Shown: in pieces, positions 1 to 64,000 of the stretch | Layout of the letters: each line of letters begins with the position of its first letter | Position numbering within the stretch: the stretch's first letter is position 1 | Assembly: GCA_039934615.1 (NCBI GenBank) | Contig: JBDTLV010000015.1 | Coordinates: forward strand, 1,151-65,150 | Length of the DNA: 64,000 nt | DNA from: Tahibacter sp. | Lineage (GTDB): Bacteria > Pseudomonadota > Gammaproteobacteria > Xanthomonadales > Rhodanobacteraceae | Direction: 5' to 3' | Notes under the pieces: model-generated | The model's input: the letters and a program-made list of their open reading frames with translations, nothing else | Told to the model about the DNA's origin: nothing | The model's database searches: none | Made by a program: the position numbers and the translations under genes

Positions 1-152
1 AGGCTTTCGTGCGCCCTGGTTTCATGCAGCGACCGCCATGGGTTGGCGATGGGGGGCGCTTTCGCGCGATATCGATCATCTGGGACGTCGCAACCGCGTC
101 GGAAGATCAATGTGAATTTTGCGGCCTGGACACTTGCTCAAGGAAATCTGAC

Positions 153-611
153 ATGGCACGAGTAATTTCCGTCGCGATCAATTTGGCGATCGCACTGATC
201 GCTACCTCGGGAGTCGCGCTTTCCGCGGGCCCTCCAACAGCCACGCAGTCGGTGGATTTTCACGACATCCAGCGCGATGGCAGCGTTGCCGTGATTGGTC
301 ATTTCGGCCTGCCGATCGGACGGATCGTCAAGATCGAAGGCCGATTGGCGAAAGCATCAAAAGTGTCCAACGAAGTGACCCTGGAATTTCGCACGGTGAA
401 TGGCGCGGCCTTCCGCGATCCACATTGGAGCCCCACCGTCCAGGTGCGCAATACGGATGCGCTGCCGGCCGACGTCGACATCGTCGTCGAAGGCTACGAA
501 TTTCTGGTCTGGCGCGGCTCGGCGGAGAGCAACTGGCATCTCGATGTGGAGTTCATGATCACCCAGGTGATCGCCCCGGACAGGCTGAAGCTCAATCGCC
601 TGGAGCCGTGA
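153..611 (+). CDS. hypothetical exported or membrane-anchored protein
   Basis: ORF 9..611 trimmed to the internal ATG at 153. The N-terminus MARVISVAINLAIALIATSGVALSA looks like a signal peptide or anchor. No family recognised. Confidence 0.5.
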   Translation: MARVISVAINLAIALIATSGVALSAGPPTATQSVDFHDIQRDGSVAVIGHFGLPIGRIVKIEGRLAKASKVSNEVTLEFRTVNGAAFRDPHWSPTVQVRNTDALPADVDIVVEGYEFLVWRGSAESNWHLDVEFMITQVIAPDRLKLNRLEP

Positions 612-715
612 CACCCTTGCGTCGTGACGGGGCAAACCGCGCAGCGCCCCGACTGACGTAGCATGTGCGAGCTGCCATTCACTGGTTTGGCCCGTCAATG
701 CGAGGATCCGCTGCA

Positions 716-1075
716 ATGACTATTTTCCGCACGATGCTGGTGTTCCTTTTTATCGTTTTCGTGGCCGCTGGCGCTCGTTCCGCAACGGGCGACGAACCGA
801 ATTGGCTGGTCGGGAAATGGGAACTGAGTCTGGATCCTGATGGCAGCGCGAAAGACTGGGTGGAGTTCAGCGCGGCCGGCGAGGCATTCAGTATTTCCCC
901 GGAAGGCCGCCGCGTGGCGGGCCGCTATTCGCAGACCGGTCCATGGATCAGCATTGTGTACATCTTCAACGGCAAGGAAATTCCTATCCAGATGCGTGCC
1001 AGTGACGACCATCTGAAACTGCTGGCCGTGTCGAAGCGCACCGGAAATACGTCGGAATATCGCAAGCTACCCTGA
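716..1075 (+). CDS. hypothetical exported protein
   Basis: ORF 665..1075 (GTG) trimmed to ATG 716, which is preceded by GAGGA at 702-706. The N-terminus MTIFRTMLVFLFIVFVAAGARSA is signal-peptide-like. No family recognised. Confidence 0.55.
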   Translation: MTIFRTMLVFLFIVFVAAGARSATGDEPNWLVGKWELSLDPDGSAKDWVEFSAAGEAFSISPEGRRVAGRYSQTGPWISIVYIFNGKEIPIQMRASDDHLKLLAVSKRTGNTSEYRKLP

Positions 1076-1122
1076 GGTCGGCACCGCGTGGGAATCATGA
1101 CCTCGGCACGATCGGAGCGCGT

Positions 1123-2172
1123 ATGAAGCGGGCGATGTGGTACGCCGCCACCACCGCGGTTTTGCTGTATGTCGGGCTTTGCATCGCGCTGTTCTGCTAT
1201 CAACGTTCGCTGATTTATTTCCCGCAGGCCAGGGCCTTTGCGACGCCGGAGACGACCCAGCATCTGCGTGTGGCCGACGCAGATCTGGAACTCTCGGTGC
1301 GCCCGAGAGCGGGTGCGCGCGCATTGATCTATTTCGGGGGCAATGGCGAGGATGTTTCCGCCAGCCTGGCCGGATTCTCCGCTGCGTTTCCCGAACATTC
1401 CTTGTATCTGATGCACTATCGCGGGTTCGCGGGGAGTTCCGGCAGTCCCACCGAAGCCGCACTGCATGCCGATGCGCTGGCATTGTTCGATCTGGTCTAC
1501 GCGACACACGCGGACGTGGTCGTCATTGGGCGCAGCCTCGGCAGCGGGGTCGCCGTCCACCTGGCCAGCGAGCGTCCCGCGTCACGGCTCGTCCTGGTAA
1601 CGCCCTATAACAGTCTGCTGGAACTGGCAGAGCAGCAGGTCTCCTACGTTCCGGTGCGATGGTTGCTGCAGGACCGGTTTGAATCCTGGCGTTACGCCCC
1701 GCGGGTCAGTGCCGCCACCGACATTCTGGTGGCGGGCAACGACGAGGTGATACCCGCGGAAAGTTCACGTTTGCTGTTTTCCCGTTTTCGCGACGGCATC
1801 GCGAGCTATTCGGTCATCAATGACGTGGGACACAACAGCATTGCGTCGAGTTCGGACTATCTGAAGGCGCTGGCGCATGTGCGCGCCGATCGCCCGCCGG
1901 GAATTCCTGCCGAGGACGCGTTGACGCGCGCCAACGCGGCGGATATCGCGGCGGCGACGCGATGGGCAGGCGATCCACAGCTGCAGCGGGCGATCCAGAT
2001 GCGCCTCGGCGACGGAAGTCCGCGCTGGTCGATCGCCGCGGCGCGGGAGCAGGGCGACTATGTGCTGCTGTGGATCCGTTTTCCCGATGTGGACGACGGC
2101 GGTATCGATCTCGTCTATACCAAATCGCAACAGCGCATCGGCTGGGAATTCAACGGCGGCGAGCGCGGCTGA
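1123..2172 (+). CDS. alpha/beta hydrolase with N-terminal TM helix and about 100-aa C-terminal extension
   Basis: ATG 1123 has GGAG just upstream. There is a hydrophobic N-terminal helix and a nucleophile elbow GRSLGSG (GXSXG), with later ...NDVGHN... The fold assignment is from these motifs only. Confidence 0.75.
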   Translation: MKRAMWYAATTAVLLYVGLCIALFCYQRSLIYFPQARAFATPETTQHLRVADADLELSVRPRAGARALIYFGGNGEDVSASLAGFSAAFPEHSLYLMHYRGFAGSSGSPTEAALHADALALFDLVYATHADVVVIGRSLGSGVAVHLASERPASRLVLVTPYNSLLELAEQQVSYVPVRWLLQDRFESWRYAPRVSAATDILVAGNDEVIPAESSRLLFSRFRDGIASYSVINDVGHNSIASSSDYLKALAHVRADRPPGIPAEDALTRANAADIAAATRWAGDPQLQRAIQMRLGDGSPRWSIAAAREQGDYVLLWIRFPDVDDGGIDLVYTKSQQRIGWEFNGGERG

Positions 2173-2237
2173 TCATCCTCGCGTACTCTGCCGGAACAAT
2201 CGAGGCACGCCTACTTTTCAGCATCGATGGGGGAGTC

Positions 2238-3254
2238 ATGCGCAGACTGCAAATTGTGGCCTATGGACCCCTACGCGATGCGGTCCAGTTCGCCGACGTG
2301 GGATTGCCGTCGATGGGCGTCACCGACGTGCTGATCCGGATGGTTGCAGCCGGCATCAATCCGATCGACTACAAGATCGCGGCGGGAGCCTTGCGGCGCG
2401 TGCACACCCTGGCGTTGCCGGCGGCGTTTGGCTTTGACGGCAGTGGCATCGTCGAGGCCGTCGGCGCCAGCGTTCGCGCATTCAAGGCTGGCGATGCCGT
2501 GTTCGTGCGCGCGCCGCGCGAGCGCATGGGCAGCTTCGCGGAGTACCTCGCGACTGATCAGCAATTTGTCGCAAAAGCGCCATTTGCGATTCCGCTGATC
2601 GAAGCCGCGTCGATTCCGTTGGTCGCATTGACCACCGTGCAGGGACTGGTCGATCGCGCCCAGGCGCGACCCGGTCAACGCATCCTGATTCACGCGGGAT
2701 CCGGTGGGTTGGGATCGTTCGCCATCCAGTACGCCAAGCGCGTGTTGGGTTTGCACGTCACCACGACCACCAGCAGCCGAAATCAGGCATGGGTGCGCGA
2801 GCTCGGCGCCGATGTGGTCATTGCTTACGACGAGCAGGACTATCGCGCGCTGCCGGCGCGCTACGACATCGTCTTCGACACGCTGGGCGGAGCGGCGACG
2901 GCGGCTTCGTTCGATCTGCTTAACCCCGGTGGCGTCGTCGTCAGCGTGGCCGGTCCGCCGGATCGCCACTTCGCCAGGCAGGTACACGCCGGACCGGTGC
3001 TATCGGCAATCCTGTGGCTGATGGGTGCTCGCATGCGTCAACGCGCGCGCGCAAAGAACGCGCGCTATTTCCGCTTTCTCACGGAATCCAGCGGTGCACA
3101 ACTGGAATCGATTGCGCGGCTCCTCACCGCAGGAACGATCAAGGCGGTGATCGATCAGGTGTTTCCGTTCGAACGGGCGATCGAGGCGCTTGAATACGCG
3201 GCGCAGGGCAGGGCCAAGGGAAAGGTGATGTTGCAGATCGACAAGGCGACCTAG
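2238..3254 (+). CDS. NAD(P)H-dependent MDR-superfamily (quinone oxidoreductase-like) oxidoreductase
   Basis: ORF 1962..3254 trimmed to ATG 2238 (MRRLQIVAYG...), because the upstream part overlaps the hydrolase. Motifs seen are GINPIDYK, the Rossmann motif HAGSGGLGSFAIQ and the C-terminal GRAKGKVML. Confidence 0.8.
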   Translation: MRRLQIVAYGPLRDAVQFADVGLPSMGVTDVLIRMVAAGINPIDYKIAAGALRRVHTLALPAAFGFDGSGIVEAVGASVRAFKAGDAVFVRAPRERMGSFAEYLATDQQFVAKAPFAIPLIEAASIPLVALTTVQGLVDRAQARPGQRILIHAGSGGLGSFAIQYAKRVLGLHVTTTTSSRNQAWVRELGADVVIAYDEQDYRALPARYDIVFDTLGGAATAASFDLLNPGGVVVSVAGPPDRHFARQVHAGPVLSAILWLMGARMRQRARAKNARYFRFLTESSGAQLESIARLLTAGTIKAVIDQVFPFERAIEALEYAAQGRAKGKVMLQIDKAT

Positions 3255-3369
3255 TTCGCGCGGCGATGTCGACGACGCGGCTTGTTGCACCGCAACCCGG
3301 CAGGAAAAACTCGCCACCGACTTGGCGGCAGTGGAATAATCCGCCGATTCGTCTTCCGGAGATGCACCG

Positions 3370-4017
3370 ATGCTCGGCATACACGATCTCGCCCTGTTCG
3401 TGGTTTCCGGCCTGTTGCTGAACCTGATTCCGGGGCCCGATTCGCTGCTGATCATGGCGCGCAGTGCGAGCCAGGGTTGGCGCGCGGGCTCTGCCGCGGC
3501 GCTGGGTATCGGTACCGGAACATTTGTGCACATATTCGCCGCGGCGCTGGGCATGTCCGCGCTGCTGGCCGCGTCGGCAACGGCGTTCGGTGCGGTCAAG
3601 CTGATCGGCGCCGCGTATCTGTTGTACGTCGGCTTCGGATTGCTGGTCAGTCGTTCGGCTGCCAAAGCGGCGGCGTCAGCAGTGGCCGCGCAGGCACCGA
3701 CGGTGCTGAGCCATGCGCAGATTTTCCGCCAGGGATTTCTGACCAATGTGCTGAATCCCAAAGTGGCGATTTTCTTTCTGGCGTTTGTTCCTCAATTCAT
3801 CGCGAGCGACGCGCCACACAAGGCGCTGGCTTTCATCGTGCTGGGCTGCATCTTCAATTTCAACGGCATGCTCTGGTGCCACCTGCTTGCGGCCGTGTCG
3901 GCGTTTGCGAGCGCGCGGATCCGGGTCGGCGCACGCGCGGTGCGCTGGCTCAATCGCGCGGTCGGTGCCGTGTTCGTCTCGTTCGGCATCAAGCTCGCCC
4001 TGTCGGAAAACCACTGA
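3370..4017 (+). CDS. LysE/RhtB family amino-acid exporter
   Basis: 215 aa and multi-TM. The N-terminal signature LLNLIPGPDSLLIMARS is typical of LysE/RhtB translocators. Confidence 0.85.
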   Translation: MLGIHDLALFVVSGLLLNLIPGPDSLLIMARSASQGWRAGSAAALGIGTGTFVHIFAAALGMSALLAASATAFGAVKLIGAAYLLYVGFGLLVSRSAAKAAASAVAAQAPTVLSHAQIFRQGFLTNVLNPKVAIFFLAFVPQFIASDAPHKALAFIVLGCIFNFNGMLWCHLLAAVSAFASARIRVGARAVRWLNRAVGAVFVSFGIKLALSENH

Positions 4018-4052
4018 TCCTCGCATCTGACCGGCCACCGGAAAACTCCGCC

Positions 4053-4433
4053 ATGCGCTATCTCGTTTCCGCCATGCTGATCGTCGCTGCGGTCATTCAT
4101 CTGTTGCCTTTGAGTGGCGTGCTCGGCAGCGAAAAGCTGGCGAGTCTGTATGGACTGTCTGTCGACGAACCGAATCTGCTGATCCTGATGCGGCACCGCG
4201 CGGTCTTGTTCGGATTGCTCGGTGCGTTCCTGCTGTTCGCGGCATTCAACCCGGCGTACCAGACTCTGGCCTTCATCGCCGGATTGGTCAGCGTGGTCTC
4301 GTTCATCGGGCTGGCGTGGCCGGCCGGCTCGACCAATGCGCAGCTGGCGCGGGTTTTCAGCGTCGATCTGCTGGCGCTGGTGTGCCTGGTCGTCGGTGCG
4401 GCGGCACAGATCTATCTGCGTAGCCGGACCTGA
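4053..4433 (+). CDS. small (126 aa) integral membrane protein of unknown function
   Basis: This is the terminal part of ORF 3282..4433, starting at ATG 4053. It has four hydrophobic segments. The remainder of the long ORF overlaps the LysE gene in another frame. Confidence 0.6.
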   Translation: MRYLVSAMLIVAAVIHLLPLSGVLGSEKLASLYGLSVDEPNLLILMRHRAVLFGLLGAFLLFAAFNPAYQTLAFIAGLVSVVSFIGLAWPAGSTNAQLARVFSVDLLALVCLVVGAAAQIYLRSRT

Positions 4434-4516
4434 TTTCGCGCGCATCTGCCGGGCTCGCTGAAAGTCATCCGTGCGGCGACGCGGTGCCGCTGCGGCTTGC
4501 TGTCGACGGACGTGGA

Positions 4517-5800
4517 TCAGATCGCGCCCGGCGCGAATTCCAGACTCAGGCGGCCGGGGCGATCTGGCAGCGACAATTCACTGACGCGCGGCGCGCAACG
4601 CGCGATGACCTTGCCGGCACGCAATACCAGCAGTCGCGTGGCGCGCAGCCGGATTGCCTCGAAACTGTCGGCCGCCTGTAGTACAACCAGATCGGCTTTG
4701 CAGCCGGGTGCAATCCCGTAGCCGTCCAGACCGAGCATGCGCGCTGGCGTCGAGGTCACTGCGTCGAAGGCGGCGCGGATTCCCGCTTGCGACGTCATCT
4801 GTGCGACGTGGATGCCCATATGCGCGACTTCGAGCATGTCGGCAGCGCCGAACGAATACCACGGATCCATCACGCAGTCGTGGCCGAACGCCACGTCGAT
4901 GCCGGCGCTGAGCATCTCGGGCACGCGGGTCATGCCGCGGCGTTTCGGATAGCTGTCGTGACGCCCCTGCAGGGTAATGTTGATCAAGGGATTGGCGATC
5001 GCCGAAACCCCGGCCTCGGCCATCAAAGGCAGCAATTTGGACACGTAGTAATTGTCCATACTGTGCATCGAGGTCAGGTGCGAGCCGGTCACTCTGCCGT
5101 GCAAACCCAGACGTTGCGATTCCGCGGCCAGCGTCTCGATGTGGCGCGATAGCGGGTCGTCGGATTCGTCGCAATGCATATCCACGCGCAAGCCGCGTTC
5201 GGCGGCGATCTCGCACAGGCGGCGCACGGATTCCGTACCGTCCGCCATGGTTCGCTCGAAATGCGGAATGCCACCGACCACCTCGACCCCGCGATCCAGC
5301 GCGCGCGCGAGATTCGCCGCGGCGCTCGGGCTGCGCAGGTATCCATCCTGCGGAAACGCGACCAGTTGCAGATCGAGGTACGGTTTCACGCGCGCCTGCA
5401 CATCGAGCAGCGCATCGACCGCGAGCAGGCGATCGTCGCAAATGTCCACATGACTGCGTATCGCCAGCAGGCCTTGCGCAACCGCCATGTCGCAATAGGC
5501 CAGCGCGCGCTCGACCAGTGCCGCCTGGGTGAGGTGCGGCTTGAGTTCGCCCCACAGCGCGATGCCTTCGAGCAAGGTGCCGGAAACGTTGCGCCGCGGT
5601 AGTCCCAGGGAAAGGGCGGCGTCCAGGTGAAAGTGCGCGTCGACGAACGGTGGCGAAACCAGGCGGCCGCTGACATCGATTTCCTCGCGGCCGCGCACGG
5701 CGACGGCGGGCGCAACGTCGACGATGCGGCCGGCGTCGATCGCGATGTCCACATCGCGGCGACCGTCGGGCAAATTGGCGTGGCGCAGGATCAGGTCCAT
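4517..5800 (-). CDS. codA: cytosine deaminase
   Basis: ORF 4517..5950 trimmed to MDLILRHANL (ATG, complement of 5798-5800), giving 427 aa. It appears collinear with my recollection of E. coli CodA over much of its length: PPFVDAHFHLD, LQLVAFPQDG, GGIPHFE, DMHCDESDD, SHLTSMHS, YPKRRGMTRV, FGHDCVMDPWY. Confidence 0.9.
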   Translation of the reverse strand: MDLILRHANLPDGRRDVDIAIDAGRIVDVAPAVAVRGREEIDVSGRLVSPPFVDAHFHLDAALSLGLPRRNVSGTLLEGIALWGELKPHLTQAALVERALAYCDMAVAQGLLAIRSHVDICDDRLLAVDALLDVQARVKPYLDLQLVAFPQDGYLRSPSAAANLARALDRGVEVVGGIPHFERTMADGTESVRRLCEIAAERGLRVDMHCDESDDPLSRHIETLAAESQRLGLHGRVTGSHLTSMHSMDNYYVSKLLPLMAEAGVSAIANPLINITLQGRHDSYPKRRGMTRVPEMLSAGIDVAFGHDCVMDPWYSFGAADMLEVAHMGIHVAQMTSQAGIRAAFDAVTSTPARMLGLDGYGIAPGCKADLVVLQAADSFEAIRLRATRLLVLRAGKVIARCAPRVSELSLPDRPGRLSLEFAPGAI

Positions 5801-6181
5801 GGGCAGGCAGTCGGAAACAAGTCGGCAAACGGTAGCATGCAGGCCTGTCGCATGGCGCGGCGGCACGCGTGATGACATCGTGTCCCGGCACAGATCGGTC
5901 GGCGCCGCCAGCCGCGTTCCGTCCGTGCCGAATGGCATCCCCCATTGCATTGACTCGCGTCTAGTGCAAGGCTACGCCTTCCACTGCGACGATACGGTCT
6001 CGTCGCCAAGTGCCGGGGTCGCGTCGACGCCGGCATGCCCGTTCCGGACCTTCCGCGTGGCGCGGAATCGTCCAGCGTAGTACGGTCCAGTGCGATCTCC
6101 TTCGCGAGTCGCCGCGGGTCGGCACCGATGTAACGCGGCTATCCGCCACCCGTCTTCCGTTTGCATGGACTCACCGACACC

Positions 6182-7531
6182 ATGACGTCAGCCAATTCCG
6201 CATCCGCAGCGAGCGAACTGAACCTCGATCCGTACTGGATGCCGTTCACCCACAACCGCTACTTCAAACAGCATCGACCGCTGGATCGCCTGCTGGTCGG
6301 TGCTGAGGGGGCCTATTACACAACGGTAGAAGGGCAAAAACTGTTCGACTGCCTGTCCGGCCTGTGGTGCAGCTCACTCGGTCATCGGCATCCGAAAATC
6401 GTCGAGGCGGTCAAGGCGCAGCTGGATCGCGCCGACTACATTCCGGCGTTCCAGGTGGCCAGTCCGGACAGTTTTCGTCTCGCCGAACGCATCGCCGACG
6501 CGGCTCCCGGCGACCTTAACCGGGTGTTTTTCACCAACTCGGGTTCGGAAGCGGTCGACACCGCGCTGAAGATCGCGATTGCGCACCATCGCCTGCGTGG
6601 CGAAGCGTCGCGCACGCGCATCATCGGTCGGGAGAAGGGCTATCACGGTGTCGGTATCGGCGGCATTTCGGTCGGCGGCATGGTCGCGAACCGCAAGATG
6701 TTCGCACCGATGATGTTGCCCGGCGTCGACCATCTGCCGCATACGCACAATTTGAAAGAAATGGCCTTTTCCAAAGGCATGCCAGCCTGGGGTGCACACC
6801 TGGCGGACGATCTCGAGCGACTGGTGGCGCTGCACGACGCCTCCACGATCGCCGCAGTCATCGTCGAGCCGATGCAGGGTTCGGTGGGTGTGGTCGTTCC
6901 GCCGCAGGGGTATCTGAAACGCCTGCGGGAGATCTGCGACAAGCACGGCATCCTGCTGATCTTCGACGAAGTGATCACCGGTTTCGGGCGCATGGGCGAC
7001 TGGTTCGGCGCGCAGGCGTTCGGGGTCACGCCGGACCTGATCACGTTTGCCAAATGCGTGAACAATGGCACCGTGCCGATGGGCGGTGTGATCGCGCGCC
7101 AGGGGATCTACGACAGCTTCATGCAGGGCCCGGATTACATGGTGGAATTGTTCCACGGGTATACGTATTCGGCGCATCCGCTTGCGGTTGCCGCGGCGCA
7201 CGCGACGCTGGATATCCTGCACGAAGACGCAGTGCCGGAGCGCTTCGCCGAGCTGGCCCGCAAGATCGAATCCGTCGCGCATGGTTTGCGCGGTGAGCCC
7301 AACGTGATCGATATCCGCAATTGCGGCGCCGCTGCGGCGATCGAGCTGACGCCGATTCCGGGTCAGGTCGGCGTGCGCGGCCTGCGCCTGTTCGAGGAAG
7401 GACTCAAGCGCGGCATGCTGCTGCGTTTCACCGGCGACACGATCGCTCTCGCACCGCCAGTGATCACCACGGACGCTGAGCTCGAGCGCATGTTCGAAGC
7501 GGTGCGGGAATGCGTGCGGGTGGTGGCGTGA
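6182..7531 (+). CDS. class-III aminotransferase, beta-alanine/omega-amino acid:pyruvate aminotransferase type
   Basis: ORF 6161 (TTG) trimmed to ATG 6182, giving 449 aa. Motifs seen are [45 protein letters not shown] and [13 protein letters not shown] (PLP lysine region). It lies next to mmsA and the pyrimidine genes. Confidence 0.85.
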
Positions 7532-7709
7532 GCGCGCATCGCAGCGTCGCGTGCACTTCGCGCCTGACGGGGCGAAGTTCCCGGATCAGGCCCGATATCG
7601 CGGCGGTTCGCCGCTGCATGACGCCACATCTTTTCTTCGACGCACATTGGTAGAAACGTCTACTGGACGTCCTTGTGGACGTTCGGGCAATCCATCCAAG
7701 AGAACCGCC

Positions 7710-9209
7710 ATGCTTGCACCCGTCGCAATCCCTCACTACATCGCCGGTCAGCGCATTTCGCCGGTGGAGACCCGCACCAGCCCGGTCTACAACCCGGCCA
7801 CCGGTGAGCAGACCGGCGTGTTGCCGCTGGCCACGCCTGACGACATCGACGCCGCTGTGCGCGCGGCGAAAGGCGCGTTTCCGGCCTGGTCCGCCATGCC
7901 AGCGCTGAAGCGCGCGCGGGTGATGTTCAAATTCCGCGATTTGCTTGAAGCGAACGCCGATGCCTTGGCGGCGGCGATCACCGCCGAACACGGCAAGACC
8001 CATGCTGACGCCCTGGGCGAAGTGCAGCGTGGCATCGAGGTGGTCGAGTTCGCCTGCGGCATTCCGCAATTGTTAAAAGGTGAACTCACCGAGAACGTTG
8101 GCACGTCGGTCGACTCGCACAGTATTCGCCAGCCGCTGGGCGTCGTCGCGGGAATCACCCCGTTCAATTTTCCGGCGATGGTTCCGTTGTGGATGTTTCC
8201 GATTGCGATTGCCTGCGGCAATTGTTTCATTCTGAAGCCGTCCGAACGGGATCCGTCGCCTTCGCTGCTGCTGGCCGAGTGGCTCGCTCAGGCCGGGCTG
8301 CCCGCGGGCGTGTTCAATGTGGTGCATGGGGACAAGGTCGCGGTCGATGCGATCCTTGCGCATCCGGATATCGCAGCCGTGAGTTTCGTGGGCTCCACGC
8401 CGATCGCGCGTTACATCTATGCGACCGGCACCGCCGCAGGCAAGCGGGTGCAGGCCTTGGGCGGCGCAAAAAATCATATGGTGGTGCTGCCCGATGCGGA
8501 TCTGGAGCAGACCGCCGACGCGCTGATGGGGGCGGGCTACGGTTCCGCCGGCGAACGCTGCATGGCGATCTCGGTTGCGGTTGCGGTTGGCGATGCCACC
8601 GCCGACGCGCTGGTCGCGAAACTCGCGCCGCGTGTGCAGGCATTGAAAATCGGGCGCGGCGACGCGGCCGACATGGACATGGGCCCGCTGATTACCGGCG
8701 CCCACAGGGACAAGGTCAGCGGCTACGTGGATACGGGCGTGCACGAAGGTGCGCAACTCGTTGTCGACGGGCGCGGCCATACGGTTTCGGGTTGCGAAGA
8801 TGGGTTCTTCCTTGGCGGTTGCCTGTTCGATCACGTGCGCCCGGACATGCGCATCTATCGCGAGGAAATCTTCGGCCCGGTTCTATCGATCGTGCGTGTG
8901 GGCAGTTATGACGAGGCCGTCGATCTGGTCAACGCGCACGAGTACGGCAATGGGGTTGCCTTGTTCACCCGCGATGGTGATGCCGCGCGGGACTTCGCCC
9001 ACCGTATCCAGATCGGCATGGTCGGCATCAACGTGCCGATTCCGGTGCCGATGGCGTTCCATAGCTTCGGCGGCTGGAAGGCTTCCCTGTTCGGCGATCA
9101 CCACATTTACGGTCCGGAAGGTGTGCGGTTTTACACAAAGATGAAAACCGTGACGACGCGATGGCCGACCAGCATCCGCGCCGGTGCGCAGTTCGTGATG
9201 CCGCATTAG
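7710..9209 (+). CDS. mmsA: CoA-acylating methylmalonate/malonate-semialdehyde dehydrogenase
   Basis: ORF 7551..9209 trimmed to ATG 7710 ([14 protein letters not shown]), giving 499 aa. It carries the aldehyde dehydrogenase catalytic Cys region GERCMA and the C-terminal motif [17 protein letters not shown] that I recall as typical of MmsA. Confidence 0.9.
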
Positions 9210-9454
9210 TGATCCGGCTGGGAACGTCGCGTGTTGGCAACGTGGAGTTGTGGACTGTGCAGCGCATCGAGCGCTGGTGCGCAAAGGTCGCAGCGGGCTG
9301 CCGACGAACCCCATGGGCCTCGTCACCCGCTGCAGCGATGCGATCGCACGGGCCAGGTTGTCCCGCACGCCGACCCTGAGTTCCACCCCAATGCCAAGTC
9401 TTCCCTGCGCTGTACCGACCCGCACCATTGATCCGACCTCAACGAGACCGAACC

Positions 9455-10711
9455 ATGAACGTCGCCTGGAAGTCTGAAGTCGAGCCGCTGACCGTCAACG
9501 GACAGCGTCTGTGGGACAGTCTGATGCAGATGGCGACCATCGGCGCGACGGCCAAGGGCGGCGTGTGTCGTCTCGCACTGACCGATCTGGACCGGCAGGG
9601 CCGCGACCTTTTCGTGCAGTGGGCGCAAGACGCCGGCTGCACGATCAGCGTCGACCAGATGGGCAATGTGTTTGCTCGCCGCGCCGGCAGCGATGACAGC
9701 CTTGCGCCGGTGATCACCGGTTCGCACGCGGACTCGCAGCCTACCGGCGGACGTTTCGATGGCATCTACGGAGTACTTGGCGGTCTGGAAGTGATTCGTT
9801 CGCTGAACGATCGCGGCATACAAACGCGACGTCCGGTAGAAGTGGTTATCTGGACGAATGAAGAAGGCTCGCGTTTTGCGCCGGCGATGGTCGCGTCCGG
9901 CGTGTTTGCCGGGGTGTTCAGTCTCGAGTACGGTCTTTCGCGCGCCGACGTCGATGGCAAGACCATGGGCGAGGAACTCGCGCGCATCGGTTATGCCGGT
10001 GATCGACCGATGGGGAAACCCATCCACGCCGCGTTCGAATTGCATATCGAGCAGGGACCAATACTTGAAGCCGAGGACACGACGATCGGCGTGGTCCATG
10101 CCGCGCAGGGACAGCGCTGGTACGAAGTGACCCTGACCGGCCAGGAATCGCACGCCGGTCCGACGCCGATGCCGCGACGCCGTGATGCCTTGCTCGGCGC
10201 GGCGCGGGTGATCCAGTTGGTGAATCAGGTAGGTCTTGCGCACGCACCTTACGCCTGCGCCACGGTGGGGATGCTCAACGTGCACCCGAACTCGCGCAAT
10301 GTGATTCCGGGCCGCGTATTTTTCACGATCGACTTTCGCCACCCCGAAGATGCGGTGCTCGCGCAGATGGACGCGGAATTGCGCGCCGGGCTTGCGCGCA
10401 TTGTGGAAGAATCCCGCCTGGAGCTGTCCAGTTTCGAGCAGATCTTCTACTACAAGCCGGTCGCCTTCGACGCCGACTGCGTGGCTTCGGTGCGCGGTGC
10501 TGCGCAAAAGTTTGGCTATTCTCACCGGGATATTGTCTCCGGCGCAGGTCATGACGCCTGCTATCTCGCGCAAGTCGCGCCGACCTCGATGATCTTCGTT
10601 CCCTGCATCGACGGCATCAGCCACAATGAAGTCGAAGACGCCAAGATCGAGTGGATCGAAGCGGGCGCGAATGTGCTGTTGCATGCGATGCTGGAGCGCG
10701 CACAGAGTTGA
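9455..10711 (+). CDS. M20-family N-carbamoyl-beta-alanine (beta-ureidopropionate)/carbamoyl-amino-acid amidohydrolase
   Basis: ORF 9428 trimmed to ATG 9455. It belongs to the Zn-dependent allantoate amidohydrolase/hydantoinase-cluster family: ITGSHADSQPTGGRFDG, VVIWTNEEGSRF and SGAGHDA. The substrate is inferred from the neighbours. Confidence 0.8.
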   Translation: MNVAWKSEVEPLTVNGQRLWDSLMQMATIGATAKGGVCRLALTDLDRQGRDLFVQWAQDAGCTISVDQMGNVFARRAGSDDSLAPVITGSHADSQPTGGRFDGIYGVLGGLEVIRSLNDRGIQTRRPVEVVIWTNEEGSRFAPAMVASGVFAGVFSLEYGLSRADVDGKTMGEELARIGYAGDRPMGKPIHAAFELHIEQGPILEAEDTTIGVVHAAQGQRWYEVTLTGQESHAGPTPMPRRRDALLGAARVIQLVNQVGLAHAPYACATVGMLNVHPNSRNVIPGRVFFTIDFRHPEDAVLAQMDAELRAGLARIVEESRLELSSFEQIFYYKPVAFDADCVASVRGAAQKFGYSHRDIVSGAGHDACYLAQVAPTSMIFVPCIDGISHNEVEDAKIEWIEAGANVLLHAMLERAQS

Positions 10712-10875
10712 GGACTTCCCTCCTCCCCTTGGGAGTGGGTGCTCGCAGGGCGGATGAGGGAGCGCACGGCGAGCGGTGATACCTTTCACGGGCGACTTCC
10801 TCACCCGGCCCGCGGGACCACTTTCTCCCAGGGGGGAGAGAGAACTCCAAGGCAAGCAACAACCCAGGAGATCGA

Positions 10876-12288
10876 ATGCCACGCAAAGAACACGCCGATA
10901 TCGCCGCAGGACGACTGTCCGCCGCCGCGCTCGCGCACAATTTCGACGACGTATCGCCGCCGCTGGACCGGCAGGGTGCTTTGCTCGCCGCACAGCGTTG
11001 CTACTACTGCTACGACGCGCCCTGCATCCAGGCATGTCCAACCGGCATCGACATTCCCAGTTTCATCAAGCGGGTCAGCACCGACAATCTCAAGGGGGCG
11101 GCGCTGGATATCCTCGGCGCGAACATCCTGGGCGGCATTTGCGCGCGGGTTTGTCCGACTGAAATCCTCTGCGAAGGCGCCTGCGTGCGCAATCACGACG
11201 CCGCCGAACCGGTCGCGATCGGTGCGCTGCAACGCTATTCCACGGATTGGGTATTTGAGGAAAATGCTGCATTGTTTCAGCGTGGGCCGGAAACCGGCCG
11301 GCGCGTCGCGGTGGTCGGTGCGGGGCCTGCGGGACTCTCCTGCGCCCACGCGCTGGCCCGTGCCGGGCACGCCGTTACGGTGTTCGACCAGCAGGACAAG
11401 TCGGGCGGTCTCAACGAGTACGGCATCGCCGCCTATAAGGTGCTGGATTTTGCCGCGCGCGAAGTGGAATGGCTGCTGTCGATCGGCGGCATCGAGGTGC
11501 GCTGCGGCGAATCGCTCGGCGAAAATCTCAGCCTCGCCGGTCTGCGAGCGGAGTTCGATGCGGTCTTCCTCGGCATGGGCCTGACGGGTGTGAACGCCCT
11601 GGGTGTGGAAGGCGAGGCGTTGCGCGGCGTGCGCAACGCGGTTGATTTCATCGCCGAGCTGCGTCAATGCGATGATCTGAACCGCCTGTCGGTCGGGCGC
11701 CGCGTCGTGGTGATTGGCGGCGGCAATACCGCCATCGACGCCGCCGTGCAGAGCAAGAAGCTGGGCGCGGAATCGGTCAGTCTCGTCTACCGGCGCGGTG
11801 CGGCGACGATGAGTGCGACCGCGGCGGAACAGCAGTTCGCCAAGACCGAAGGCGTAACCGTGATCGAGTGGGCGCAACCACGGCGCGTGCTGGGCAACGA
11901 CGGCGCGGTCTCGGCCATGGAGTTCGAATACACCCAACTCGACGAACAGGGACGCCTGCTCGGCACCGGCGACGTATTGCGACTGGACGCCGACACCGTG
12001 CTCAAGGCGATCGGCCAGATGCTCGTGCCGCCGCTCGGCGGTGATCTGCAGGGCGTGACGGCGGCGGCCACCGAAACCGCCCCGGCGGAAATTCGCGAAG
12101 TGCTGGAAATTCGCAATGGACGCATTGTGGTCAATGCAGATTATGCAACTTCGTTGCCCGGCGTATGGGCCGGTGGCGACTGCGTAGGCGGCAAGGTGGA
12201 TCTGACCGTCCAGGCCGTCGAGGATGGCAAACGCGCCGCACGGGCGATTGATCGCGAATTGAACCAGCAGCGCGCGCGCGCCGCCTGA
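10876..12288 (+). CDS. preT: NAD-dependent dihydropyrimidine dehydrogenase subunit PreT (GltD-like)
   Basis: ATG 10876 has AGGAG at 10866-10870. There is an N-terminal Fe-S Cys cluster region (CYYCYDAPC...CP, CARVCP...C), then the dinucleotide folds VAVVGAGPAGLSCA and VVVIGGGNTAIDAA. Confidence 0.85.
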   Translation: MPRKEHADIAAGRLSAAALAHNFDDVSPPLDRQGALLAAQRCYYCYDAPCIQACPTGIDIPSFIKRVSTDNLKGAALDILGANILGGICARVCPTEILCEGACVRNHDAAEPVAIGALQRYSTDWVFEENAALFQRGPETGRRVAVVGAGPAGLSCAHALARAGHAVTVFDQQDKSGGLNEYGIAAYKVLDFAAREVEWLLSIGGIEVRCGESLGENLSLAGLRAEFDAVFLGMGLTGVNALGVEGEALRGVRNAVDFIAELRQCDDLNRLSVGRRVVVIGGGNTAIDAAVQSKKLGAESVSLVYRRGAATMSATAAEQQFAKTEGVTVIEWAQPRRVLGNDGAVSAMEFEYTQLDEQGRLLGTGDVLRLDADTVLKAIGQMLVPPLGGDLQGVTAAATETAPAEIREVLEIRNGRIVVNADYATSLPGVWAGGDCVGGKVDLTVQAVEDGKRAARAIDRELNQQRARAA

Positions 12289-12299
12289 CGGAGAATTTC

Positions 12300-13571
12300 A
12301 TGGCAGATCTGAACAGCAATTTCGTCGGCATCCGTTCGCCGAACCCGTTCTGGCTGGCGTCCGCGCCGCCGACCGACAAAGCGTACAACGTGATCCGGGC
12401 GTTCGAGGCTGGTTGGGGCGGCGTGGTCTGGAAGACGCTCGGCTTCGACCCGCACGTCGTCAACGTGAGTTCGCGTTACGGTGCGGTGCAGTGGAACGGC
12501 CAGCGCATCGCCGGGCTCAACAACATCGAGCTGATCACCGATCGGCCGCTCGCGATCAACCTCGCCGAAATCAGACAGGTCAAGCGCGACTGGCCCGATC
12601 GGGCCATGGTGGTTTCGCTGATGGTCCCGTGCGACGAACAATCGTGGAAGAATATACTTCCGATGGTTGAGGACACGGGTGCCGATGCGGTCGAGCTCAA
12701 TTTCGGCTGTCCACACGGCATGTCCGAACGCGGCATGGGATCGGCAGTCGGCCAGGTTCCGGAATACGTCGAACAGGTCGCGCGCTGGGTCAAGCAGTAC
12801 TGCCGGCTGCCGTGCATCGTGAAACTGACCCCGAACATCACCGACATCCGCACCTCGGCGCGCGCGGCGTTCCGCGGCGGGGCTGACGCAGTGTCGCTGA
12901 TCAATACGATCAACTCGATCGTCTCGGTCGATCTGGATCTGATGGCGCCGACCCCGACCGTGGATGGCAAAGGCACCCACGGCGGTTACTGCGGCCCGGC
13001 GGTGAAGCCGATCGCGTTGAACATGGTCGCCGAAATTGCACGCGACGTGGAAACTCCGGGCCTGCCGATCTCCGCGATCGGCGGCATTGGCACCTGGCGC
13101 GACGCCGCCGAATTCATCGCTCTCGGTGCGGGCAATGTGCAGGTGTGTACCGCCGCGATGCATTACGGTTTCCGTATTGTCGATGACATGATTTCAGGCC
13201 TGTCGCACTGGATGGACAGCAAAGGCTATCGGACCATCGAGGATTTCCGCGCACGCGCCGTGCCGAACGTCACCGACTGGAAATTCCTCAATCTCAAGTA
13301 CGACATCAAGGCGCTGATCGACCAGGATAAATGTATCCAGTGCGGACTTTGCCACATCGCCTGCGAAGATACCGCGCATCAGGCGATCACGCGGGAGAAG
13401 GACGGCAAGCGGCACTTCGAAGTGATCAACCACGAGTGTGTCGGTTGCAACCTGTGCATGCACGTCTGTCCGGTCGACAACTGCATCAGCATGCAACGCG
13501 TCGACGATGGCGGTTACGCGAACTGGACCACGCATCCGAATAATCCGGGGCGGGTGGCGGAGCCGGTTTAG
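12300..13571 (+). CDS. preA: dihydropyrimidine dehydrogenase subunit PreA (DHODH-like plus 2x[4Fe-4S])
   Basis: ATG 12300 has GGAG upstream and lies 11 nt after preT. It has a dihydroorotate dehydrogenase-like TIM barrel (ELNFGCPHGM, LINTINS, GGYCGPAVKPIAL). The C-terminal ferredoxin motifs are CIQCGLCHIAC and CVGCNLCMHVCP. Confidence 0.9.
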   Translation: MADLNSNFVGIRSPNPFWLASAPPTDKAYNVIRAFEAGWGGVVWKTLGFDPHVVNVSSRYGAVQWNGQRIAGLNNIELITDRPLAINLAEIRQVKRDWPDRAMVVSLMVPCDEQSWKNILPMVEDTGADAVELNFGCPHGMSERGMGSAVGQVPEYVEQVARWVKQYCRLPCIVKLTPNITDIRTSARAAFRGGADAVSLINTINSIVSVDLDLMAPTPTVDGKGTHGGYCGPAVKPIALNMVAEIARDVETPGLPISAIGGIGTWRDAAEFIALGAGNVQVCTAAMHYGFRIVDDMISGLSHWMDSKGYRTIEDFRARAVPNVTDWKFLNLKYDIKALIDQDKCIQCGLCHIACEDTAHQAITREKDGKRHFEVINHECVGCNLCMHVCPVDNCISMQRVDDGGYANWTTHPNNPGRVAEPV

Positions 13572-13663
13572 ATTCACACGGGTCGCGAAGACCAGCTCCC
13601 TGCTCGTCATCGCCCGCGATGGCGGAACGGGTTTCACACAACGCATCGGGGGATGATCGTCGG

Positions 13664-15121
13664 ATGAGTGCAGAAATCAGGGAACAAGGCGCGCTCTACA
13701 ACGCCGATCTTGCGCCGACCACACCGGCCCAACGAACCTGGACCTGGTATCACTACGCCGCGCTGTGGGTCGGCATGGTGATGTGCATTCCGTCCTATAC
13801 GCTTGCCGCGGGCCTGATCGACCAAGGCATGTCGCCGTGGCAGGCGGTGGCGACGGTACTGCTCGGCAACGCCATCGTGCTGGTGCCGATGTTGCTGATC
13901 GGTCATGCCGGCGCGAAATACGGCATTCCGTACGCCGTGCTGGTGCGCTCGTCGTTTGGCACGCAGGGCGCAAAACTGCCCGCCCTACTGCGCGCCATCG
14001 TGGCCTGCGGCTGGTACGGCATCCAGACCTGGTTCGGCGGACTCGCGATCTACACCCTGGTGAACATTCTGACCGGCAATGCCTTGCACGCGGATCCGCT
14101 GCCCTGGCTCGGCATCAACCTCGCGCAGCTGCTTTGTTTTGTGGCATTCTGGACATTGCAACTGTATTTCGTTGTGCACGGTACCGAATCGATCCGCTGG
14201 CTGGAGTCGATTTCCGCGCCGGTCAAGATCGTGATGTGCCTGGTGCTGGTCGCATGGGCGCTCAATCACGCCGGCGGCTTCGGCGCCATGATGTCGACGC
14301 CTTCCCAATTCGTCGACGGCGGCGCGAAGGCCGGGCAGTTCTGGGCCGTATTCTGGCCGTCGTTGACCGCGATGGTCGGATTCTGGGCAACCCTGGCGCT
14401 GAACATTCCCGACTTCACCCGATTCGCCCGTTCGCAACGTGACCAGTTGCTCGGCCAGACGATCGGATTGCCGATCCCGATGGCCTTGCTCGCATTGATG
14501 AGCGTGATCGTCACATCGGCCACCGTCGTGATCTATGGCAAGGCGATCTGGGATCCCGTCGATCTCTCGGGTCGCTTTACGGGTCTCGGCGTTGGCGTCG
14601 CGCTGCTCGTGCTGACCCTGGACACGATGTGCTGCAATCTCGCGGCCAACCTGGTCGGTCCGGCCTATGATTTCGCCAGCCTGTCACCGCGCCGCATCAG
14701 CTACCGCATCGGTGGACTGATCACGGCCGGCATTGCGCTGCTCGCGATGCCGTGGAAAATACTCGCCAGTACACAAGGTTACATATTCACCTGGCTGGTC
14801 GGCTATTCGGCGCTACTCGGACCGGTCGCCGGCATCATGCTCGTCGACTACTACTTCCTGCGTGGCATGAAACTCGATACCCAGGCCTTGTTCGCCGAGC
14901 GTGGCGAATATGCCTATCGCGGTGGCTGGAACCCCGCTGCGGTCATCGCGCTGCTTTGCGGCGTGCTGCCGAATCTGCCGGGCTTCCTGAATGCGGCATT
15001 CCCGGCGAGCTTTGGCGGCGTGCCGGAATTCTTCAAGATCCTGTACACCTATGCCTGGTTTGCCGGGCTGGGGATTTCGGCATCGGTGTATGCGCTGCTG
15101 ATGCGCCTTGCCCGGCGCTGA
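13664..15121 (+). CDS. NCS1-family nucleobase:cation symporter (cytosine/uracil/allantoin permease type)
   Basis: ORF 13619 trimmed to ATG 13664. It has about 12 hydrophobic helices. The N-terminal YNADLAPT..QRTW motif is typical of NCS1 permeases. Context is the pyrimidine catabolic cluster. Confidence 0.85.
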   Translation: MSAEIREQGALYNADLAPTTPAQRTWTWYHYAALWVGMVMCIPSYTLAAGLIDQGMSPWQAVATVLLGNAIVLVPMLLIGHAGAKYGIPYAVLVRSSFGTQGAKLPALLRAIVACGWYGIQTWFGGLAIYTLVNILTGNALHADPLPWLGINLAQLLCFVAFWTLQLYFVVHGTESIRWLESISAPVKIVMCLVLVAWALNHAGGFGAMMSTPSQFVDGGAKAGQFWAVFWPSLTAMVGFWATLALNIPDFTRFARSQRDQLLGQTIGLPIPMALLALMSVIVTSATVVIYGKAIWDPVDLSGRFTGLGVGVALLVLTLDTMCCNLAANLVGPAYDFASLSPRRISYRIGGLITAGIALLAMPWKILASTQGYIFTWLVGYSALLGPVAGIMLVDYYFLRGMKLDTQALFAERGEYAYRGGWNPAAVIALLCGVLPNLPGFLNAAFPASFGGVPEFFKILYTYAWFAGLGISASVYALLMRLARR

Positions 15122-15379
15122 AATCAGGCGTCGGCAAGATGATCCGCAACGCCCGACCTTCAGCGCGGCGGACCCTGAATGCCAAGCTGCGCAGGACACA
15201 CGGCGTACCCTCGATCGAGCCAGCTCGCGCGGGACAACCGAGCCTTCGAAACTCGTTCGTTGCGCACCCGACGCGCGTTGTGCGTTTTCAAGCCGTTGGC
15301 GTAGCGTGCAATCCGCTGCGCCCGTGCGCCAAATTCTGTTTTAATCGTCGGCATTGAAATCCATAGCTTCCGGAGCTGA

Positions 15380-16801
<1,422 letters not shown>

Positions 16802-17082
16802 AACTCAAGTGGTGGGTAGCAACGCCGACAATCGGGCGTTTAGCGCAATCTGCGACCTCAACTGGTCAGGCAATGTCTCTCCGCTATGACCGGCGCGCGA
16901 GTTACCGAGCCACGGGCGATTGGCGCCGCACCAATCACCCGTCGATACCTCAGGGCGAATGGTGCGGGTTTTCGGGAATTGTCCACAAAAACTCCATACG
17001 TTCGTGGTGAGGTATCGAACCATGAACGGCACGCGGGGTCAGGGAATCTCGTTTGTATACAGAGTCTCGGACCCTGTTGGGA

Positions 17083-19788
17083 TCATTCGAACCGATCCGT
17101 GAACAACCGATCCACCGCCGGACAGCCCGCGTTGTAGCTGTTCTGATACGCCGTCTGGTCGGCAGGCGTGATGGTCGGCAAGCCATTGACGCCCAGTGAA
17201 TGGTCGACATTCGCGCGCACCTGATTCGCGTTGTATGCGGCAATGAAGGCGGCGAGGTCGTTTGAATCGAGCACATGGTCCGCGTTGAAGTCGGCGCGAC
17301 AGAAGCCCTCCGGTATCGACGCCGCATTGTCAGGGTGCGCGGCGTTGTCGCGTTCGTCACGATCGAAATAGCCGTCGCCATCGCGGTCGACGCCCATGCG
17401 GTACTGCGTTCCCGCTGGCACGACCGTGAAGGTCAACGGATCGGCCGCGGTCGCCGCGGTGCGCAGCGTAGTCGGTGTGGCCGGTGAATTCTCGCGATCG
17501 GACAGCATCACGCCCTGCGTTGCGTACACAAAGCCGCGTGTTGCATTTTGTGCGACCAGTCCGACGCTGCCGGCATCGGCTTGCGCAATGTAGGCGTTGA
17601 GCCTCGCGATCAATGTGGCGTCCGAATTGTTGCTGCCATTGAACTGGATCTGCTTGCCGACGGTGGCGACCGTATCGGTATCAAAGCTCAGCATGAACGC
17701 TTCGACATCGCGACGTGCCTGCGGCGCCGTGGCCGGAGGGCCGAAGTTGAAACCGGCCAGCAGCAGCGCGCCGAGGCTGTCGAACTCCGAATCGCTGTTG
17801 AAGCCAAAACCGCGCAGATTGGTCTGACTGGTCTTGGACCAGCCGACCTTGTCCCACATTCCGCGCAGCTGTACCGCTTTTGTCGGCTGCGGGGCCAAAG
17901 GCAATTGTGGATTATCCACAATATCGCTGGTGCCGAGCGGCAACGCATGACAGACCGTGCAGGGTCCGCCGCCGAGCACCGGCTGGGTCTGGAAGATGTT
18001 GCGGCCATTGGCCGGATTGCCGGTGCCACCCGTGACCGCGATGTTCGCCGGCAGGCTGCCATCGGCGTTGTGATTGGGATTCGGCGCGTAGGCGACCTGT
18101 TTGACAAAGTCTTCGAATTTCAGCATGTCGGCCGGGCTGGGCTCGCTGTCGCGGCCCTGCAGGCTGACATAGGCGGGCGCAAAGGCGGCCAGATTTTCCT
18201 TGTCGCCGCGCCAATGCATCGCGCCGGCCGGCACGATCGCCTGCAGGTTCTGGGTCAGCATCGGCCCCTTCATCGGATGCCACACGCCGCAGCTCTGGCC
18301 GGGCGGGCAGGGCAGGTTGACAGCCTTGAGCGAACCCTGCGGATTACCCAAATCCCATTCAAGAAAATCGGATTTTGCGTCGATGTGGCAACTGGCGCAG
18401 GCGATCTGGCCAAGGCCGCTGCCGGCGTGGGTGTCGTACAGCAGAGGACGGCCCTGCTTGATCGCCAACGGCGTCGGATCGAAGAACGTGGTGCGGCCGA
18501 TTTCCGTCTGGGTGCCCGTGTCGATGCGCGAAATGCTCGCGTCAAAGCGGTTCAGCACATACAGGCGTGACCCGGCCGCGTTCAGGGCCAGTCCGGTCGG
18601 GCCCTGACCGACATCAATGCGCGCCGAGCGCACACCGCTGGCGTCCGTCACGACGACGTTGTTCGATCCCATGCCAGAGACGAAGGCACGGCCATCCGCC
18701 GGATGCCATACGATGCCGCGCGGATCGCCGATCGATTGGTCGCGCACGTTTTGCGGCACGCTGCGCACGGAGTAGTCGAGGTGCGGGTTCAGATCGGCAA
18801 CCTGGGTGGCAGCCGGACTCGCAGGATCGAAGGAGCCGATCTGAACCCGCATAAAGATACTTTGCACTTTCGGTTCGAAGCGCATCTGATTGAGCGCCTC
18901 GGTGCCCACCGCCGCGACGCGCCCATCCGGCTTGACGCCGAGGGCCATGACGGTGGTCATCAGACGGTCCGCGTAGCTGACGGTGAGTGTGGTGGCATCG
19001 ATCAGCGCGACGTCGTGATCCAGCACGTTCCAAGTCACCAGATTCGACCAATTGCGATTGTTGCCGTCCAGCCACTGCCCCGCTGCGCTGCGTCGCACGA
19101 TCTGCGCTACGCGCGGTGGTGCGCCATTCGCGCCAACCAGCTGTGGCGGATCAAAGGCGATGCCGCTGTTCGGCGGCGGATTCTGGCCACCATACGGGCC
19201 ATTCGGATTCGAGACGCCGGGAATGTCCACAATGCTGCTGGCATTGCCGGATTCGAAGAATCCGACATACACGCGACCGCCGTCGGGCGAGGTGGCGAGC
19301 GCGCGCGGGCGGCGCCCGAGCAGCGTGATCACGCTCGGCGCCGCGGTCAGATCCGCCGGATCGAAGCGCTTGACCTGATTGGCCTCGGCGATGCTGACAA
19401 ACGCGCGTTGTGGATTACCCGCAAATACCACATCGCCCGGTTCATCGCCGACATCGAGCGTGCGCGATACGCGCAGGGCCGACAGGTCAACGATGCTGAG
19501 ATTGTCCGACAAGGCGTTCACGACCCAGGCTTCGCCATTGCCTCGCGCACGCACGCTGACCGGTTCAACGCCGACCGGAATCGACGCGATGGGTACCAGA
19601 CTGCCGTCGCCACTGACAGTGAACACTTCAAGGCGCTGGTCGGCGGTGTTGACTGCGAGCAGGCGAGTGCCATCCGGCGTGAGTTCCAGCGGATGGACCT
19701 GTGCGCTCTCCCAGTCGACCACGCGGTTCTGCGCCGTGGCATTGATCACCACCAGCATGCCCAGAAAAAAGCAAAGTCCCGTTCTCAT
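17083..19788 (-). CDS. secreted multidomain protein: beta-propeller repeats, di-heme cytochrome c peroxidase-like module and C-terminal Ca-binding/dockerin-like tail
   Basis: ORF 17083..19905 trimmed to MRTGLCFFLGMLVVINATAQ (signal peptide). It has repeated YVTN/YncE-like strand motifs (LAVNTADQRLEVF, VVNALSDNLSIVD, YVLNRFDASISRID). There are two CXXCH motifs: CASCH (18385-18399) and CTVCH (17947-17961), about 150 aa apart. The C-terminus contains DRDGDGYFDRDERDN and ADFNADHVLDSNDLAAFIAAYN...NAGC. Confidence 0.75.
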   Translation of the reverse strand: MRTGLCFFLGMLVVINATAQNRVVDWESAQVHPLELTPDGTRLLAVNTADQRLEVFTVSGDGSLVPIASIPVGVEPVSVRARGNGEAWVVNALSDNLSIVDLSALRVSRTLDVGDEPGDVVFAGNPQRAFVSIAEANQVKRFDPADLTAAPSVITLLGRRPRALATSPDGGRVYVGFFESGNASSIVDIPGVSNPNGPYGGQNPPPNSGIAFDPPQLVGANGAPPRVAQIVRRSAAGQWLDGNNRNWSNLVTWNVLDHDVALIDATTLTVSYADRLMTTVMALGVKPDGRVAAVGTEALNQMRFEPKVQSIFMRVQIGSFDPASPAATQVADLNPHLDYSVRSVPQNVRDQSIGDPRGIVWHPADGRAFVSGMGSNNVVVTDASGVRSARIDVGQGPTGLALNAAGSRLYVLNRFDASISRIDTGTQTEIGRTTFFDPTPLAIKQGRPLLYDTHAGSGLGQIACASCHIDAKSDFLEWDLGNPQGSLKAVNLPCPPGQSCGVWHPMKGPMLTQNLQAIVPAGAMHWRGDKENLAAFAPAYVSLQGRDSEPSPADMLKFEDFVKQVAYAPNPNHNADGSLPANIAVTGGTGNPANGRNIFQTQPVLGGGPCTVCHALPLGTSDIVDNPQLPLAPQPTKAVQLRGMWDKVGWSKTSQTNLRGFGFNSDSEFDSLGALLLAGFNFGPPATAPQARRDVEAFMLSFDTDTVATVGKQIQFNGSNNSDATLIARLNAYIAQADAGSVGLVAQNATRGFVYATQGVMLSDRENSPATPTTLRTAATAADPLTFTVVPAGTQYRMGVDRDGDGYFDRDERDNAAHPDNAASIPEGFCRADFNADHVLDSNDLAAFIAAYNANQVRANVDHSLGVNGLPTITPADQTAYQNSYNAGCPAVDRLFTDRFE

Positions 19789-19946
19789 CGTCGTTCCCCG
19801 AGTCGCCTGAGGCACAGACTGACGCCCCAATAAGGAAGCAATGCGCAGAGATTGTGGAGATTCGTCAACGGCGACAATCGTGAAGAAATTGCGGAACTTC
19901 GGCATCGCCGGTTCCCCGCCAGGCGCGCAATCGCTACTGTGTCGAC

Positions 19947-21500
19947 GTGCGCCTCCGTCTTTGGCATCGCCTGTTCCTGCTCAACGCCGTACTCATCGTC
20001 GCGGCGCTGGTTGGCGTGCTGTTGGTCCAACAGCAGGCATTCCGCCGCGGCCTGCTGGACTACCTCAATGCGCTGGATCGGCAGCATGCGAATGCCATCG
20101 CCGGCGCGCTGGCGGCGCATTATCGCGAGGTTGGCGACTGGGAAGCACTGCGGCATCGGCCGGCCGTCTGGCTGCGCCTGGTGGGGGCCGGTCTGAACGG
20201 CGACGGACCACCGCCGGACGACGACCGGCAACCACCGCGCGATCCGCCGCCGCCGGCCGATGATCCGCCACCGCCCCGCGACGAATTCGATCCGAGGTCC
20301 GACCCGCGCCCTGATCCGAGGCCTGATCAGCGACTCGATCCGCGCCGCCAGCGACCACGACCGCCGCCGCTCGCGGAACGTCCGCCGCCACCGCGCCGCG
20401 CGGGCGGCCTGGACTTGCCGGCGCGTCTTGTTCTACTGGATTTGCAGAATGCGCATGTCGCCGGTGCCGCAGATCCCGGGCAGACCGACTTCGATCTGCC
20501 GATCATCGTCGCCGGCAATATCGTCGGTCACTTGAAACTGATGCCTTTGCCGCGTTTGCGCGGAGAGGACAATGTTGCGTTTGTGCAGAATCAGGCGTGG
20601 ATCGCCGTTGCCGCCGGCGCGGTGGCCCTGATCCTCGCCTTGCTCGCGTCGGTCGCGTTCGGTGCGCGTCTGCTCGCGCCACTGCGCCGCGTCACCGAAG
20701 GCGCGCGGCGCCTCGCGGCGGGCGACTACGCCGCGCGTGTGGCGGTGCAGGGCGGCGAAATCGGCGCGCTGGCGCATGATTTCAATCGACTGGCCCTCGC
20801 GCTGGAGCAGGCCAGTCAGGCGCGGCGCCAATGGATCGCCGACATTTCGCATGAGTTGCGCACGCCGCTGGCCATCCTGCGCGGTGAGATCCATGCGCTG
20901 GAAGACGGCGTACGGCCTTACACGCCCGCGGCGATTGCATCCTTGCGCGTGGAGACCGAACGACTGACTGCGCTGGTCGACGATCTCTACCAACTGGCTC
21001 TTGCCGACGTCGGTGCCCTGGCCTTCCACTTCGAATCCCTCGACCTGGCGGCCCTTTTGCGCGATTGCGCGGATGTCAACAATGCGGCATTGCGCGAGCA
21101 GGGTCTGGACCTGGAACTGTCGCTGCCGTCTGGCCCCATGCCGATCCAGGCAGACCCACAACGACTGGCCCAGCTCTGTGGCAATCTGTTCGCCAATGCG
21201 GCGCGCTACAGCGATGCTGGCGGAAGGATCCGCATCCAGGCGCAGCGTCTCGGAGACTCGTGGCAGGTGCATTTCGACGACACGCCGCCGGGCGTTCCCG
21301 ATGCCGATCTGTCGCATCTGTTCGAACGCTTGTTCCGCAGCGAAGGATCGCGCAATCGCGCCAGTGGCGGTGCCGGGCTGGGTCTGGCAATCTGTAAAAG
21401 TATTGTTGTTGCGCATGGCGGCACGATTCTCGCGTCGCCTTCGCCGCTGGGTGGACTGCGCATCAGCGTACGCCTGCCCTGTGCCGGAGATGCCGCATGA
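19947..21500 (+). CDS. BaeS/CpxA-type sensor histidine kinase with Pro/Asp/Arg-rich periplasmic insert
   Basis: GTG start at 19947. It has two TM segments flanking a sensor loop, a HAMP region, the H-box ISHELRTPLAIL, the N-box NLFANAARYS and the G-box GGAGLGLAICKSIV. It overlaps the downstream regulator by 4 nt (ATGA). Confidence 0.85.
   Translation: MRLRLWHRLFLLNAVLIVAALVGVLLVQQQAFRRGLLDYLNALDRQHANAIAGALAAHYREVGDWEALRHRPAVWLRLVGAGLNGDGPPPDDDRQPPRDPPPPADDPPPPRDEFDPRSDPRPDPRPDQRLDPRRQRPRPPPLAERPPPPRRAGGLDLPARLVLLDLQNAHVAGAADPGQTDFDLPIIVAGNIVGHLKLMPLPRLRGEDNVAFVQNQAWIAVAAGAVALILALLASVAFGARLLAPLRRVTEGARRLAAGDYAARVAVQGGEIGALAHDFNRLALALEQASQARRQWIADISHELRTPLAILRGEIHALEDGVRPYTPAAIASLRVETERLTALVDDLYQLALADVGALAFHFESLDLAALLRDCADVNNAALREQGLDLELSLPSGPMPIQADPQRLAQLCGNLFANAARYSDAGGRIRIQAQRLGDSWQVHFDDTPPGVPDADLSHLFERLFRSEGSRNRASGGAGLGLAICKSIVVAHGGTILASPSPLGGLRISVRLPCAGDAA
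20199..20400 (+). repeat. low-complexity Pro/Asp/Arg-rich coding tract inside the kinase sensor loop
   Basis: Translates to GDGPPPDDDRQPPRDPPPPADDPPPPRDEFDPRSDPRPDPRPDQRLDPRRQRPRPPPLAERPPPPRR. At the DNA level it is imperfect gatccg/ccgccg-type reiteration, not a clean tandem repeat. Confidence 0.7.
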
Positions 21501-22180
21501 GCCAGCAGCGCATTCTGATCGTCGAAGACGAGCCGAAGATTGCCGCATTGCTGCGCGACTATCTGTTCGCGGATGGTTTCCTGGTCGAGCATCTGGACCG
21601 TGGCGATGCCGCGGTCGCGTGGATCGCCGAGCACGCGCCGGACCTGGTCATCCTGGATCTGATGCTGCCCGGCGTTGATGGGCTCAGCGTGTGCCGGGAA
21701 CTGCGCAAGTTCTCCACCGTTCCGGTGATCATGCTGACTGCGCGCATCGAAGAGATCGATCGCCTGCTCGGACTGGAACTCGGCGCCGACGACTACGTGT
21801 GCAAGCCGTTCAGTCCACGCGAAGTTGTAGCCCGCGTGCGTGCGCAGTTGCGACGTGCGCACGCTTGGCAGAGCGGCATCGCGGCGAAGCCCGATTTCGA
21901 GCTGGTGGCCGAGCGTTTCGAGGCGCGAGTGCGGGGCGTGCGCCTGACCCTGACACCGGTCGAGTTCCGCCTGCTGCAGGTCCTGCTGGAACGTCCCGGT
22001 CGGGTGCATTCACGCAATCAGCTGCTCGACGTGATCTACGCCGATCATCGTGTCGTCAGCGACCGAACGGTGGACAGCCATGTAAAAAACCTGCGTCGCA
22101 AGATTTCTGACGCGACCCCGGGATACGACCCGATTCAGTCCATTTATGGCGTTGGCTACAAATTCGACGAAACCGTGTAG
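21497..22180 (+). CDS. OmpR/PhoB-family response regulator (BaeR/CpxR-like)
   Basis: 227 aa. The receiver is ILIVEDEP...DLVILDLMLPGVDG...KPFSPREV. The winged-helix output is LTPVEFRLLQVL...YGVGYKF. Confidence 0.9.
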   Translation: MSQQRILIVEDEPKIAALLRDYLFADGFLVEHLDRGDAAVAWIAEHAPDLVILDLMLPGVDGLSVCRELRKFSTVPVIMLTARIEEIDRLLGLELGADDYVCKPFSPREVVARVRAQLRRAHAWQSGIAAKPDFELVAERFEARVRGVRLTLTPVEFRLLQVLLERPGRVHSRNQLLDVIYADHRVVSDRTVDSHVKNLRRKISDATPGYDPIQSIYGVGYKFDETV

Positions 22181-22361
22181 CCACGGATTCCGTACTGCCG
22201 CAAGACCGACGTGATGGGAATTGGGTGGCCTCGATGCCCGCGCCACACGCGCCACGTCGGTCGAACGTGCCCTCGACGATCGTACTGGCAACAAGCTCTC
22301 CCGCGTCCGGTGGTCGAAGCGCTCCGCTGGATCGCATGCCGATCAGGGGGCGCGCCCTGTC

Positions 22362-22748
22362 TCAGCGTGCGCCCGGCGGTCGGCCGTCATGTTCAGGCGG
22401 TTCCGGACCTGGCGGCGGTGGCGGTGGCCGCATCGCATCGAAGCGCGCGAGCTGATCGGCCGTCAGCAGCGCCCTGAGGCGCGTCTGGGTTTGCTCGCGC
22501 AGCGCTTCCCTGTTCGCATGCGCCACGGCGCGATCGGCCTCGTTGGCTTCCCGCAGCGCGCGCATCCTGCCGCGCTGCTCTTCGAGGATCTGTATGAATT
22601 GCGGAGTCTGGTTGGCATCCAGTCCGAGCTGGCGCGCGACTTCGGCCGGCGGTGGTGGACGCCGCTCGACGCGATCGGGTGCCTGGGCGCAGGCGCTGGA
22701 TGCTGCGATCGCATGCATCAGCATGAAGGCCACGTGGCGGCTTTGCAT
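22362..22748 (-). CDS. Spy/CpxP-like periplasmic LTXXQ-motif protein
   Basis: ORF 22362..23009 trimmed to MQSRHVAFMLMHAIAASSACAQA (signal peptide), with a GGAG RBS at the complement of 22755-22758. The protein is helical and Arg/Gln/Glu-rich, with LDANQ and LTADQ motifs and a Pro-rich tail RPPPPPPGPEPPEH. Confidence 0.65.
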   Translation of the reverse strand: MQSRHVAFMLMHAIAASSACAQAPDRVERRPPPPAEVARQLGLDANQTPQFIQILEEQRGRMRALREANEADRAVAHANREALREQTQTRLRALLTADQLARFDAMRPPPPPPGPEPPEHDGRPPGAR

Positions 22749-22768
22749 GACAGTCTCCGGGTTGGAAT

Positions 22769-22783
22769 CTGGAACGGTTCCAG
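22769..22783. promoter_or_regulatory. perfect 15-bp palindrome CTGGAACGGTTCCAG, 21 nt upstream of the Spy/CpxP-like start codon
   Basis: Read directly from the sequence. A further GGTTCCAG copy lies at 22791-22798, so on the gene strand CTGGAACC occurs twice, 15 bp apart. Function is unknown. Confidence 0.4.
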
Positions 22784-23158
22784 TCTTCTTGGTTCCAGCA
22801 TGACCGCCGAGATTGCAGCGCCGATGGAGAAATTGAGGAGACTGCGGGCTGCGGCCAGCGCATTTGCGCGCTGGGCTCTCACCGATTTGGCCGGCAACAC
22901 ATGACTTCCGACCTGCTTCGCGTCGCGCCGAGGTTGCCGCAATTGCGCACAATTGCGCGTGGCACGAGTCGATGGTGCGCGTGCTTGTTGCAGTTCTGTC
23001 GAAAGTCACGTGCGCGTTGTACCGCAGTTGCCGGTATCGCCGGTGCGCGCAACGAACGCACTTCGCTCGTCATCCAATAGGCATGTCGATGCAGCGTATC
23101 GACGAGCGATCAACGGATCGCGCGGCATCCGGCCCGCAGCCGGCCTTTTGGAGGACTT

Positions 23159-23461
23159 ATGAAAACGCAGTTGCTCGCCCTCGCTCTGAGTTTGATCGCG
23201 GCGCCGTGCTTTGCTACCCAGGTCATCGATCTGGATTCCCTCGCCGCAGAAACCGGTCTTTCCACCCGCGAGGTCGCCATGGTGCTCGGACCCCACAGTG
23301 CATTCACCGAATACCGCGCGTCCTACGATCACGTCAGACGCCAGTTCCGCAATGCGATCGGGCGCACGCGCTATGACACGCTGATCGCGGCCTGGAACGC
23401 GCAGCAGCAGGGTCGCAATCTGGTCGTGCGCGCCGCCGCCCAACCCGAACACGGAACGTGA
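23159..23461 (+). CDS. small (100 aa) exported hypothetical protein
   Basis: ATG 23159 has a GGAGG RBS. The signal peptide is MKTQLLALALSLIAAPCFATQ. No family recognised. Confidence 0.6.
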   Translation: MKTQLLALALSLIAAPCFATQVIDLDSLAAETGLSTREVAMVLGPHSAFTEYRASYDHVRRQFRNAIGRTRYDTLIAAWNAQQQGRNLVVRAAAQPEHGT

Positions 23462-23638
23462 GTTTGCGTCCCTCCGGCGACGTGCCGCGTGCGGTGCGTC
23501 GCCGCAACCGATTTGAACCGACCACCGCGGAGCCGCGCCGCATGTAGGCGCCGTTGCGACGGGCATTGTGGATCGTGAGTGGCCCCGGCACTATCGCCGC
23601 GTCGAACCGACCACTGACGCACTCCCACGCCGCGACCC

Positions 23639-24004
23639 ATGCCCGCTCCCGCACTGAATTTTCTGCTGCCTGCCGGCCGTCTGCGCCGGCGCACCTATGT
23701 CGCGTCCACCGCGGTGGTTGCCCTGCTTGGCATCGCCGCCTGGGCTGCTCTGGAAACCTGGGTGAGCTACCGCGCCACCTGGTTCGTGCACCTGCCATTG
23801 CTCTGGCTGCTGTTCGCGCTGGCCTGCCGGCGCCTGCACGATCGCGACCACTCCGCGCTGCGTTTGCTGCTGCTGCTGATTCCGCTGCTCGGGCCCGCCT
23901 GGATTGCGGTCGAGCTGGTGCTCCTGCGCGGCAGCCGTGGCCAGAACCGCTACGGCGCGGATCCGCGCCGTCGGCGCGCCGGATACCCGCCAATTTCTGG
24001 ATAG
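23639..24004 (+). CDS. DUF805 (YhaH-like) family inner-membrane protein
   Basis: 121 aa. It has the characteristic RRLHDRD motif between TM helices and the C-terminal G..NRYGADP motif. Confidence 0.75.
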   Translation: MPAPALNFLLPAGRLRRRTYVASTAVVALLGIAAWAALETWVSYRATWFVHLPLLWLLFALACRRLHDRDHSALRLLLLLIPLLGPAWIAVELVLLRGSRGQNRYGADPRRRRAGYPPISG

Positions 24005-24018
24005 TATCGAAGTATTTT

Positions 24019-26253
24019 ATGACGCAAACGCAGCATATTATCAACGACGTCACGGGCCTGAATCCGATTCCCGTCTGGGCGGTCGTCGCGCCGCACAGCG
24101 TGGAAGACGTGCGCGATGCGCTGCAGCGCACGCGTGGCCCCGTATCCATCGGCGGCGGTCGCTTTAGCATGGGTGGGCAAACGGCGAGCCCCGACAGCCT
24201 GCACCTGGACCTGCGCGGATTGAACCGGATCGTGCGCTTCGCCCCGGTGGAACGTACCCTGCGCGTGCAGGCCGGCGCGCGCTGGTGTGATCTGCAACAG
24301 TTCCTCGATCCGCACGGACTCGCGGTCAAGATCATGCAGAGCTACGCGAATTTCAGCGTGGGTGGCTCGCTCAGCGTGAACGTTCACGGGCGATACGTCG
24401 GGCTGGGGCCGCTGATCCTGTCCGTGCGCGCGATTGCGATCGTGCTGGCGGATGGCCGTCTGGTCGAGGCTTCCCGCGAAGTGAACAGCGAAATCTTTTT
24501 TGGGGCAATTGGCGGCTATGGCGGACTGGGCGTCATCGTCGAGGCCGAATTCGACTTGGCCGACAACGTGCGCATGGCGCGCTCCGCGCAACGCCTGTTC
24601 GTCGCAGACTATCCCGAGCATTTTCATGCCCTGGTGCGCAGCGCGAAAGACGCGTTAATGCACAACGCCGATATTTACCCGCCGGACTACCGGCGCATCC
24701 GCTCGGTTACCTGGCGCCAGACCGACAAGCCTGCAACGGTGAAGCACCGCATGATGCCGCAGCGTTCGAGCTATCCGCTGCAGCGCTACTTTATCTGGGC
24801 TGCATCGGAAACGCCGCTGGGCAAGTGGCGCAAACAGCATATCGTCGACAACTTGCTGTATATGCGCCCGGCCGTGCATTGGCGCAATTTCGAGGCCGGC
24901 TACGACGTGGCCGAGTTGGAACCCGTATCGCGCCGCTTCACCACTTACGTGCTGCAGGAGTATTTCGTGCCGGTCGCGCGATTTGCTGAATTCGTGCCGC
25001 GCATGGCCGAGATCCTGCAGCGCCATCGGGTGAACATGTTGAATATCTCCGTGCGGCACGCACTGCCGGACGCCGGCTCCATGCTTGCCTGGGCGCGCGA
25101 GGAAAGTTTTGCATTTGTGCTGTACTACAAGCAGCGCACGCGGGCCAACGCGAAGGAACGCGTGGCGGTCTGGACGCGCGAACTGATCGATGCCGCGCTT
25201 GCGATGAACGGCAGCTACTATCTGCCGTATCAAATCCACGCGACGAGCGAGCAATTCCACCGCGCCTATCCGCGCGCACGGGAATTATTCGACCTGAAGG
25301 CGAAACTCGATCCGGATTTCCGTTTCAGAAATAGCCTTTGGGACACTTACTACATGCAGGATTCCCAAGCTTCGTCACCGGTTCCCGCGAATGGCGAATT
25401 CCAACGCATCTATGCCGACGTGCGCTTGCGCGATGCGTTCTACCGCTTTCTGCAGAATATCTACCGGCTCTACCCGGAAGACCGCTTCCATACCCTGATC
25501 CGCGAAGCCTGCGCTACGCAAGGCAGCGACGAGGCGATCTATCGGGATCTGCAGCTGAAACTGCCCGAAATCAAGCCATTTCTGGCTGACCTGACGTATG
25601 CGCTGCCGTCGCTCGCCAAGCAGAAAGCGGAGATGGCGCGCCAGACCGCGCAGTTGCTCGGCGCACGGCGCAGCTGGAATGGCTATGTGGAAATAGGAAC
25701 TACCGGGCGCTATGTGCGCGCGCTGCGCAAAGCCATCAAGCTCGATGGCGAGGTTGTGCTGATCAACGATGTCGCACCGGGCCGATCGCCGGTGGATCTG
25801 GTGGAGCGCGGGCAATGGGCGCCTGCCGGACGCTTCGTACCACTCAACGACTACGCGCCGATTGCCGCCAGCGACGTGGCGGATGCCAGCGTGGATCTGG
25901 TCACGTGCTACATCGGATTGCATCACGCGGAGCCTGCGACCCTGCCGGCCTTGCTTGCCTCGATTCACCGCATTCTGCGACCCGGTGGCGTATTCGTGCT
26001 GCGCGATCACGACGTGACCAGCGAGGCGATGCGCGACTTCGTGTCGCTCGCCCACACGGTGTTCAACGCCGGCCTGCAATTGCCCTGGGCCAGCAACCAG
26101 GCCGAGCTGCGTTATTTCGAGCCGATCAGCGTGTGGAGCGAGCGGATCGGCGCCGCGGGTTTCGTCGACAGCGGCGAGCGCCTGCGGCAGGCGAATGACC
26201 CATCTGACAATCTCCTGATGGCGTTTCACAAGCCGCGTGTGGAGGCCGCATGA
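24019..26253 (+). CDS. fusion protein: FAD-linked (PCMH/vanillyl-alcohol-oxidase type) oxidase N-terminal half plus class-I methyltransferase-like C-terminal domain
   Basis: ORF 23554..26253 trimmed to ATG 24019 (MTQTQHIINDVTGLN), because the upstream part overlaps the DUF805 gene. The FAD_binding_4-like region is PHSVEDVRDAL......VSIGGGRFSMGGQ. There is an ALO/BBE-like tail YYLPYQ...KLDPDFRFRNSLW. The C-terminal part VDLVTCYIGLHHAE...IHRILRPGGVFVLRDHD resembles Methyltransf_11 motifs. Confidence 0.7.
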   Translation: MTQTQHIINDVTGLNPIPVWAVVAPHSVEDVRDALQRTRGPVSIGGGRFSMGGQTASPDSLHLDLRGLNRIVRFAPVERTLRVQAGARWCDLQQFLDPHGLAVKIMQSYANFSVGGSLSVNVHGRYVGLGPLILSVRAIAIVLADGRLVEASREVNSEIFFGAIGGYGGLGVIVEAEFDLADNVRMARSAQRLFVADYPEHFHALVRSAKDALMHNADIYPPDYRRIRSVTWRQTDKPATVKHRMMPQRSSYPLQRYFIWAASETPLGKWRKQHIVDNLLYMRPAVHWRNFEAGYDVAELEPVSRRFTTYVLQEYFVPVARFAEFVPRMAEILQRHRVNMLNISVRHALPDAGSMLAWAREESFAFVLYYKQRTRANAKERVAVWTRELIDAALAMNGSYYLPYQIHATSEQFHRAYPRARELFDLKAKLDPDFRFRNSLWDTYYMQDSQASSPVPANGEFQRIYADVRLRDAFYRFLQNIYRLYPEDRFHTLIREACATQGSDEAIYRDLQLKLPEIKPFLADLTYALPSLAKQKAEMARQTAQLLGARRSWNGYVEIGTTGRYVRALRKAIKLDGEVVLINDVAPGRSPVDLVERGQWAPAGRFVPLNDYAPIAASDVADASVDLVTCYIGLHHAEPATLPALLASIHRILRPGGVFVLRDHDVTSEAMRDFVSLAHTVFNAGLQLPWASNQAELRYFEPISVWSERIGAAGFVDSGERLRQANDPSDNLLMAFHKPRVEAA

Positions 26254-27302
26254 AGCTCAGCGCGCGAATGCTGGCGTCAGTTCTGCTGCTGGCGGGGACG
26301 GCCTTGCTGGCGCAGCCGGTTGTGGACAAAGAAAAAATGACCATTGCAGCGCCGGAGGCTGATCGGCGCGGCATCGAACAGACGTATCTGACCTATCCGG
26401 AGTGGTTCCTCGTATTCAGTTCGGCCGAATACGCGGACTGGGTCAAGCATGATCCGCCCGAGACTTTTCCGTTCGTTGGCCATGTGCGGCAGTTCTGGCG
26501 CGGATATGGCTACGTCGACGCGGCGACACGCGCGTATCCGCGCAATGACGAATACCACACGATGATCCGGGTGATTGGCGCCAGCACGACCCTGGAATAT
26601 TCGATGCGCGTCGGCTACGAGTCGCTGATCGGGCGACTCAGCAATGCGACGGCGGTGTATGGAACCACTGCCGAAGATCGCCTCGCTGCACAGGTGGCGC
26701 AGGAGTACGTCGACTTCATCCGGCTTCGGCCGTGGTACGAATTCGATTTCGGCGCGCGCCTGAAACAGGTCTGGAGTGACACAGGCTGGTGGGGCGACGG
26801 CGCGCTGCGCAAGTGGGAACGCAAGTACGCGTTGACCACGGAATATGGGGCGAAGGCGCTGTATGGCTGGGCGATCGGCATGGCGACGCATGCGAGCTAC
26901 GGCGTTGCGACCGACAACACCGTGGTCGCGCTGCGCGATGTGCCGACGGATGTCGCCACGCAACTGCCGCTGTTCAAGGTGCTCGGAACGCAGGCCGACG
27001 CCAGCGTTCTCGCCAGCCTGCCTCGCTATGAGCCATTTACCCATTATGCACAAGTGCTTTCCGCCGCAGGTGCGCATTTTGTCGAGATCGCGGGAAATCG
27101 CGGCGCGATCCTGGTCACCGCCTGGGCCCCGGTGGACTGGCAGGTTCCGGCGGAATTCGGCAACCTGTTGTTCGCGGAACCGATCATGACCCAACCGCAG
27201 TTCCGCCGCGTCGCGCTGCAGGTGCCAGTCGCCGCGCTGGATCGTGCGGTGGCCACGCTGTCGCAGCCTCCGTTCAAATTGGAACATGTGTTCGACTACT
27301 AG
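26250..27302 (+). CDS. exported protein of unknown function, translationally coupled to the FAD-oxidase fusion gene
   Basis: ATGA overlap with the upstream stop. The signal peptide is MKLSARMLASVLLLAGTALLAQP. It is 350 aa and Trp/Tyr-rich. No family recognised. Confidence 0.65.
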   Translation: MKLSARMLASVLLLAGTALLAQPVVDKEKMTIAAPEADRRGIEQTYLTYPEWFLVFSSAEYADWVKHDPPETFPFVGHVRQFWRGYGYVDAATRAYPRNDEYHTMIRVIGASTTLEYSMRVGYESLIGRLSNATAVYGTTAEDRLAAQVAQEYVDFIRLRPWYEFDFGARLKQVWSDTGWWGDGALRKWERKYALTTEYGAKALYGWAIGMATHASYGVATDNTVVALRDVPTDVATQLPLFKVLGTQADASVLASLPRYEPFTHYAQVLSAAGAHFVEIAGNRGAILVTAWAPVDWQVPAEFGNLLFAEPIMTQPQFRRVALQVPVAALDRAVATLSQPPFKLEHVFDY

Positions 27303-27350
27303 CGCAGAGATCTTCCGTGCGATCGCCTGCGAGGCGTGCCGTGAACGCTG

Positions 27351-28331
27351 TCAGGCCGCCTGCACCGCGCGCGGTTCTAGGGTCGCCAGCCATTCGTCGT
27401 CGGATCCTTCGATGACGCCTTCGAACAGGATCGTCGACAGATAGCGCTCGCCGGTGTCGGGCAGCATCGCGAGGATGGTCGAACCCGCGCTCGCGGATTC
27501 CGCCACACGCAGCGCGGCGGCGAGTGTCGCGCCGGCGGAGATGCCGACGAAGATGCCTTCCTCGCGCGCCAGGCGCAGGCTGGTGTCGCGCGCCAACAAA
27601 TCTTCGACCGGCAAGATCTCGTCGGCAATCGTGCGGCTCAGTACGCCGGGCAGGAAGTCCGGTGTCCACCCTTGGATTTTGTGAGGTTTCCACTCGTTGC
27701 CCGAGAGGAGCGCCGCGCCGGCCGGTTCGCTGGCGATGATGCGAATATCCGGCCGCGCCAGCTTGAGCACTTCACCGGCGCCGGTGATGGTGCCGCCAGT
27801 ACCCCAGCCGCTGACGAAATAGTCCAGCCGCCTGCCGGCGAAATCACGCAGGATTTCCGGTCCGGTCGTGCTGCGGTGCCAGGCCGGATTGGCCGGATTG
27901 TCGAATTGGCGCGCGAGGAACCAGCCATGCTTCGCGGCGAGTTCCTCGGCTTTGCGCACCATGCCGCTGCCGCGCTCGGCGGCGGGCGTCAGGATTACCT
28001 TGCCGCCATAGACGCGAATCAGCTTGCGCCGCTCGACCGAGAACGTTTCGGTCATGACCGCAACAAACGGATAGCCGCGCGCAGCGGAGACCGCGGCGAG
28101 CGCAATGCCGGTGTTGCCCGACGTCGCCTCGACAATTGTCTGCCCCGGTTTGAGCGCACCGCTGCGTTCCGCGTCGAGCACGATCGCGAGCGCGAGCCGG
28201 TCCTTGACGGAACCCGCGGGATTGAAGGCTTCGATCTTGACGTACAGATCGATACCTTTCGGTGCAAGCCGGTGCAGCTTGACGATGGGTGTATTGCCGA
28301 TCGTGTCGAGGATGCTGTCGAAGATGGCCAT
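27351..28331 (-). CDS. cysK: cysteine synthase A (O-acetylserine sulfhydrylase)
   Basis: ORF 27351..28472 trimmed to MAIFDSILDTIGNTPIVKL. The PLP lysine motif is NPAGSVKDR. Also seen are TSGNTGIALA and GWGTGGTITG. Confidence 0.9.
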   Translation of the reverse strand: MAIFDSILDTIGNTPIVKLHRLAPKGIDLYVKIEAFNPAGSVKDRLALAIVLDAERSGALKPGQTIVEATSGNTGIALAAVSAARGYPFVAVMTETFSVERRKLIRVYGGKVILTPAAERGSGMVRKAEELAAKHGWFLARQFDNPANPAWHRSTTGPEILRDFAGRRLDYFVSGWGTGGTITGAGEVLKLARPDIRIIASEPAGAALLSGNEWKPHKIQGWTPDFLPGVLSRTIADEILPVEDLLARDTSLRLAREEGIFVGISAGATLAAALRVAESASAGSTILAMLPDTGERYLSTILFEGVIEGSDDEWLATLEPRAVQAA

Positions 28332-28377
28332 GCTGGATGTCCGTTGCCGAGAGTGGAATCTGGGGTGTACCGCGCGG

Positions 28378-29814
28378 TCACGCGGCGGTCGCGTAAGCCT
28401 GTGGCCTCGATCGGGATTGCAGCGGTGCGGCACCGTACCAGTGCAGGTCTGCACCCAGCGCCGTGACTTCACCGAGCAGGAGCAAGGCCGGTGACTGGAT
28501 CGCGTTTGCTTTTGCCACTTCTGGCAATTCGGACAAAATGCCGAGCACCACGCGCTGATTCGGCCGCGACCCGTTTTCGATCAGCGCGAACGGCGTACTT
28601 CGGCTGCGTCCGTGTGCGATGAGTTTGGTGCGCAGCGTGTCCAGGCTCGCCACGCCCATGTACAGCGCCAGCGTCTGACGCTCCGCAGCCAGAGACGGCC
28701 AGTCCAGCGCATCCAGGGACTGTGCGCAGTGCGCGGTGGCAAAACGCACCGACTGGGCATGGTCGCGGTGGGTTAATGGAATTCCGGCATAAGCGGCGCA
28801 GGCCAGCGCGGCGGTAATTCCGGGCACGACTTCGTAAGCGATGTCGTGCGCGCGCAGGAATTCCAGCTCCTCGCCGCCGCGGCCGAACACGAAGGGATCA
28901 CCGCCTTTGAGGCGAACCACGCGTCGCCCGGCTCGCGCGTGCTGCAGCAGGAGCGCGTGTATGCCTGCCTGCGTGGTGTGGTGCGTGCCGGCTTCCTTGG
29001 CGACTTCGACGAATTGCGCATCGCGTCGCGCCAACCGCAGGACGTCGGCACTGACCAGTCGATCGTGCAGGATCACATCGGCTTCATTGAGTGCCTGCAA
29101 ACCGCGCAAGGTCAGCAATCCCGGGTCTCCAGGGCCCGCGCCGACCAGAATCACGCTGCCCTGCGGCGATGGTTCAGACGCTGCATCATCCAATTGTTTC
29201 GAAAGCAAGGTTTGCGCATCTTCGCCACGACCTCGGCGCACCAGCGCAGCGACTTCGCCACGAAATACGCGTTCGAGAAAGCGGCGCCGCCGGCCGAGAT
29301 CGGCGAGGCGTCCACGGATGCGCCCGCGCCAGGTCTCGGCCAGCCGCGCCAGGGGGCCCAGCGAGGATTCCAACAAGGATTCGATACGTTCGCGGACCAG
29401 ACGCGCCAGTACGGGCGCTGCGCCGCCGCTGGATATCGCGACGATCAAGGGGGCGCGGTCGACGACAGCGGGTACTTGAAAGGTCGACAGTGCCGCGTCA
29501 TCGACCACGTTGACCCATATCCGCCGGGCAGCACCGGCTGCCGCGACTCGGGCGTTCACGGTGCGGTGATCGGTCGCGGCAATCGCCAGCCAGACGCCGT
29601 CGAGCCAGGCATCGTCGAACTCGCCGGAAATCGGCCGGATACGGCCGTTCGCCGCCCATTCGGCCAGGATCGGAGTCAGTTCCGGCGCGCCAACCCGTAC
29701 CGTGGCGCCCGCTTCCAGCAACGCCTTGACCTTGCGTTCGGCCACCAATCCGCCGCCGACGACCAGGACTGGTCGGTCTGCAAGCTCGGCAAAAATTGGA
29801 TAGAGTCGGGGCAT
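28378..29814 (-). CDS. cysG: siroheme synthase (precorrin-2 dehydrogenase/ferrochelatase plus uroporphyrinogen-III C-methyltransferase)
   Basis: ORF trimmed to [11 protein letters not shown] (ATG, complement of 29812-29814). The N-terminal Rossmann motif is [13 protein letters not shown]. The C-terminal SUMT motifs are [16 protein letters not shown] and [18 protein letters not shown]. Confidence 0.9.
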
Positions 29815-30195
29815 CGGCGGGTCCGCTGGGTCGGTGCGTCGCGCATCCGTCGTCCATCGAGAACGGATTGCGCACCACTGGCGATCATGCTGCTTGCCTG
29901 CGCGATCGCAGGGAAATAAGCATGCATGCCGCACATATGCCGGATTGGCATGTGCGATGCCGCGAATACGTTGCGGACGTATAGACGTCCAAATGCACTA
30001 TCGTTATGATCGAACCGAATCCCGCCGCGCCGATAGCCACCTTGAAAGTGGCATCGGCAGGCCCTACCCGAGGAGTTGCGACATGAAACCGATGAATTTT
30101 GCCAATCTCACCTGTTACGCCTGGCGCACCAATTACGTAGCCATTACGGCGACCTCGACCGCGCAGCGCTTGCGATCTCCTCAGAGACGGCCAAC

Positions 30196-31242
30196 ATGAC
30201 CCTGACCCAGCTCCGCTACCTTATCGCGATTGCCGATTCCGGTCTCAACATCACCCTCGCCGCCGAGCGCGTGCATGCGACCCAGCCGGGCATCTCCAAG
30301 CAATTGAAGCAATTGGAAGATGAACTCGGGTTCCAGATTTTCGCGCGCAAGGGCAAGAGCCTTGAGCGCATCACTCCCGCCGGCGTGCAAGTCATCGACC
30401 GCGCCCGCGTCATCCTCGCCGAAGCCGCCAATATCCGTGCCCTTGCGGCCAACCTGCGCAATGAAGCGCAAGGTGAGCTGCGCATCGCCACGACGCATAC
30501 CCAGGCCCGGTTCGTGCTGCCGCATGCGATCACCAGCCTGAAGCGGCGTTATCCACAAGTGAGCGTGCACCTGAAACCCGCGGGCGATGCCGAAGTGCTG
30601 GCCTTGCTCGAACGAGGCGAAGCCGATATCGCGATTGTCAGCACCGCGGGCAGCGTGCCAGCCGGCGGACTCGCGGTGCCGCTCTTCCGCTGGGATCGGC
30701 ACGTGCTTGTGCCGCGCACGCATGCCCTGTCGCGCCTGGATCGCGCGCCGGATCTGCATGATCTGGCGGAGTTCCCGCTGGTCAGCTACGAGTCCTCGCT
30801 CAAACCGGATTCGTCGCTGCGCCGCGCGTTTCTCGGTGCGGGCCTGTTGCCGCGCATCGCGATCACCGCGCGGGATGCCGACCTGATCAAGACCTACGTG
30901 CGCGCCGGACTCGGTGTTGGCGTACTCGCCGAAATGGCGATGACACCTGAAGATGCCGTCGATCTGAAAACGCTGCCGGCACCGGGTCTGTTTCCAACCT
31001 GCACGACCTGGGTCGTCCTGCGTCGTGATCGCGTGCTGCGTGACTACGCGCTCGACCTCGTTGCCGAACTGGCACCGCAGCTGGATCGGCGCAGTCTGCG
31101 CCGCGTGCTCGATGGCGTCTCGACGCCGGAATGGCCGCAGGCGCCGCACTGGCGCACCCTGACGGGCGGTGTCGAGCCGGTATCGGTCAGTCCTGCCGCG
31201 GTTGCGAAGTCGGTGATTGCGGCGCGGGCGCGGGCCGCCTGA
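30196..31242 (+). CDS. cysB: LysR-family regulator of the CysB/Cbl type
   Basis: ORF 30076 trimmed to ATG 30196. MTLTQLRYLIAI....TQPGISKQLKQLEDELGFQIF and ATTHTQARFVLP match CysB signatures. It is embedded among cys genes. The symbol is assigned by family and context. Confidence 0.8.
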   Translation: MTLTQLRYLIAIADSGLNITLAAERVHATQPGISKQLKQLEDELGFQIFARKGKSLERITPAGVQVIDRARVILAEAANIRALAANLRNEAQGELRIATTHTQARFVLPHAITSLKRRYPQVSVHLKPAGDAEVLALLERGEADIAIVSTAGSVPAGGLAVPLFRWDRHVLVPRTHALSRLDRAPDLHDLAEFPLVSYESSLKPDSSLRRAFLGAGLLPRIAITARDADLIKTYVRAGLGVGVLAEMAMTPEDAVDLKTLPAPGLFPTCTTWVVLRRDRVLRDYALDLVAELAPQLDRRSLRRVLDGVSTPEWPQAPHWRTLTGGVEPVSVSPAAVAKSVIAARARAA

Positions 31243-31471
31243 CGCGTGCTGAATTGTGCAGGGGTGGACAGATCCACTCCTGCACGTTCGATGGACGAGT
31301 CAATTTGATCTGAGACGAGTGCGCGCAGGTTTGCGTGTTGAATCCCTCAAGCCGGCGATCCGTCTCTGTCGCTGACCGGAGACTCGGTGAAAGCGCGAGG
31401 CTCAGCCGAAATTTCGAATCCTGTGCATGACTCGGCGCGCCTCCCGAAGCAATGCGCCGAATCCGCCGGAA

Positions 31472-33214
31472 TCAGCCGAGAAAGCCCCGGTTGCTCAGTA
31501 ATGCCAGCACTTGGTTGGCCAGAATCCCGGTATCCGCATCGGTGCTGTCCAGACTCAACTCGGGCGTCTGCGGAACCTCGTACGGATCGCTGACTCCGGT
31601 GAATTGCGGAATCTTGCCGGCGCGCGCCTGGGCGTACAGACCCTTGCGATCGCGGCTCTCGCAAACCTCGATCGGCGTAGAAACATAAATCTCCACAAAC
31701 GCCCCGTGCTGTTCGACCAACCTGCGCACCTCGGCACGCGTGTCCGCGTAAGGGGCGATCGGCGCGCAGACGGCTATGCCGCCGTGACGGGCAATTTCAG
31801 CGGCGACCCAACCGATCCGCGTGACATTGGCGACCCGGTCCTCCCGCGAGAAGCCAAGCCCCTTGGACAGGTTCTTGCGCACCTCGTCGCCGTCGAGCAA
31901 TGTGATCGGGCGGCTGGTGCGTTCGAGCAGCCCTGCGATGACCGCTTCGGCCAGCGTCGACTTGCCCGAGCCGGACAAGCCGGTGAAGAACAAGGTCAAG
32001 CCGCGATTCGCGTTTGCCGGGTGGCGCTCACGCAGGATCTGCACCACGTCCGGAAACGTAAACCAGTCGGGAATTTCTTCGCCGGTCGACAGGCGGCGGC
32101 GCAATTCGGTGCCGGAGATATCCCGGACCTCGTCATCGGGGCGCACTTCGGTGACCGGAATGTAGCTGTCGCGATTGGCGGCATACACCATCGCCGGGAA
32201 CGGCACGACGCGAATACCGACTTCCTGTTGATGGCGCGCGAGCAGTTCCTGCGCGGCGTAGGGATCGTAGAACGGCTTGCCGTCGGCACCATTGCCAGGA
32301 CCGGCATGATCGCGGCCGACGATAAAGTGCGACGCGCCGTAGTTCTTGCGAATGATGGCGTGCCACAGTGCTTCGCGGGGGCCGGCCATGCGCATCGCAA
32401 GCGGCAGCAGCGACAGCACGGCGTCGTTCTTCGGGTAGTGCTTGAGCAGCGCCTTGTAGCATCGTACCCGAGTGTAATGATCCACATCGCCCGGTTTGGT
32501 TCGGCCGACGACTGGCTGGATGAGCAGCTTCGCGCCGACTTGCTCGGCGGCACGCAGGGTCAGTTCGCGATGCGCCCGGTGCATCGGATTGCGCGTCTGG
32601 AATGCCACGATGGTTTGCCAGCCGTGCTGCGCAAACCAGGCGCGCAAGCTCGCGGGACTGTCACGCAATTCGCTGAAGTCATGATGCTGCGGTGCCTGAA
32701 TGCCGCGCAAGCGGCCGCCCAGATAGACCGGATGGCTGCGTTCGAGTACGTCGGCGACGCCGGGGTGAGTCGTGTCCGTCGTGCCAAAGACCTTGCGCGC
32801 TTCGTTGATTTTGTCGGGAAAGTAGATGTCGTCAACGTCGATGACGGCAAGGGGAACTCCCTGGCTGTCCCGCAGTGCGACGCGGCTGCCGAGCTGGATC
32901 GACGCAGCAAAGGACTCGCTCACGTCAAGGGTGACTGGCACCGGCCACAAGGTGCCGTCGGCCAGTCGGAGCTGCTCGACCACACTCTCATAGTCGCGAC
33001 GGCCAAGGAATCCTTGCAATGGGGAAAATGCACCATTCAGCAAAAGTTCGAGATCGCACAGCTGGCGTGCGCTGAGGTCCCAGCCGGGCAGCGTCGCGCT
33101 GAGCTGTTTCAGCAATGTCGCTTCGGCAGCGGGAAGATAGAGTTCCTTGAGCTCGCCGCCGTGCGGCGGATTCAAGGTGTCGGTGTAGATCGGCAGTGCA
33201 GCTGAGCGTGACAT
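31472..33214 (-). CDS. sat: bifunctional sulfate adenylyltransferase (Sat type)/adenylylsulfate kinase
   Basis: 580 aa. The ATP-sulfurylase motifs are QTRNPMHRAHRELT and GRDHAGPG. The C-terminal APS-kinase P-loop is FFTGLSGSGKSTLA, followed by LDGDEVR. Confidence 0.9.
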   Translation of the reverse strand: MSRSAALPIYTDTLNPPHGGELKELYLPAAEATLLKQLSATLPGWDLSARQLCDLELLLNGAFSPLQGFLGRRDYESVVEQLRLADGTLWPVPVTLDVSESFAASIQLGSRVALRDSQGVPLAVIDVDDIYFPDKINEARKVFGTTDTTHPGVADVLERSHPVYLGGRLRGIQAPQHHDFSELRDSPASLRAWFAQHGWQTIVAFQTRNPMHRAHRELTLRAAEQVGAKLLIQPVVGRTKPGDVDHYTRVRCYKALLKHYPKNDAVLSLLPLAMRMAGPREALWHAIIRKNYGASHFIVGRDHAGPGNGADGKPFYDPYAAQELLARHQQEVGIRVVPFPAMVYAANRDSYIPVTEVRPDDEVRDISGTELRRRLSTGEEIPDWFTFPDVVQILRERHPANANRGLTLFFTGLSGSGKSTLAEAVIAGLLERTSRPITLLDGDEVRKNLSKGLGFSREDRVANVTRIGWVAAEIARHGGIAVCAPIAPYADTRAEVRRLVEQHGAFVEIYVSTPIEVCESRDRKGLYAQARAGKIPQFTGVSDPYEVPQTPELSLDSTDADTGILANQVLALLSNRGFLG

Positions 33215-33482
33215 CGTTATTCCATCAAGGGAGTGAGGGCAGTCGCATCCGCTACGGTGCGATAGGGTTCATCGGGCAACGCAAAACGCAAACTTCGAAT
33301 GTATGGCGCAAACTGGAATCGCAATTCGGCAATGCCCGGTGCGGCGGTTCGCGAAGGTCGCGACGTTCCGGTTGGCGCATCCTGCCGCGGTAGCACGGGA
33401 GCTCAGCGCGTCACGCATGTTGTCGTCCGGAACTTGAGGTACGGATTCACCGCGCTCGACGGTGTTCCTGGCGTGATCAAAG

Positions 33483-34205
33483 TCATACCTCGACATGCAG
33501 GCCGCATTCGCGCTTGAGGCCGAAAAACCGCGTGTCTTCGTCGCGCATGCCGGCTTCCCAGCGCGCCGTGGTGTGTACGTCGCCGATGGACACGTAGCCC
33601 TGTTCCCACAGCGGGTGATAGGGGAGGTCGTGCGCCTGCAGGTATTGCCAGACGTCCCGATCGGACCAGTCGACCAACGGATGGAATTTCCAGCGGCCGT
33701 TGCGCAATTCGAGAATCTGCGTGTCAGCGCGCGTTTGCGCCTGTGCACGCCGCAATCCGGCGATCCAGCTGCGCGCGCCGAGGTCATCGAGAGCACGGCG
33801 CATGGGCTCGACCTTGCGCAGACGGTTGTAGCGGTCGATGCCTTCGACGCCCTGTTCCCAGAGACGGCCGAAGCGCGCTTCCATCCAGGCGATTCCGATG
33901 GTCGGCCGATAGACATGCAGATCGAGCTTGAGGCGTTCGGTCAATGTATCGGCGAAGCGATAGGTTTCCGGAAACAGATATCCGGTATCGACCAGCACGA
34001 CGGGCACGTCGGCTTTCTGCCGGGTCACCAGATGAAGAATCGCCGCGGATTGCGCGCCGAAGCTCGATGAGAGCGCTTGACGCCCGGGCAAGGTCTGCAA
34101 GGCCCAGGTGACCCGATCGGCTGCATCGAGGCGTTCGAGCTCGGCATTGAGTTCGCTCAGCGCGCGCGCATCTTCGGCAGCACTGATCAAGTCAGGAGCA
34201 GTCAT
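33483..34205 (-). CDS. cysH: phosphoadenosine phosphosulfate (PAPS) reductase
   Basis: 240 aa with the C-terminal ECGLH motif. It lacks the extra Cys pairs of Fe-S APS reductases. Its start (ATG 34203-34205 complement) overlaps the cysI stop (TGA 34202-34204 complement) in an ATGA overlap. Confidence 0.9.
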
Positions 34206-35899
34206 GTGTGCATCTCCACAGGTATATTTACACGCATAGTCGCAGTTGCAACAATGCCGGAACGCAGCAGAAAATCGCCAAATCCCTCACCGGGTTCGCG
34301 TTCGGCGGCATAGCGCGCAAACAATGGGTCGAGCTCGGCGAGAATCGCGGACTCGTCAATATTCTCGCGATACAGGCGATTGAGACGCTGACCGCGCGCA
34401 TCGGCGCCGAGCATCAGGTTGTAGCGCCCCGGGGCTTTGCCGACCAGCGCAATCTCACCCAGGTAGGGGCGCGAGCAGCCATTCGGGCATCCGGAAATGC
34501 GCAACAGGATTGGTGCATCGGCGATGCCATGTACCGCGAGCTGCGCTTCGATGCGGGCGAGCAAGTCGGGCAGGTAGCGCTCGGCCTCCGCCATGGCGAG
34601 TCCGCAAGTCGGCAGCGCGACGCAGGCGATCGCATTGCGCCGCAAGGGACTACTGTGACGGTGCCCATCCAGTCCGTATTCGGCGACCAGAGCGTCGATA
34701 TCGGCTCGGTCAGCCGCATCGACATTGCTGATCAGCAGATTCTGATTCGGTGTGAGGCGGAAGTCACCGCTGTGGATCTGCGCAATGGCGCGCAAACCGG
34801 AAAGGTGGCGTTTTTCGTTACGATCGCGAATCCGACCCGACTCGATGCGCAGACCCAGGTGCCAGCGCCCATCGTTCCCTTCCATCCAGCCAAATTGGTC
34901 GCCACTGTGTTCGAAGGCGTACGAATGTGCCGGACCCAGCGCAAATCCTGCGCGGCGTTCGACTTCGGCCTTGAACGCATCCAGTCCGCGATCGTCGATG
35001 GTGTACTTCAGTCGGGCGCGCTTGCGCTCGCTGCGATTTCCCCAGTCGCGCTGGGTGGTAATCACGGCTGTGCCGATCGCGATCACCTGCTCCGGCGTGA
35101 TGAAGCCGATCACATCCGCGAGACGCGGATAGGTCGTTGGATCGCCGTGGCTGGCACCCATGCCGCCACCGATCGTGACGTTGTAGCCGAGCAGCGCGCC
35201 GGACCGGATGATTGCGATAAAGCCCAGGTCATTGGCGAAGACGTCCACATCATTGAGCGGGGGCACGGCAAACGCGGTCTTGAATTTGCGCGGCAGGTAG
35301 GTCGGGCCGTAGATCGGTTCGGCTTCGACTGCTCCGGCAACGAGTTCCTCGTCGAGCCAGATTTCGTGGTAGGCCCGTGTGGCTGGCAGAAAATGCTGCG
35401 AAAATGCATTTGCATGCTCATACACTTCCGCGTGGAAGCGTGACAGTTGCGGATTTGCCGCGACCAGCACATTGCGGTTGATGTCGCCGCAGGTGGCGAT
35501 CGTGTCGATCAGGCTGGCATTGATCGCAGCGAGCGTGGTTTTCAGTTCCCGCTTGATGACGCCGTGGAACTGAAAGGTCTGTCGTGTTGTGATACGCAGC
35601 GACTGGTTCGCATAGCGTGTGGCGACATCATCGAGCGCCAGCCATTGCGCCGCCGAGACCACGCCGCCCGGCAAGCGCAGGCGGATCAGGAATTGATAGT
35701 CCGGTTCGAGCTTCTGCTGGCGACGCTCCTCGCGCAGATCGCGGTCGTCCTGCTGGTAGCTGCCATGGTATTTGAGCAACTGCGTATCGGCATCGCGCAG
35801 CGCACCGGTGACCGGATCGGCCAGGCTCTCAACCAGGCTGCCGCGCAGAAAGCGGCTTTGCTGCTTGACGGTCTCGACGGCAGACAGGGTCGTGCTCAT
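34202..35899 (-). CDS. cysI: sulfite reductase hemoprotein beta subunit
   Basis: 565 aa. It has nitrite/sulfite reductase 4Fe-4S/siroheme Cys motifs ([13 protein letters not shown] and [10 protein letters not shown]). Confidence 0.9.
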
Positions 35900-37713
35900 C
35901 AGTAGACGTCCCGCGCGTAGCGCCCCTGCTGCTGCAGGGCGTTGATCCAGGCCTCGGCATCATCGCGCGGTTTGCCGCCATGGTTCATCGCAACGTCGAC
36001 CAGTGCGGCGTGCACGTCCTTTGCCATGCGCGTCGCATCGCCGCATACGTACACCTGTGCACCTTTCTCGATCCAGTCGTAGACGGCCGCGCCGTTTTCC
36101 GCGATGCGTTGCTGCACATAGACTTTTTGCAACTGGTCGCGTGAAAATGCCAGGTCAAGGCGGTTCAGCGCGCCGGATTTCAACGCGGCCTGCCATTCGG
36201 TCTGATAGAGGAAGTCCTGACGCTGATGCGGATTGCCGAAGAACAACCAGTTGCGGCCACTTCCGCCGACCGCCGTGCGCTCCTGGACGAAGCCGCGGAA
36301 GGGCGCAACACCGGTACCCGGACCAATCATGATCACGTCGCGGGAAGGGTCTTTTGGCAGGTGAAAACGCTCGTTTCGCTCAATGTATACAGGTATCCGA
36401 TGGGACTCGGACTGGCGCGCGAGGAAGTCCGACGCCGTTCCCCAGTGCGCGCACCCGAAGGCCTCGTAGTGCACGTGTGCGACGGTGAGGTGGACCTCGT
36501 CGCCGACCAGTTTCTGACTCGATGCGATCGAGTACAGGCGCGGCGCAAGTGGTCGCAGTGCGGCTACCAGTTCCTCGGCTGACCACGCAGCGGGATAGGC
36601 GCGCAGCAGATCGATGATCTGATAGTCCGCCAGCAGTTTCGCCAGATGTCCGCTGTGGTCCGGCGACAGCAGCCGGTTGAGCTCGGCGTTGCCTGCCAGC
36701 GCTGCGTGGGTTGCGATGAACGGGCGACTCAAGCGGGTCAACTCGCGCTGTTCGGATAGCCACAGCCGCAAAGGCTGGCTGGTGGTTGCGTGCTGCACAT
36801 GGCTGTTGCCATCCAGGCCCAGTTGCGCGAGTACGGCATCGACGAGTGGCGCAGGATTGTGCGGCCACACGCCCAGCGCGTCGCCGGGTTCGTAGCTCAG
36901 TGCGGAGCCGGCCAGGGAAATTTCCACATGGCGAACGTCACGCGAGCTGTCACGTGCGGTGATGCGCTGGTTGGCCAGCACTTCTGCCGCGTAAGGGCGA
37001 GCCCTTGACCACGCGATGGCGGCGGGCAGGGGACGCAGCGCCGTGACGCTGGACCGCGCGACGGTCGACTTGATCGTTTCGCGGGCGGCCTGCAGAGCCT
37101 GGTCCAGCCACGGAGTCGCTACGCTGTCGATATCCAGATCCGCGTCGGCTCGCTCGAAAAGCCGGCTGGCGCCAAGCGCAGCGAGTCGTGCATCGAGGTT
37201 GCGCGCAATCGCGCTGAACTGCGGGTAACTGCTGTCGCCGAGCCCAAGAATGGCAAATTTCAATTCGGATAATTGTGGAGCCCGCTTGCCGGCGATATAT
37301 TCCACAAACGCGCGCGCGTCATCGGGCGGATCGCCATCGCCCTGCGTGCTGATGACGACATACAGCAGACGTTCCGCCGCCAGTTCCCGGATCGGGTAGG
37401 CGTCCGCACGCAGCAGCCGCACCGCAAGGCCTGCCGATTCGGCGCGCCCGGCAAGTTGTTCCGCAAGCCTTTTCGAATTGCCGGTCTGGCTGCCATAGAC
37501 GATCGTCAGGCGTTGCGAGGCCGACGCCTCTCGCGCAGGACCCGGAAGCGGGACGCGGCTGGCGTTGGGATGGGTAGCCAGTGCGGCCGCGTAACCGGAC
37601 AGCCACCAGAGTGCCGGCGAGTCCAGGCCATCCGTCAGGCGCGTCAGCAGGCCGACCTTGTCATCGGAGAGCGGAGCGGTAAGCGGAGCTGCGCTGGCGG
37701 ACATGAGGGACAC
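35899..37713 (-). CDS. cysJ: sulfite reductase flavoprotein alpha subunit
   Basis: 604 aa counted from the GTG at 37713; an ATG at 37704 is an alternative start. It has a flavodoxin-like part ([10 protein letters not shown]) and an FAD/NADPH part ([22 protein letters not shown]), and ends ...YARDVY. Confidence 0.9.
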
Positions 37714-38013
37714 CGATTCGTTTGGACGTCCAAACGTTCCTTGCAGCGATTCTGGGCGTCACTGTCCTTGCGCGGAAAGGATGCAGGGTTATGCGGTTAT
37801 GCCGGAGGGGTATTACCACCTCGGCGGCGGACGAGCGGCGCGGCTGGCATCATCGCCTTGGAAAATCGGTGGGGCGTCACCGTTGCGCAGAATCGACGTG
37901 CCCAATAGCCGCCCCGATTCCCGATTCCCGTGCTTGCTGCGCTGCGGCGTGACTGGGCTGTACCTTCCCGCACAATGGAGCGGCGCAGGCCCCAGGGCCT
38001 GCCGGGAGGGAAA

Positions 38014-38048
38014 CCCGCCGCGGATCGCACTGCGGCGGGTTTTTTTTT
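38014..38048 (+). terminator. orphan rho-independent terminator (8-10 bp GC stem plus T9)
   Basis: CCCGCCGC (38014-38021) pairs with GCGGCGGG (38032-38039) and is followed by nine T (38040-48). It is plus-strand oriented. There is no credible plus-strand CDS upstream of it, and the next plus-strand CDS starts at 38264. Confidence 0.7.
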
Positions 38049-38263
38049 GCCCGCGCCATTCCTTCGGCTGATCCCGGAGCGCAATGCGATGTAGGCCGAG
38101 CGACACCTTGCGACTGACAAATCGGCGCTTCCGGGCAGTACGGCCAGTACGGCCAATGACTGATTTATTGCGTGGTCGCACTGCGCAGAATCCAGTGCTT
38201 AGCTGCGGCGATCGGTCGCCCTGGACCGAGCGAGCTTACGCAGCGACCCTGGGAGAGCAAACG

Positions 38264-40960
38264 ATGAAACGACTCTATGCAGCCGGCGCAGCGCTGGCGT
38301 TGATGATGGGACTGGCGGGCACGGCCGCGGCGGCTGGATTCGATTCGGCCAAGACGAAACTCGGGTTCGACGCGCTCGACATGGACAAGGTCGCTGCGGA
38401 AGATGCGCTGACTGATTTCAAGGAGCAGAAATACCGCTTTGCGGTGGGACGCGACGTCAGCGTGAATCCGACAGGGCACGGTCAATGGGACACCAAGTCC
38501 GACGGCAGCCTGTCCTGGACGTTCGAAGTCGACACACCGGATGCCGCGCATCTGAATTTCGGCTTCAACCCCTTTCATTTGCCAGCCGGCGCAGTACTGA
38601 CCATCCGGGCATTGGACGGAAGTCAGTCGATCGGACCTTTTACTGAAAAAGACAATTCTTCCTCGGGCCAATTGTGGACGGCGGTACTTCTTGCCAATTC
38701 CGCTGTTCTTGAGTTGAGCGTGCCGGCTGGCAAGCAGGCCGAGGTGCAGCTGAATCTGGTCAAGGTCGGTCAGGGTTATCGCGGCTTCGGCGCGACGGCC
38801 AAGCATTGCAAAGCCGGCGCCTGCAACATGGATGTTGCCTGCCTCGCTGCCGGCGATCCCTGGCAGGGCCCGCGTCGCTCCGTCGCCGCCTATACGGTAG
38901 GCGGCACCGATACCTGTACCGGTTCGTTGCTCAACAACACCGCGAACGATCGTCGCATGTTGTTCATTACGGCCAGCCACTGCAGTGTCAACAACAACAC
39001 CGTCGGTGCGACTCTGGTGGCGTACTGGAATTATGAATCGGCGACCTGCCGCACGCCCGGTTCACCGGCGAGCGGAACGATCGTGCCGCGACCGAGCACG
39101 ACCCAGAACGGTGTGCGATTCCTTGCGCAGACGCAGAGTCCGTTTGCCGGCGGTTCGGGTGCGGGCAATACCCGATCCGACAACACCCTGCTGGAATTCC
39201 TGGCTCCGGCCAACCCGGCCTACAACCTGTTCTGGGCTGGCTGGGATCGTCGCGACATCGCAGCGCCGTGCTCGGCCCCCGTCGACGCCACCTCGACGGT
39301 CGGTCTGTGCGCGGGCATCCACCATCCAAACGTCGACGAAAAGCGGATCACCTTCGTCGAGGCCAACATGACCAGCGGCGATATCTCGTCCGGTGTCGGT
39401 GTTCACTGGCACGCGTTCTGGGATCCGACGCCGCCGCTGCTGCCGGGAATCACACCGCCACCGACTTCGGTCGTGCCGGGCGTGACCGAGCCGGGTTCGT
39501 CCGGTTCACCTTTGTACAATGCCAATCAGCGTCTGATCGGCGTGCTTAGCGGCGGGCCTTCGGCATGCGGCGCGACCGGTGCGAACCTGTCGGACTTCTA
39601 CGGCAAGCTCGCGCATGCATGGGAAGGCGGCGGCACGGCGACGACGGCGCTGAAGAGCTATCTCGACCCCGCTGGCGCTGGCACTGCAGATACGGTCGAC
39701 GGCATTGGCCAGTGCACCCAGCCAGCCACACCAACGGGTGTGACGGCGACGGCTAGCGCGGCAAATCAGCTCACGGTGAGCTGGACTGCGGTGTCCGGCA
39801 TCACCAAATATCGCGTGTTCCGTTCGGCCGGTGCCTGCCCGGGTACGAATTTTTCGCAGATTGCCGAAGTGGACAATGTGACCAGTTATGCGGACAACAC
39901 GGTCTCGGGTGGCTCCAGCTATTCCTACAAGGTAGCCTCGGTCAGCGCCGAGCCTTGCGAATCGCCGCAGAGCACCTGCAGCGGCGCGACGGCAACGGGC
40001 GTGTGCTCGCTGTCGCCGACCTTCGCCGGTGCGACGTCCGCGACGAGTTCGGGCAGTCTGACCTGCGGCGTCAACGTCAATTGGGCCGCAGCGACGCCGA
40101 ACTGCGGAGCCGGCGGTCAGGTCCGCTACAACGTTTTCCGTTCGACCACCGCAGGCTTTACGCCGTCGGCAGCGAATGCGATCCAGACCTGCGTGACGGG
40201 AACGAGCATCACCGACACGCCGCTGAATCCGGCAACTCCGTACTACTACGTGGTGCGCTCGGAAGATTCCAACGGCAGCGGCAGCGGCGTCTGCGCGAGC
40301 GGCCTGCAGGACAACAATACGGTGCAAAAGACCGTCACCCCGGTCGGACCCGATACCGTCGCATTCAGCGACGACGTGGAGGCGGGCGCCGCAGCGTGGA
40401 ACGCCACTGGCACAGGTACAGTTGGCGCGAACTTCGCCCAGGTCACGACCCAGGCGCACTCGCCGACGCATTCTTGGTTCGTGCCGGATCCGCTGAATGT
40501 CAGCGAGCGCTTTCTGACCGCGACGGCGCCGATCGCGGTGCCGAATTCGGCGAGTACGGCGCTGGAGTTCTATATCCGCTATTTCACCGAAGCCAACTAT
40601 GACGGTACGCGTCTGGAATATTCACTGGATGGCGGCACCACCTGGAGCGACATCCTGGCCGCGCAGGGGACGGTTCCGGCCAATGCCACCCGATTCCTTT
40701 CAGGCGGTTACAACGGCACGATGAACGCCAACGGAGCATTCGGCGCCGTCATTGCCTGGCACGGCGATTTCAGTACGGCGTGGACACGCTCCAGCGTTGA
40801 TTTGGCGGATTTCCTCGGTCGCAGCGTGACCTTCCGCTTCCATTTCAAGAGCGATACATCGGTCGACCGCACTGGCTTCTGGCTCGATGACATACGCCTC
40901 TATTACGGCAGCGCGTGCAGCGCATCGGACCTGATCTTCGCAAACGGCTTCCAGCCGTGA
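38264..40960 (+). CDS. secreted lysyl-endopeptidase-like (S1 family) serine protease with two FN3-like domains and a C-terminal jelly-roll-like domain
   Basis: ORF 38084 trimmed to ATG 38264 (GGGAGAG RBS). The signal peptide is MKRLYAAGAALALMMGLAGTAAAA. The His region is CTGSLLNNTANDRRMLFITASHC and the Ser region is TEPGSSGSPLYN. The FN3-like repeats are LTVSWTAVSGITKYRVFRS and VNWAAA...VRYNVFRS. Confidence 0.75.
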   Translation: MKRLYAAGAALALMMGLAGTAAAAGFDSAKTKLGFDALDMDKVAAEDALTDFKEQKYRFAVGRDVSVNPTGHGQWDTKSDGSLSWTFEVDTPDAAHLNFGFNPFHLPAGAVLTIRALDGSQSIGPFTEKDNSSSGQLWTAVLLANSAVLELSVPAGKQAEVQLNLVKVGQGYRGFGATAKHCKAGACNMDVACLAAGDPWQGPRRSVAAYTVGGTDTCTGSLLNNTANDRRMLFITASHCSVNNNTVGATLVAYWNYESATCRTPGSPASGTIVPRPSTTQNGVRFLAQTQSPFAGGSGAGNTRSDNTLLEFLAPANPAYNLFWAGWDRRDIAAPCSAPVDATSTVGLCAGIHHPNVDEKRITFVEANMTSGDISSGVGVHWHAFWDPTPPLLPGITPPPTSVVPGVTEPGSSGSPLYNANQRLIGVLSGGPSACGATGANLSDFYGKLAHAWEGGGTATTALKSYLDPAGAGTADTVDGIGQCTQPATPTGVTATASAANQLTVSWTAVSGITKYRVFRSAGACPGTNFSQIAEVDNVTSYADNTVSGGSSYSYKVASVSAEPCESPQSTCSGATATGVCSLSPTFAGATSATSSGSLTCGVNVNWAAATPNCGAGGQVRYNVFRSTTAGFTPSAANAIQTCVTGTSITDTPLNPATPYYYVVRSEDSNGSGSGVCASGLQDNNTVQKTVTPVGPDTVAFSDDVEAGAAAWNATGTGTVGANFAQVTTQAHSPTHSWFVPDPLNVSERFLTATAPIAVPNSASTALEFYIRYFTEANYDGTRLEYSLDGGTTWSDILAAQGTVPANATRFLSGGYNGTMNANGAFGAVIAWHGDFSTAWTRSSVDLADFLGRSVTFRFHFKSDTSVDRTGFWLDDIRLYYGSACSASDLIFANGFQP

Positions 40961-40989
40961 TCGATTAAGTCAGCCGGGCGTTTTTTGCA

Positions 40990-41024
40990 GGGCCCCTCTT
41001 TCCGGAGAGGGGCCCTTTGTTTGT
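40990..41024 (+). terminator. rho-independent terminator after the protease gene
   Basis: GGGCCCCTC (40990-40998) pairs with GAGGGGCCC (41007-41015), and the TCCGGA in the loop can extend the stem. It is followed by TTTGTTTGT. Confidence 0.75.
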
Positions 41025-41146
41025 CGGGAACCTGACACGCCATGCCGGAATTTTTGCCCCGACCCCGGTTGGACGGACCATTTTTTTGTGAAATCGACGC
41101 CATCCGACGCGCAATCGTCGGGCAAATCTGATTGAATCGGCGGCCC

Positions 41147-44002
41147 ATGCCGAATCCCGCCCCGCCGTTCGCCGAATTTGTCGAGTCCCGCTATGTGCGC
41201 CTGCTGGCGCGATGCCGTGAAGCGGGGGTTCCGTTCTACGACGACGTCGGCGTGGCCGAGCAACTGCAGCGCGTCTTGCTGGCCAGCGATTTCGCGTTCG
41301 ACTGTTTCCAGCGCGACCCATCCCTGCTGGCGCCGACCGCGCTGATTCTCATGAGCGATCCGCGCCCGGCCGATGCGCGCGCCCATCTGCTCGACCCCGA
41401 CGAACGCAACGAATCCACGCAATTTTCCCAATTGCGGCGGTTTCGCAAACGCGAAGCGCTGCGGCTGATCTGGCGCGACGTCAACGGACTCGACGATGTC
41501 GCAGATACCCTGGCGGGTTCGACGGCACTTGCCGAGACCTGCCTGGATGCTGCGCTGCGCAGTGCCGAAGCGATGTTGCAGGCGCGCTATGGCATGCCGC
41601 GCAATGCACAAGGTGTGGTGCAGCGACTGGTGGTGCTCGGCTTGGGCAAGCTCGGTGGTGGCGAGCTGAACTTCTCGTCGGACGTCGACCTGATTCTCGC
41701 CTACGACGAAAATGGTCAGACCGATGGCGCGCGCGTGCTCGACAACGAGGCGTTCTTCACTCGCCTTGGTCAGCACATGGTGAAACTGCTCGCCGATGTA
41801 ACCGCCGATGGTTATGTCTATCGGGTGGATCTGCGCCTGCGCCCGTTCGGGACGGCGGGCCGCGTCGCATTGAGTTTTGCGGCGATGGAACAGTACTACC
41901 AGCGCGAAGGGCGCAACTGGGAACGCTACGCCTGGATCAAGGCACGGCCCGTCGCGGGCGATCTTGGCGCCGGCAAGCGCCTTACCGAAACCCTGCGGCC
42001 GTTTGTCTATCGTCGCTATCTCGACTACAGCGCGTTCGCCGGACTGCGCGAAATGAAATCGCTGATCGACGCCGAAGTCGCGCGCAAGGACTTGACCGAC
42101 GATCTCAAACTGGGCCCCGGTGGCATCCGCGAAGTCGAATTCATTGTGCAATTGTTGCAGATGATACGCGGCGGCCGTGAACCGTCGCTGCGGGTGCGTG
42201 GTCTACTGCCGGCGCTCGCTGCCTGCGAGCAGCTCGGCGTGCTTGAGCGCGCGCGCGCGCGGCGTCTGCGCGAGGCCTATTTGTTCCTGCGCCGCGTTGA
42301 AAACCGTTTGCAGATGCTGCGCGACGAACAGACGCATGCGTTGCCGGACGATGTGCTGCTGCGTGAGCGACTGGCTGTCTCGCTCGATTATGCCGACAGC
42401 GCCGCATTCGATCGGGCCCTGGCGCTGCATCGCAGCGTTGTGAGCGAGGATTTTGCGCTATTGCTGGCGCCGCTCAAGCGCGACGAAACCGCGACCATGC
42501 CAACCGCCTGGATCGACCTGTGGCGCGGTCTGGATAGTGAAGAGGGCGATGCACGTGCGCTCGCCGCCGCGGGATTCGTTCCTGCGGAGCCAGTGCGCGA
42601 TGCCCTGTTGGGATTGATTCGATCACCCGCCGTACGAGGCACGTCGGCGCGTACGCGCGAACGATTCGATTTGCTGATGCCGCAATTGCTGATGGCTGCT
42701 GCGGCAAGCCGCGCCCCGAACGAATGTCTGGAGCGGCTGGTCCGCCTGCTCCACGCGATCGTGCGGCGCTCCGTCTACCTTTCCCTGCTGGACGAACAGC
42801 CGGGCGCGCGCAAACGCCTGATCGCGCTGTTTGCCGACAGTGCATGGCTGGCCGATCGCGTGATTGCGCACCCGCTGCTGCTCGATGATCTGTTCGATCC
42901 GCGTCTGGAGCAGGTACCCGTCGACCGCGCTTCGATCGGTCAGGAAATCACCCGTCGCCTCGCGACGCTGGACGACGCGGATGCGGAAACCGAAATCGAG
43001 GTGCTGCAGGAAATCAAGCATAGCCTGGGTTTTCGCCTCGGGCTCGCGTTTCTCGCTCAGCGCGCGGATGCGGTCGCGACATCCAGACGTCTGGCCGCAC
43101 TCGCCGAGGCGATCGTCGGTGCGGTGCTCAGCTATGCCGAACGCGATGCCTTGCGCCAGCATGGAAAACTCGCCGGCCACCTGGGGCAGGGTTGCGGCCT
43201 GGCGGTGCTCGGCTATGGCAGCCTGGGTGCCGCCGAACTGGGCTTCGCCTCCGATCTGGATTTGGTATTTGTGTACGATGGTGCATTGGGTCAGGCCGAA
43301 AGCGACGGTCCGAAACCGCTCGACGGACAGCGCTATTACGCGCGCATCGCCCAACGCATCGTCCATTTGCTGACGACGTTGACCCGGGCCGGACGGCTCT
43401 ACGAAATCGATGTGCGCTTGCGTCCTGATGGCGCGAAGGGCCTGCTCGTCACGAGTCTGCAGGCATTTGCCGACTACCAGCGCGATCGGGCCTGGACCTG
43501 GGAGCACCAGGCGTTGGTGCGTTCGCGCTGCCTGGGCGGCGACCTCTCACTGATGCGCCGGTTTGCCGAGACCCGTGCCGAGATACTCGAACACCCGCGC
43601 AATGCCGACGAGGTGTTCGCACATGTGACGCAGATGCGTGCGCGCTGGCGCGCCGAACGCGATCGATCCAGCGATGTGGAACTGGATCTCAAACAAGGCG
43701 CCGGCGCGTTACTCGACATCGAGTTTCTCGTGCAGGCGCTGGTGCTGGCGCATTCGGCACGAGTCCCCGCGCTGCTGCTCAAGACCAGCAGCGACGGTTT
43801 GCTGCGCATTGCGACCGATGCGTCCTTGTTGGCGCCCTCCCAGGGCGAGGCGCTGCTGCGCGCGCACAGCGTGCTGCTGCAACGTGCACTCGCGTGTACC
43901 CTCGATGCGCGGCCTCGAATCACTCGCCGTGATTCGAGCCTGGGCACGGCGACTGCCGACGTATTGCGCGTGGCAGCGGAACTGGGCCTGCCCTTCAGCT
44001 GA
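41147..44002 (+). CDS. glnE: bifunctional glutamine synthetase adenylyltransferase/adenylyl-removing enzyme
   Basis: ORF 41132 (TTG) trimmed to ATG 41147, giving about 951 aa. There are two nucleotidyltransferase halves (GKLGGGELNFSSDVDLI and GSLGAAELGFASDLDLVFVY), each followed by a GlnE helical domain (YRVDLRLRP and YEIDVRLRPDG). Confidence 0.9.
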   Translation: MPNPAPPFAEFVESRYVRLLARCREAGVPFYDDVGVAEQLQRVLLASDFAFDCFQRDPSLLAPTALILMSDPRPADARAHLLDPDERNESTQFSQLRRFRKREALRLIWRDVNGLDDVADTLAGSTALAETCLDAALRSAEAMLQARYGMPRNAQGVVQRLVVLGLGKLGGGELNFSSDVDLILAYDENGQTDGARVLDNEAFFTRLGQHMVKLLADVTADGYVYRVDLRLRPFGTAGRVALSFAAMEQYYQREGRNWERYAWIKARPVAGDLGAGKRLTETLRPFVYRRYLDYSAFAGLREMKSLIDAEVARKDLTDDLKLGPGGIREVEFIVQLLQMIRGGREPSLRVRGLLPALAACEQLGVLERARARRLREAYLFLRRVENRLQMLRDEQTHALPDDVLLRERLAVSLDYADSAAFDRALALHRSVVSEDFALLLAPLKRDETATMPTAWIDLWRGLDSEEGDARALAAAGFVPAEPVRDALLGLIRSPAVRGTSARTRERFDLLMPQLLMAAAASRAPNECLERLVRLLHAIVRRSVYLSLLDEQPGARKRLIALFADSAWLADRVIAHPLLLDDLFDPRLEQVPVDRASIGQEITRRLATLDDADAETEIEVLQEIKHSLGFRLGLAFLAQRADAVATSRRLAALAEAIVGAVLSYAERDALRQHGKLAGHLGQGCGLAVLGYGSLGAAELGFASDLDLVFVYDGALGQAESDGPKPLDGQRYYARIAQRIVHLLTTLTRAGRLYEIDVRLRPDGAKGLLVTSLQAFADYQRDRAWTWEHQALVRSRCLGGDLSLMRRFAETRAEILEHPRNADEVFAHVTQMRARWRAERDRSSDVELDLKQGAGALLDIEFLVQALVLAHSARVPALLLKTSSDGLLRIATDASLLAPSQGEALLRAHSVLLQRALACTLDARPRITRRDSSLGTATADVLRVAAELGLPFS

Positions 44003-44058
44003 CGACTCACCCGACCGGTTTGCCCGGGCGCCGCGCTCGCTCGCGGGGCCTGCCGTTT

Positions 44059-45078
44059 CTATCGGGAGTTGTGCAGCAGCCAGCGACGTCGAACGTCGTC
44101 GGCAATTGCCGCGGTTTCGCGCAACGCGGGTGGCGCGGGAGTTTCGGAGTCGGTCGGCGCGTCGAGCAATCGCAATTGGCCGGCGTCCATCAATGCACGA
44201 TGCAGCAAGGCGAGTTTCGACGTCGCAATATTTTGCAGCAAAGTGTAAACGGGAACCCCGACTGCGCAAGCTTCGCTGAGCATGTTCACCGAGTCGGGAC
44301 TGACCACGATTGCCTGGCTTTGCGCCAGAAAGCCGGCGTAGGGGTTCGGACCATCCTGGGAACCACTCCAGAAGCGCCCCGGAAACGCCGCGAATCCATC
44401 GCGCAGCCGTGCGGCCAAGGTGTCCGGTGTGCGCCGCGAAGTGGTGACCAGGAAACTCCCGCCGTCGCGCATATGTCGCCTGCGCAAAGTTGCCACGAGT
44501 GCATCACACCAGCTTTCGTCGATCTGCAGTGCACCACGACTGGCGCCGATCAGCACGGCGGTTCGTGGTTGGGGCAAATCGGCGAGCTCACTGCTTGCCT
44601 CCGCCGCTTGCGCCAGCCACTCGGCATCGATCGGATTCAGCGAGCCGAGCGGAGTCAGCACGTTCGTGCCGCGCAGACCGTCATGCTGCGGCGCAACCAC
44701 CAGGTCGAAGTGTCGCGGTGCGATGCGCGGATCAAGTATCTGCACGGTGAACGTAAACCCTTTGCTCCAGCGACGCAGGCAGCGAGTGTACAAAGCCGCG
44801 TCGCGGCCACAGCCAATGGCGAGCGCCGGCCAGGGCGCATCGAAGGCCAGACGCGTGACAGCCGGCATCGACCAGCGCGCTGCGAAGGTCAAACGCGGGG
44901 CGAGCCACGACCACGGGGCGCATGGCGAAATGCGCCAGACACGGATCGTCACGCCAAGGCGCTCCGCCAACGCGATGGCCTGCCGTTCGTTGCCGGCGGC
45001 TCCGTCGCTGATGACCCAGCATTCGGTTTGGGCGTGGCTCACGGGTTCCTGGGCGATACCGCGGCAGTCGCGGCGCAT
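44059..45078 (-). CDS. ELM1/GtrOC1-like (DUF1022) putative glycosyltransferase
   Basis: 339 aa. The N-terminal VISDGAAGNERQAIALAERLG resembles the ELM1-family signature as I remember it. The start codon is uncertain. Confidence 0.55.
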   Translation of the reverse strand: MRRDCRGIAQEPVSHAQTECWVISDGAAGNERQAIALAERLGVTIRVWRISPCAPWSWLAPRLTFAARWSMPAVTRLAFDAPWPALAIGCGRDAALYTRCLRRWSKGFTFTVQILDPRIAPRHFDLVVAPQHDGLRGTNVLTPLGSLNPIDAEWLAQAAEASSELADLPQPRTAVLIGASRGALQIDESWCDALVATLRRRHMRDGGSFLVTTSRRTPDTLAARLRDGFAAFPGRFWSGSQDGPNPYAGFLAQSQAIVVSPDSVNMLSEACAVGVPVYTLLQNIATSKLALLHRALMDAGQLRLLDAPTDSETPAPPALRETAAIADDVRRRWLLHNSR

Positions 45079-45199
45079 GCGTGCATTGTAGAGTGCTGTT
45101 CACCAATCTGTTTTCGCCGGCGCGATGACTCGGCTTTGGCGTCCCCGTACACTGCGCGCTGTCCTGCCACGCACGGCACCACAAACCACAGGAAGAGCG

Positions 45200-45805
45200 A
45201 TGCCGCACACTCCGATATCCGATGCCGCCCTGGATCAGCTGTTTCGCGAGGCGCGCACCTTCCGCGGCTCGGCGCAGGCCTGGCAGGAACGCGATGTCAG
45301 CGATGCACAACTGCAACAGATCTACGACATCATGAAATTCGCCCCGACCAGCGCCAACTGCTCGCCGGCACGCATCGTGTTCATCCGTTCCGCGGATGCC
45401 AAGCAGAAACTGAAATCCACGCTGGATGACGGCAATATCGCGCAGACCATGGCCGCGCCGGTGACGGCACTGGTCGGCAGCGACCATGCCTTTTACGAAC
45501 ACATGGAGCAACTTTTTCCGAACACCGGTGCGCGCTCATGGTTCGAGGGCAAGCCCGATGTAATCCACAACACGGCGTTTCGCAACGCTTCCCTGCAAGG
45601 CGCGTATCTCATCCTGGCGGCGCGCGCGCTGGGACTGGACTGCGGGCCGATGTCGGGCTTCAACCAAAATCTGGCCGACCAGTTGTTTTTTGCCGGCACA
45701 GCCGTCAAATCCAATTTCCTGATCAATATCGGCTACGGAAATCCGGCCGTCATTCGGCCACGCAATCCGCGTCTGTCGTTTGCCCAGGCTTGCCGCGTCG
45801 AGTGA
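45200..45805 (+). CDS. rutE: RutE-type nitroreductase-fold malonic semialdehyde reductase
   Basis: ORF 45125 trimmed to ATG 45200 (GGAAGAG RBS), giving 201 aa. It matches my recollection of E. coli RutE at several motifs: MKFAPTSANCSPARIVFIRS, ARSWF, AFRNASLQGAYLILAARALGLDCGPMSGF, KSNFLINIGYG and PRLSFAQAC. Confidence 0.8.
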   Translation: MPHTPISDAALDQLFREARTFRGSAQAWQERDVSDAQLQQIYDIMKFAPTSANCSPARIVFIRSADAKQKLKSTLDDGNIAQTMAAPVTALVGSDHAFYEHMEQLFPNTGARSWFEGKPDVIHNTAFRNASLQGAYLILAARALGLDCGPMSGFNQNLADQLFFAGTAVKSNFLINIGYGNPAVIRPRNPRLSFAQACRVE

Positions 45806-45840
45806 CGCATTGTTCCAACATTCACAACGGAGACACACGC

Positions 45841-46413
45841 ATGCTCGCACGTATCGTTCTTGCCACGGCCATTTCCCTTGCTGCAGCCTCGTCGCAGGCC
45901 GCGGACAAATACAATTTCGAAAGCTCACACAGCCACGTGATTTTTTCGTGGAACCATTTTGGCTTCTCCAACCCGGTCGCGCGCTTCGATAAATTCGACG
46001 GCGAGCTGATGCTTGACACGGCCGACCTCACCAAGTCATCGGTCTCGGTCACGATTCCGATCGACAGCATAGACAGCGACGTAACCAAGCTTGACGACCA
46101 CCTCAAGAGCGCGGATTTCTTCGACGCAGCCAAGTTCCCGACTGCAACGTTCAAGAGTACCAAGGTGGAAAAAGCCGGCGAGCACGGCTTGAAGGTCAGC
46201 GGTGACCTGACCATCCACGGCGTGACCAAACCTGCCGTACTCGACGTGACGATCAACAAGATCGGTGAGCATCCAATGGCGAAGGATCCGTCCGCGGGCT
46301 TTGACGCGACGACCACGATCAAGCGGACCGATTTCGGCATCGGCAAGTACGCGCCGAACGTCAGCGATGAGATCAAGATCCAGATCACGACGGAAACGCA
46401 CAAGGCAAAATAA
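45841..46413 (+). CDS. yceI: YceI-family periplasmic polyisoprenoid-binding protein
   Basis: ATG 45841 with signal peptide MLARIVLATAISLAAASSQAA. Also seen are SHSHVIFSWNHFGFSN, GDLTIHGVTKP and the C-terminal beta-barrel pattern. Confidence 0.85.
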   Translation: MLARIVLATAISLAAASSQAADKYNFESSHSHVIFSWNHFGFSNPVARFDKFDGELMLDTADLTKSSVSVTIPIDSIDSDVTKLDDHLKSADFFDAAKFPTATFKSTKVEKAGEHGLKVSGDLTIHGVTKPAVLDVTINKIGEHPMAKDPSAGFDATTTIKRTDFGIGKYAPNVSDEIKIQITTETHKAK

Positions 46414-46431
46414 GCGGCATTGGCACAAGAG

Positions 46432-46458
46432 ACGGGGCGTCACGCGCCCCGTTTCGGT
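46432..46458 (+). terminator. putative terminator after yceI
   Basis: ACGGGGCG (46432-39) pairs with CGCCCCGT (46445-52) and is followed by TTCGGTT. The T-tract is weak. Confidence 0.5.
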
Positions 46459-46827
46459 TCCACGGCCGCCCGGGCGTTTGCTGTCAGGACTGGCGCGCCT
46501 GCTCTGCTGCGCTGGCAGGCGCCACATCGAAGCACAGATTCTGCAGTGTGACGATCGGACCGAACGCAGGTTCCGGCCGCGAGTCCGATCGGCGTTCCAT
46601 GCCGAGGCCAAGATTCGCCGATAGCATTCCCCCCGTCACCTTGACGCCGGCGAACGGATCGCGCCATGGCGATCGGCTACATCGCCAACGCTTGCGATGT
46701 GCGACACGCGCCGAAAGGGACAAGGTCGCATAGCCAACCAAATAAAATTGCCGTAAAGTTACCCATCTTGCTGTTGTGCGTGCGCCAATCCGATCGGCGC
46801 CGCCGCATCCGTCTACCGGTGGCGACC

Positions 46828-49800
46828 ATGCTGGACTCGGTCAGGGCGCGCGACACGGGCGCAGACGCATTTCATTTTGGCGACTGGCTGGTGGTACCAG
46901 CGCAGAACCAACTGCGGCGCGGCGACCTGTCGCGCACGCTGGAGCCACGCGTAATGTCGGTGCTGTGCCATATGGCCCGGCATGCCGGGCAAGTGGTCAG
47001 TAGCGAGGACTTGCTGCGTGGCTGCTGGGCCGGTACGTTCTACGGCGACAATCCCGTGCACAAAACCGTTGCCGTGCTGCGGCGTGCGCTCGGCGAAAGC
47101 ATCGCCGCTCCGAGCTACATCGAAACCATCCGCAAGCGCGGCTATCGCGTATGCGCGAACGTCGTGTTTACCGATGCGAGTCTGGTCGAGCCCGCCGCGG
47201 GTTCGGCTCGTGCATGTCCGTTTCCCGGATTGAGCGCATTTTCCGCGAACGATCACGCGCTGTTTTTTGGCCGCGCGCGCGCCATCGCAAAACTGCTCCA
47301 GGCGGCCGTCGTGCAAGCCAGTGCCGCCGTGCGCTTTGTCCTGCTTGTCGGCACCAGCGGTAGCGGAAAATCATCGTTGTTGCACGCAGGGTTGATTCCG
47401 CTGCTCACCCAGCCCGGCGGCAGCGGTGGAATTCGTGCGGTCGCGGTCGCCAGCTATCGTGCCGGTGGTGGCGACTCGCCACTGTCGCATCTGGCGGACG
47501 CGTTGCTGCAGTGGAGCATTGCGCAGCGTCCGATATTTCTTCCGGTCGAACGCGAATCGCTGATTGAAGTGCTGCGTCGTGATCCGAACGCCCTGGAGCG
47601 CCGCATTGCCGATGCGCTCGCCCGTTCCGATGCGACCATGCCTGCCGGCGTCGATTCCCGAGTCCTGCTGATCGTGGATCCGCTGGAGGCGCTGCTCAGT
47701 GCCGCGAGCGATGGCGAGGCGATATTCGCCGCGTTGGAGGCCATGGCGCGCTGCCCGCAGGTTCTGTTGCTCGCGGCGTGTCGCAGCGATTGTTTTCCCG
47801 CGTTGCTTGCGAGCGCTGCGGCCGCGCCGCTACTCGCAGAAGGCGCGCATGTGGATTTGTGGGCGCCGTTACGCGGCGAGCTGGCACAGATGATCCGTCG
47901 TCCTGCGCAGTCGGCGGGGCTTAGCTTCGGACGCGATACCGCCACACAGGTTCGCCTGGACGATGCGCTGCTTGACGACGCTGCCGACGAACCGGGTGCC
48001 CTGCCTCTGTTGCAACATGCGTTGCGCGAGCTCTACGAGCGCGTAGACGGTCACCACGAACTGTCTTTTGCCGCCTATTTGCAAATGGGGCGTCTCAGCG
48101 GAGCCTTGGCCCAGCGCGCGGAAAGCATATTCGACGGTGTCGATGACGACGCGCGCGCGAGCCTGTCTGGTGTGCTTGAACGAATGATTCACCTGGCAGA
48201 CGAGTTCGAAGGTGCAGCGTTCGGACTGGCCGTGCCATTGCGAGCCTTTGACGAAGGTCCGGCGCGTCGGCTCGTCGGCGCCTTGGTCGATGCGCGATTG
48301 TTCACCACCGAGCTGGTCGCGAACGAGCCGGTGGTGCAGGTCGCGCACGAAGCGCTCTGGCGCGTCTGGCCCCGAGTCAGCGAATGGGTCGCCGGCAATC
48401 GCCAACTATTGCGCGCACACGCGCGTTTGCGTGCGCTGGCGACTCGCTGGAACAGCGAGTCGCGTCGCGCGGACTTTCTGATTCCTCCTGGCGCTCCGTT
48501 GCAGGAAGCTGAGCATGTCTGGACCACGATACTTGCCAGGCTGGAGGAACCGGAGCAAGCCCTCGTGCTGGCATCGAGAGCGCGTGAACATCAACGCGAG
48601 CGGCGACGGCGTCTGTCGTTTGCCGTCGTCGCCGTGCTGGCGCTGGCGGCATGCACCGCGGCGATCGCTGCCTGGCAACTGAAGGCGCGTGCGGAACAGG
48701 AACGCGCCGGAGCAGAGCGTCTGGCTGGCTACATGCTCGGCGAAGCGACCGACCGCCTGCGTCCTCTGGGGCGACTGGACATACTCGACGGCATTGCCGG
48801 TTCGGCGCTGGCCTATCTGGAGTCCTCGGCTGCCGATCCTGCCGATCCCGAGCGCATCGCCCTGCGTGCCGACGGCCTCCTGCAGATCGGTGAAATCCGT
48901 CTCGTCAAGGGCGATACTGCGGCCGGCAATGACGCATTCATAAAAAGTACAGAATTAACTAAAATCGGATTGATGCGTCACGCTGAAAATGCAGATTTGT
49001 TGCGGGTGAATGGCAAGGGACACTACTGGCTGGGTTACGAAGCGCTGCAGCGGCGCGACTACGCCAGCACGCGGACTGAATGGACTGCATACCTGGACCG
49101 TGCGCGGCACCTCATGGATGTGCAGCCGGACAATCCGGACGCATGGATCGAGCTCTCCTACGCGCACAACAATCTCGGCACGCTTGCATTCCGTCAACAC
49201 GACCTGCCGACCGCCGGGACGGAATTCGCCGAATCGATCGCGTTAAAGAGACGCGTGATCGATCGGCGCAGTGACGATGCCGGCGCCTTGCTCGAATTGG
49301 CCGACAGTTTGTCCTGGTCGGCCAATGTGCAGGACAGTCGCGGCGACCTGCGCGGTGCGCGAGCGCTGTACGCGGAATCAGCACAGACGATCGGCCGTGC
49401 CGGTGCGCTGCGCGAAAGCGATCCTGATCTCGAACATCGGCACGTTGTTGCCGATTTCCAACTGGCACAGGTATCGCTTGCGTCCGGCGAGATGGCCATC
49501 GCTCGCGCTGCGATCGACGCTGCCCAAGCGCGCATCGTCAAGCTGGTGCGGCTGGAGCCGGCCAACCTTTCCTGGCAGCGTGATCAGGCCTACGCCTATC
49601 TGCAGAGAGTGACGTTCGATCTCGCCGAGTTGCCCGATCCCGAAAGCGCACGTCAGAACGATGCCGCAATTTCCATTTTATCCAAACTGGTCGAGCGGCA
49701 GGCAGGAAACGCGGACTGGGCGCGGCTGCTGGGCCTGGCTACTCTGCAACGTGCAGCGCTGGCGGCGCGCGAACGGCGCGTCGGCAACGCGCGCCGCGAT

Positions 49801-50151
49801 CTTGATGGCGCCAAGGGACTGCTGCTGCCGCTGATCGCGACCCGGCCGGATGACGCCCTTAGCCGCGCGCTCGCAGCGCGCACCGAATTGCTGCGCGCCG
49901 AGCTTGCGGATGATGCGGCGGCGTCACGGATGGCCATCGATGCGGCTGTGCAGTTGCTTAAAGAAGTGGCCCCCGTTTCGCACGATCGCCGCGTGCTCGA
50001 TCCATGGGTGCGGGCCCTGACGGCGGCCGGACGTATCGCCGATGCCGAAGCACCGCTGCGTGAATTGCTGGCGATGGAATATCGCCAGCCTGGATTTGTA
50101 AACTACTACACTCGTTACCTGGGAGAAAAGCGCGATGGCAAACAACGATAG
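46828..50151 (+). CDS. giant signalling protein: CadC/OmpR-type winged-helix DNA-binding domain, STAND-class P-loop NTPase (nSTAND1-like), single TM helix and about 490-aa TPR-like helical repeat region
   Basis: ORF 46666 trimmed to ATG 46828, giving 1107 aa. The wHTH is FGDWLV.P..N.L.......LEPRVMSVLCHMA...G.VVS.EDLL..CW......DNPVHKTVAVLRRAL.....YIETIRKRGYRV. It is followed by PFPGLSAFSANDHALFFGRA, Walker A GTSGSGKS (47350-47373), VLLIVDPLEAL and VAHEALWRVWPRVSEWV. Next come RERRRR and the TM helix LSFAVVAVLALAACTAAIAAWQL (48613-48681). The remainder is helical repeats. Confidence 0.8.
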   Translation: MLDSVRARDTGADAFHFGDWLVVPAQNQLRRGDLSRTLEPRVMSVLCHMARHAGQVVSSEDLLRGCWAGTFYGDNPVHKTVAVLRRALGESIAAPSYIETIRKRGYRVCANVVFTDASLVEPAAGSARACPFPGLSAFSANDHALFFGRARAIAKLLQAAVVQASAAVRFVLLVGTSGSGKSSLLHAGLIPLLTQPGGSGGIRAVAVASYRAGGGDSPLSHLADALLQWSIAQRPIFLPVERESLIEVLRRDPNALERRIADALARSDATMPAGVDSRVLLIVDPLEALLSAASDGEAIFAALEAMARCPQVLLLAACRSDCFPALLASAAAAPLLAEGAHVDLWAPLRGELAQMIRRPAQSAGLSFGRDTATQVRLDDALLDDAADEPGALPLLQHALRELYERVDGHHELSFAAYLQMGRLSGALAQRAESIFDGVDDDARASLSGVLERMIHLADEFEGAAFGLAVPLRAFDEGPARRLVGALVDARLFTTELVANEPVVQVAHEALWRVWPRVSEWVAGNRQLLRAHARLRALATRWNSESRRADFLIPPGAPLQEAEHVWTTILARLEEPEQALVLASRAREHQRERRRRLSFAVVAVLALAACTAAIAAWQLKARAEQERAGAERLAGYMLGEATDRLRPLGRLDILDGIAGSALAYLESSAADPADPERIALRADGLLQIGEIRLVKGDTAAGNDAFIKSTELTKIGLMRHAENADLLRVNGKGHYWLGYEALQRRDYASTRTEWTAYLDRARHLMDVQPDNPDAWIELSYAHNNLGTLAFRQHDLPTAGTEFAESIALKRRVIDRRSDDAGALLELADSLSWSANVQDSRGDLRGARALYAESAQTIGRAGALRESDPDLEHRHVVADFQLAQVSLASGEMAIARAAIDAAQARIVKLVRLEPANLSWQRDQAYAYLQRVTFDLAELPDPESARQNDAAISILSKLVERQAGNADWARLLGLATLQRAALAARERRVGNARRDLDGAKGLLLPLIATRPDDALSRALAARTELLRAELADDAAASRMAIDAAVQLLKEVAPVSHDRRVLDPWVRALTAAGRIADAEAPLRELLAMEYRQPGFVNYYTRYLGEKRDGKQR

Positions 50152-50524
50152 TGTGCCGGCCGAACTGGTCATCGAAGTCGATGTGCAGGCAACCCCGAAT
50201 TTTGGCGGCAACACCCCGGACCGTCGCTACCTGTATTCCTTCTCGCCCGACGTCTCGATCGTGCGCAAGAGCAGTACGCTGATGGTCTACCAACTGAGCA
50301 AGAACACGCGCGAGGACCTGGTGATCAGTGGCATCTACACCAATGACGGACGCTACCAGATTGGTCCCCCGCAGATCGCGGCCGACGCCCGATCGGTTTC
50401 CTTCACCAATCGCAATTCCCAGCAGATGCTGATCAACGTGATGTTGCAGGTGACCGATCGCACGAGCAACTCGCTGATCCACGCCGACCCGCAGGTGCTC
50501 AATGAACCGGAAGTGCCGGATTGA
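50135..50524 (+). CDS. 129-aa beta-strand-rich cytoplasmic protein (possibly the family annotated as DP-EP), translationally coupled to the STAND gene
   Basis: ATG 50135 lies 17 nt inside the upstream gene, with GGGAG at 50121-50125. There is no signal peptide or TM segment. It has alternating beta-like segments (ELVIEVDVQ, YLYSFSPDVSIV, LMVYQLS, LVISGIYT, VSFTNRN, LINVMLQVTD). The C-terminus is ADPQVLNEPEVPD. The family name is recalled from memory and unverified. Confidence 0.65.
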   Translation: MANNDSVPAELVIEVDVQATPNFGGNTPDRRYLYSFSPDVSIVRKSSTLMVYQLSKNTREDLVISGIYTNDGRYQIGPPQIAADARSVSFTNRNSQQMLINVMLQVTDRTSNSLIHADPQVLNEPEVPD

Positions 50525-50849
50525 AGGTTGCTGCGCCGAGGCGTCGTCGGGCGGCCGGCTCGGTCGCTTGATTCCGGCAGAGATGGATGAATGGCCAAGA
50601 TTGGCAATGGCAACGGACCTCGCTGCGCGGTCCGTGGGCTAAGGTCGATGTGCGACGTTCGCAGACCGTACAATGCCGGTTGTCGCTCGCCGTGTGGATG
50701 ATCCTGTTCCAGCATTCCGGATGCGGCATCGGCAGGCCGCCCGTTCCGACAGGATGAAATGTGAATAAAATTCTTGGTTTATTTGTGGATAATAGCCCGG
50801 ACGCGGCTCCGCTCAGCGGTTCGCAGACAGATCAGGTGGCGGACTATCG

Positions 50850-51596
50850 ATGCCCCTGATTCGCTTGCTGTGCACCGCGCTGACGTTTCTGACGCGGCTG
50901 CCGGTTGCGCGCTGGAGCCACGCGGAGCCCGAACGCCTCGCGCAGTCGGCCAGCCTGTTTCCCCTGGTTGGCGCCATTGTTGCGGCCGTGGCGTGCGCTG
51001 CGGCATGGTTGGGGCATGCTCTGTTGCCAGCGGCGCTCACGCCCTGGTGTGCCTTGCTGGCGGGAATCGTGGTGACCGGCGCATTTCACGAGGACGGTCT
51101 CGCTGATACGGCGGACGGACTCGGTGGCGGTGTCACGCGCGAACGGCGCCTGGCGATCATGAAGGACAGTCGCCTGGGCACCTATGCGGCGGTGGCCTTG
51201 GCACTCGTACTCAGCGGCAAGTATTTAGCACTCGCAAGCCTGTCGATGCCGAGACTCTTCGCAGCTCTGTATGTGGGACACGTGATGGCACGCTTCAGCG
51301 TGTTGCCCCTGGCCGCGTGGTTGCCGTATGTCCGCGATTCGGAGGCCGGCAACAAGCCTGTCGCGGATGGCATAGGCGCGCGAGAAGTGCTGCTCGGCTC
51401 CGTCTTGACCGCTGCCCTGGTGGCACCGTTCGGACTGACGGCGATCGCCTGCATCGTGGCAAGCCTCGTCGTGATCGTTCTGGCAGCGCTCTATTTCCGC
51501 AGTCAGCTCGGGGGCATCACCGGCGATACGCTGGGCGCGGCCAACCAGTGTGTGGAGCTGTGCTGTTATCTGGTTTGCGCCGCGCTGGTGTTCTAA
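50850..51596 (+). CDS. cobS: adenosylcobinamide-GDP ribazoletransferase (cobalamin-5-phosphate synthase)
   Basis: 248 aa and multi-TM. It has the N-terminal FLTRLPV motif, AFHEDGLADTADGLGG and the late GGITGDTLGA. Confidence 0.85.
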   Translation: MPLIRLLCTALTFLTRLPVARWSHAEPERLAQSASLFPLVGAIVAAVACAAAWLGHALLPAALTPWCALLAGIVVTGAFHEDGLADTADGLGGGVTRERRLAIMKDSRLGTYAAVALALVLSGKYLALASLSMPRLFAALYVGHVMARFSVLPLAAWLPYVRDSEAGNKPVADGIGAREVLLGSVLTAALVAPFGLTAIACIVASLVVIVLAALYFRSQLGGITGDTLGAANQCVELCCYLVCAALVF

Positions 51597-51856
51597 GCAG
51601 TCCATCTCACACGCCAGCTGCGCAAGGAATAGTAGCCTGCTGCAGGGTTGTTTCGTTTTGAATCGGGACGATACTCTCGGCCAATGCGGTCCCACCGAGT
51701 GGACCGCGGATTGATCACCGTGACGACGTCGGCAAGCTTCACCGCAATACTGAGCAGCGATCGTGGGCCCATCCGTGCGTGTTCGTGCGCCACGGTCACA
51801 GGGTGGCAACGAAGAGCGAGAACATCGAATCGATGTCAGGCAGGGATCATGCGCTC

Positions 51857-52426
51857 ATGAGCTTTGATCGACGCGTGCTAGCTTTGTGGTTGCTTTTCGC
51901 GTGTTGTGCACAAAGTTTTGCGCAAACCTGCGCACCGTTTGTCGAAGAGCAGGCCGCCTGGTCCACGGCGATGTTCCGCCCGCATTCCAACGGCATGCAA
52001 TCGTGCACCGTCAGCGAAGAGGTCTATCGCGCGGTCGTGCGCGACTGGCTGCGAGATCGCGCGCCGGCTTTGCCTCCATTGACGTCACTGTCGCTGGGAC
52101 GGGCCGAAAATTTTCCGTGGCTGTCTCACTATCTGGCGGACTCGGCTTTGCAGAGCGCGAACTGGCGAACCCGCGTGCTGCGCGCGGGAGCCGGCGAGCA
52201 CAACCAATTTGTCGCTGACCTTCTGTCCGAGCCGGCGATGCTGCAGCGACTCGACGCGCCGTTCGCGGAAAGCGCGTATCGCGTGGTAGGTGCCTCCGTG
52301 GAGAAAGTCCTCGCGGGCAAGGCCAGCGTGTACGCGTCCGTCAAGACCGACGCGACATGGAAGGTTCCTTTCGATGCGCAGGTCTGGTTGCGACTGGCAT
52401 CGCGAAACCCGGCAGGAGGGCGGTAG
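51857..52426 (+). CDS. hypothetical exported protein
   Basis: ORF 51779 trimmed to ATG 51857 (MSFDRRVLALWLLFACCAQSFAQ, a signal peptide). No family recognised. The start is uncertain; ATG 51833 is also possible. Confidence 0.5.
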   Translation: MSFDRRVLALWLLFACCAQSFAQTCAPFVEEQAAWSTAMFRPHSNGMQSCTVSEEVYRAVVRDWLRDRAPALPPLTSLSLGRAENFPWLSHYLADSALQSANWRTRVLRAGAGEHNQFVADLLSEPAMLQRLDAPFAESAYRVVGASVEKVLAGKASVYASVKTDATWKVPFDAQVWLRLASRNPAGGR

Positions 52427-52466
52427 GTCGAGCTCACATCGCCGCCGGTTCGACACCGAACCGTGA

Positions 52467-52500
52467 ATCGGCAACGCCCCCGCAAGAGGGCGTTGCCGAT
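52467..52500. terminator. bidirectional hairpin between convergent genes
   Basis: A perfect 13-bp stem: ATCGGCAACGCCC (52467-79) pairs with GGGCGTTGCCGAT (52488-500), with an 8-nt loop. It is preceded by a second hairpin, CGGTTCG-ACAC-CGAACCG (52445-52462). There is no strong T-tract on either side. Confidence 0.55.
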
Positions 52501-52519
52501 GCTTACTTTCCTGCGCTGA

Positions 52520-53770
52520 TCAACCCTTCTTGACGCCCTCGTTCCTCAGGGCTTCGAGCGCGCCGAGGTTGATCGTACCAAGCAGGCCCTTCAGCGTTTC
52601 GATGCTGTCGGTAGTGCCTTGCACCTTCACCGCGAAGCGGTCGCCAAGCACCATGGAATATTCGCCGCGTTTTGAACTATTGTCCCATTGTTCGTGGATC
52701 AGCCGGCCGCCGGACTTGTAGGTCTTTTCGTAACCCGTTTCCGTTTGCCGTTCCTGTTCGATCTGCGCCCAGGCCGCCATCCCGACCAGACCCTTGATGC
52801 TGCCGGTGTCGGTGATCTCCAGTTCCACGCTGCGCTGCTGTCCGTCCGAATAGGTTGCGCGGGCGGTCGATACCTGCATGCCCATCGCGCCATTCTTTTC
52901 GGCGCTGAAGCTGGTGCGCGGCAGCCCCGCCAGGGTCTCCGGTATGAAGGGTTTGAGCGCGTCGGGGCTCAAGGCTTCAACGCTGTCGCCGCCGGACAGC
53001 GCGGTGCTGAGCACGGCAGCTGCCGCAGCGGCTTGTGCCTGGGTGTCGCCGGACTTCTGCGCGGCGTCGAGCTTCTTGCCGGCTTCTTCCATTTTTGCGC
53101 CCATGGCGGCGAGCTTGCCGAAGCCGCTGTCGCTGTCGATGCTCAAGGTGCTGCCGCTCAGGGCGCTGCGCGCGTTCATTGCTGCACCGGCGCCGGAAAG
53201 GCTCGCGACCAGGGCTCCGGCAACCCAGCCGAGCACGATTGCGATCACGATAATCACCGCCAGGTAGCCGCCAGTCTTCTCGGGCGGCGACTTCATCGTG
53301 TGCGGCAGCCCGAGGTACATCAGGTAGATGCCGTAGATTCCACCGGCGATGGCCAGAAGCCAGCCTATCCAGGGCACGATCAGGCAGACGCTGGCGATCC
53401 AACTGGCGGTGTACGAATACGCCGCAGTCTTGAGTGCCTGTACCTGATTCTTCTGTGCGCCGAAATTGCTTGCCAGCGCGTCGATGATGAGCGCCAGTAC
53501 AAACGTCAGGCCAAGGACGACGCCATACTGCAGGAGCATCTGCGCGATTCCCGCGCCCATACCGATCCGGATCGTGCCCACAAACGGGATACCGATACCG
53601 ATGATGGTCGACTTGATGAAACCAAACACCGCCGGGATTGCCGCCAGGATGAGGATGTAATTCGTATACAACGACTGGGTGCTGGCGGGTTCGGCGGCGA
53701 TGACGGGCCATTCGGTGTTGGGTGTGAGCAAGATATTCTTGACGCGGGCGATGAGACGGTTGAAATCCAT
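52520..53770 (-). CDS. Yip1-domain membrane protein with about 220-aa C-terminal soluble extension
   Basis: ATG (complement of 53768-70) has a GGAGAG RBS. The N-terminus MDFNRLIARVKNILLTPNTEWPVI is followed by five TM helices, typical of bacterial Yip1/YohC-like proteins. The C-terminal half is Ala/Gly/Ser-rich and then mixed alpha/beta. Confidence 0.7.
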   Translation of the reverse strand: MDFNRLIARVKNILLTPNTEWPVIAAEPASTQSLYTNYILILAAIPAVFGFIKSTIIGIGIPFVGTIRIGMGAGIAQMLLQYGVVLGLTFVLALIIDALASNFGAQKNQVQALKTAAYSYTASWIASVCLIVPWIGWLLAIAGGIYGIYLMYLGLPHTMKSPPEKTGGYLAVIIVIAIVLGWVAGALVASLSGAGAAMNARSALSGSTLSIDSDSGFGKLAAMGAKMEEAGKKLDAAQKSGDTQAQAAAAAAVLSTALSGGDSVEALSPDALKPFIPETLAGLPRTSFSAEKNGAMGMQVSTARATYSDGQQRSVELEITDTGSIKGLVGMAAWAQIEQERQTETGYEKTYKSGGRLIHEQWDNSSKRGEYSMVLGDRFAVKVQGTTDSIETLKGLLGTINLGALEALRNEGVKKG

Positions 53771-53969
53771 GCGGGCTCTCCGGGGTGGGCAACGAACCGC
53801 GCCGCGTCAGGGCGCGTCGGGTGTCGGCGATTCTAGCTGCGCGGGCCAGTAATGGCGCGCCAACGATGCCGCAAACTCCCTGTGACGCAGCCGCGGCACA
53901 AAGCGTGCATCGGATCACAGCTTGCAAACTGCTAAACTTTGTCTCTTGCATGAAATTGTCGGGATAGCC

Positions 53970-54179
53970 ATGTCCAGAACCCAGTCGAACGCGGCCACAC
54001 TACTGCCCGCGAATGCGCAAAATCGTTACGAAGTGACGCGCGCCGACCTGCCCTTGTCATGCCCGATGCCCGGTATGCGTCTGTGGGACGCGCATCCGAA
54101 GGTGTATCTGGCGATCGAAGATGAGGGTGGCGAGTCGGTCTGCCCCTACTGTGGCGCGCATTACGTACTCAAAGCCTGA
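53970..54179 (+). CDS. small zinc-finger (zf-CHCC, NDUFS6-like) protein
   Basis: ORF 53922 trimmed to ATG 53970, giving 69 aa. It has LSCPMPG...WDAHPKVYL........CPYCGAHYVL, with a C..(n)..H and CxxC arrangement. Confidence 0.65.
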   Translation: MSRTQSNAATLLPANAQNRYEVTRADLPLSCPMPGMRLWDAHPKVYLAIEDEGGESVCPYCGAHYVLKA

Positions 54180-54189
54180 CCGGGGCGAC

Positions 54190-55302
54190 GTGCAGGGGCG
54201 TCGGCTCACGGTATTGCAATTGCTGCCCGCCCTGGAGACGGGCGGGGTGGAGCGATCCACGCTTGAAGTCGGTGCGGCGCTGGTCGCGGCGGGGCATCGC
54301 TCGGTCGTCGTTTCCGGCGGCGGACGCCTGGTACCGCAGCTGGTCGCGGCTGGCAGCGAGCACATCCGCATGAGCATCGGCCGCAAGTCGCTGCTGACCC
54401 TCCGCCACGTGGGGGGGCTGCGCCGGCTGATCGCCTCACTGGCTCCGGATATCGTGCATGCACGCTCGCGTTTGCCGGCGTGGCTGGCCCACTACGCGTT
54501 GAAGGGACTGACCGCACCACGCACGCATCTGGTGACCACCGCGCACGGTCTCAACTCACCCGGACGCTACAGCGCGATCATGACGCGGGGCGAGCGGGTG
54601 ATCGCGGTCTCGCATACCGTGCGCGACTATCTGATCACCCACTACGAAATCGATCCGGCACGCATCGTGGTGATTCCGCGAGGCATCGATACCGCGGAAT
54701 TTCCCTACGGTCATCGCCCCGATGAAGAATGGACGTCGCGATTTTTTTCGCAATTTCCACAACTGGCCGGTGCACCGCTGCTGACCCTGCCAGGGCGTGG
54801 CACACGTCTCAAAGGTCATCATGACGCCATCGAACTGCTTACCGCACTGAAGTCGCGGGGCATCGAAACGCGATTGTTGCTGCTCGGGGCTCGCGAGGCG
54901 ACGCGCAGCGCCTACGTCAGTGAGCTCGAACAGCTGGCGCGCGATCGCGGGGTCGCGGATTGGATGGCGATCAGCGAACCGCGCGACGACGTACGCGACG
55001 TTTTCGCCGCGAGCGCGCTGGTGCTGCAGCTGTCCACCAAACCGGAAGCGTTTGGCCGAACGGTCGTCGAGGCGCTCGCACTGTGCAGACCGGTGCTCGG
55101 CTACGCCCACGGTGGCGTCGGTGAATTGTTGTCCGAGCTGTATCCCGCCGGTCGCGTGCCTTACGGCGACAACGGCAAACTGATCGAGCGCGCTGCGGAA
55201 CTGCTGCGCCTCGCGCCCGCCATTCCGCTGCTCGATCGCTACCATCTCGCCGACATGCAGGCGGCCACGCTGGCGCTGTATGGTGAGATTGCGGGCGCTT
55301 GA
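54190..55302 (+). CDS. GT4-family glycosyltransferase (LPS core type)
   Basis: ORF 54121 overlaps the zinc-finger gene, so I prefer the in-frame GTG at 54190 (VQGRRLTVLQLLPALETGGVERST, a typical GT4 N-terminus). The E(x7)E region is EAFGRTVVEALA. The start codon is uncertain. Confidence 0.75.
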   Translation: MQGRRLTVLQLLPALETGGVERSTLEVGAALVAAGHRSVVVSGGGRLVPQLVAAGSEHIRMSIGRKSLLTLRHVGGLRRLIASLAPDIVHARSRLPAWLAHYALKGLTAPRTHLVTTAHGLNSPGRYSAIMTRGERVIAVSHTVRDYLITHYEIDPARIVVIPRGIDTAEFPYGHRPDEEWTSRFFSQFPQLAGAPLLTLPGRGTRLKGHHDAIELLTALKSRGIETRLLLLGAREATRSAYVSELEQLARDRGVADWMAISEPRDDVRDVFAASALVLQLSTKPEAFGRTVVEALALCRPVLGYAHGGVGELLSELYPAGRVPYGDNGKLIERAAELLRLAPAIPLLDRYHLADMQAATLALYGEIAGA

Positions 55303-55453
55303 TCCGCAGTTTGATCAAAAATCATTTGATTGTACTTGTTGACAAAGGCGAAGCCGCTGGCCTGGCGGAGCGCACGTCGGCCGGCTTGGGGCGGCGCGCA
55401 GGCCCGGCGTGATGCCCTGCTAGAATGCGCCACTGTTTGCGCCTCCTGTCGCC

Positions 55454-56716
55454 ATGACCCTCGCCGACCTGTCCGCCCGCCTCAAGACGATCCTGCTCTC
55501 ACCGCTGTTGCCGGTGTGGGCGGTGATCGCCCTGCTGCCGTTCGGGCGCAGCGCGGAGGTCGCCGTGGCATTCGCGATCATCGGCGTCCTGGCGTTGTTG
55601 TTGCGTCAACCGAAAGCGATGAAGACCCACCCGGGTGCGCGCCTGCTGTTGTGGCTGTGGGCTGCCTATGAGGTTGCCGCCATCTTTTCGACGCCGGATG
55701 CCGTCGATCCTGGCAAGAGCTGGGGAACGGTATTGGTTGCGCCGCGCTTTGTCCTTCTTGGTTTGTATATTTGTTTCGCGATGCGACGCAACGGTGCGCT
55801 GCAGTACGTATACAAAGCAACGGCACTCGTCGTCGCGGTGTGGCTGATCGACGCCTGGGTGCAGGCATTGACGGGCTGGAGCCTTGGCGGGGCCCCGGAA
55901 AGCGAGCGCATTTCCGGCATATTCGGTGCGGACAACCTGAAGCTCGGGCCCGCGCTCGCTGCGTTGTCTCCGTTCGTGCTGCATGCTGCCCGCGCGCGCT
56001 GGGGCTGGCGCGGTCTCGGCGCTGCGTTCCTGGCATTGCTCGGTCCGATCCTGCTTGCCGGGTCGCGCGCAAGCTGGCTTGCATACGGCCTTGTTTGCAT
56101 TGCCTGTGTATGGCGCGAAGCACGGACGCCGCTGCGCTTTGTGGCGTGGACTGGCATCGCAGCGATACTTGGTGTGCTTGGACTCTTGTTCGCGTGGCGC
56201 GGATCCGACGCATTCCACGCGCGCATGGAACGTACTCTGCACGCTCTGCAAGGATCATCGCAGTCCGTCGATTTCGCGCTTGCCGGGCGCTTGTCGATCT
56301 GGAATACCGCCAGTGCAATGATCGCCGCGCACCCGATCAACGGCGTCGGTGTGCGCGGCTTCCGCTACGCGTACGCACAGTACGCTACCCCGGGAGATCC
56401 CTTCGTCCAGGCCGATGGCAGCGGTGCGGCGCATGCGCACCAATGGGTGCTGGAGGTCTTGACCGAAACCGGCGCCCTGGGTCTCGCTCTGTGGCTGCTT
56501 GCGCTCGCGATGGCGCTGCGTGCCTGGCGGCGCGCACCGGCCGCAGCGCGCGAACGTGCATGGCCGGCGGCGACCGCTTTGCTGGCGACCTTTTTTCCGC
56601 TGAACACGCATCTCGCTTTCTATTCCGCGTGGTGGGGGCTGCTGGTCTGGTGGTTGATCTCGCTGTACTGTGCCGCTTTGTACGCGGATCTGGACGAGGT
56701 GCGCGATGCCCGCTGA
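55454..56716 (+). CDS. O-antigen ligase (WaaL/Wzy_C) family membrane protein
   Basis: 420 aa with about 10-12 TM helices. It has the loop motif LAGSRASWLAYGL and the later H..WLEVL-like AHAHQWVLEVLTETG. Confidence 0.75.
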   Translation: MTLADLSARLKTILLSPLLPVWAVIALLPFGRSAEVAVAFAIIGVLALLLRQPKAMKTHPGARLLLWLWAAYEVAAIFSTPDAVDPGKSWGTVLVAPRFVLLGLYICFAMRRNGALQYVYKATALVVAVWLIDAWVQALTGWSLGGAPESERISGIFGADNLKLGPALAALSPFVLHAARARWGWRGLGAAFLALLGPILLAGSRASWLAYGLVCIACVWREARTPLRFVAWTGIAAILGVLGLLFAWRGSDAFHARMERTLHALQGSSQSVDFALAGRLSIWNTASAMIAAHPINGVGVRGFRYAYAQYATPGDPFVQADGSGAAHAHQWVLEVLTETGALGLALWLLALAMALRAWRRAPAAARERAWPAATALLATFFPLNTHLAFYSAWWGLLVWWLISLYCAALYADLDEVRDAR

Positions 56717-57458
56717 GCCCTTGTCGGTGGTCGTCACCACGCTGAACAACGGTGCAACCCTGCGCCAATGCCTGGCCAGCGTCGCTTGGGTCGACGATAT
56801 CGTGGTGCTGGATTCGGGTTCGGTCGACGCGACCTTGGAAATTGCCGCAGAATATAAAGCGCGACTATTCCACGAAGCGTTTCAAGGCTACGCGCTGCAA
56901 AAACAGAGCGCGATCGACAAGGCGCTGCACGAGTGGGTTCTGTTGCTCGACGCAGACGAGGCGCTGGACAGTGGCGCGCAGGTCGCGATTGAACGGGCGC
57001 TGCAGAACCCTTCGGTTGCCGGCTTCCGGCTGCCACGCCGGGAGCAGGTATTCTGGCGGTTCCAGCATCGCGGCATTCGCCTGAACACATTCCTGCGCCT
57101 GTTCGATCGCCGACGCTGCCGCATGAACGATGTTCCAGTGCACGCCGCTCCGCATACCGACGACGCACAGCAAACCCTGCGTGATGCCGAACTGCTGCAC
57201 TTCGGCGAGCCGGACATTCATACGAAAGTCGCCAAGATCAACGCCTATTCGACCGGCCTGGTGGATGACAAGTTGCGCAAACGCCAACGCTACACCCGCA
57301 CGCGCATGCTGCTCTATCCGCCGTTCTTCTTCCTCCGGCAGTACCTGGGAAAGCGCTATTTCCTGGACGGGTGGGCCGGATTCATCAATGCCGCCACTGG
57401 AGCATTCTACGTTTTTCTCAAATACGCAAAATTGTACGAGGCGCGGAAATCGCGCTGA
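56706..57458 (+). CDS. GT2-family glycosyltransferase
   Basis: ORF 56670 trimmed to ATG 56706, which overlaps the previous gene by 11 nt. Motifs seen are LSVVVTTLNNGATLRQCL, VVLDSGSVDAT and LLLDADE. Confidence 0.8.
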   Translation: MPAEPLSVVVTTLNNGATLRQCLASVAWVDDIVVLDSGSVDATLEIAAEYKARLFHEAFQGYALQKQSAIDKALHEWVLLLDADEALDSGAQVAIERALQNPSVAGFRLPRREQVFWRFQHRGIRLNTFLRLFDRRRCRMNDVPVHAAPHTDDAQQTLRDAELLHFGEPDIHTKVAKINAYSTGLVDDKLRKRQRYTRTRMLLYPPFFFLRQYLGKRYFLDGWAGFINAATGAFYVFLKYAKLYEARKSR

Positions 57459-57672
57459 TCGCCCGCGATCGATTCCAGGCCGTCAGTGAGTGGGCACGAT
57501 CGTGCGCGGGTTGCCGCGGCGTGGGGCGCCAGGCTCCCCGCATGCCGGCGATCCTGATGGTCCGAAGTGCGTCCGATCGCGAAACAGCGCTTGGTGCGCC
57601 TGATCGCCGACCTCGGTCCGATCGCGAATACTATCGTCTTGCGCCAAACTTGATTATTTTTAGCACAATGGA

Positions 57673-59094
57673 TTAACCCGCATTTTCATCTTTACCGGAA
57701 ATGCCCGGTTTGAGCAGACTCAACGCCATGCCGCCCACAATCAGGGTAGCGCCAACCAGAAGTCCCCATAGCAGCCATGACTTCCAGTCGACTGGCTTCG
57801 GCGGAATCGGTGCAGGCGTCAGGGCTGCAGATCCTGCGAGTACCTTGGCAACATCGGGATAGGCCGGATAGGGTTGCCAGTCATCGCGCCGTTGGGTGCG
57901 CAGGTCCGCGATCAGTGCCGGCAGCGGCGCATCGATGCGCCGCGCCCGCGCGCTACCCGCTGCCACACTGTACGGTCCGTCGCCTTGGGCGAGAAACACC
58001 AGCACTTCCGGGCGATAGCCGAGTCGCAGATGTGGAGTCTGTGCAACCGGTTGTGCTGCTTCGACTCGCCAAATGCGGTCACGCGTGGCCGTCACCAGTG
58101 ACTGCGGTATGGAGTGCTCGTCGTGCCCGCCCGCACTGACCTGGTAGCCCATCCAGGGGCCGGCGCGAAATTGCCACACGGCGCGCTCGTTTTCGCGGCT
58201 GCGCACGTTCCATTCGACTGCGCTGTTGGCGCTTGCCGCGATCACATCGAGCTGCTGTACCGGTACGCGCGCGGGCAATGTGTACTCGTAGTACGTGCGC
58301 TTTTGTTCGACCACGGACCTGCCGTCGAGATCGATCCATTCCCACTGCGGTGCGGCCGGGGCCTGCGGCAGTTCGGCACGGATCGAGGTAATCGCGATAT
58401 GCGCATCGCCCTGCAGAGGCGTCAGGCGCAGGAACGGGGCACTGCGCCGGTTGATGCGCATGGTATCGCGACGCAGCGAACCGCCGCGCTGGGATTCGCT
58501 GCGTCCGTCGACGAGTTCGGCCAATGTGTAATTGTCCCTAAGGCGGCGCCAGTGGGTCAGGTCGTCGCTTTCCTCGAGACTGAATTCGGTGTTGAACGGT
58601 TCTGTCGGAATCTGCCATTCGAAATGCAGGGCGGCGATCGGCTCACGAATCTGGCTGAGATCCAGCAGCATCGCGCTGCCCGGTCGCGGCGCCGGTGCAG
58701 CGGCATCGCGCACCGTGACATCGACGCGACTGACACGGCCGCGTGCGTCACGCTGAGTGTGCATTTCCCAGGCCGCGGCTTCGTCAGTGCCGGTCGGCAC
58801 GGGCAACGGAAACCAACGCAGACTGACCTCTTGCACCGCGTCGGAACGCGCCAGCGGCGCTTCTGGTCCGAGCAGGGCGGTCGGCATCGCGACACCGGCA
58901 GCATTGAATACCTGGATATCCGCCAGCATCGGATCCTGTGCGGCGGCGTAAATTTCCGGTGTAAGCATGACGCGATAGGCGCCGCCATCGTCACGGCTGA
59001 GGCTCAGCGGCCATTCCGTGGCGTAATCGATGTGCTGTCCGGCAATCGCTGCCAAAGGGAACAGTGCCGCAATGGCAAGAAATCGCATTCTCAT
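57673..59094 (-). CDS. DUF3999-family exported protein with C-terminal TM anchor
   Basis: ORF 57673..59325 trimmed to MRMRFLAIAALFPLAAIAGQ (signal peptide). The start forms an ATGA overlap with the stop of the upstream DUF2339 gene. The C-terminal helix is WLLWGLLVGATLIVGGMALSLL. Family assignment rests on the remembered DUF2339/DUF3999 pairing and on overall architecture. Confidence 0.65.
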   Translation of the reverse strand: MRMRFLAIAALFPLAAIAGQHIDYATEWPLSLSRDDGGAYRVMLTPEIYAAAQDPMLADIQVFNAAGVAMPTALLGPEAPLARSDAVQEVSLRWFPLPVPTGTDEAAAWEMHTQRDARGRVSRVDVTVRDAAAPAPRPGSAMLLDLSQIREPIAALHFEWQIPTEPFNTEFSLEESDDLTHWRRLRDNYTLAELVDGRSESQRGGSLRRDTMRINRRSAPFLRLTPLQGDAHIAITSIRAELPQAPAAPQWEWIDLDGRSVVEQKRTYYEYTLPARVPVQQLDVIAASANSAVEWNVRSRENERAVWQFRAGPWMGYQVSAGGHDEHSIPQSLVTATRDRIWRVEAAQPVAQTPHLRLGYRPEVLVFLAQGDGPYSVAAGSARARRIDAPLPALIADLRTQRRDDWQPYPAYPDVAKVLAGSAALTPAPIPPKPVDWKSWLLWGLLVGATLIVGGMALSLLKPGISGKDENAG

Positions 59095-61928
59095 GAGGAT
59101 GCCTCGGTGCGCACACGGGGTGGATTCGGGGCGAACCACCCCACGATCATCAGCAGTCCTCCGACCGCCAATACACCCAGAATCGCCGAGAGGTCGCTCA
59201 GGTGGCTGCGGTCGATGAGGACCAGCTTGGCAATGACGAGTCCGACCAGCGCAGCGCCGCCGATCCAGATGGGACGCGAACTGCGCCGCGCGCCGATCAG
59301 CATGCCCGCCAAGCCGGCCAGGCACCAGACGACCGAAAGGCAGGCCTGTGCGAGCGCAGAGTGGAACATCGCGTCATTCCATGGCACCTCGCCGAGAAAA
59401 TGCACGGCGCGCAAGGTGATGCTGGTGAGCAGCGAAAAACCGATCAGTGCCAGCATCTGCGCACGAAATGGCGCCTCGAACCGAGCGGTGCCTTCGGCGT
59501 TGGCGCGCCGGAACCACATCAGTAGACCGAACACGAAGCCCAATTGCGCGAGTTCCAGCGGATTGAGGATGGGCACGTAGCTCAGCGGGGTCGGTGCGCC
59601 TTCGGCGAACAGTCCAGTCAGCCAGACCAAGCCGAGCACCGTTGCCAGGCTCATCAGCAGGCCGCCACGGGCGGTCTCGGCATCTTCGTCCAGCGGAAAA
59701 CGCAGCACGGCAAGACGCGTCAGCGTTCCGGCGAAGGCCGCAGCGATGGGAGCGAATGTCAGCAGAACCTGCCAGATGACCGCAAGCTCGAGCTGTGTGC
59801 CACTCCAGTGATAAGCCTGGCTGGCGAGGAGCATCGACCATGTCCAGGTGTGAATAAAGTGAACAAAAGAAAGAAGTGGGGCGTCGGAACGCAGCAGGTT
59901 CTGCTGGGTACGCAGCGCCGCAGCGAACCACACCAGCCACGCCAGCGCGCCGAAGCCGCCCAGCGGGCCTTGGTTGGCGAAGTACATCGGCGCGATCAGC
60001 AATGGTGCAGCCAGGAAACCGGCAAGCGCTGGCCATTGGCAATCGCGCCAACTCAGGCGCAGCCGCAGCTCGCTGGCCAGTACAGTGGTGAATGCAACAA
60101 AACCCAAAATCCAGTTCGCGTGCTCGCCAGCGAGAGCGAAACGGTCGATTTCGTGCAATCCCAGCAATAGCCACCACAGCAATGCCCAGACGAACAGCAG
60201 GTGCGTCATCGGCGTGGGATCTTCCGCCCTTGAGAGCAGTCGCGCGCTGATGAAGCCGGCGGCGCAGACCAGCGCGAGGGCCAGAAAATCGCCATTCAGA
60301 ATCGCCAGAACACCCTCGGATGCGGGTTGTGCCAGGCCCGACGACAGCAGCGAGACGCCCGCGGCGAGTTGCAACACGTAACCGATCCAGCGCGGCAGTT
60401 GGCGTTGCTGGCGCAGACCCAGCCAGACCAGGGCGGCACCTTCTACCGCCCAGGCGCATGCGGTGGCGCGCGCCGATAGCGCAAGTGGCACAGCGAGCGT
60501 GGCGAAACCGAGGGCGAGCAGAGCGTGCGACTGGCCGAGCACGGTGAAAGCCAGACGCCTGCGTGCGAACCAGGCAACTCCGACGTGCACGGCTGCGAGC
60601 ACCATCGCCGAAATCGCCAGCCGTTGGGTATCGCCATCAAGCAGCGCGGTCTGCAGCGGAAATGCAATCAGGGGCAAACCGAAAACGAGGCTGCCATCGA
60701 CGAAGCCGCGCTTTTCTTCCGGCTGCCGCAGCGCGTACAGCACGGGTATCAAAAGGTAGAATGCGTAGTAGAGGATCAGGAACGGTTCAGTGCTCGAGAG
60801 CAGTTCCGGGCGATAGCTGAGGCTTCCCCACGCAGCGCCGACGACGAAGGTGAATACGAATCCGATCAGGTTCAGTGCGCGCCAGGACTTGATCCACGCG
60901 ATGCCGAAAATGGCCGCATTGAGTACGGCGTAATAAGTGAACAATGAAACATGATCGCCGTTGTTGCTGGACGCAATGATCGGCGCCAGGAAACCACCCA
61001 CGATACCGAGTACGGCGAGCGCGATCGCGTCCTGCGCCACCGCAAGTACGCCAACTCCGGCGACGAGCAGAATCAGCAACACGAATGTCCCCGTCGCGGG
61101 AATCAGGTGATAGAGCCGATACGCGCCGAATACGACGAGAATCAGCACGCCGATTGCGCCGCCCTGCAGGCTCAGCGCGAAGGCGCGATGGCTCTCGCGC
61201 TTGCGCCAGGCGAATACCAGGCCTGCGAGGGCAACTGCCGCAATGCCCGCCAGGCGCAATTCGATCGGCATGCGCAGCCAGCCTTGATCGGCGGCATATT
61301 TCATCAGCGCGCCGACGCCGAGGAACAGGACCAGCACGCCGATCTTGACCGGCACGTTGCCCTCGGTGAACCAGCGCTTGACGGCATCGATGGCGCGCCC
61401 GGCGAGATCCGGTTCGCGCGGGCTTTCAGCGACAACCACGGGCCTGGGAATGCGCGGCGGAATCGGCGCGGGCTCGCTTGCATCGAAGACCGCCCGCCCC
61501 ACGGGTGGCAGCGCCGGCGCGCTGAGGTCGGGAACATCGAATACGAAATTGACCGGCAACTCGCGCGGCGCTGGGTTTGCCTTCTCCACCAGGATATTTT
61601 GAGAAATATCCGCTGTTACGACGGATGCCAGGGTCGGTTCTGCGCTCGGCTGGACCGGCATAGCACCGGCGCGCGGCACTGCGCGGTCACGCGCCGAGGC
61701 TTCGCGTTGCGCGGCATCCGCGGTGGCGCGCTGCGGGGCGAGGTTGGTCAGGGTGCGCAGGGCGCGTTCAACGTCGTCGAGTCGCCGCCGCTGCGTCTGG
61801 ATGATTCCGGCCAGCAAGCCTGCGACCGCGCCGAACACTGCCCCCAGCCACCCGGTATCCCCGTTGAACATGACGCCGCCGACGAACGCGCCCGCGAACA
61901 GACCGATCAATGCCAGCAGCCAGATCAT
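59091..61928 (-). CDS. DUF2339-family polytopic membrane protein
   Basis: 945 aa. It has an N-terminal TM pair, a charged helix (QRRRLDDVERALRTL) and a Pro-rich linker. After these come more than 20 hydrophobic helices. Confidence 0.7.
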   Translation of the reverse strand: MIWLLALIGLFAGAFVGGVMFNGDTGWLGAVFGAVAGLLAGIIQTQRRRLDDVERALRTLTNLAPQRATADAAQREASARDRAVPRAGAMPVQPSAEPTLASVVTADISQNILVEKANPAPRELPVNFVFDVPDLSAPALPPVGRAVFDASEPAPIPPRIPRPVVVAESPREPDLAGRAIDAVKRWFTEGNVPVKIGVLVLFLGVGALMKYAADQGWLRMPIELRLAGIAAVALAGLVFAWRKRESHRAFALSLQGGAIGVLILVVFGAYRLYHLIPATGTFVLLILLVAGVGVLAVAQDAIALAVLGIVGGFLAPIIASSNNGDHVSLFTYYAVLNAAIFGIAWIKSWRALNLIGFVFTFVVGAAWGSLSYRPELLSSTEPFLILYYAFYLLIPVLYALRQPEEKRGFVDGSLVFGLPLIAFPLQTALLDGDTQRLAISAMVLAAVHVGVAWFARRRLAFTVLGQSHALLALGFATLAVPLALSARATACAWAVEGAALVWLGLRQQRQLPRWIGYVLQLAAGVSLLSSGLAQPASEGVLAILNGDFLALALVCAAGFISARLLSRAEDPTPMTHLLFVWALLWWLLLGLHEIDRFALAGEHANWILGFVAFTTVLASELRLRLSWRDCQWPALAGFLAAPLLIAPMYFANQGPLGGFGALAWLVWFAAALRTQQNLLRSDAPLLSFVHFIHTWTWSMLLASQAYHWSGTQLELAVIWQVLLTFAPIAAAFAGTLTRLAVLRFPLDEDAETARGGLLMSLATVLGLVWLTGLFAEGAPTPLSYVPILNPLELAQLGFVFGLLMWFRRANAEGTARFEAPFRAQMLALIGFSLLTSITLRAVHFLGEVPWNDAMFHSALAQACLSVVWCLAGLAGMLIGARRSSRPIWIGGAALVGLVIAKLVLIDRSHLSDLSAILGVLAVGGLLMIVGWFAPNPPRVRTEASS

Positions 61929-62000
61929 GTGTCCTTCCCCTTGTTGAGCAGCACTCTACCGAGATTCGCGTTAGGCGCGCGTTGCGGTGAATTTTCCATT

Positions 62001-62915
62001 TCAGTACACGGGTTTATCACCCGGCGGACGGGTCTTGAAACGTTTGTGCAGCCACAGATATTGCTCCGGTGCCTCACGCACCATGGCCTCGATGGCGGTA
62101 TTCACCCGTGCCGTGTCGGCGAGCACGTCATCGCTCGGAAAGTCCGCCAGCGCCGGCGCAATCCGCAAGGCGTAGCTGCCGTCGGGCAGGCGCCGGTGAA
62201 AGAACGGCAAGACCTGCGCGCCGGACAGGCGGGCCAAATGGTGCGTGGCGGTAATGGTCGCGGCAGGCACGTTGAAAAATGGCACGAAGACCGAATCCTT
62301 GCCGCGCATATCCTGGTCCGGCGCGTACCAGACTGTGCCGCCGCGCTTGAGATAGCGGACGGTCGCACGAAGCTCGTCCTTGGCGAACATCGCATCGGCA
62401 TAGTGCAGTCGCGCGGCCAGCACAGCGCGTTCGAACACAGCACTGTCCATGACGCGATACATGCCAGCGATGCGGATCCGCTGCGACACGAGCCTTGCGC
62501 ACAATTCCAGGTGTGAAAAATGTCCGCCCACCAGTAGCACGCCCTGACCGGAGTCGCGTGCTGCCTGCAGATGCTCCAGTCCTTCGATGCGACAGGGGAT
62601 CGAGGCGATTGCCGCATCGCTGCCGAACCAGGCCAGCGCGAACTCGACCAGCATTCGACCGCTGTCGCGCAGGGTCGCCTGCAGCAACGCTTCGCGCTGG
62701 AGGTGATCCATGTCCGGAAAGCACTGCGCAAGGTTGCGCCGCGCGATGTGCGCCCGAGCAAACAACAGGTGTTGGGCGATCCATCCGGCTACGCTGCCGA
62801 TGCGGTGCAAGACCGGCAGCGGCAACCGCGCAAGCGCGCGAACCGTGGCCAGTCCCAGCAGGGACGGCCAGTAGCGGGGCGAGTGCAACGGGGTAGGGGC
62901 AGTCGGGCTGGGCAT
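62001..62915 (-). CDS. lpxL: lipid A biosynthesis lauroyl/myristoyl (Kdo2-lipid IVA) acyltransferase
   Basis: 304 aa. It has an N-terminal anchor with P.YWP..LG, the acyltransferase motif GGHFSHLE and the late APDQD..G. It is divergent from waaA. Confidence 0.85.
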   Translation of the reverse strand: MPSPTAPTPLHSPRYWPSLLGLATVRALARLPLPVLHRIGSVAGWIAQHLLFARAHIARRNLAQCFPDMDHLQREALLQATLRDSGRMLVEFALAWFGSDAAIASIPCRIEGLEHLQAARDSGQGVLLVGGHFSHLELCARLVSQRIRIAGMYRVMDSAVFERAVLAARLHYADAMFAKDELRATVRYLKRGGTVWYAPDQDMRGKDSVFVPFFNVPAATITATHHLARLSGAQVLPFFHRRLPDGSYALRIAPALADFPSDDVLADTARVNTAIEAMVREAPEQYLWLHKRFKTRPPGDKPVY

Positions 62916-63012
62916 GCCGTGGGAGTTTAGCGGACGCGGACCCGCGCATGCGGACGCGACGCGGTCAGCGGGCAGCCCCGCTATACTGCCGCACCGTCCG
63001 ATCCGAGTCGCC

Positions 63013-64000
63013 GTGTTCCCGCGCTTTCTCTATACGTTCGTGATGTACCTGTTGACGCCGGTGATCTTGTTCCGGCTGGCACGGCGTGGCCTGCACTACC
63101 GCAGCTACCTGGGCCGCTGGCGCGAACGTTTTGGTTTCTTCCCCGATCCCGGATTCGACGCGAGTATCTGGATCCATGCGGTGTCGGTCGGCGAGGTCAA
63201 CGCGGCGCTGCCGCTGATCGAAGCGCTAATGCTTCGCCATGCGGATACGCCGTTCGTGATCACCACGATCACGCCGACCGGGTCCGAGCGCGTGCAAAAA
63301 GTGTTTGGTGAGCGCGTCTTTCACGTCTACCTGCCGTACGACCTGCCAGCTTCAGTGCGCCGGTTCCTCAGTCGCGTGCGGCCACGTCTGGGCGTGGTCA
63401 TGGAAACAGAAATCTGGCCGAACCTTTTCGTGGAATGTGAAAAACGCGGCGTTCCGGTGGTTGTAGCGAATGCGCGTTTGTCGCAAAAGAGTTTGCGCGG
63501 CTACGGGCCGGTGCGACCGCTGGCACGTCGCGCGATCCGTTCGGCACGATTCGTCGCCGCGCAATCCGCGCTGGATGCGGAGCGTTTGCTGGAACTGGGC
63601 GCGGACTCCAGCCGTCTCGCGGTGCTCGGCAACGTCAAGTTCGACATGGCGGTGCCGGCCAACCTCGCCGAGCACGGACGCAACGTGCGTGCCGCGTGGG
63701 GTCAGCACCGACCGGTGTGGATCGCGGCAAGCACGCATGAAGGCGAGGAACTCACCGTGCTCAAGGCGCATGCCGCCGTGCTGCGGCGCTTTCCCGATGC
63801 ACTGTTGTTGATCGCGCCGCGTCACCCGGAACGATTCAGACCGGTTTCCCTGGCCTGCCGCAGCTTCGGCTACAACACCCGAACCCGCAGCGAAGATGTC
63901 TCCGCCCAGGTCGAGACGCAATGCTTCGTGGTAGATACGCTGGGAGAATTGCTGCGCTACTTTGCTTGCTGCGACATCGCTTTCGTCGGTGGAAGCCTGG
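63013..64000 (+). CDS. waaA: 3-deoxy-D-manno-octulosonic acid (Kdo) transferase, 3-prime end truncated by the window
   Basis: This gene is not in the ORF track because it has no stop codon in the window. My own translation from GTG 63013 gives VFPRFLYTFVMYLLTPVILFRLARRG...IWIHAVSVGEVNAALPLIEAL...ITTITPTGSE...METEIWPNL...PVVVANARLS...WIAASTHEGEE...LIAPRHPERF...FVGGSL. Confidence 0.85.
   Translation, partial: MFPRFLYTFVMYLLTPVILFRLARRGLHYRSYLGRWRERFGFFPDPGFDASIWIHAVSVGEVNAALPLIEALMLRHADTPFVITTITPTGSERVQKVFGERVFHVYLPYDLPASVRRFLSRVRPRLGVVMETEIWPNLFVECEKRGVPVVVANARLSQKSLRGYGPVRPLARRAIRSARFVAAQSALDAERLLELGADSSRLAVLGNVKFDMAVPANLAEHGRNVRAAWGQHRPVWIAASTHEGEELTVLKAHAAVLRRFPDALLLIAPRHPERFRPVSLACRSFGYNTRTRSEDVSAQVETQCFVVDTLGELLRYFACCDIAFVGGSL

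Follow-up and report, generated by a model that had tools for sequence, protein, structure and literature searches.

TPR domains are typical binders of peptides and proteins, and they form the sensor part of MalT, AfsR and Avs-type STAND proteins. MalT is, in addition, controlled by the separate inhibitor proteins MalK, MalY and Aes. Together with GutR, MalT and AfsR have been cited as non-immune STAND regulators (PMC13581612). SO1698 from Shewanella oneidensis is a solved member of the DP-EP/DUF1888 family and cleaves itself at the Asp116-Pro117 bond; its 12 crystal structures (PDB 3N55 and 3NJF-3NJN among them) were deposited under the name of a self-cleaving 'aspartic peptidase'. The wild-type chains in these entries stop at Asp116 (119 residues), those of the D116A and P117A mutants comprise 128 residues, and mutations of D37, S114, D116 and P117 leave the chain uncleaved. 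The SO1698 study is reportedly that of Osipiuk et al. 2012, J Biol Chem 287:19452.

The 64,000-nucleotide stretch analysed here (the window) contains at positions 46828-50524 a genuine two-gene operon that is conserved across many proteobacteria. Its large gene (46828..50151, plus strand; 1107 aa and a stop codon) encodes a membrane regulator of wHTH-nSTAND1-TM-TPR architecture, as judged from the ORF list, Pfam, alignment of homologues and AF2, while its small gene (50135..50524, plus strand; 129 aa and a stop codon) encodes a beta-sandwich protein of the DP-EP/DUF1888 family, as judged from AF2, Foldseek, a family profile and the gene neighbourhood. The reading frame of the large gene is open over 46666..50151(+), with an alternative start at a GTG (46780); the homologues start at about the same point as the ATG at 46828, which gives the protein of 1107 aa. 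The small ORF shares 17 nt with the 3' end of the large gene and has its own GGGAG Shine-Dalgarno sequence there (50121..50125, plus strand), 9 nt ahead of its ATG, just as the first-pass annotation had read it. The observation made in that annotation, a four-part regulator followed by a small beta-rich protein, is confirmed, and its interpretation is partly supported. In our estimate, there is about an even chance that the pair constitutes an envelope-sensing, NTP-gated membrane transcription factor, the cytoplasmic half of which works with a self-processing DP-EP partner.

The large protein is colinear from end to end with the 17-60 homologues aligned, and its AF2 model has a mean pLDDT of 88.7, falling below 50 in three segments only (residues 1-11, 117-122 and 611-622). 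Pfam, hydrophobicity, AF2 and Foldseek bear out the order originally proposed for the 1107-aa ORF, that is wHTH, nSTAND1, TM helix and TPR repeats. Residues 37-107 (46936..47148, plus strand) form an OmpR/PhoB/CadC-type winged-helix DNA-binding domain (Pfam Trans_reg_C, 50.5 bits vs a cut-off of 26.2). No other domain of the protein is as well conserved (mean p-distance 0.44); among NCBIfam models the CadC N-terminus fits it best, with 69.5 bits, far under the equivalog cut-off of 400. The nSTAND1 NTPase module (residues 131-548; 47218..48471, plus strand) was recognized from invariant columns and from PF20703, which it matches over profile positions 1-378 of 379 (270.8 bits vs a cut-off of 27.1, E 3.7e-80). 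Within it lie the P-loop, a Walker B motif, a helical domain bearing LPLLQ and a winged-helix subdomain whose His, in VAHEAL, is invariant. The P-loop noticed at 47350-47373 (plus strand) is the Walker A motif GTSGSGKS, residues 175-182, of which G175, S177, G178, G180 and K181 are invariant in the alignment of 60 homologues; D284 and E287 (Walker B), R319, D321 and H507 ('AHEAL' motif) are invariant or nearly so. In the Pfam scan of this protein NACHT reached 16.6 bits only, and BTAD and LuxR domains were not found. The family is very common: its clusters at E<=1e-10 number more than 1146, and scanning a single genome per species gave at least 549 confirmed matches; it already carries the name 'nSTAND1 domain-containing NTPase'. 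We also looked for target DNA sites of the regulator and identified none.

The AF2 model of the small protein is an all-beta fold of nine strands (pLDDT 94.1), as had been expected from its sequence. The top 12 Foldseek matches were all SO1698 (E 9e-9 to 1e-5, TM 0.61-0.76, probability 1.00), with a sequence identity of only 11-16%, and the profile of the small family matched the SO1698 PDB chains at E 3.8e-8. In a direct scan the protein stays under the Pfam DP-EP threshold, and a precomputed PF08985 match is on record. By profile, fold and motif, it is a member of the DP-EP/DUF1888 family (PF08985) and not an orphan. It has no N-terminal hydrophobic stretch, and the same is true of 65 of the 67 family representatives, in agreement with the earlier remark that an export signal is absent; since it has neither a membrane anchor nor a signal peptide, it is predicted to be cytoplasmic.

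The C-terminus of the small protein, correctly recorded in the first reading, is ...HADPQVLNEPEVPD. According to the family alignment, it includes the counterpart of Asp116-Pro117 of SO1698, namely Asp118-Pro119 (codons GAC CCG; 50486..50491, plus strand), which is the predicted autoproteolytic bond. Among 149 distinct family members, the Asp is found in 147 and the Pro in all 149, and the PQVxNxP core is also almost invariant (Q/E 143/149, N 144/149, P 141/149). Cleavage would detach the C-terminal 11-residue segment PQVLNEPEVPD (50489..50521, plus strand), as delimited from the family alignment and the AF2 model, in which residues 120-123 are a beta strand. SO1698 and the small protein are alike in fold, family profile match, Asp-Pro...N.P C-terminal motif, genomic position and size (125 vs 129 aa), and both lack a signal peptide. 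However, Ser114 and Pro115 of SO1698 correspond to His116 and Ala117 (in most of the family the Pro115 position is occupied by Cys), while the equivalent of D37 is not placeable with confidence. Self-cleavage is established for SO1698, whereas for the 129-aa protein it is predicted by analogy across an identity of 11-16%. The first interpretation had stated that no nuclease, TIR or protease effector is present; this holds for nuclease and TIR, but the absence of a protease is not strictly true because of the peptidase designation under which SO1698 was deposited.

In 70 of the 80 genomes with a large-gene homologue, the small gene lies immediately downstream on the same strand; three further loci carry very divergent small genes (FDPQV/FDPET), and two end at a contig edge. 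In the reverse direction, all eight small-protein homologues looked up (23-50% identity) directly follow a Trans_reg_C-nSTAND1 gene or its cut-off C-terminus. A Shewanella copy of the module has the same layout: its wHTH-nSTAND1-TPR gene is followed directly by a gene for a close SO1698 relative (E 4.2e-45). The pair thus recurs in at least 70 independent genomes, which is more than chance, and the anticipated conservation of the small gene beside wHTH-STAND genes is borne out. Downstream adjacency is the rule, but a universal 3' overlap, which had also been considered, is not: about 26 of 63 pairs overlap start and stop (18 of these as ATGA), 19 more are spaced 3-26 nt and about 18 have gaps of 50-340 nt. 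With distances ranging from -35 to about +250 nt, coupling is frequent and not obligatory, contrary to the idea that the two proteins are obligately co-translated. The overlaps and short gaps form a pattern typical of stoichiometric partners, and the gaps of 50-340 nt leave room for a separate promoter.

Such a promoter would suit another explanation, possible but in our opinion unlikely, in which the DP-EP protein is the regulated product, made at a high level as a self-assembling beta-sandwich for storage, inclusion, stress or surface activity, and the large protein is its dedicated autoregulated activator. In two loci a PixA inclusion-body gene (PF12306, E 1e-47) replaces the DP-EP gene after the large gene, and in three others two small genes stand in tandem, so that 'output' gene fits as well as 'partner' gene. 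The title of the SO1698 paper contains the word 'self-assembling', and the weaker Foldseek neighbours of the small protein, MakC and MakD (TM 0.52), are accessory proteins of a toxin operon. On the other hand, the ATGA and other short overlaps in about 26 of 63 lineages tie the output to a low-abundance regulator, which would be odd for a bulk product; moreover, the 1:1 adjacency persists down to about 25% sequence identity, and the small protein lacks an export signal.

Between the NTPase and the membrane, AF2 and the alignment place a helical arm (residues 549-595; 48472..48612, plus strand), modelled as helices 556-567 and 574-611 and ending with the Arg-rich RERRRR; W541, L551, G555 and L558 are invariant in the 60 homologues. 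The arm leads into a predicted single transmembrane helix, residues 596-618 (LSFAVVAVLALAACTAAIAAWQL; 48613..48681, plus strand), located where it had originally been marked. Its 23 hydrophobic residues have a Kyte-Doolittle 19-residue mean of 2.46, and the hydrophobic maximum falls on the same alignment columns in 58 of the 60 homologues, the sequence there being variable. K+R residues flanking the segment in homologues average 5.4 on the N side vs 3.7 on the C side. In the AF2 model the segment overlaps the low-confidence stretch 611-622, between two confident halves, and is packed against no domain. Residues ~640-1107 (48745..50148, plus strand) form a TPR-like alpha-solenoid, the predicted periplasmic sensor. 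The model shows ~22 paired helices of ~20 residues over residues 650-1106 (pLDDT ~95; solenoid of ~460 aa), the Foldseek matches in the PDB are the OGT, consensus-TPR and LGN TPR superhelices, and Pfam TPR_1, TPR_2, TPR_10 and TPR_12 matches occur in homologues. We infer from this that the TPR domain is on the periplasmic side, and the wHTH and NTPase domains are cytoplasmic.

Were the TPR domain not periplasmic, or were the small protein to get to the TPR side, the repeats could serve as a receptor for the small protein or its cleaved PQVxNxP peptide, i.e., classic STAND ligand sensing in which self-cleavage makes the ligand. We regard this as improbable. It would agree with the near-invariance of the post-cleavage core, with the ligand-binding habit of TPRs in STAND proteins, and with a joint regression in which small-protein distances follow TPR distances best (weight 0.68), a value confounded by evolutionary rate. 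At one locus, a downstream protein distantly similar to the small protein has a signal peptide. Opposed to this are the length, hydrophobicity and conserved position of the transmembrane segment, its Arg-rich N flank and its lack of packing against any domain, as well as the absence of a signal peptide in the small family. Furthermore, SO1699, numbered next to SO1698, is annotated in MR-1 as a 'transmembrane transcriptional regulator'.

The module is chromosomal and lies among housekeeping genes (GlnE, YceI and CobS in the window), and no known defence system was matched: PADLOC returned no significant defence match, its only hits scoring 18 and 14 bits over the P-loop. Among 72,556 plasmids a single full-length match turned up, carried by a 1-Mb replicon, and the 50,697 phages contained none. 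The family is present across many named Xanthomonas, Lysobacter and Oxalobacteraceae species, not patchily. The neighbours, the PADLOC result and the near lack of plasmid and phage copies are in keeping with a resident signalling system. All these points, as well as the conservation of the N-terminal 'effector' above any other domain and the ill-placed position of a periplasmic sensor for intracellular phage proteins, make it very improbable that we are dealing with an NLR-like anti-phage or conflict system, in which the nSTAND1 protein would sense an invader and the DP-EP protein or wHTH-driven transcription would be the effector. This immune framing was touched on in the first interpretation; in its favour, nSTAND1 was defined in a conflict-system context (PMC8195603; PMC10907252), phage sensing is a widespread use of STAND NTPases (PMC13581612) and a PIN-domain gene adjoins the pair in seven loci.

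For the envelope-sensing transcription factor with a DP-EP partner, which we prefer, the following course is proposed. An envelope or extracellular ligand would be bound by the periplasmic TPR domain, and the signal would travel by way of the transmembrane helix and then the helical arm to reach the NTPase, which would swap ADP for ATP and oligomerise, as MalT and AfsR do. The wHTH domains gathered in this way at the membrane would bind repeated DNA sites and activate transcription; CadC and ToxR likewise must dimerise to activate. The DP-EP protein, made in step with the regulator, would bind its cytoplasmic half and serve there as a checkpoint or co-factor, much as MalK, MalY and Aes act on MalT, or ToxS on ToxR, and a slow, pH-sensitive self-cleavage at Asp118-Pro119 might mature or irreversibly reset this partner. 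With the TPR domain periplasmic and the small protein cytoplasmic, as predicted, the sensor repeats could not bind the partner in the manner of classic STAND proteins.

Both protein families are already catalogued, and neither for the regulator nor for its pairing with the DP-EP protein was a biological role described in the literature found. Our literature searches yielded no paper on the link between regulator and DP-EP protein or its mechanism, and no characterised protein of the wHTH-nSTAND1-TM-TPR type; the earlier statement that no characterised example was known accordingly stands for the large protein, but it fails for the small one, since this half of the module is biochemically characterised through SO1698. 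The nSTAND1 conflict NTPases (Kaur, Iyer, Burroughs and Aravind 2021, eLife 10:e70394) share with the large protein the PF20703 family and C-terminal super-structure-forming repeats. Their described members have effector-associated, TIR, caspase, trypsin or FGE/CLec domains and conflict-type neighbourhoods (PMC8195603; PMC10907252), whereas the large protein combines a DNA-binding N-terminus with a TM helix, lies among housekeeping genes and fits no defence model. MalT (E. coli), AfsR/SARP-NB-ARC-TPR (Streptomyces) and GutR (B. subtilis) are likewise built of a DNA-binding domain, a STAND NTPase and TPR-like sensor repeats at the C-terminus, and a ligand-triggered, ATP-dependent multimerisation leading to transcription activation would be expected in both cases. 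However, these regulators are soluble and have no DP-EP partner, while the large protein has a TM helix between NTPase and sensor repeats, and its NTPase belongs to the nSTAND1 and not to the MalT or NB-ARC clade. ToxR/CadC-type regulators resemble it in their cytoplasmic N-terminal OmpR-type wHTH, one TM helix and a periplasmic sensor domain, and in ToxR-ToxS, TcpP-TcpH and VtrA-VtrC a small beta-rich partner gene likewise lies immediately downstream, often overlapping. The large protein nevertheless misses the CadC equivalog cut-off and differs from this type by (i) an NTPase switch of ~420 residues and a helical arm between wHTH and membrane, (ii) a TPR solenoid as its predicted periplasmic domain, and (iii) a DP-EP partner that, unlike ToxS, TcpH and VtrC, carries no membrane anchor or signal peptide and is predicted to be cytoplasmic.

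The large gene lies in an open frame that spans 46666..50151(+), in which the ATG at 46828 gives a protein of 1107 aa. In the public gene call (P0005, 1123 aa), translation begins 48 nt 5' of that ATG, at the GTG at 46780; alignments of homologues and a GGTGG ahead of 46828 lead us to favour the ATG. Comparison with Pfam identified an N-terminal Trans_reg_C domain (PF00486) at residues 37-107, scoring 50.5 bits against a gathering cut-off of 26.2, and residues 15-114 adopted the beta-alpha-alpha-alpha-beta hairpin pattern of a winged helix (wHTH) in the AF2 model. The best NCBIfam match of the N-terminus was the CadC winged helix (NF007540), the aligned part being residues 14-115, i.e. the wHTH only; its 69.5 bits stayed below the equivalog cut-off of 400 bits, so that the similarity does not extend to equivalog level. 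The wHTH is followed by an nSTAND1 domain (PF20703) at residues 131-548, which correspond to profile positions 1-378 of 379 (270.8 bits versus a cut-off of 27.1). Sixty homologues were aligned, and all of them share the window protein's Walker A residues G175, S177, G178, G180 and K181 (GxxGxGK[ST]), together with R319, D321, the acidic E287 of Walker B, the LPLLQ motif and, in the winged-helix subdomain, H507 of 'VAHEAL'; the Walker B residue D284 is nearly invariant. Since these STAND motifs do not vary, the NTPase looks competent. Neither BTAD nor NB-ARC matched the large protein in Pfam at E≤1; its NTPase is of the nSTAND1 kind, and the protein falls outside the SARP/AfsR type. The wHTH and the nSTAND1-type NTPase proposed in the first-pass annotation are thus both borne out, by matches above the Pfam cut-offs and by the invariant catalytic motifs.

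C-terminal to the NTPase, residues 596-618 form a hydrophobic segment (Kyte-Doolittle mean 2.46). In 58 of the 60 homologues, hydrophobicity over 19 residues peaked (mean 2.33) in the same alignment columns, even as the sequence itself varied, and the segment was flanked by more K+R on the N-side than on the C-side (5.4 versus 3.7; 60 homologues). The AF2 model of the large protein, built from the 60-sequence alignment, had a mean pLDDT of 88.7, with low-confidence parts limited to the termini, one linker and the region around residues 600-630. Residues 650-1106 were modeled as a regular stack of paired helices (pLDDT ~95), and Foldseek matched this region to the TPR superhelices of OGT, consensus-TPR and LGN and to an archaeal STAND-TPR protein. 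The predicted TM helix and the TPR-like repeats recognized earlier therefore hold, the periplasmic side of the repeats being a prediction. The wHTH and the NTPase have to lie in the cytoplasm; with a single conserved TM helix after them, the TPR solenoid would be periplasmic, and the most likely topology is predicted to be N-in and CadC/ToxR-like.

The small gene (50135..50524(+), 129 aa) overlaps the large one by 17 nt and is preceded by GGGAG at 50121-50125, 9 nt ahead of its ATG; the overlap and the GGGAG agree with the first-pass annotation. A word-indexed homologue search with the small protein returned 3 relatives when it was used alone and 3-7 when a run with a 67-sequence profile was included, and an exhaustive profile search returned 131 cluster representatives of 110-135 aa, with the consensus ...GGN..G.Y.Y.F.P...DGRS...N...LI...V.D....CDPQV.N.P. 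The profile of 67 representatives matched PDB chains named 'Peptidase', which belong to SO1698 of Shewanella oneidensis, at E 3.8e-8, and 16 of the 67 matched Pfam DP-EP (PF08985), the best at 3.9e-5. The window protein gave no PF08985 match in a Pfam scan at E≤10 and has a precomputed PF08985 hit on record; DP-EP hits are also recorded for two of its homologues (P0200 and P0173). Overall, these comparisons point to the small protein being a divergent branch of the DP-EP/DUF1888 superfamily. Its AF2 model is a 9-strand beta-sandwich (pLDDT 94.1), in keeping with the all-beta fold suggested earlier, and in a Foldseek search against the PDB the top 12 matches were all SO1698, wild type and mutants (probability 1.00, TM 0.61-0.76), deposited as 'SO1698 protein, an aspartic peptidase from Shewanella oneidensis'; the next were MakD and MakC at TM 0.52. 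A chance ORF in a high-GC shadow frame was ruled out by conservation in >70 genomes and by the pLDDT of 94. An export signal was absent from 65 of the 67 representatives. In addition, four large database proteins, P0182 (1996 aa), P0254 (5731 aa), P0208 (617 aa) and P0251 (724 aa), contain 6-15 partial repeats matching the small-protein profile, which suggests that the DP-EP-like beta-sandwich also serves as a tandem module of giant proteins.

The PDB entries of SO1698 fall into two groups: 119-residue chains ending at the Asp for wild type, Y26F, K98A, P115A and Q118A, and 128-residue chains for D37A, S114A, D116A and P117A. The longer chains imply that these last four mutants stay uncleaved, and the difference is what cleavage at the Asp116-Pro117 bond would leave behind. 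The cleavage details used here come from PDB entry descriptions and chain lengths; Osipiuk et al. are reported to have described the self-cleavage of SO1698 in 2012. Among 149 distinct small-family members, every one has the Pro of the scissile pair and 147 have its Asp, and in the downstream 'EP' motif Asn was found in 144 and Pro in 141. Alignment to SO1698 places the predicted scissile bond of the window protein at D118-P119 (50486-50491, + strand), with N123.P125 downstream, and cleavage there would release PQVLNEPEVPD. The residue equivalent to Ser114 is His116, and the equivalent of D37 is ambiguous, with D39 nearby; for these two reasons, self-cleavage of the window protein at D118-P119 is plausible but unproven. 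DUF1888/DP-EP has been explored as a self-cleaving tag before (PMC11655445), in a paper that cites the work of Osipiuk et al. (2012) under the title 'Characterization of member of DUF1888 protein family, self-cleaving and self-assembling endopeptidase'.

Database matches to the large protein at E≤1e-10 comprised >1146 clusters, almost all of ~1100 aa and with the same Pfam content, which were named only 'winged helix-turn-helix domain-containing protein' or 'nSTAND1 domain-containing NTPase'. A profile scan of genome contigs with the large-protein alignment, taking one genome per species, yielded at least 549 confirmed relatives, of which the best 80 were kept. These best 80 of at least 549 included Lysobacterales (Dokdonella, Rhodanobacter, Dyella, Luteibacter, Lysobacter, Xanthomonas, Tahibacter and Aquimonas), with the closest named relatives in Dokdonella (58% and 49% identity), Burkholderiales and relatives (Janthinobacterium, Duganella, Massilia, Rugamonas, Collimonas and Chitinimonas), and other Gammaproteobacteria (Rheinheimera, Shewanella and Pseudoalteromonas); the pair was also present on a 1-Mb replicon of the alphaproteobacterium Niveispirillum. 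Of the 80 loci, 65 had a same-strand match to the small-family HMM immediately 3' of the large gene, and two iterations raised this number to 70. Among the remaining ten, two were cut at contig ends, three had nothing recognizable and three carried a 137-139-aa ORF ending FDPQVGN or FDPETQN. In the last two, both Lysobacteraceae MAGs, a PixA inclusion-body gene (PF12306, E 1e-47) replaces the DP-EP gene (L039:3618-4169(+) and L038:9438-10091(+)). Viewed from the small gene outward, all eight homologues looked up (23-50% identity) lay directly 3' of a Trans_reg_C-nSTAND1 gene (1056-1102 aa) or its end, and on short contigs the small homologue was preceded by an ORF matching the C-terminal end of the large-protein profile. 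The small ORF is thus conserved beside homologues of the large gene, whichever gene is taken as the starting point. SO1699, the locus number adjacent to SO1698, would presumably be a wHTH-nSTAND1 protein. In Shewanella, the small protein at locus L079 is closely related to SO1698 (E 4.2e-45), and SO1699 of strain MR-1 has been described as a 'transmembrane transcriptional regulator' (PMC7253198) and reported as induced in an arcA mutant (PMC2262068).

The two genes were variably spaced. In 63 pairs with a callable start, ~26 overlapped (18 of them as ATGA), 19 were 3-26 nt apart and 18 were separated by 49-337 nt, the start calls behind these figures being heuristic. This distribution indicates that translational coupling is common and not obligatory, so the first-pass description of the small protein as 'obligately co-translated' has to be given up: adjacency to wHTH-STAND genes is general, and overlap is not universal. 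Several loci contained extra copies, namely L018 (9342-9710 and 10147-10524), L021 (9321-9689 and 10089-10466), L056 (9273-9662 and 9730-10107), L060 and L024 (3932-4354), arranged as two tandem small genes per large gene, as a second full module or as an extra upstream small gene. The locus L081 has a 183-aa ORF (10176-10727(+)) with an apparent signal peptide ~830 nt 3' of the large gene; it loosely resembles the small family (GRYVLDYS...) and gave no HMM match. A mirror-tree analysis of co-evolution by domain gave rho values of 0.21-0.41, which are weak and rate-confounded and were not used as evidence.

The neighbors of the module in the window are housekeeping genes, with GlnE, an ELM1-family protein, a nitroreductase and YceI upstream, and CobS and a Yip1-domain protein downstream. 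Directly 3' of yceI, a hairpin at 46429-46455(+) (11-bp stem with 91% complementarity, loop of 5 nt) runs into TTTC and is likely a terminator parting yceI from the large gene, which suggests that the module has its own promoter region. A search for regulator sites and direct repeats upstream of the large gene gave only a weak 10-nt repeat and this hairpin, a promoter and terminator scan stayed at background level, and no Rfam match was obtained within 46000-52000. Clustering of all neighboring ORFs across loci revealed no universally linked third gene. A protein of 470-607 aa, absent from the window and with no Pfam or PDB sequence match, adjoins the pair in 11 loci (L001:2448-4271(-), L014:3843-5666(-), L082:10516-11991(+), L027:11143-12642(+) and 7 further); its gene lies upstream of the pair, in divergent orientation, in the closest relatives (Dokdonella-like) and 0.5-1.5 kb downstream of it in Lysobacter and Xanthomonas, and may be a target or add a third component. 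In the sub-clade whose small genes diverge most and whose gaps are widest, a further gene downstream encodes a small XRE-type HTH protein (PF01381), as seen in L024 (10714-11091(+)), L081 (9760-10107(+)) and 15 other Lysobacteraceae loci. In the window, a GT4 glycosyltransferase gene (54121-55299(+)) also scores on GT4-conflict (PF20706; 37 bits versus a cut-off of 26).

Starting from the parts list and its conservation, which are observed, we infer all further parts of a model to which we give about an even chance as a whole. The regulator would be an envelope sensor whose TPR domain binds a ligand at the envelope; the signal would be relayed via the TM helix and a helical arm to the nSTAND1 module, which would oligomerize in an ATP-dependent manner and thereby gather several wHTH domains on DNA. 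The stoichiometric partner of the regulator's cytoplasmic half would be the DP-EP protein, which is cytoplasmic and in many lineages translationally coupled to the regulator; self-cleavage at the Asp-Pro bond of this partner may be a maturation or timing step. A more specific version, in which a transmembrane NOD/STAND oligomerization switch with a periplasmic TPR receptor, a single TM helix and direct transcriptional output is gated by its dedicated self-cleaving DP-EP protein, Asp-Pro autoproteolysis being an irreversible and possibly pH-dependent licence or timer, is put forward tentatively, as less likely than not, and would be a signaling architecture with no earlier description. The small protein might instead be the regulated output of the large one, a reading supported by the occurrence of PixA in its place, by tandem copies of the small gene and by lineages in which the gap is wide; set against the frequent overlap of the two genes, we consider this somewhat doubtful. 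Sensing of the small protein, or of the peptide released from it, by the TPR domain is improbable and would need either a wrong topology prediction or an exported small protein. A defense system as the leading explanation was rejected and is very unlikely, given that PADLOC-DB v2 yielded no match for the small protein and, for the large one, only mad8 and mad3 P-loop fragments (18.2 and 14.2 bits) with no significant model match, that the neighbors are housekeeping genes, and that next to no copies of the module occur in 72,556 plasmids and no full-length one in 50,697 phages.

All components of the preferred model, the envelope-sensing regulator with a DP-EP partner, come from catalogued families (Trans_reg_C, nSTAND1, TPR and DP-EP), and one relative of the small protein, SO1698, is structurally and biochemically characterized. 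In the searchable literature, we found neither a description of wHTH-nSTAND1-TM-TPR proteins as a functional class nor a statement that DP-EP/DUF1888 proteins are dedicated operon partners of such regulators, and the first-pass remark that no characterized example is known applies in this sense to the architecture. We know of no role for DUF1888/DP-EP, and the conserved pairing provides a first functional context for a family with a solved structure and unusual self-cleavage chemistry; should the gated-switch reading be true, it would give DUF1888/SO1698 a first biological function 14 years after the structure. The large-protein family occurs in many plant-associated and environmental proteobacteria (among them Xanthomonas, Lysobacter, Dyella, Janthinobacterium and Shewanella). 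This family is large and its architecture is unusual among STAND proteins, and its link with DP-EP offers a testable context for a long-orphaned self-cleaving protein. STAND/NOD proteins are usually soluble cytoplasmic sensors. If the predicted topology is true, the sensor repeats and the NTPase lie on opposite sides of a membrane in a family hundreds strong, and the STAND switch could be driven from outside the cell. The principle would be that of MalT/AfsR combined with that of CadC/ToxR. In CadC/ToxR-like regulators a wHTH is joined to a single TM helix and a periplasmic sensor domain; the large protein has a wHTH and a conserved predicted TM helix with a 420-residue NTPase placed between the two, and its topology is a prediction.
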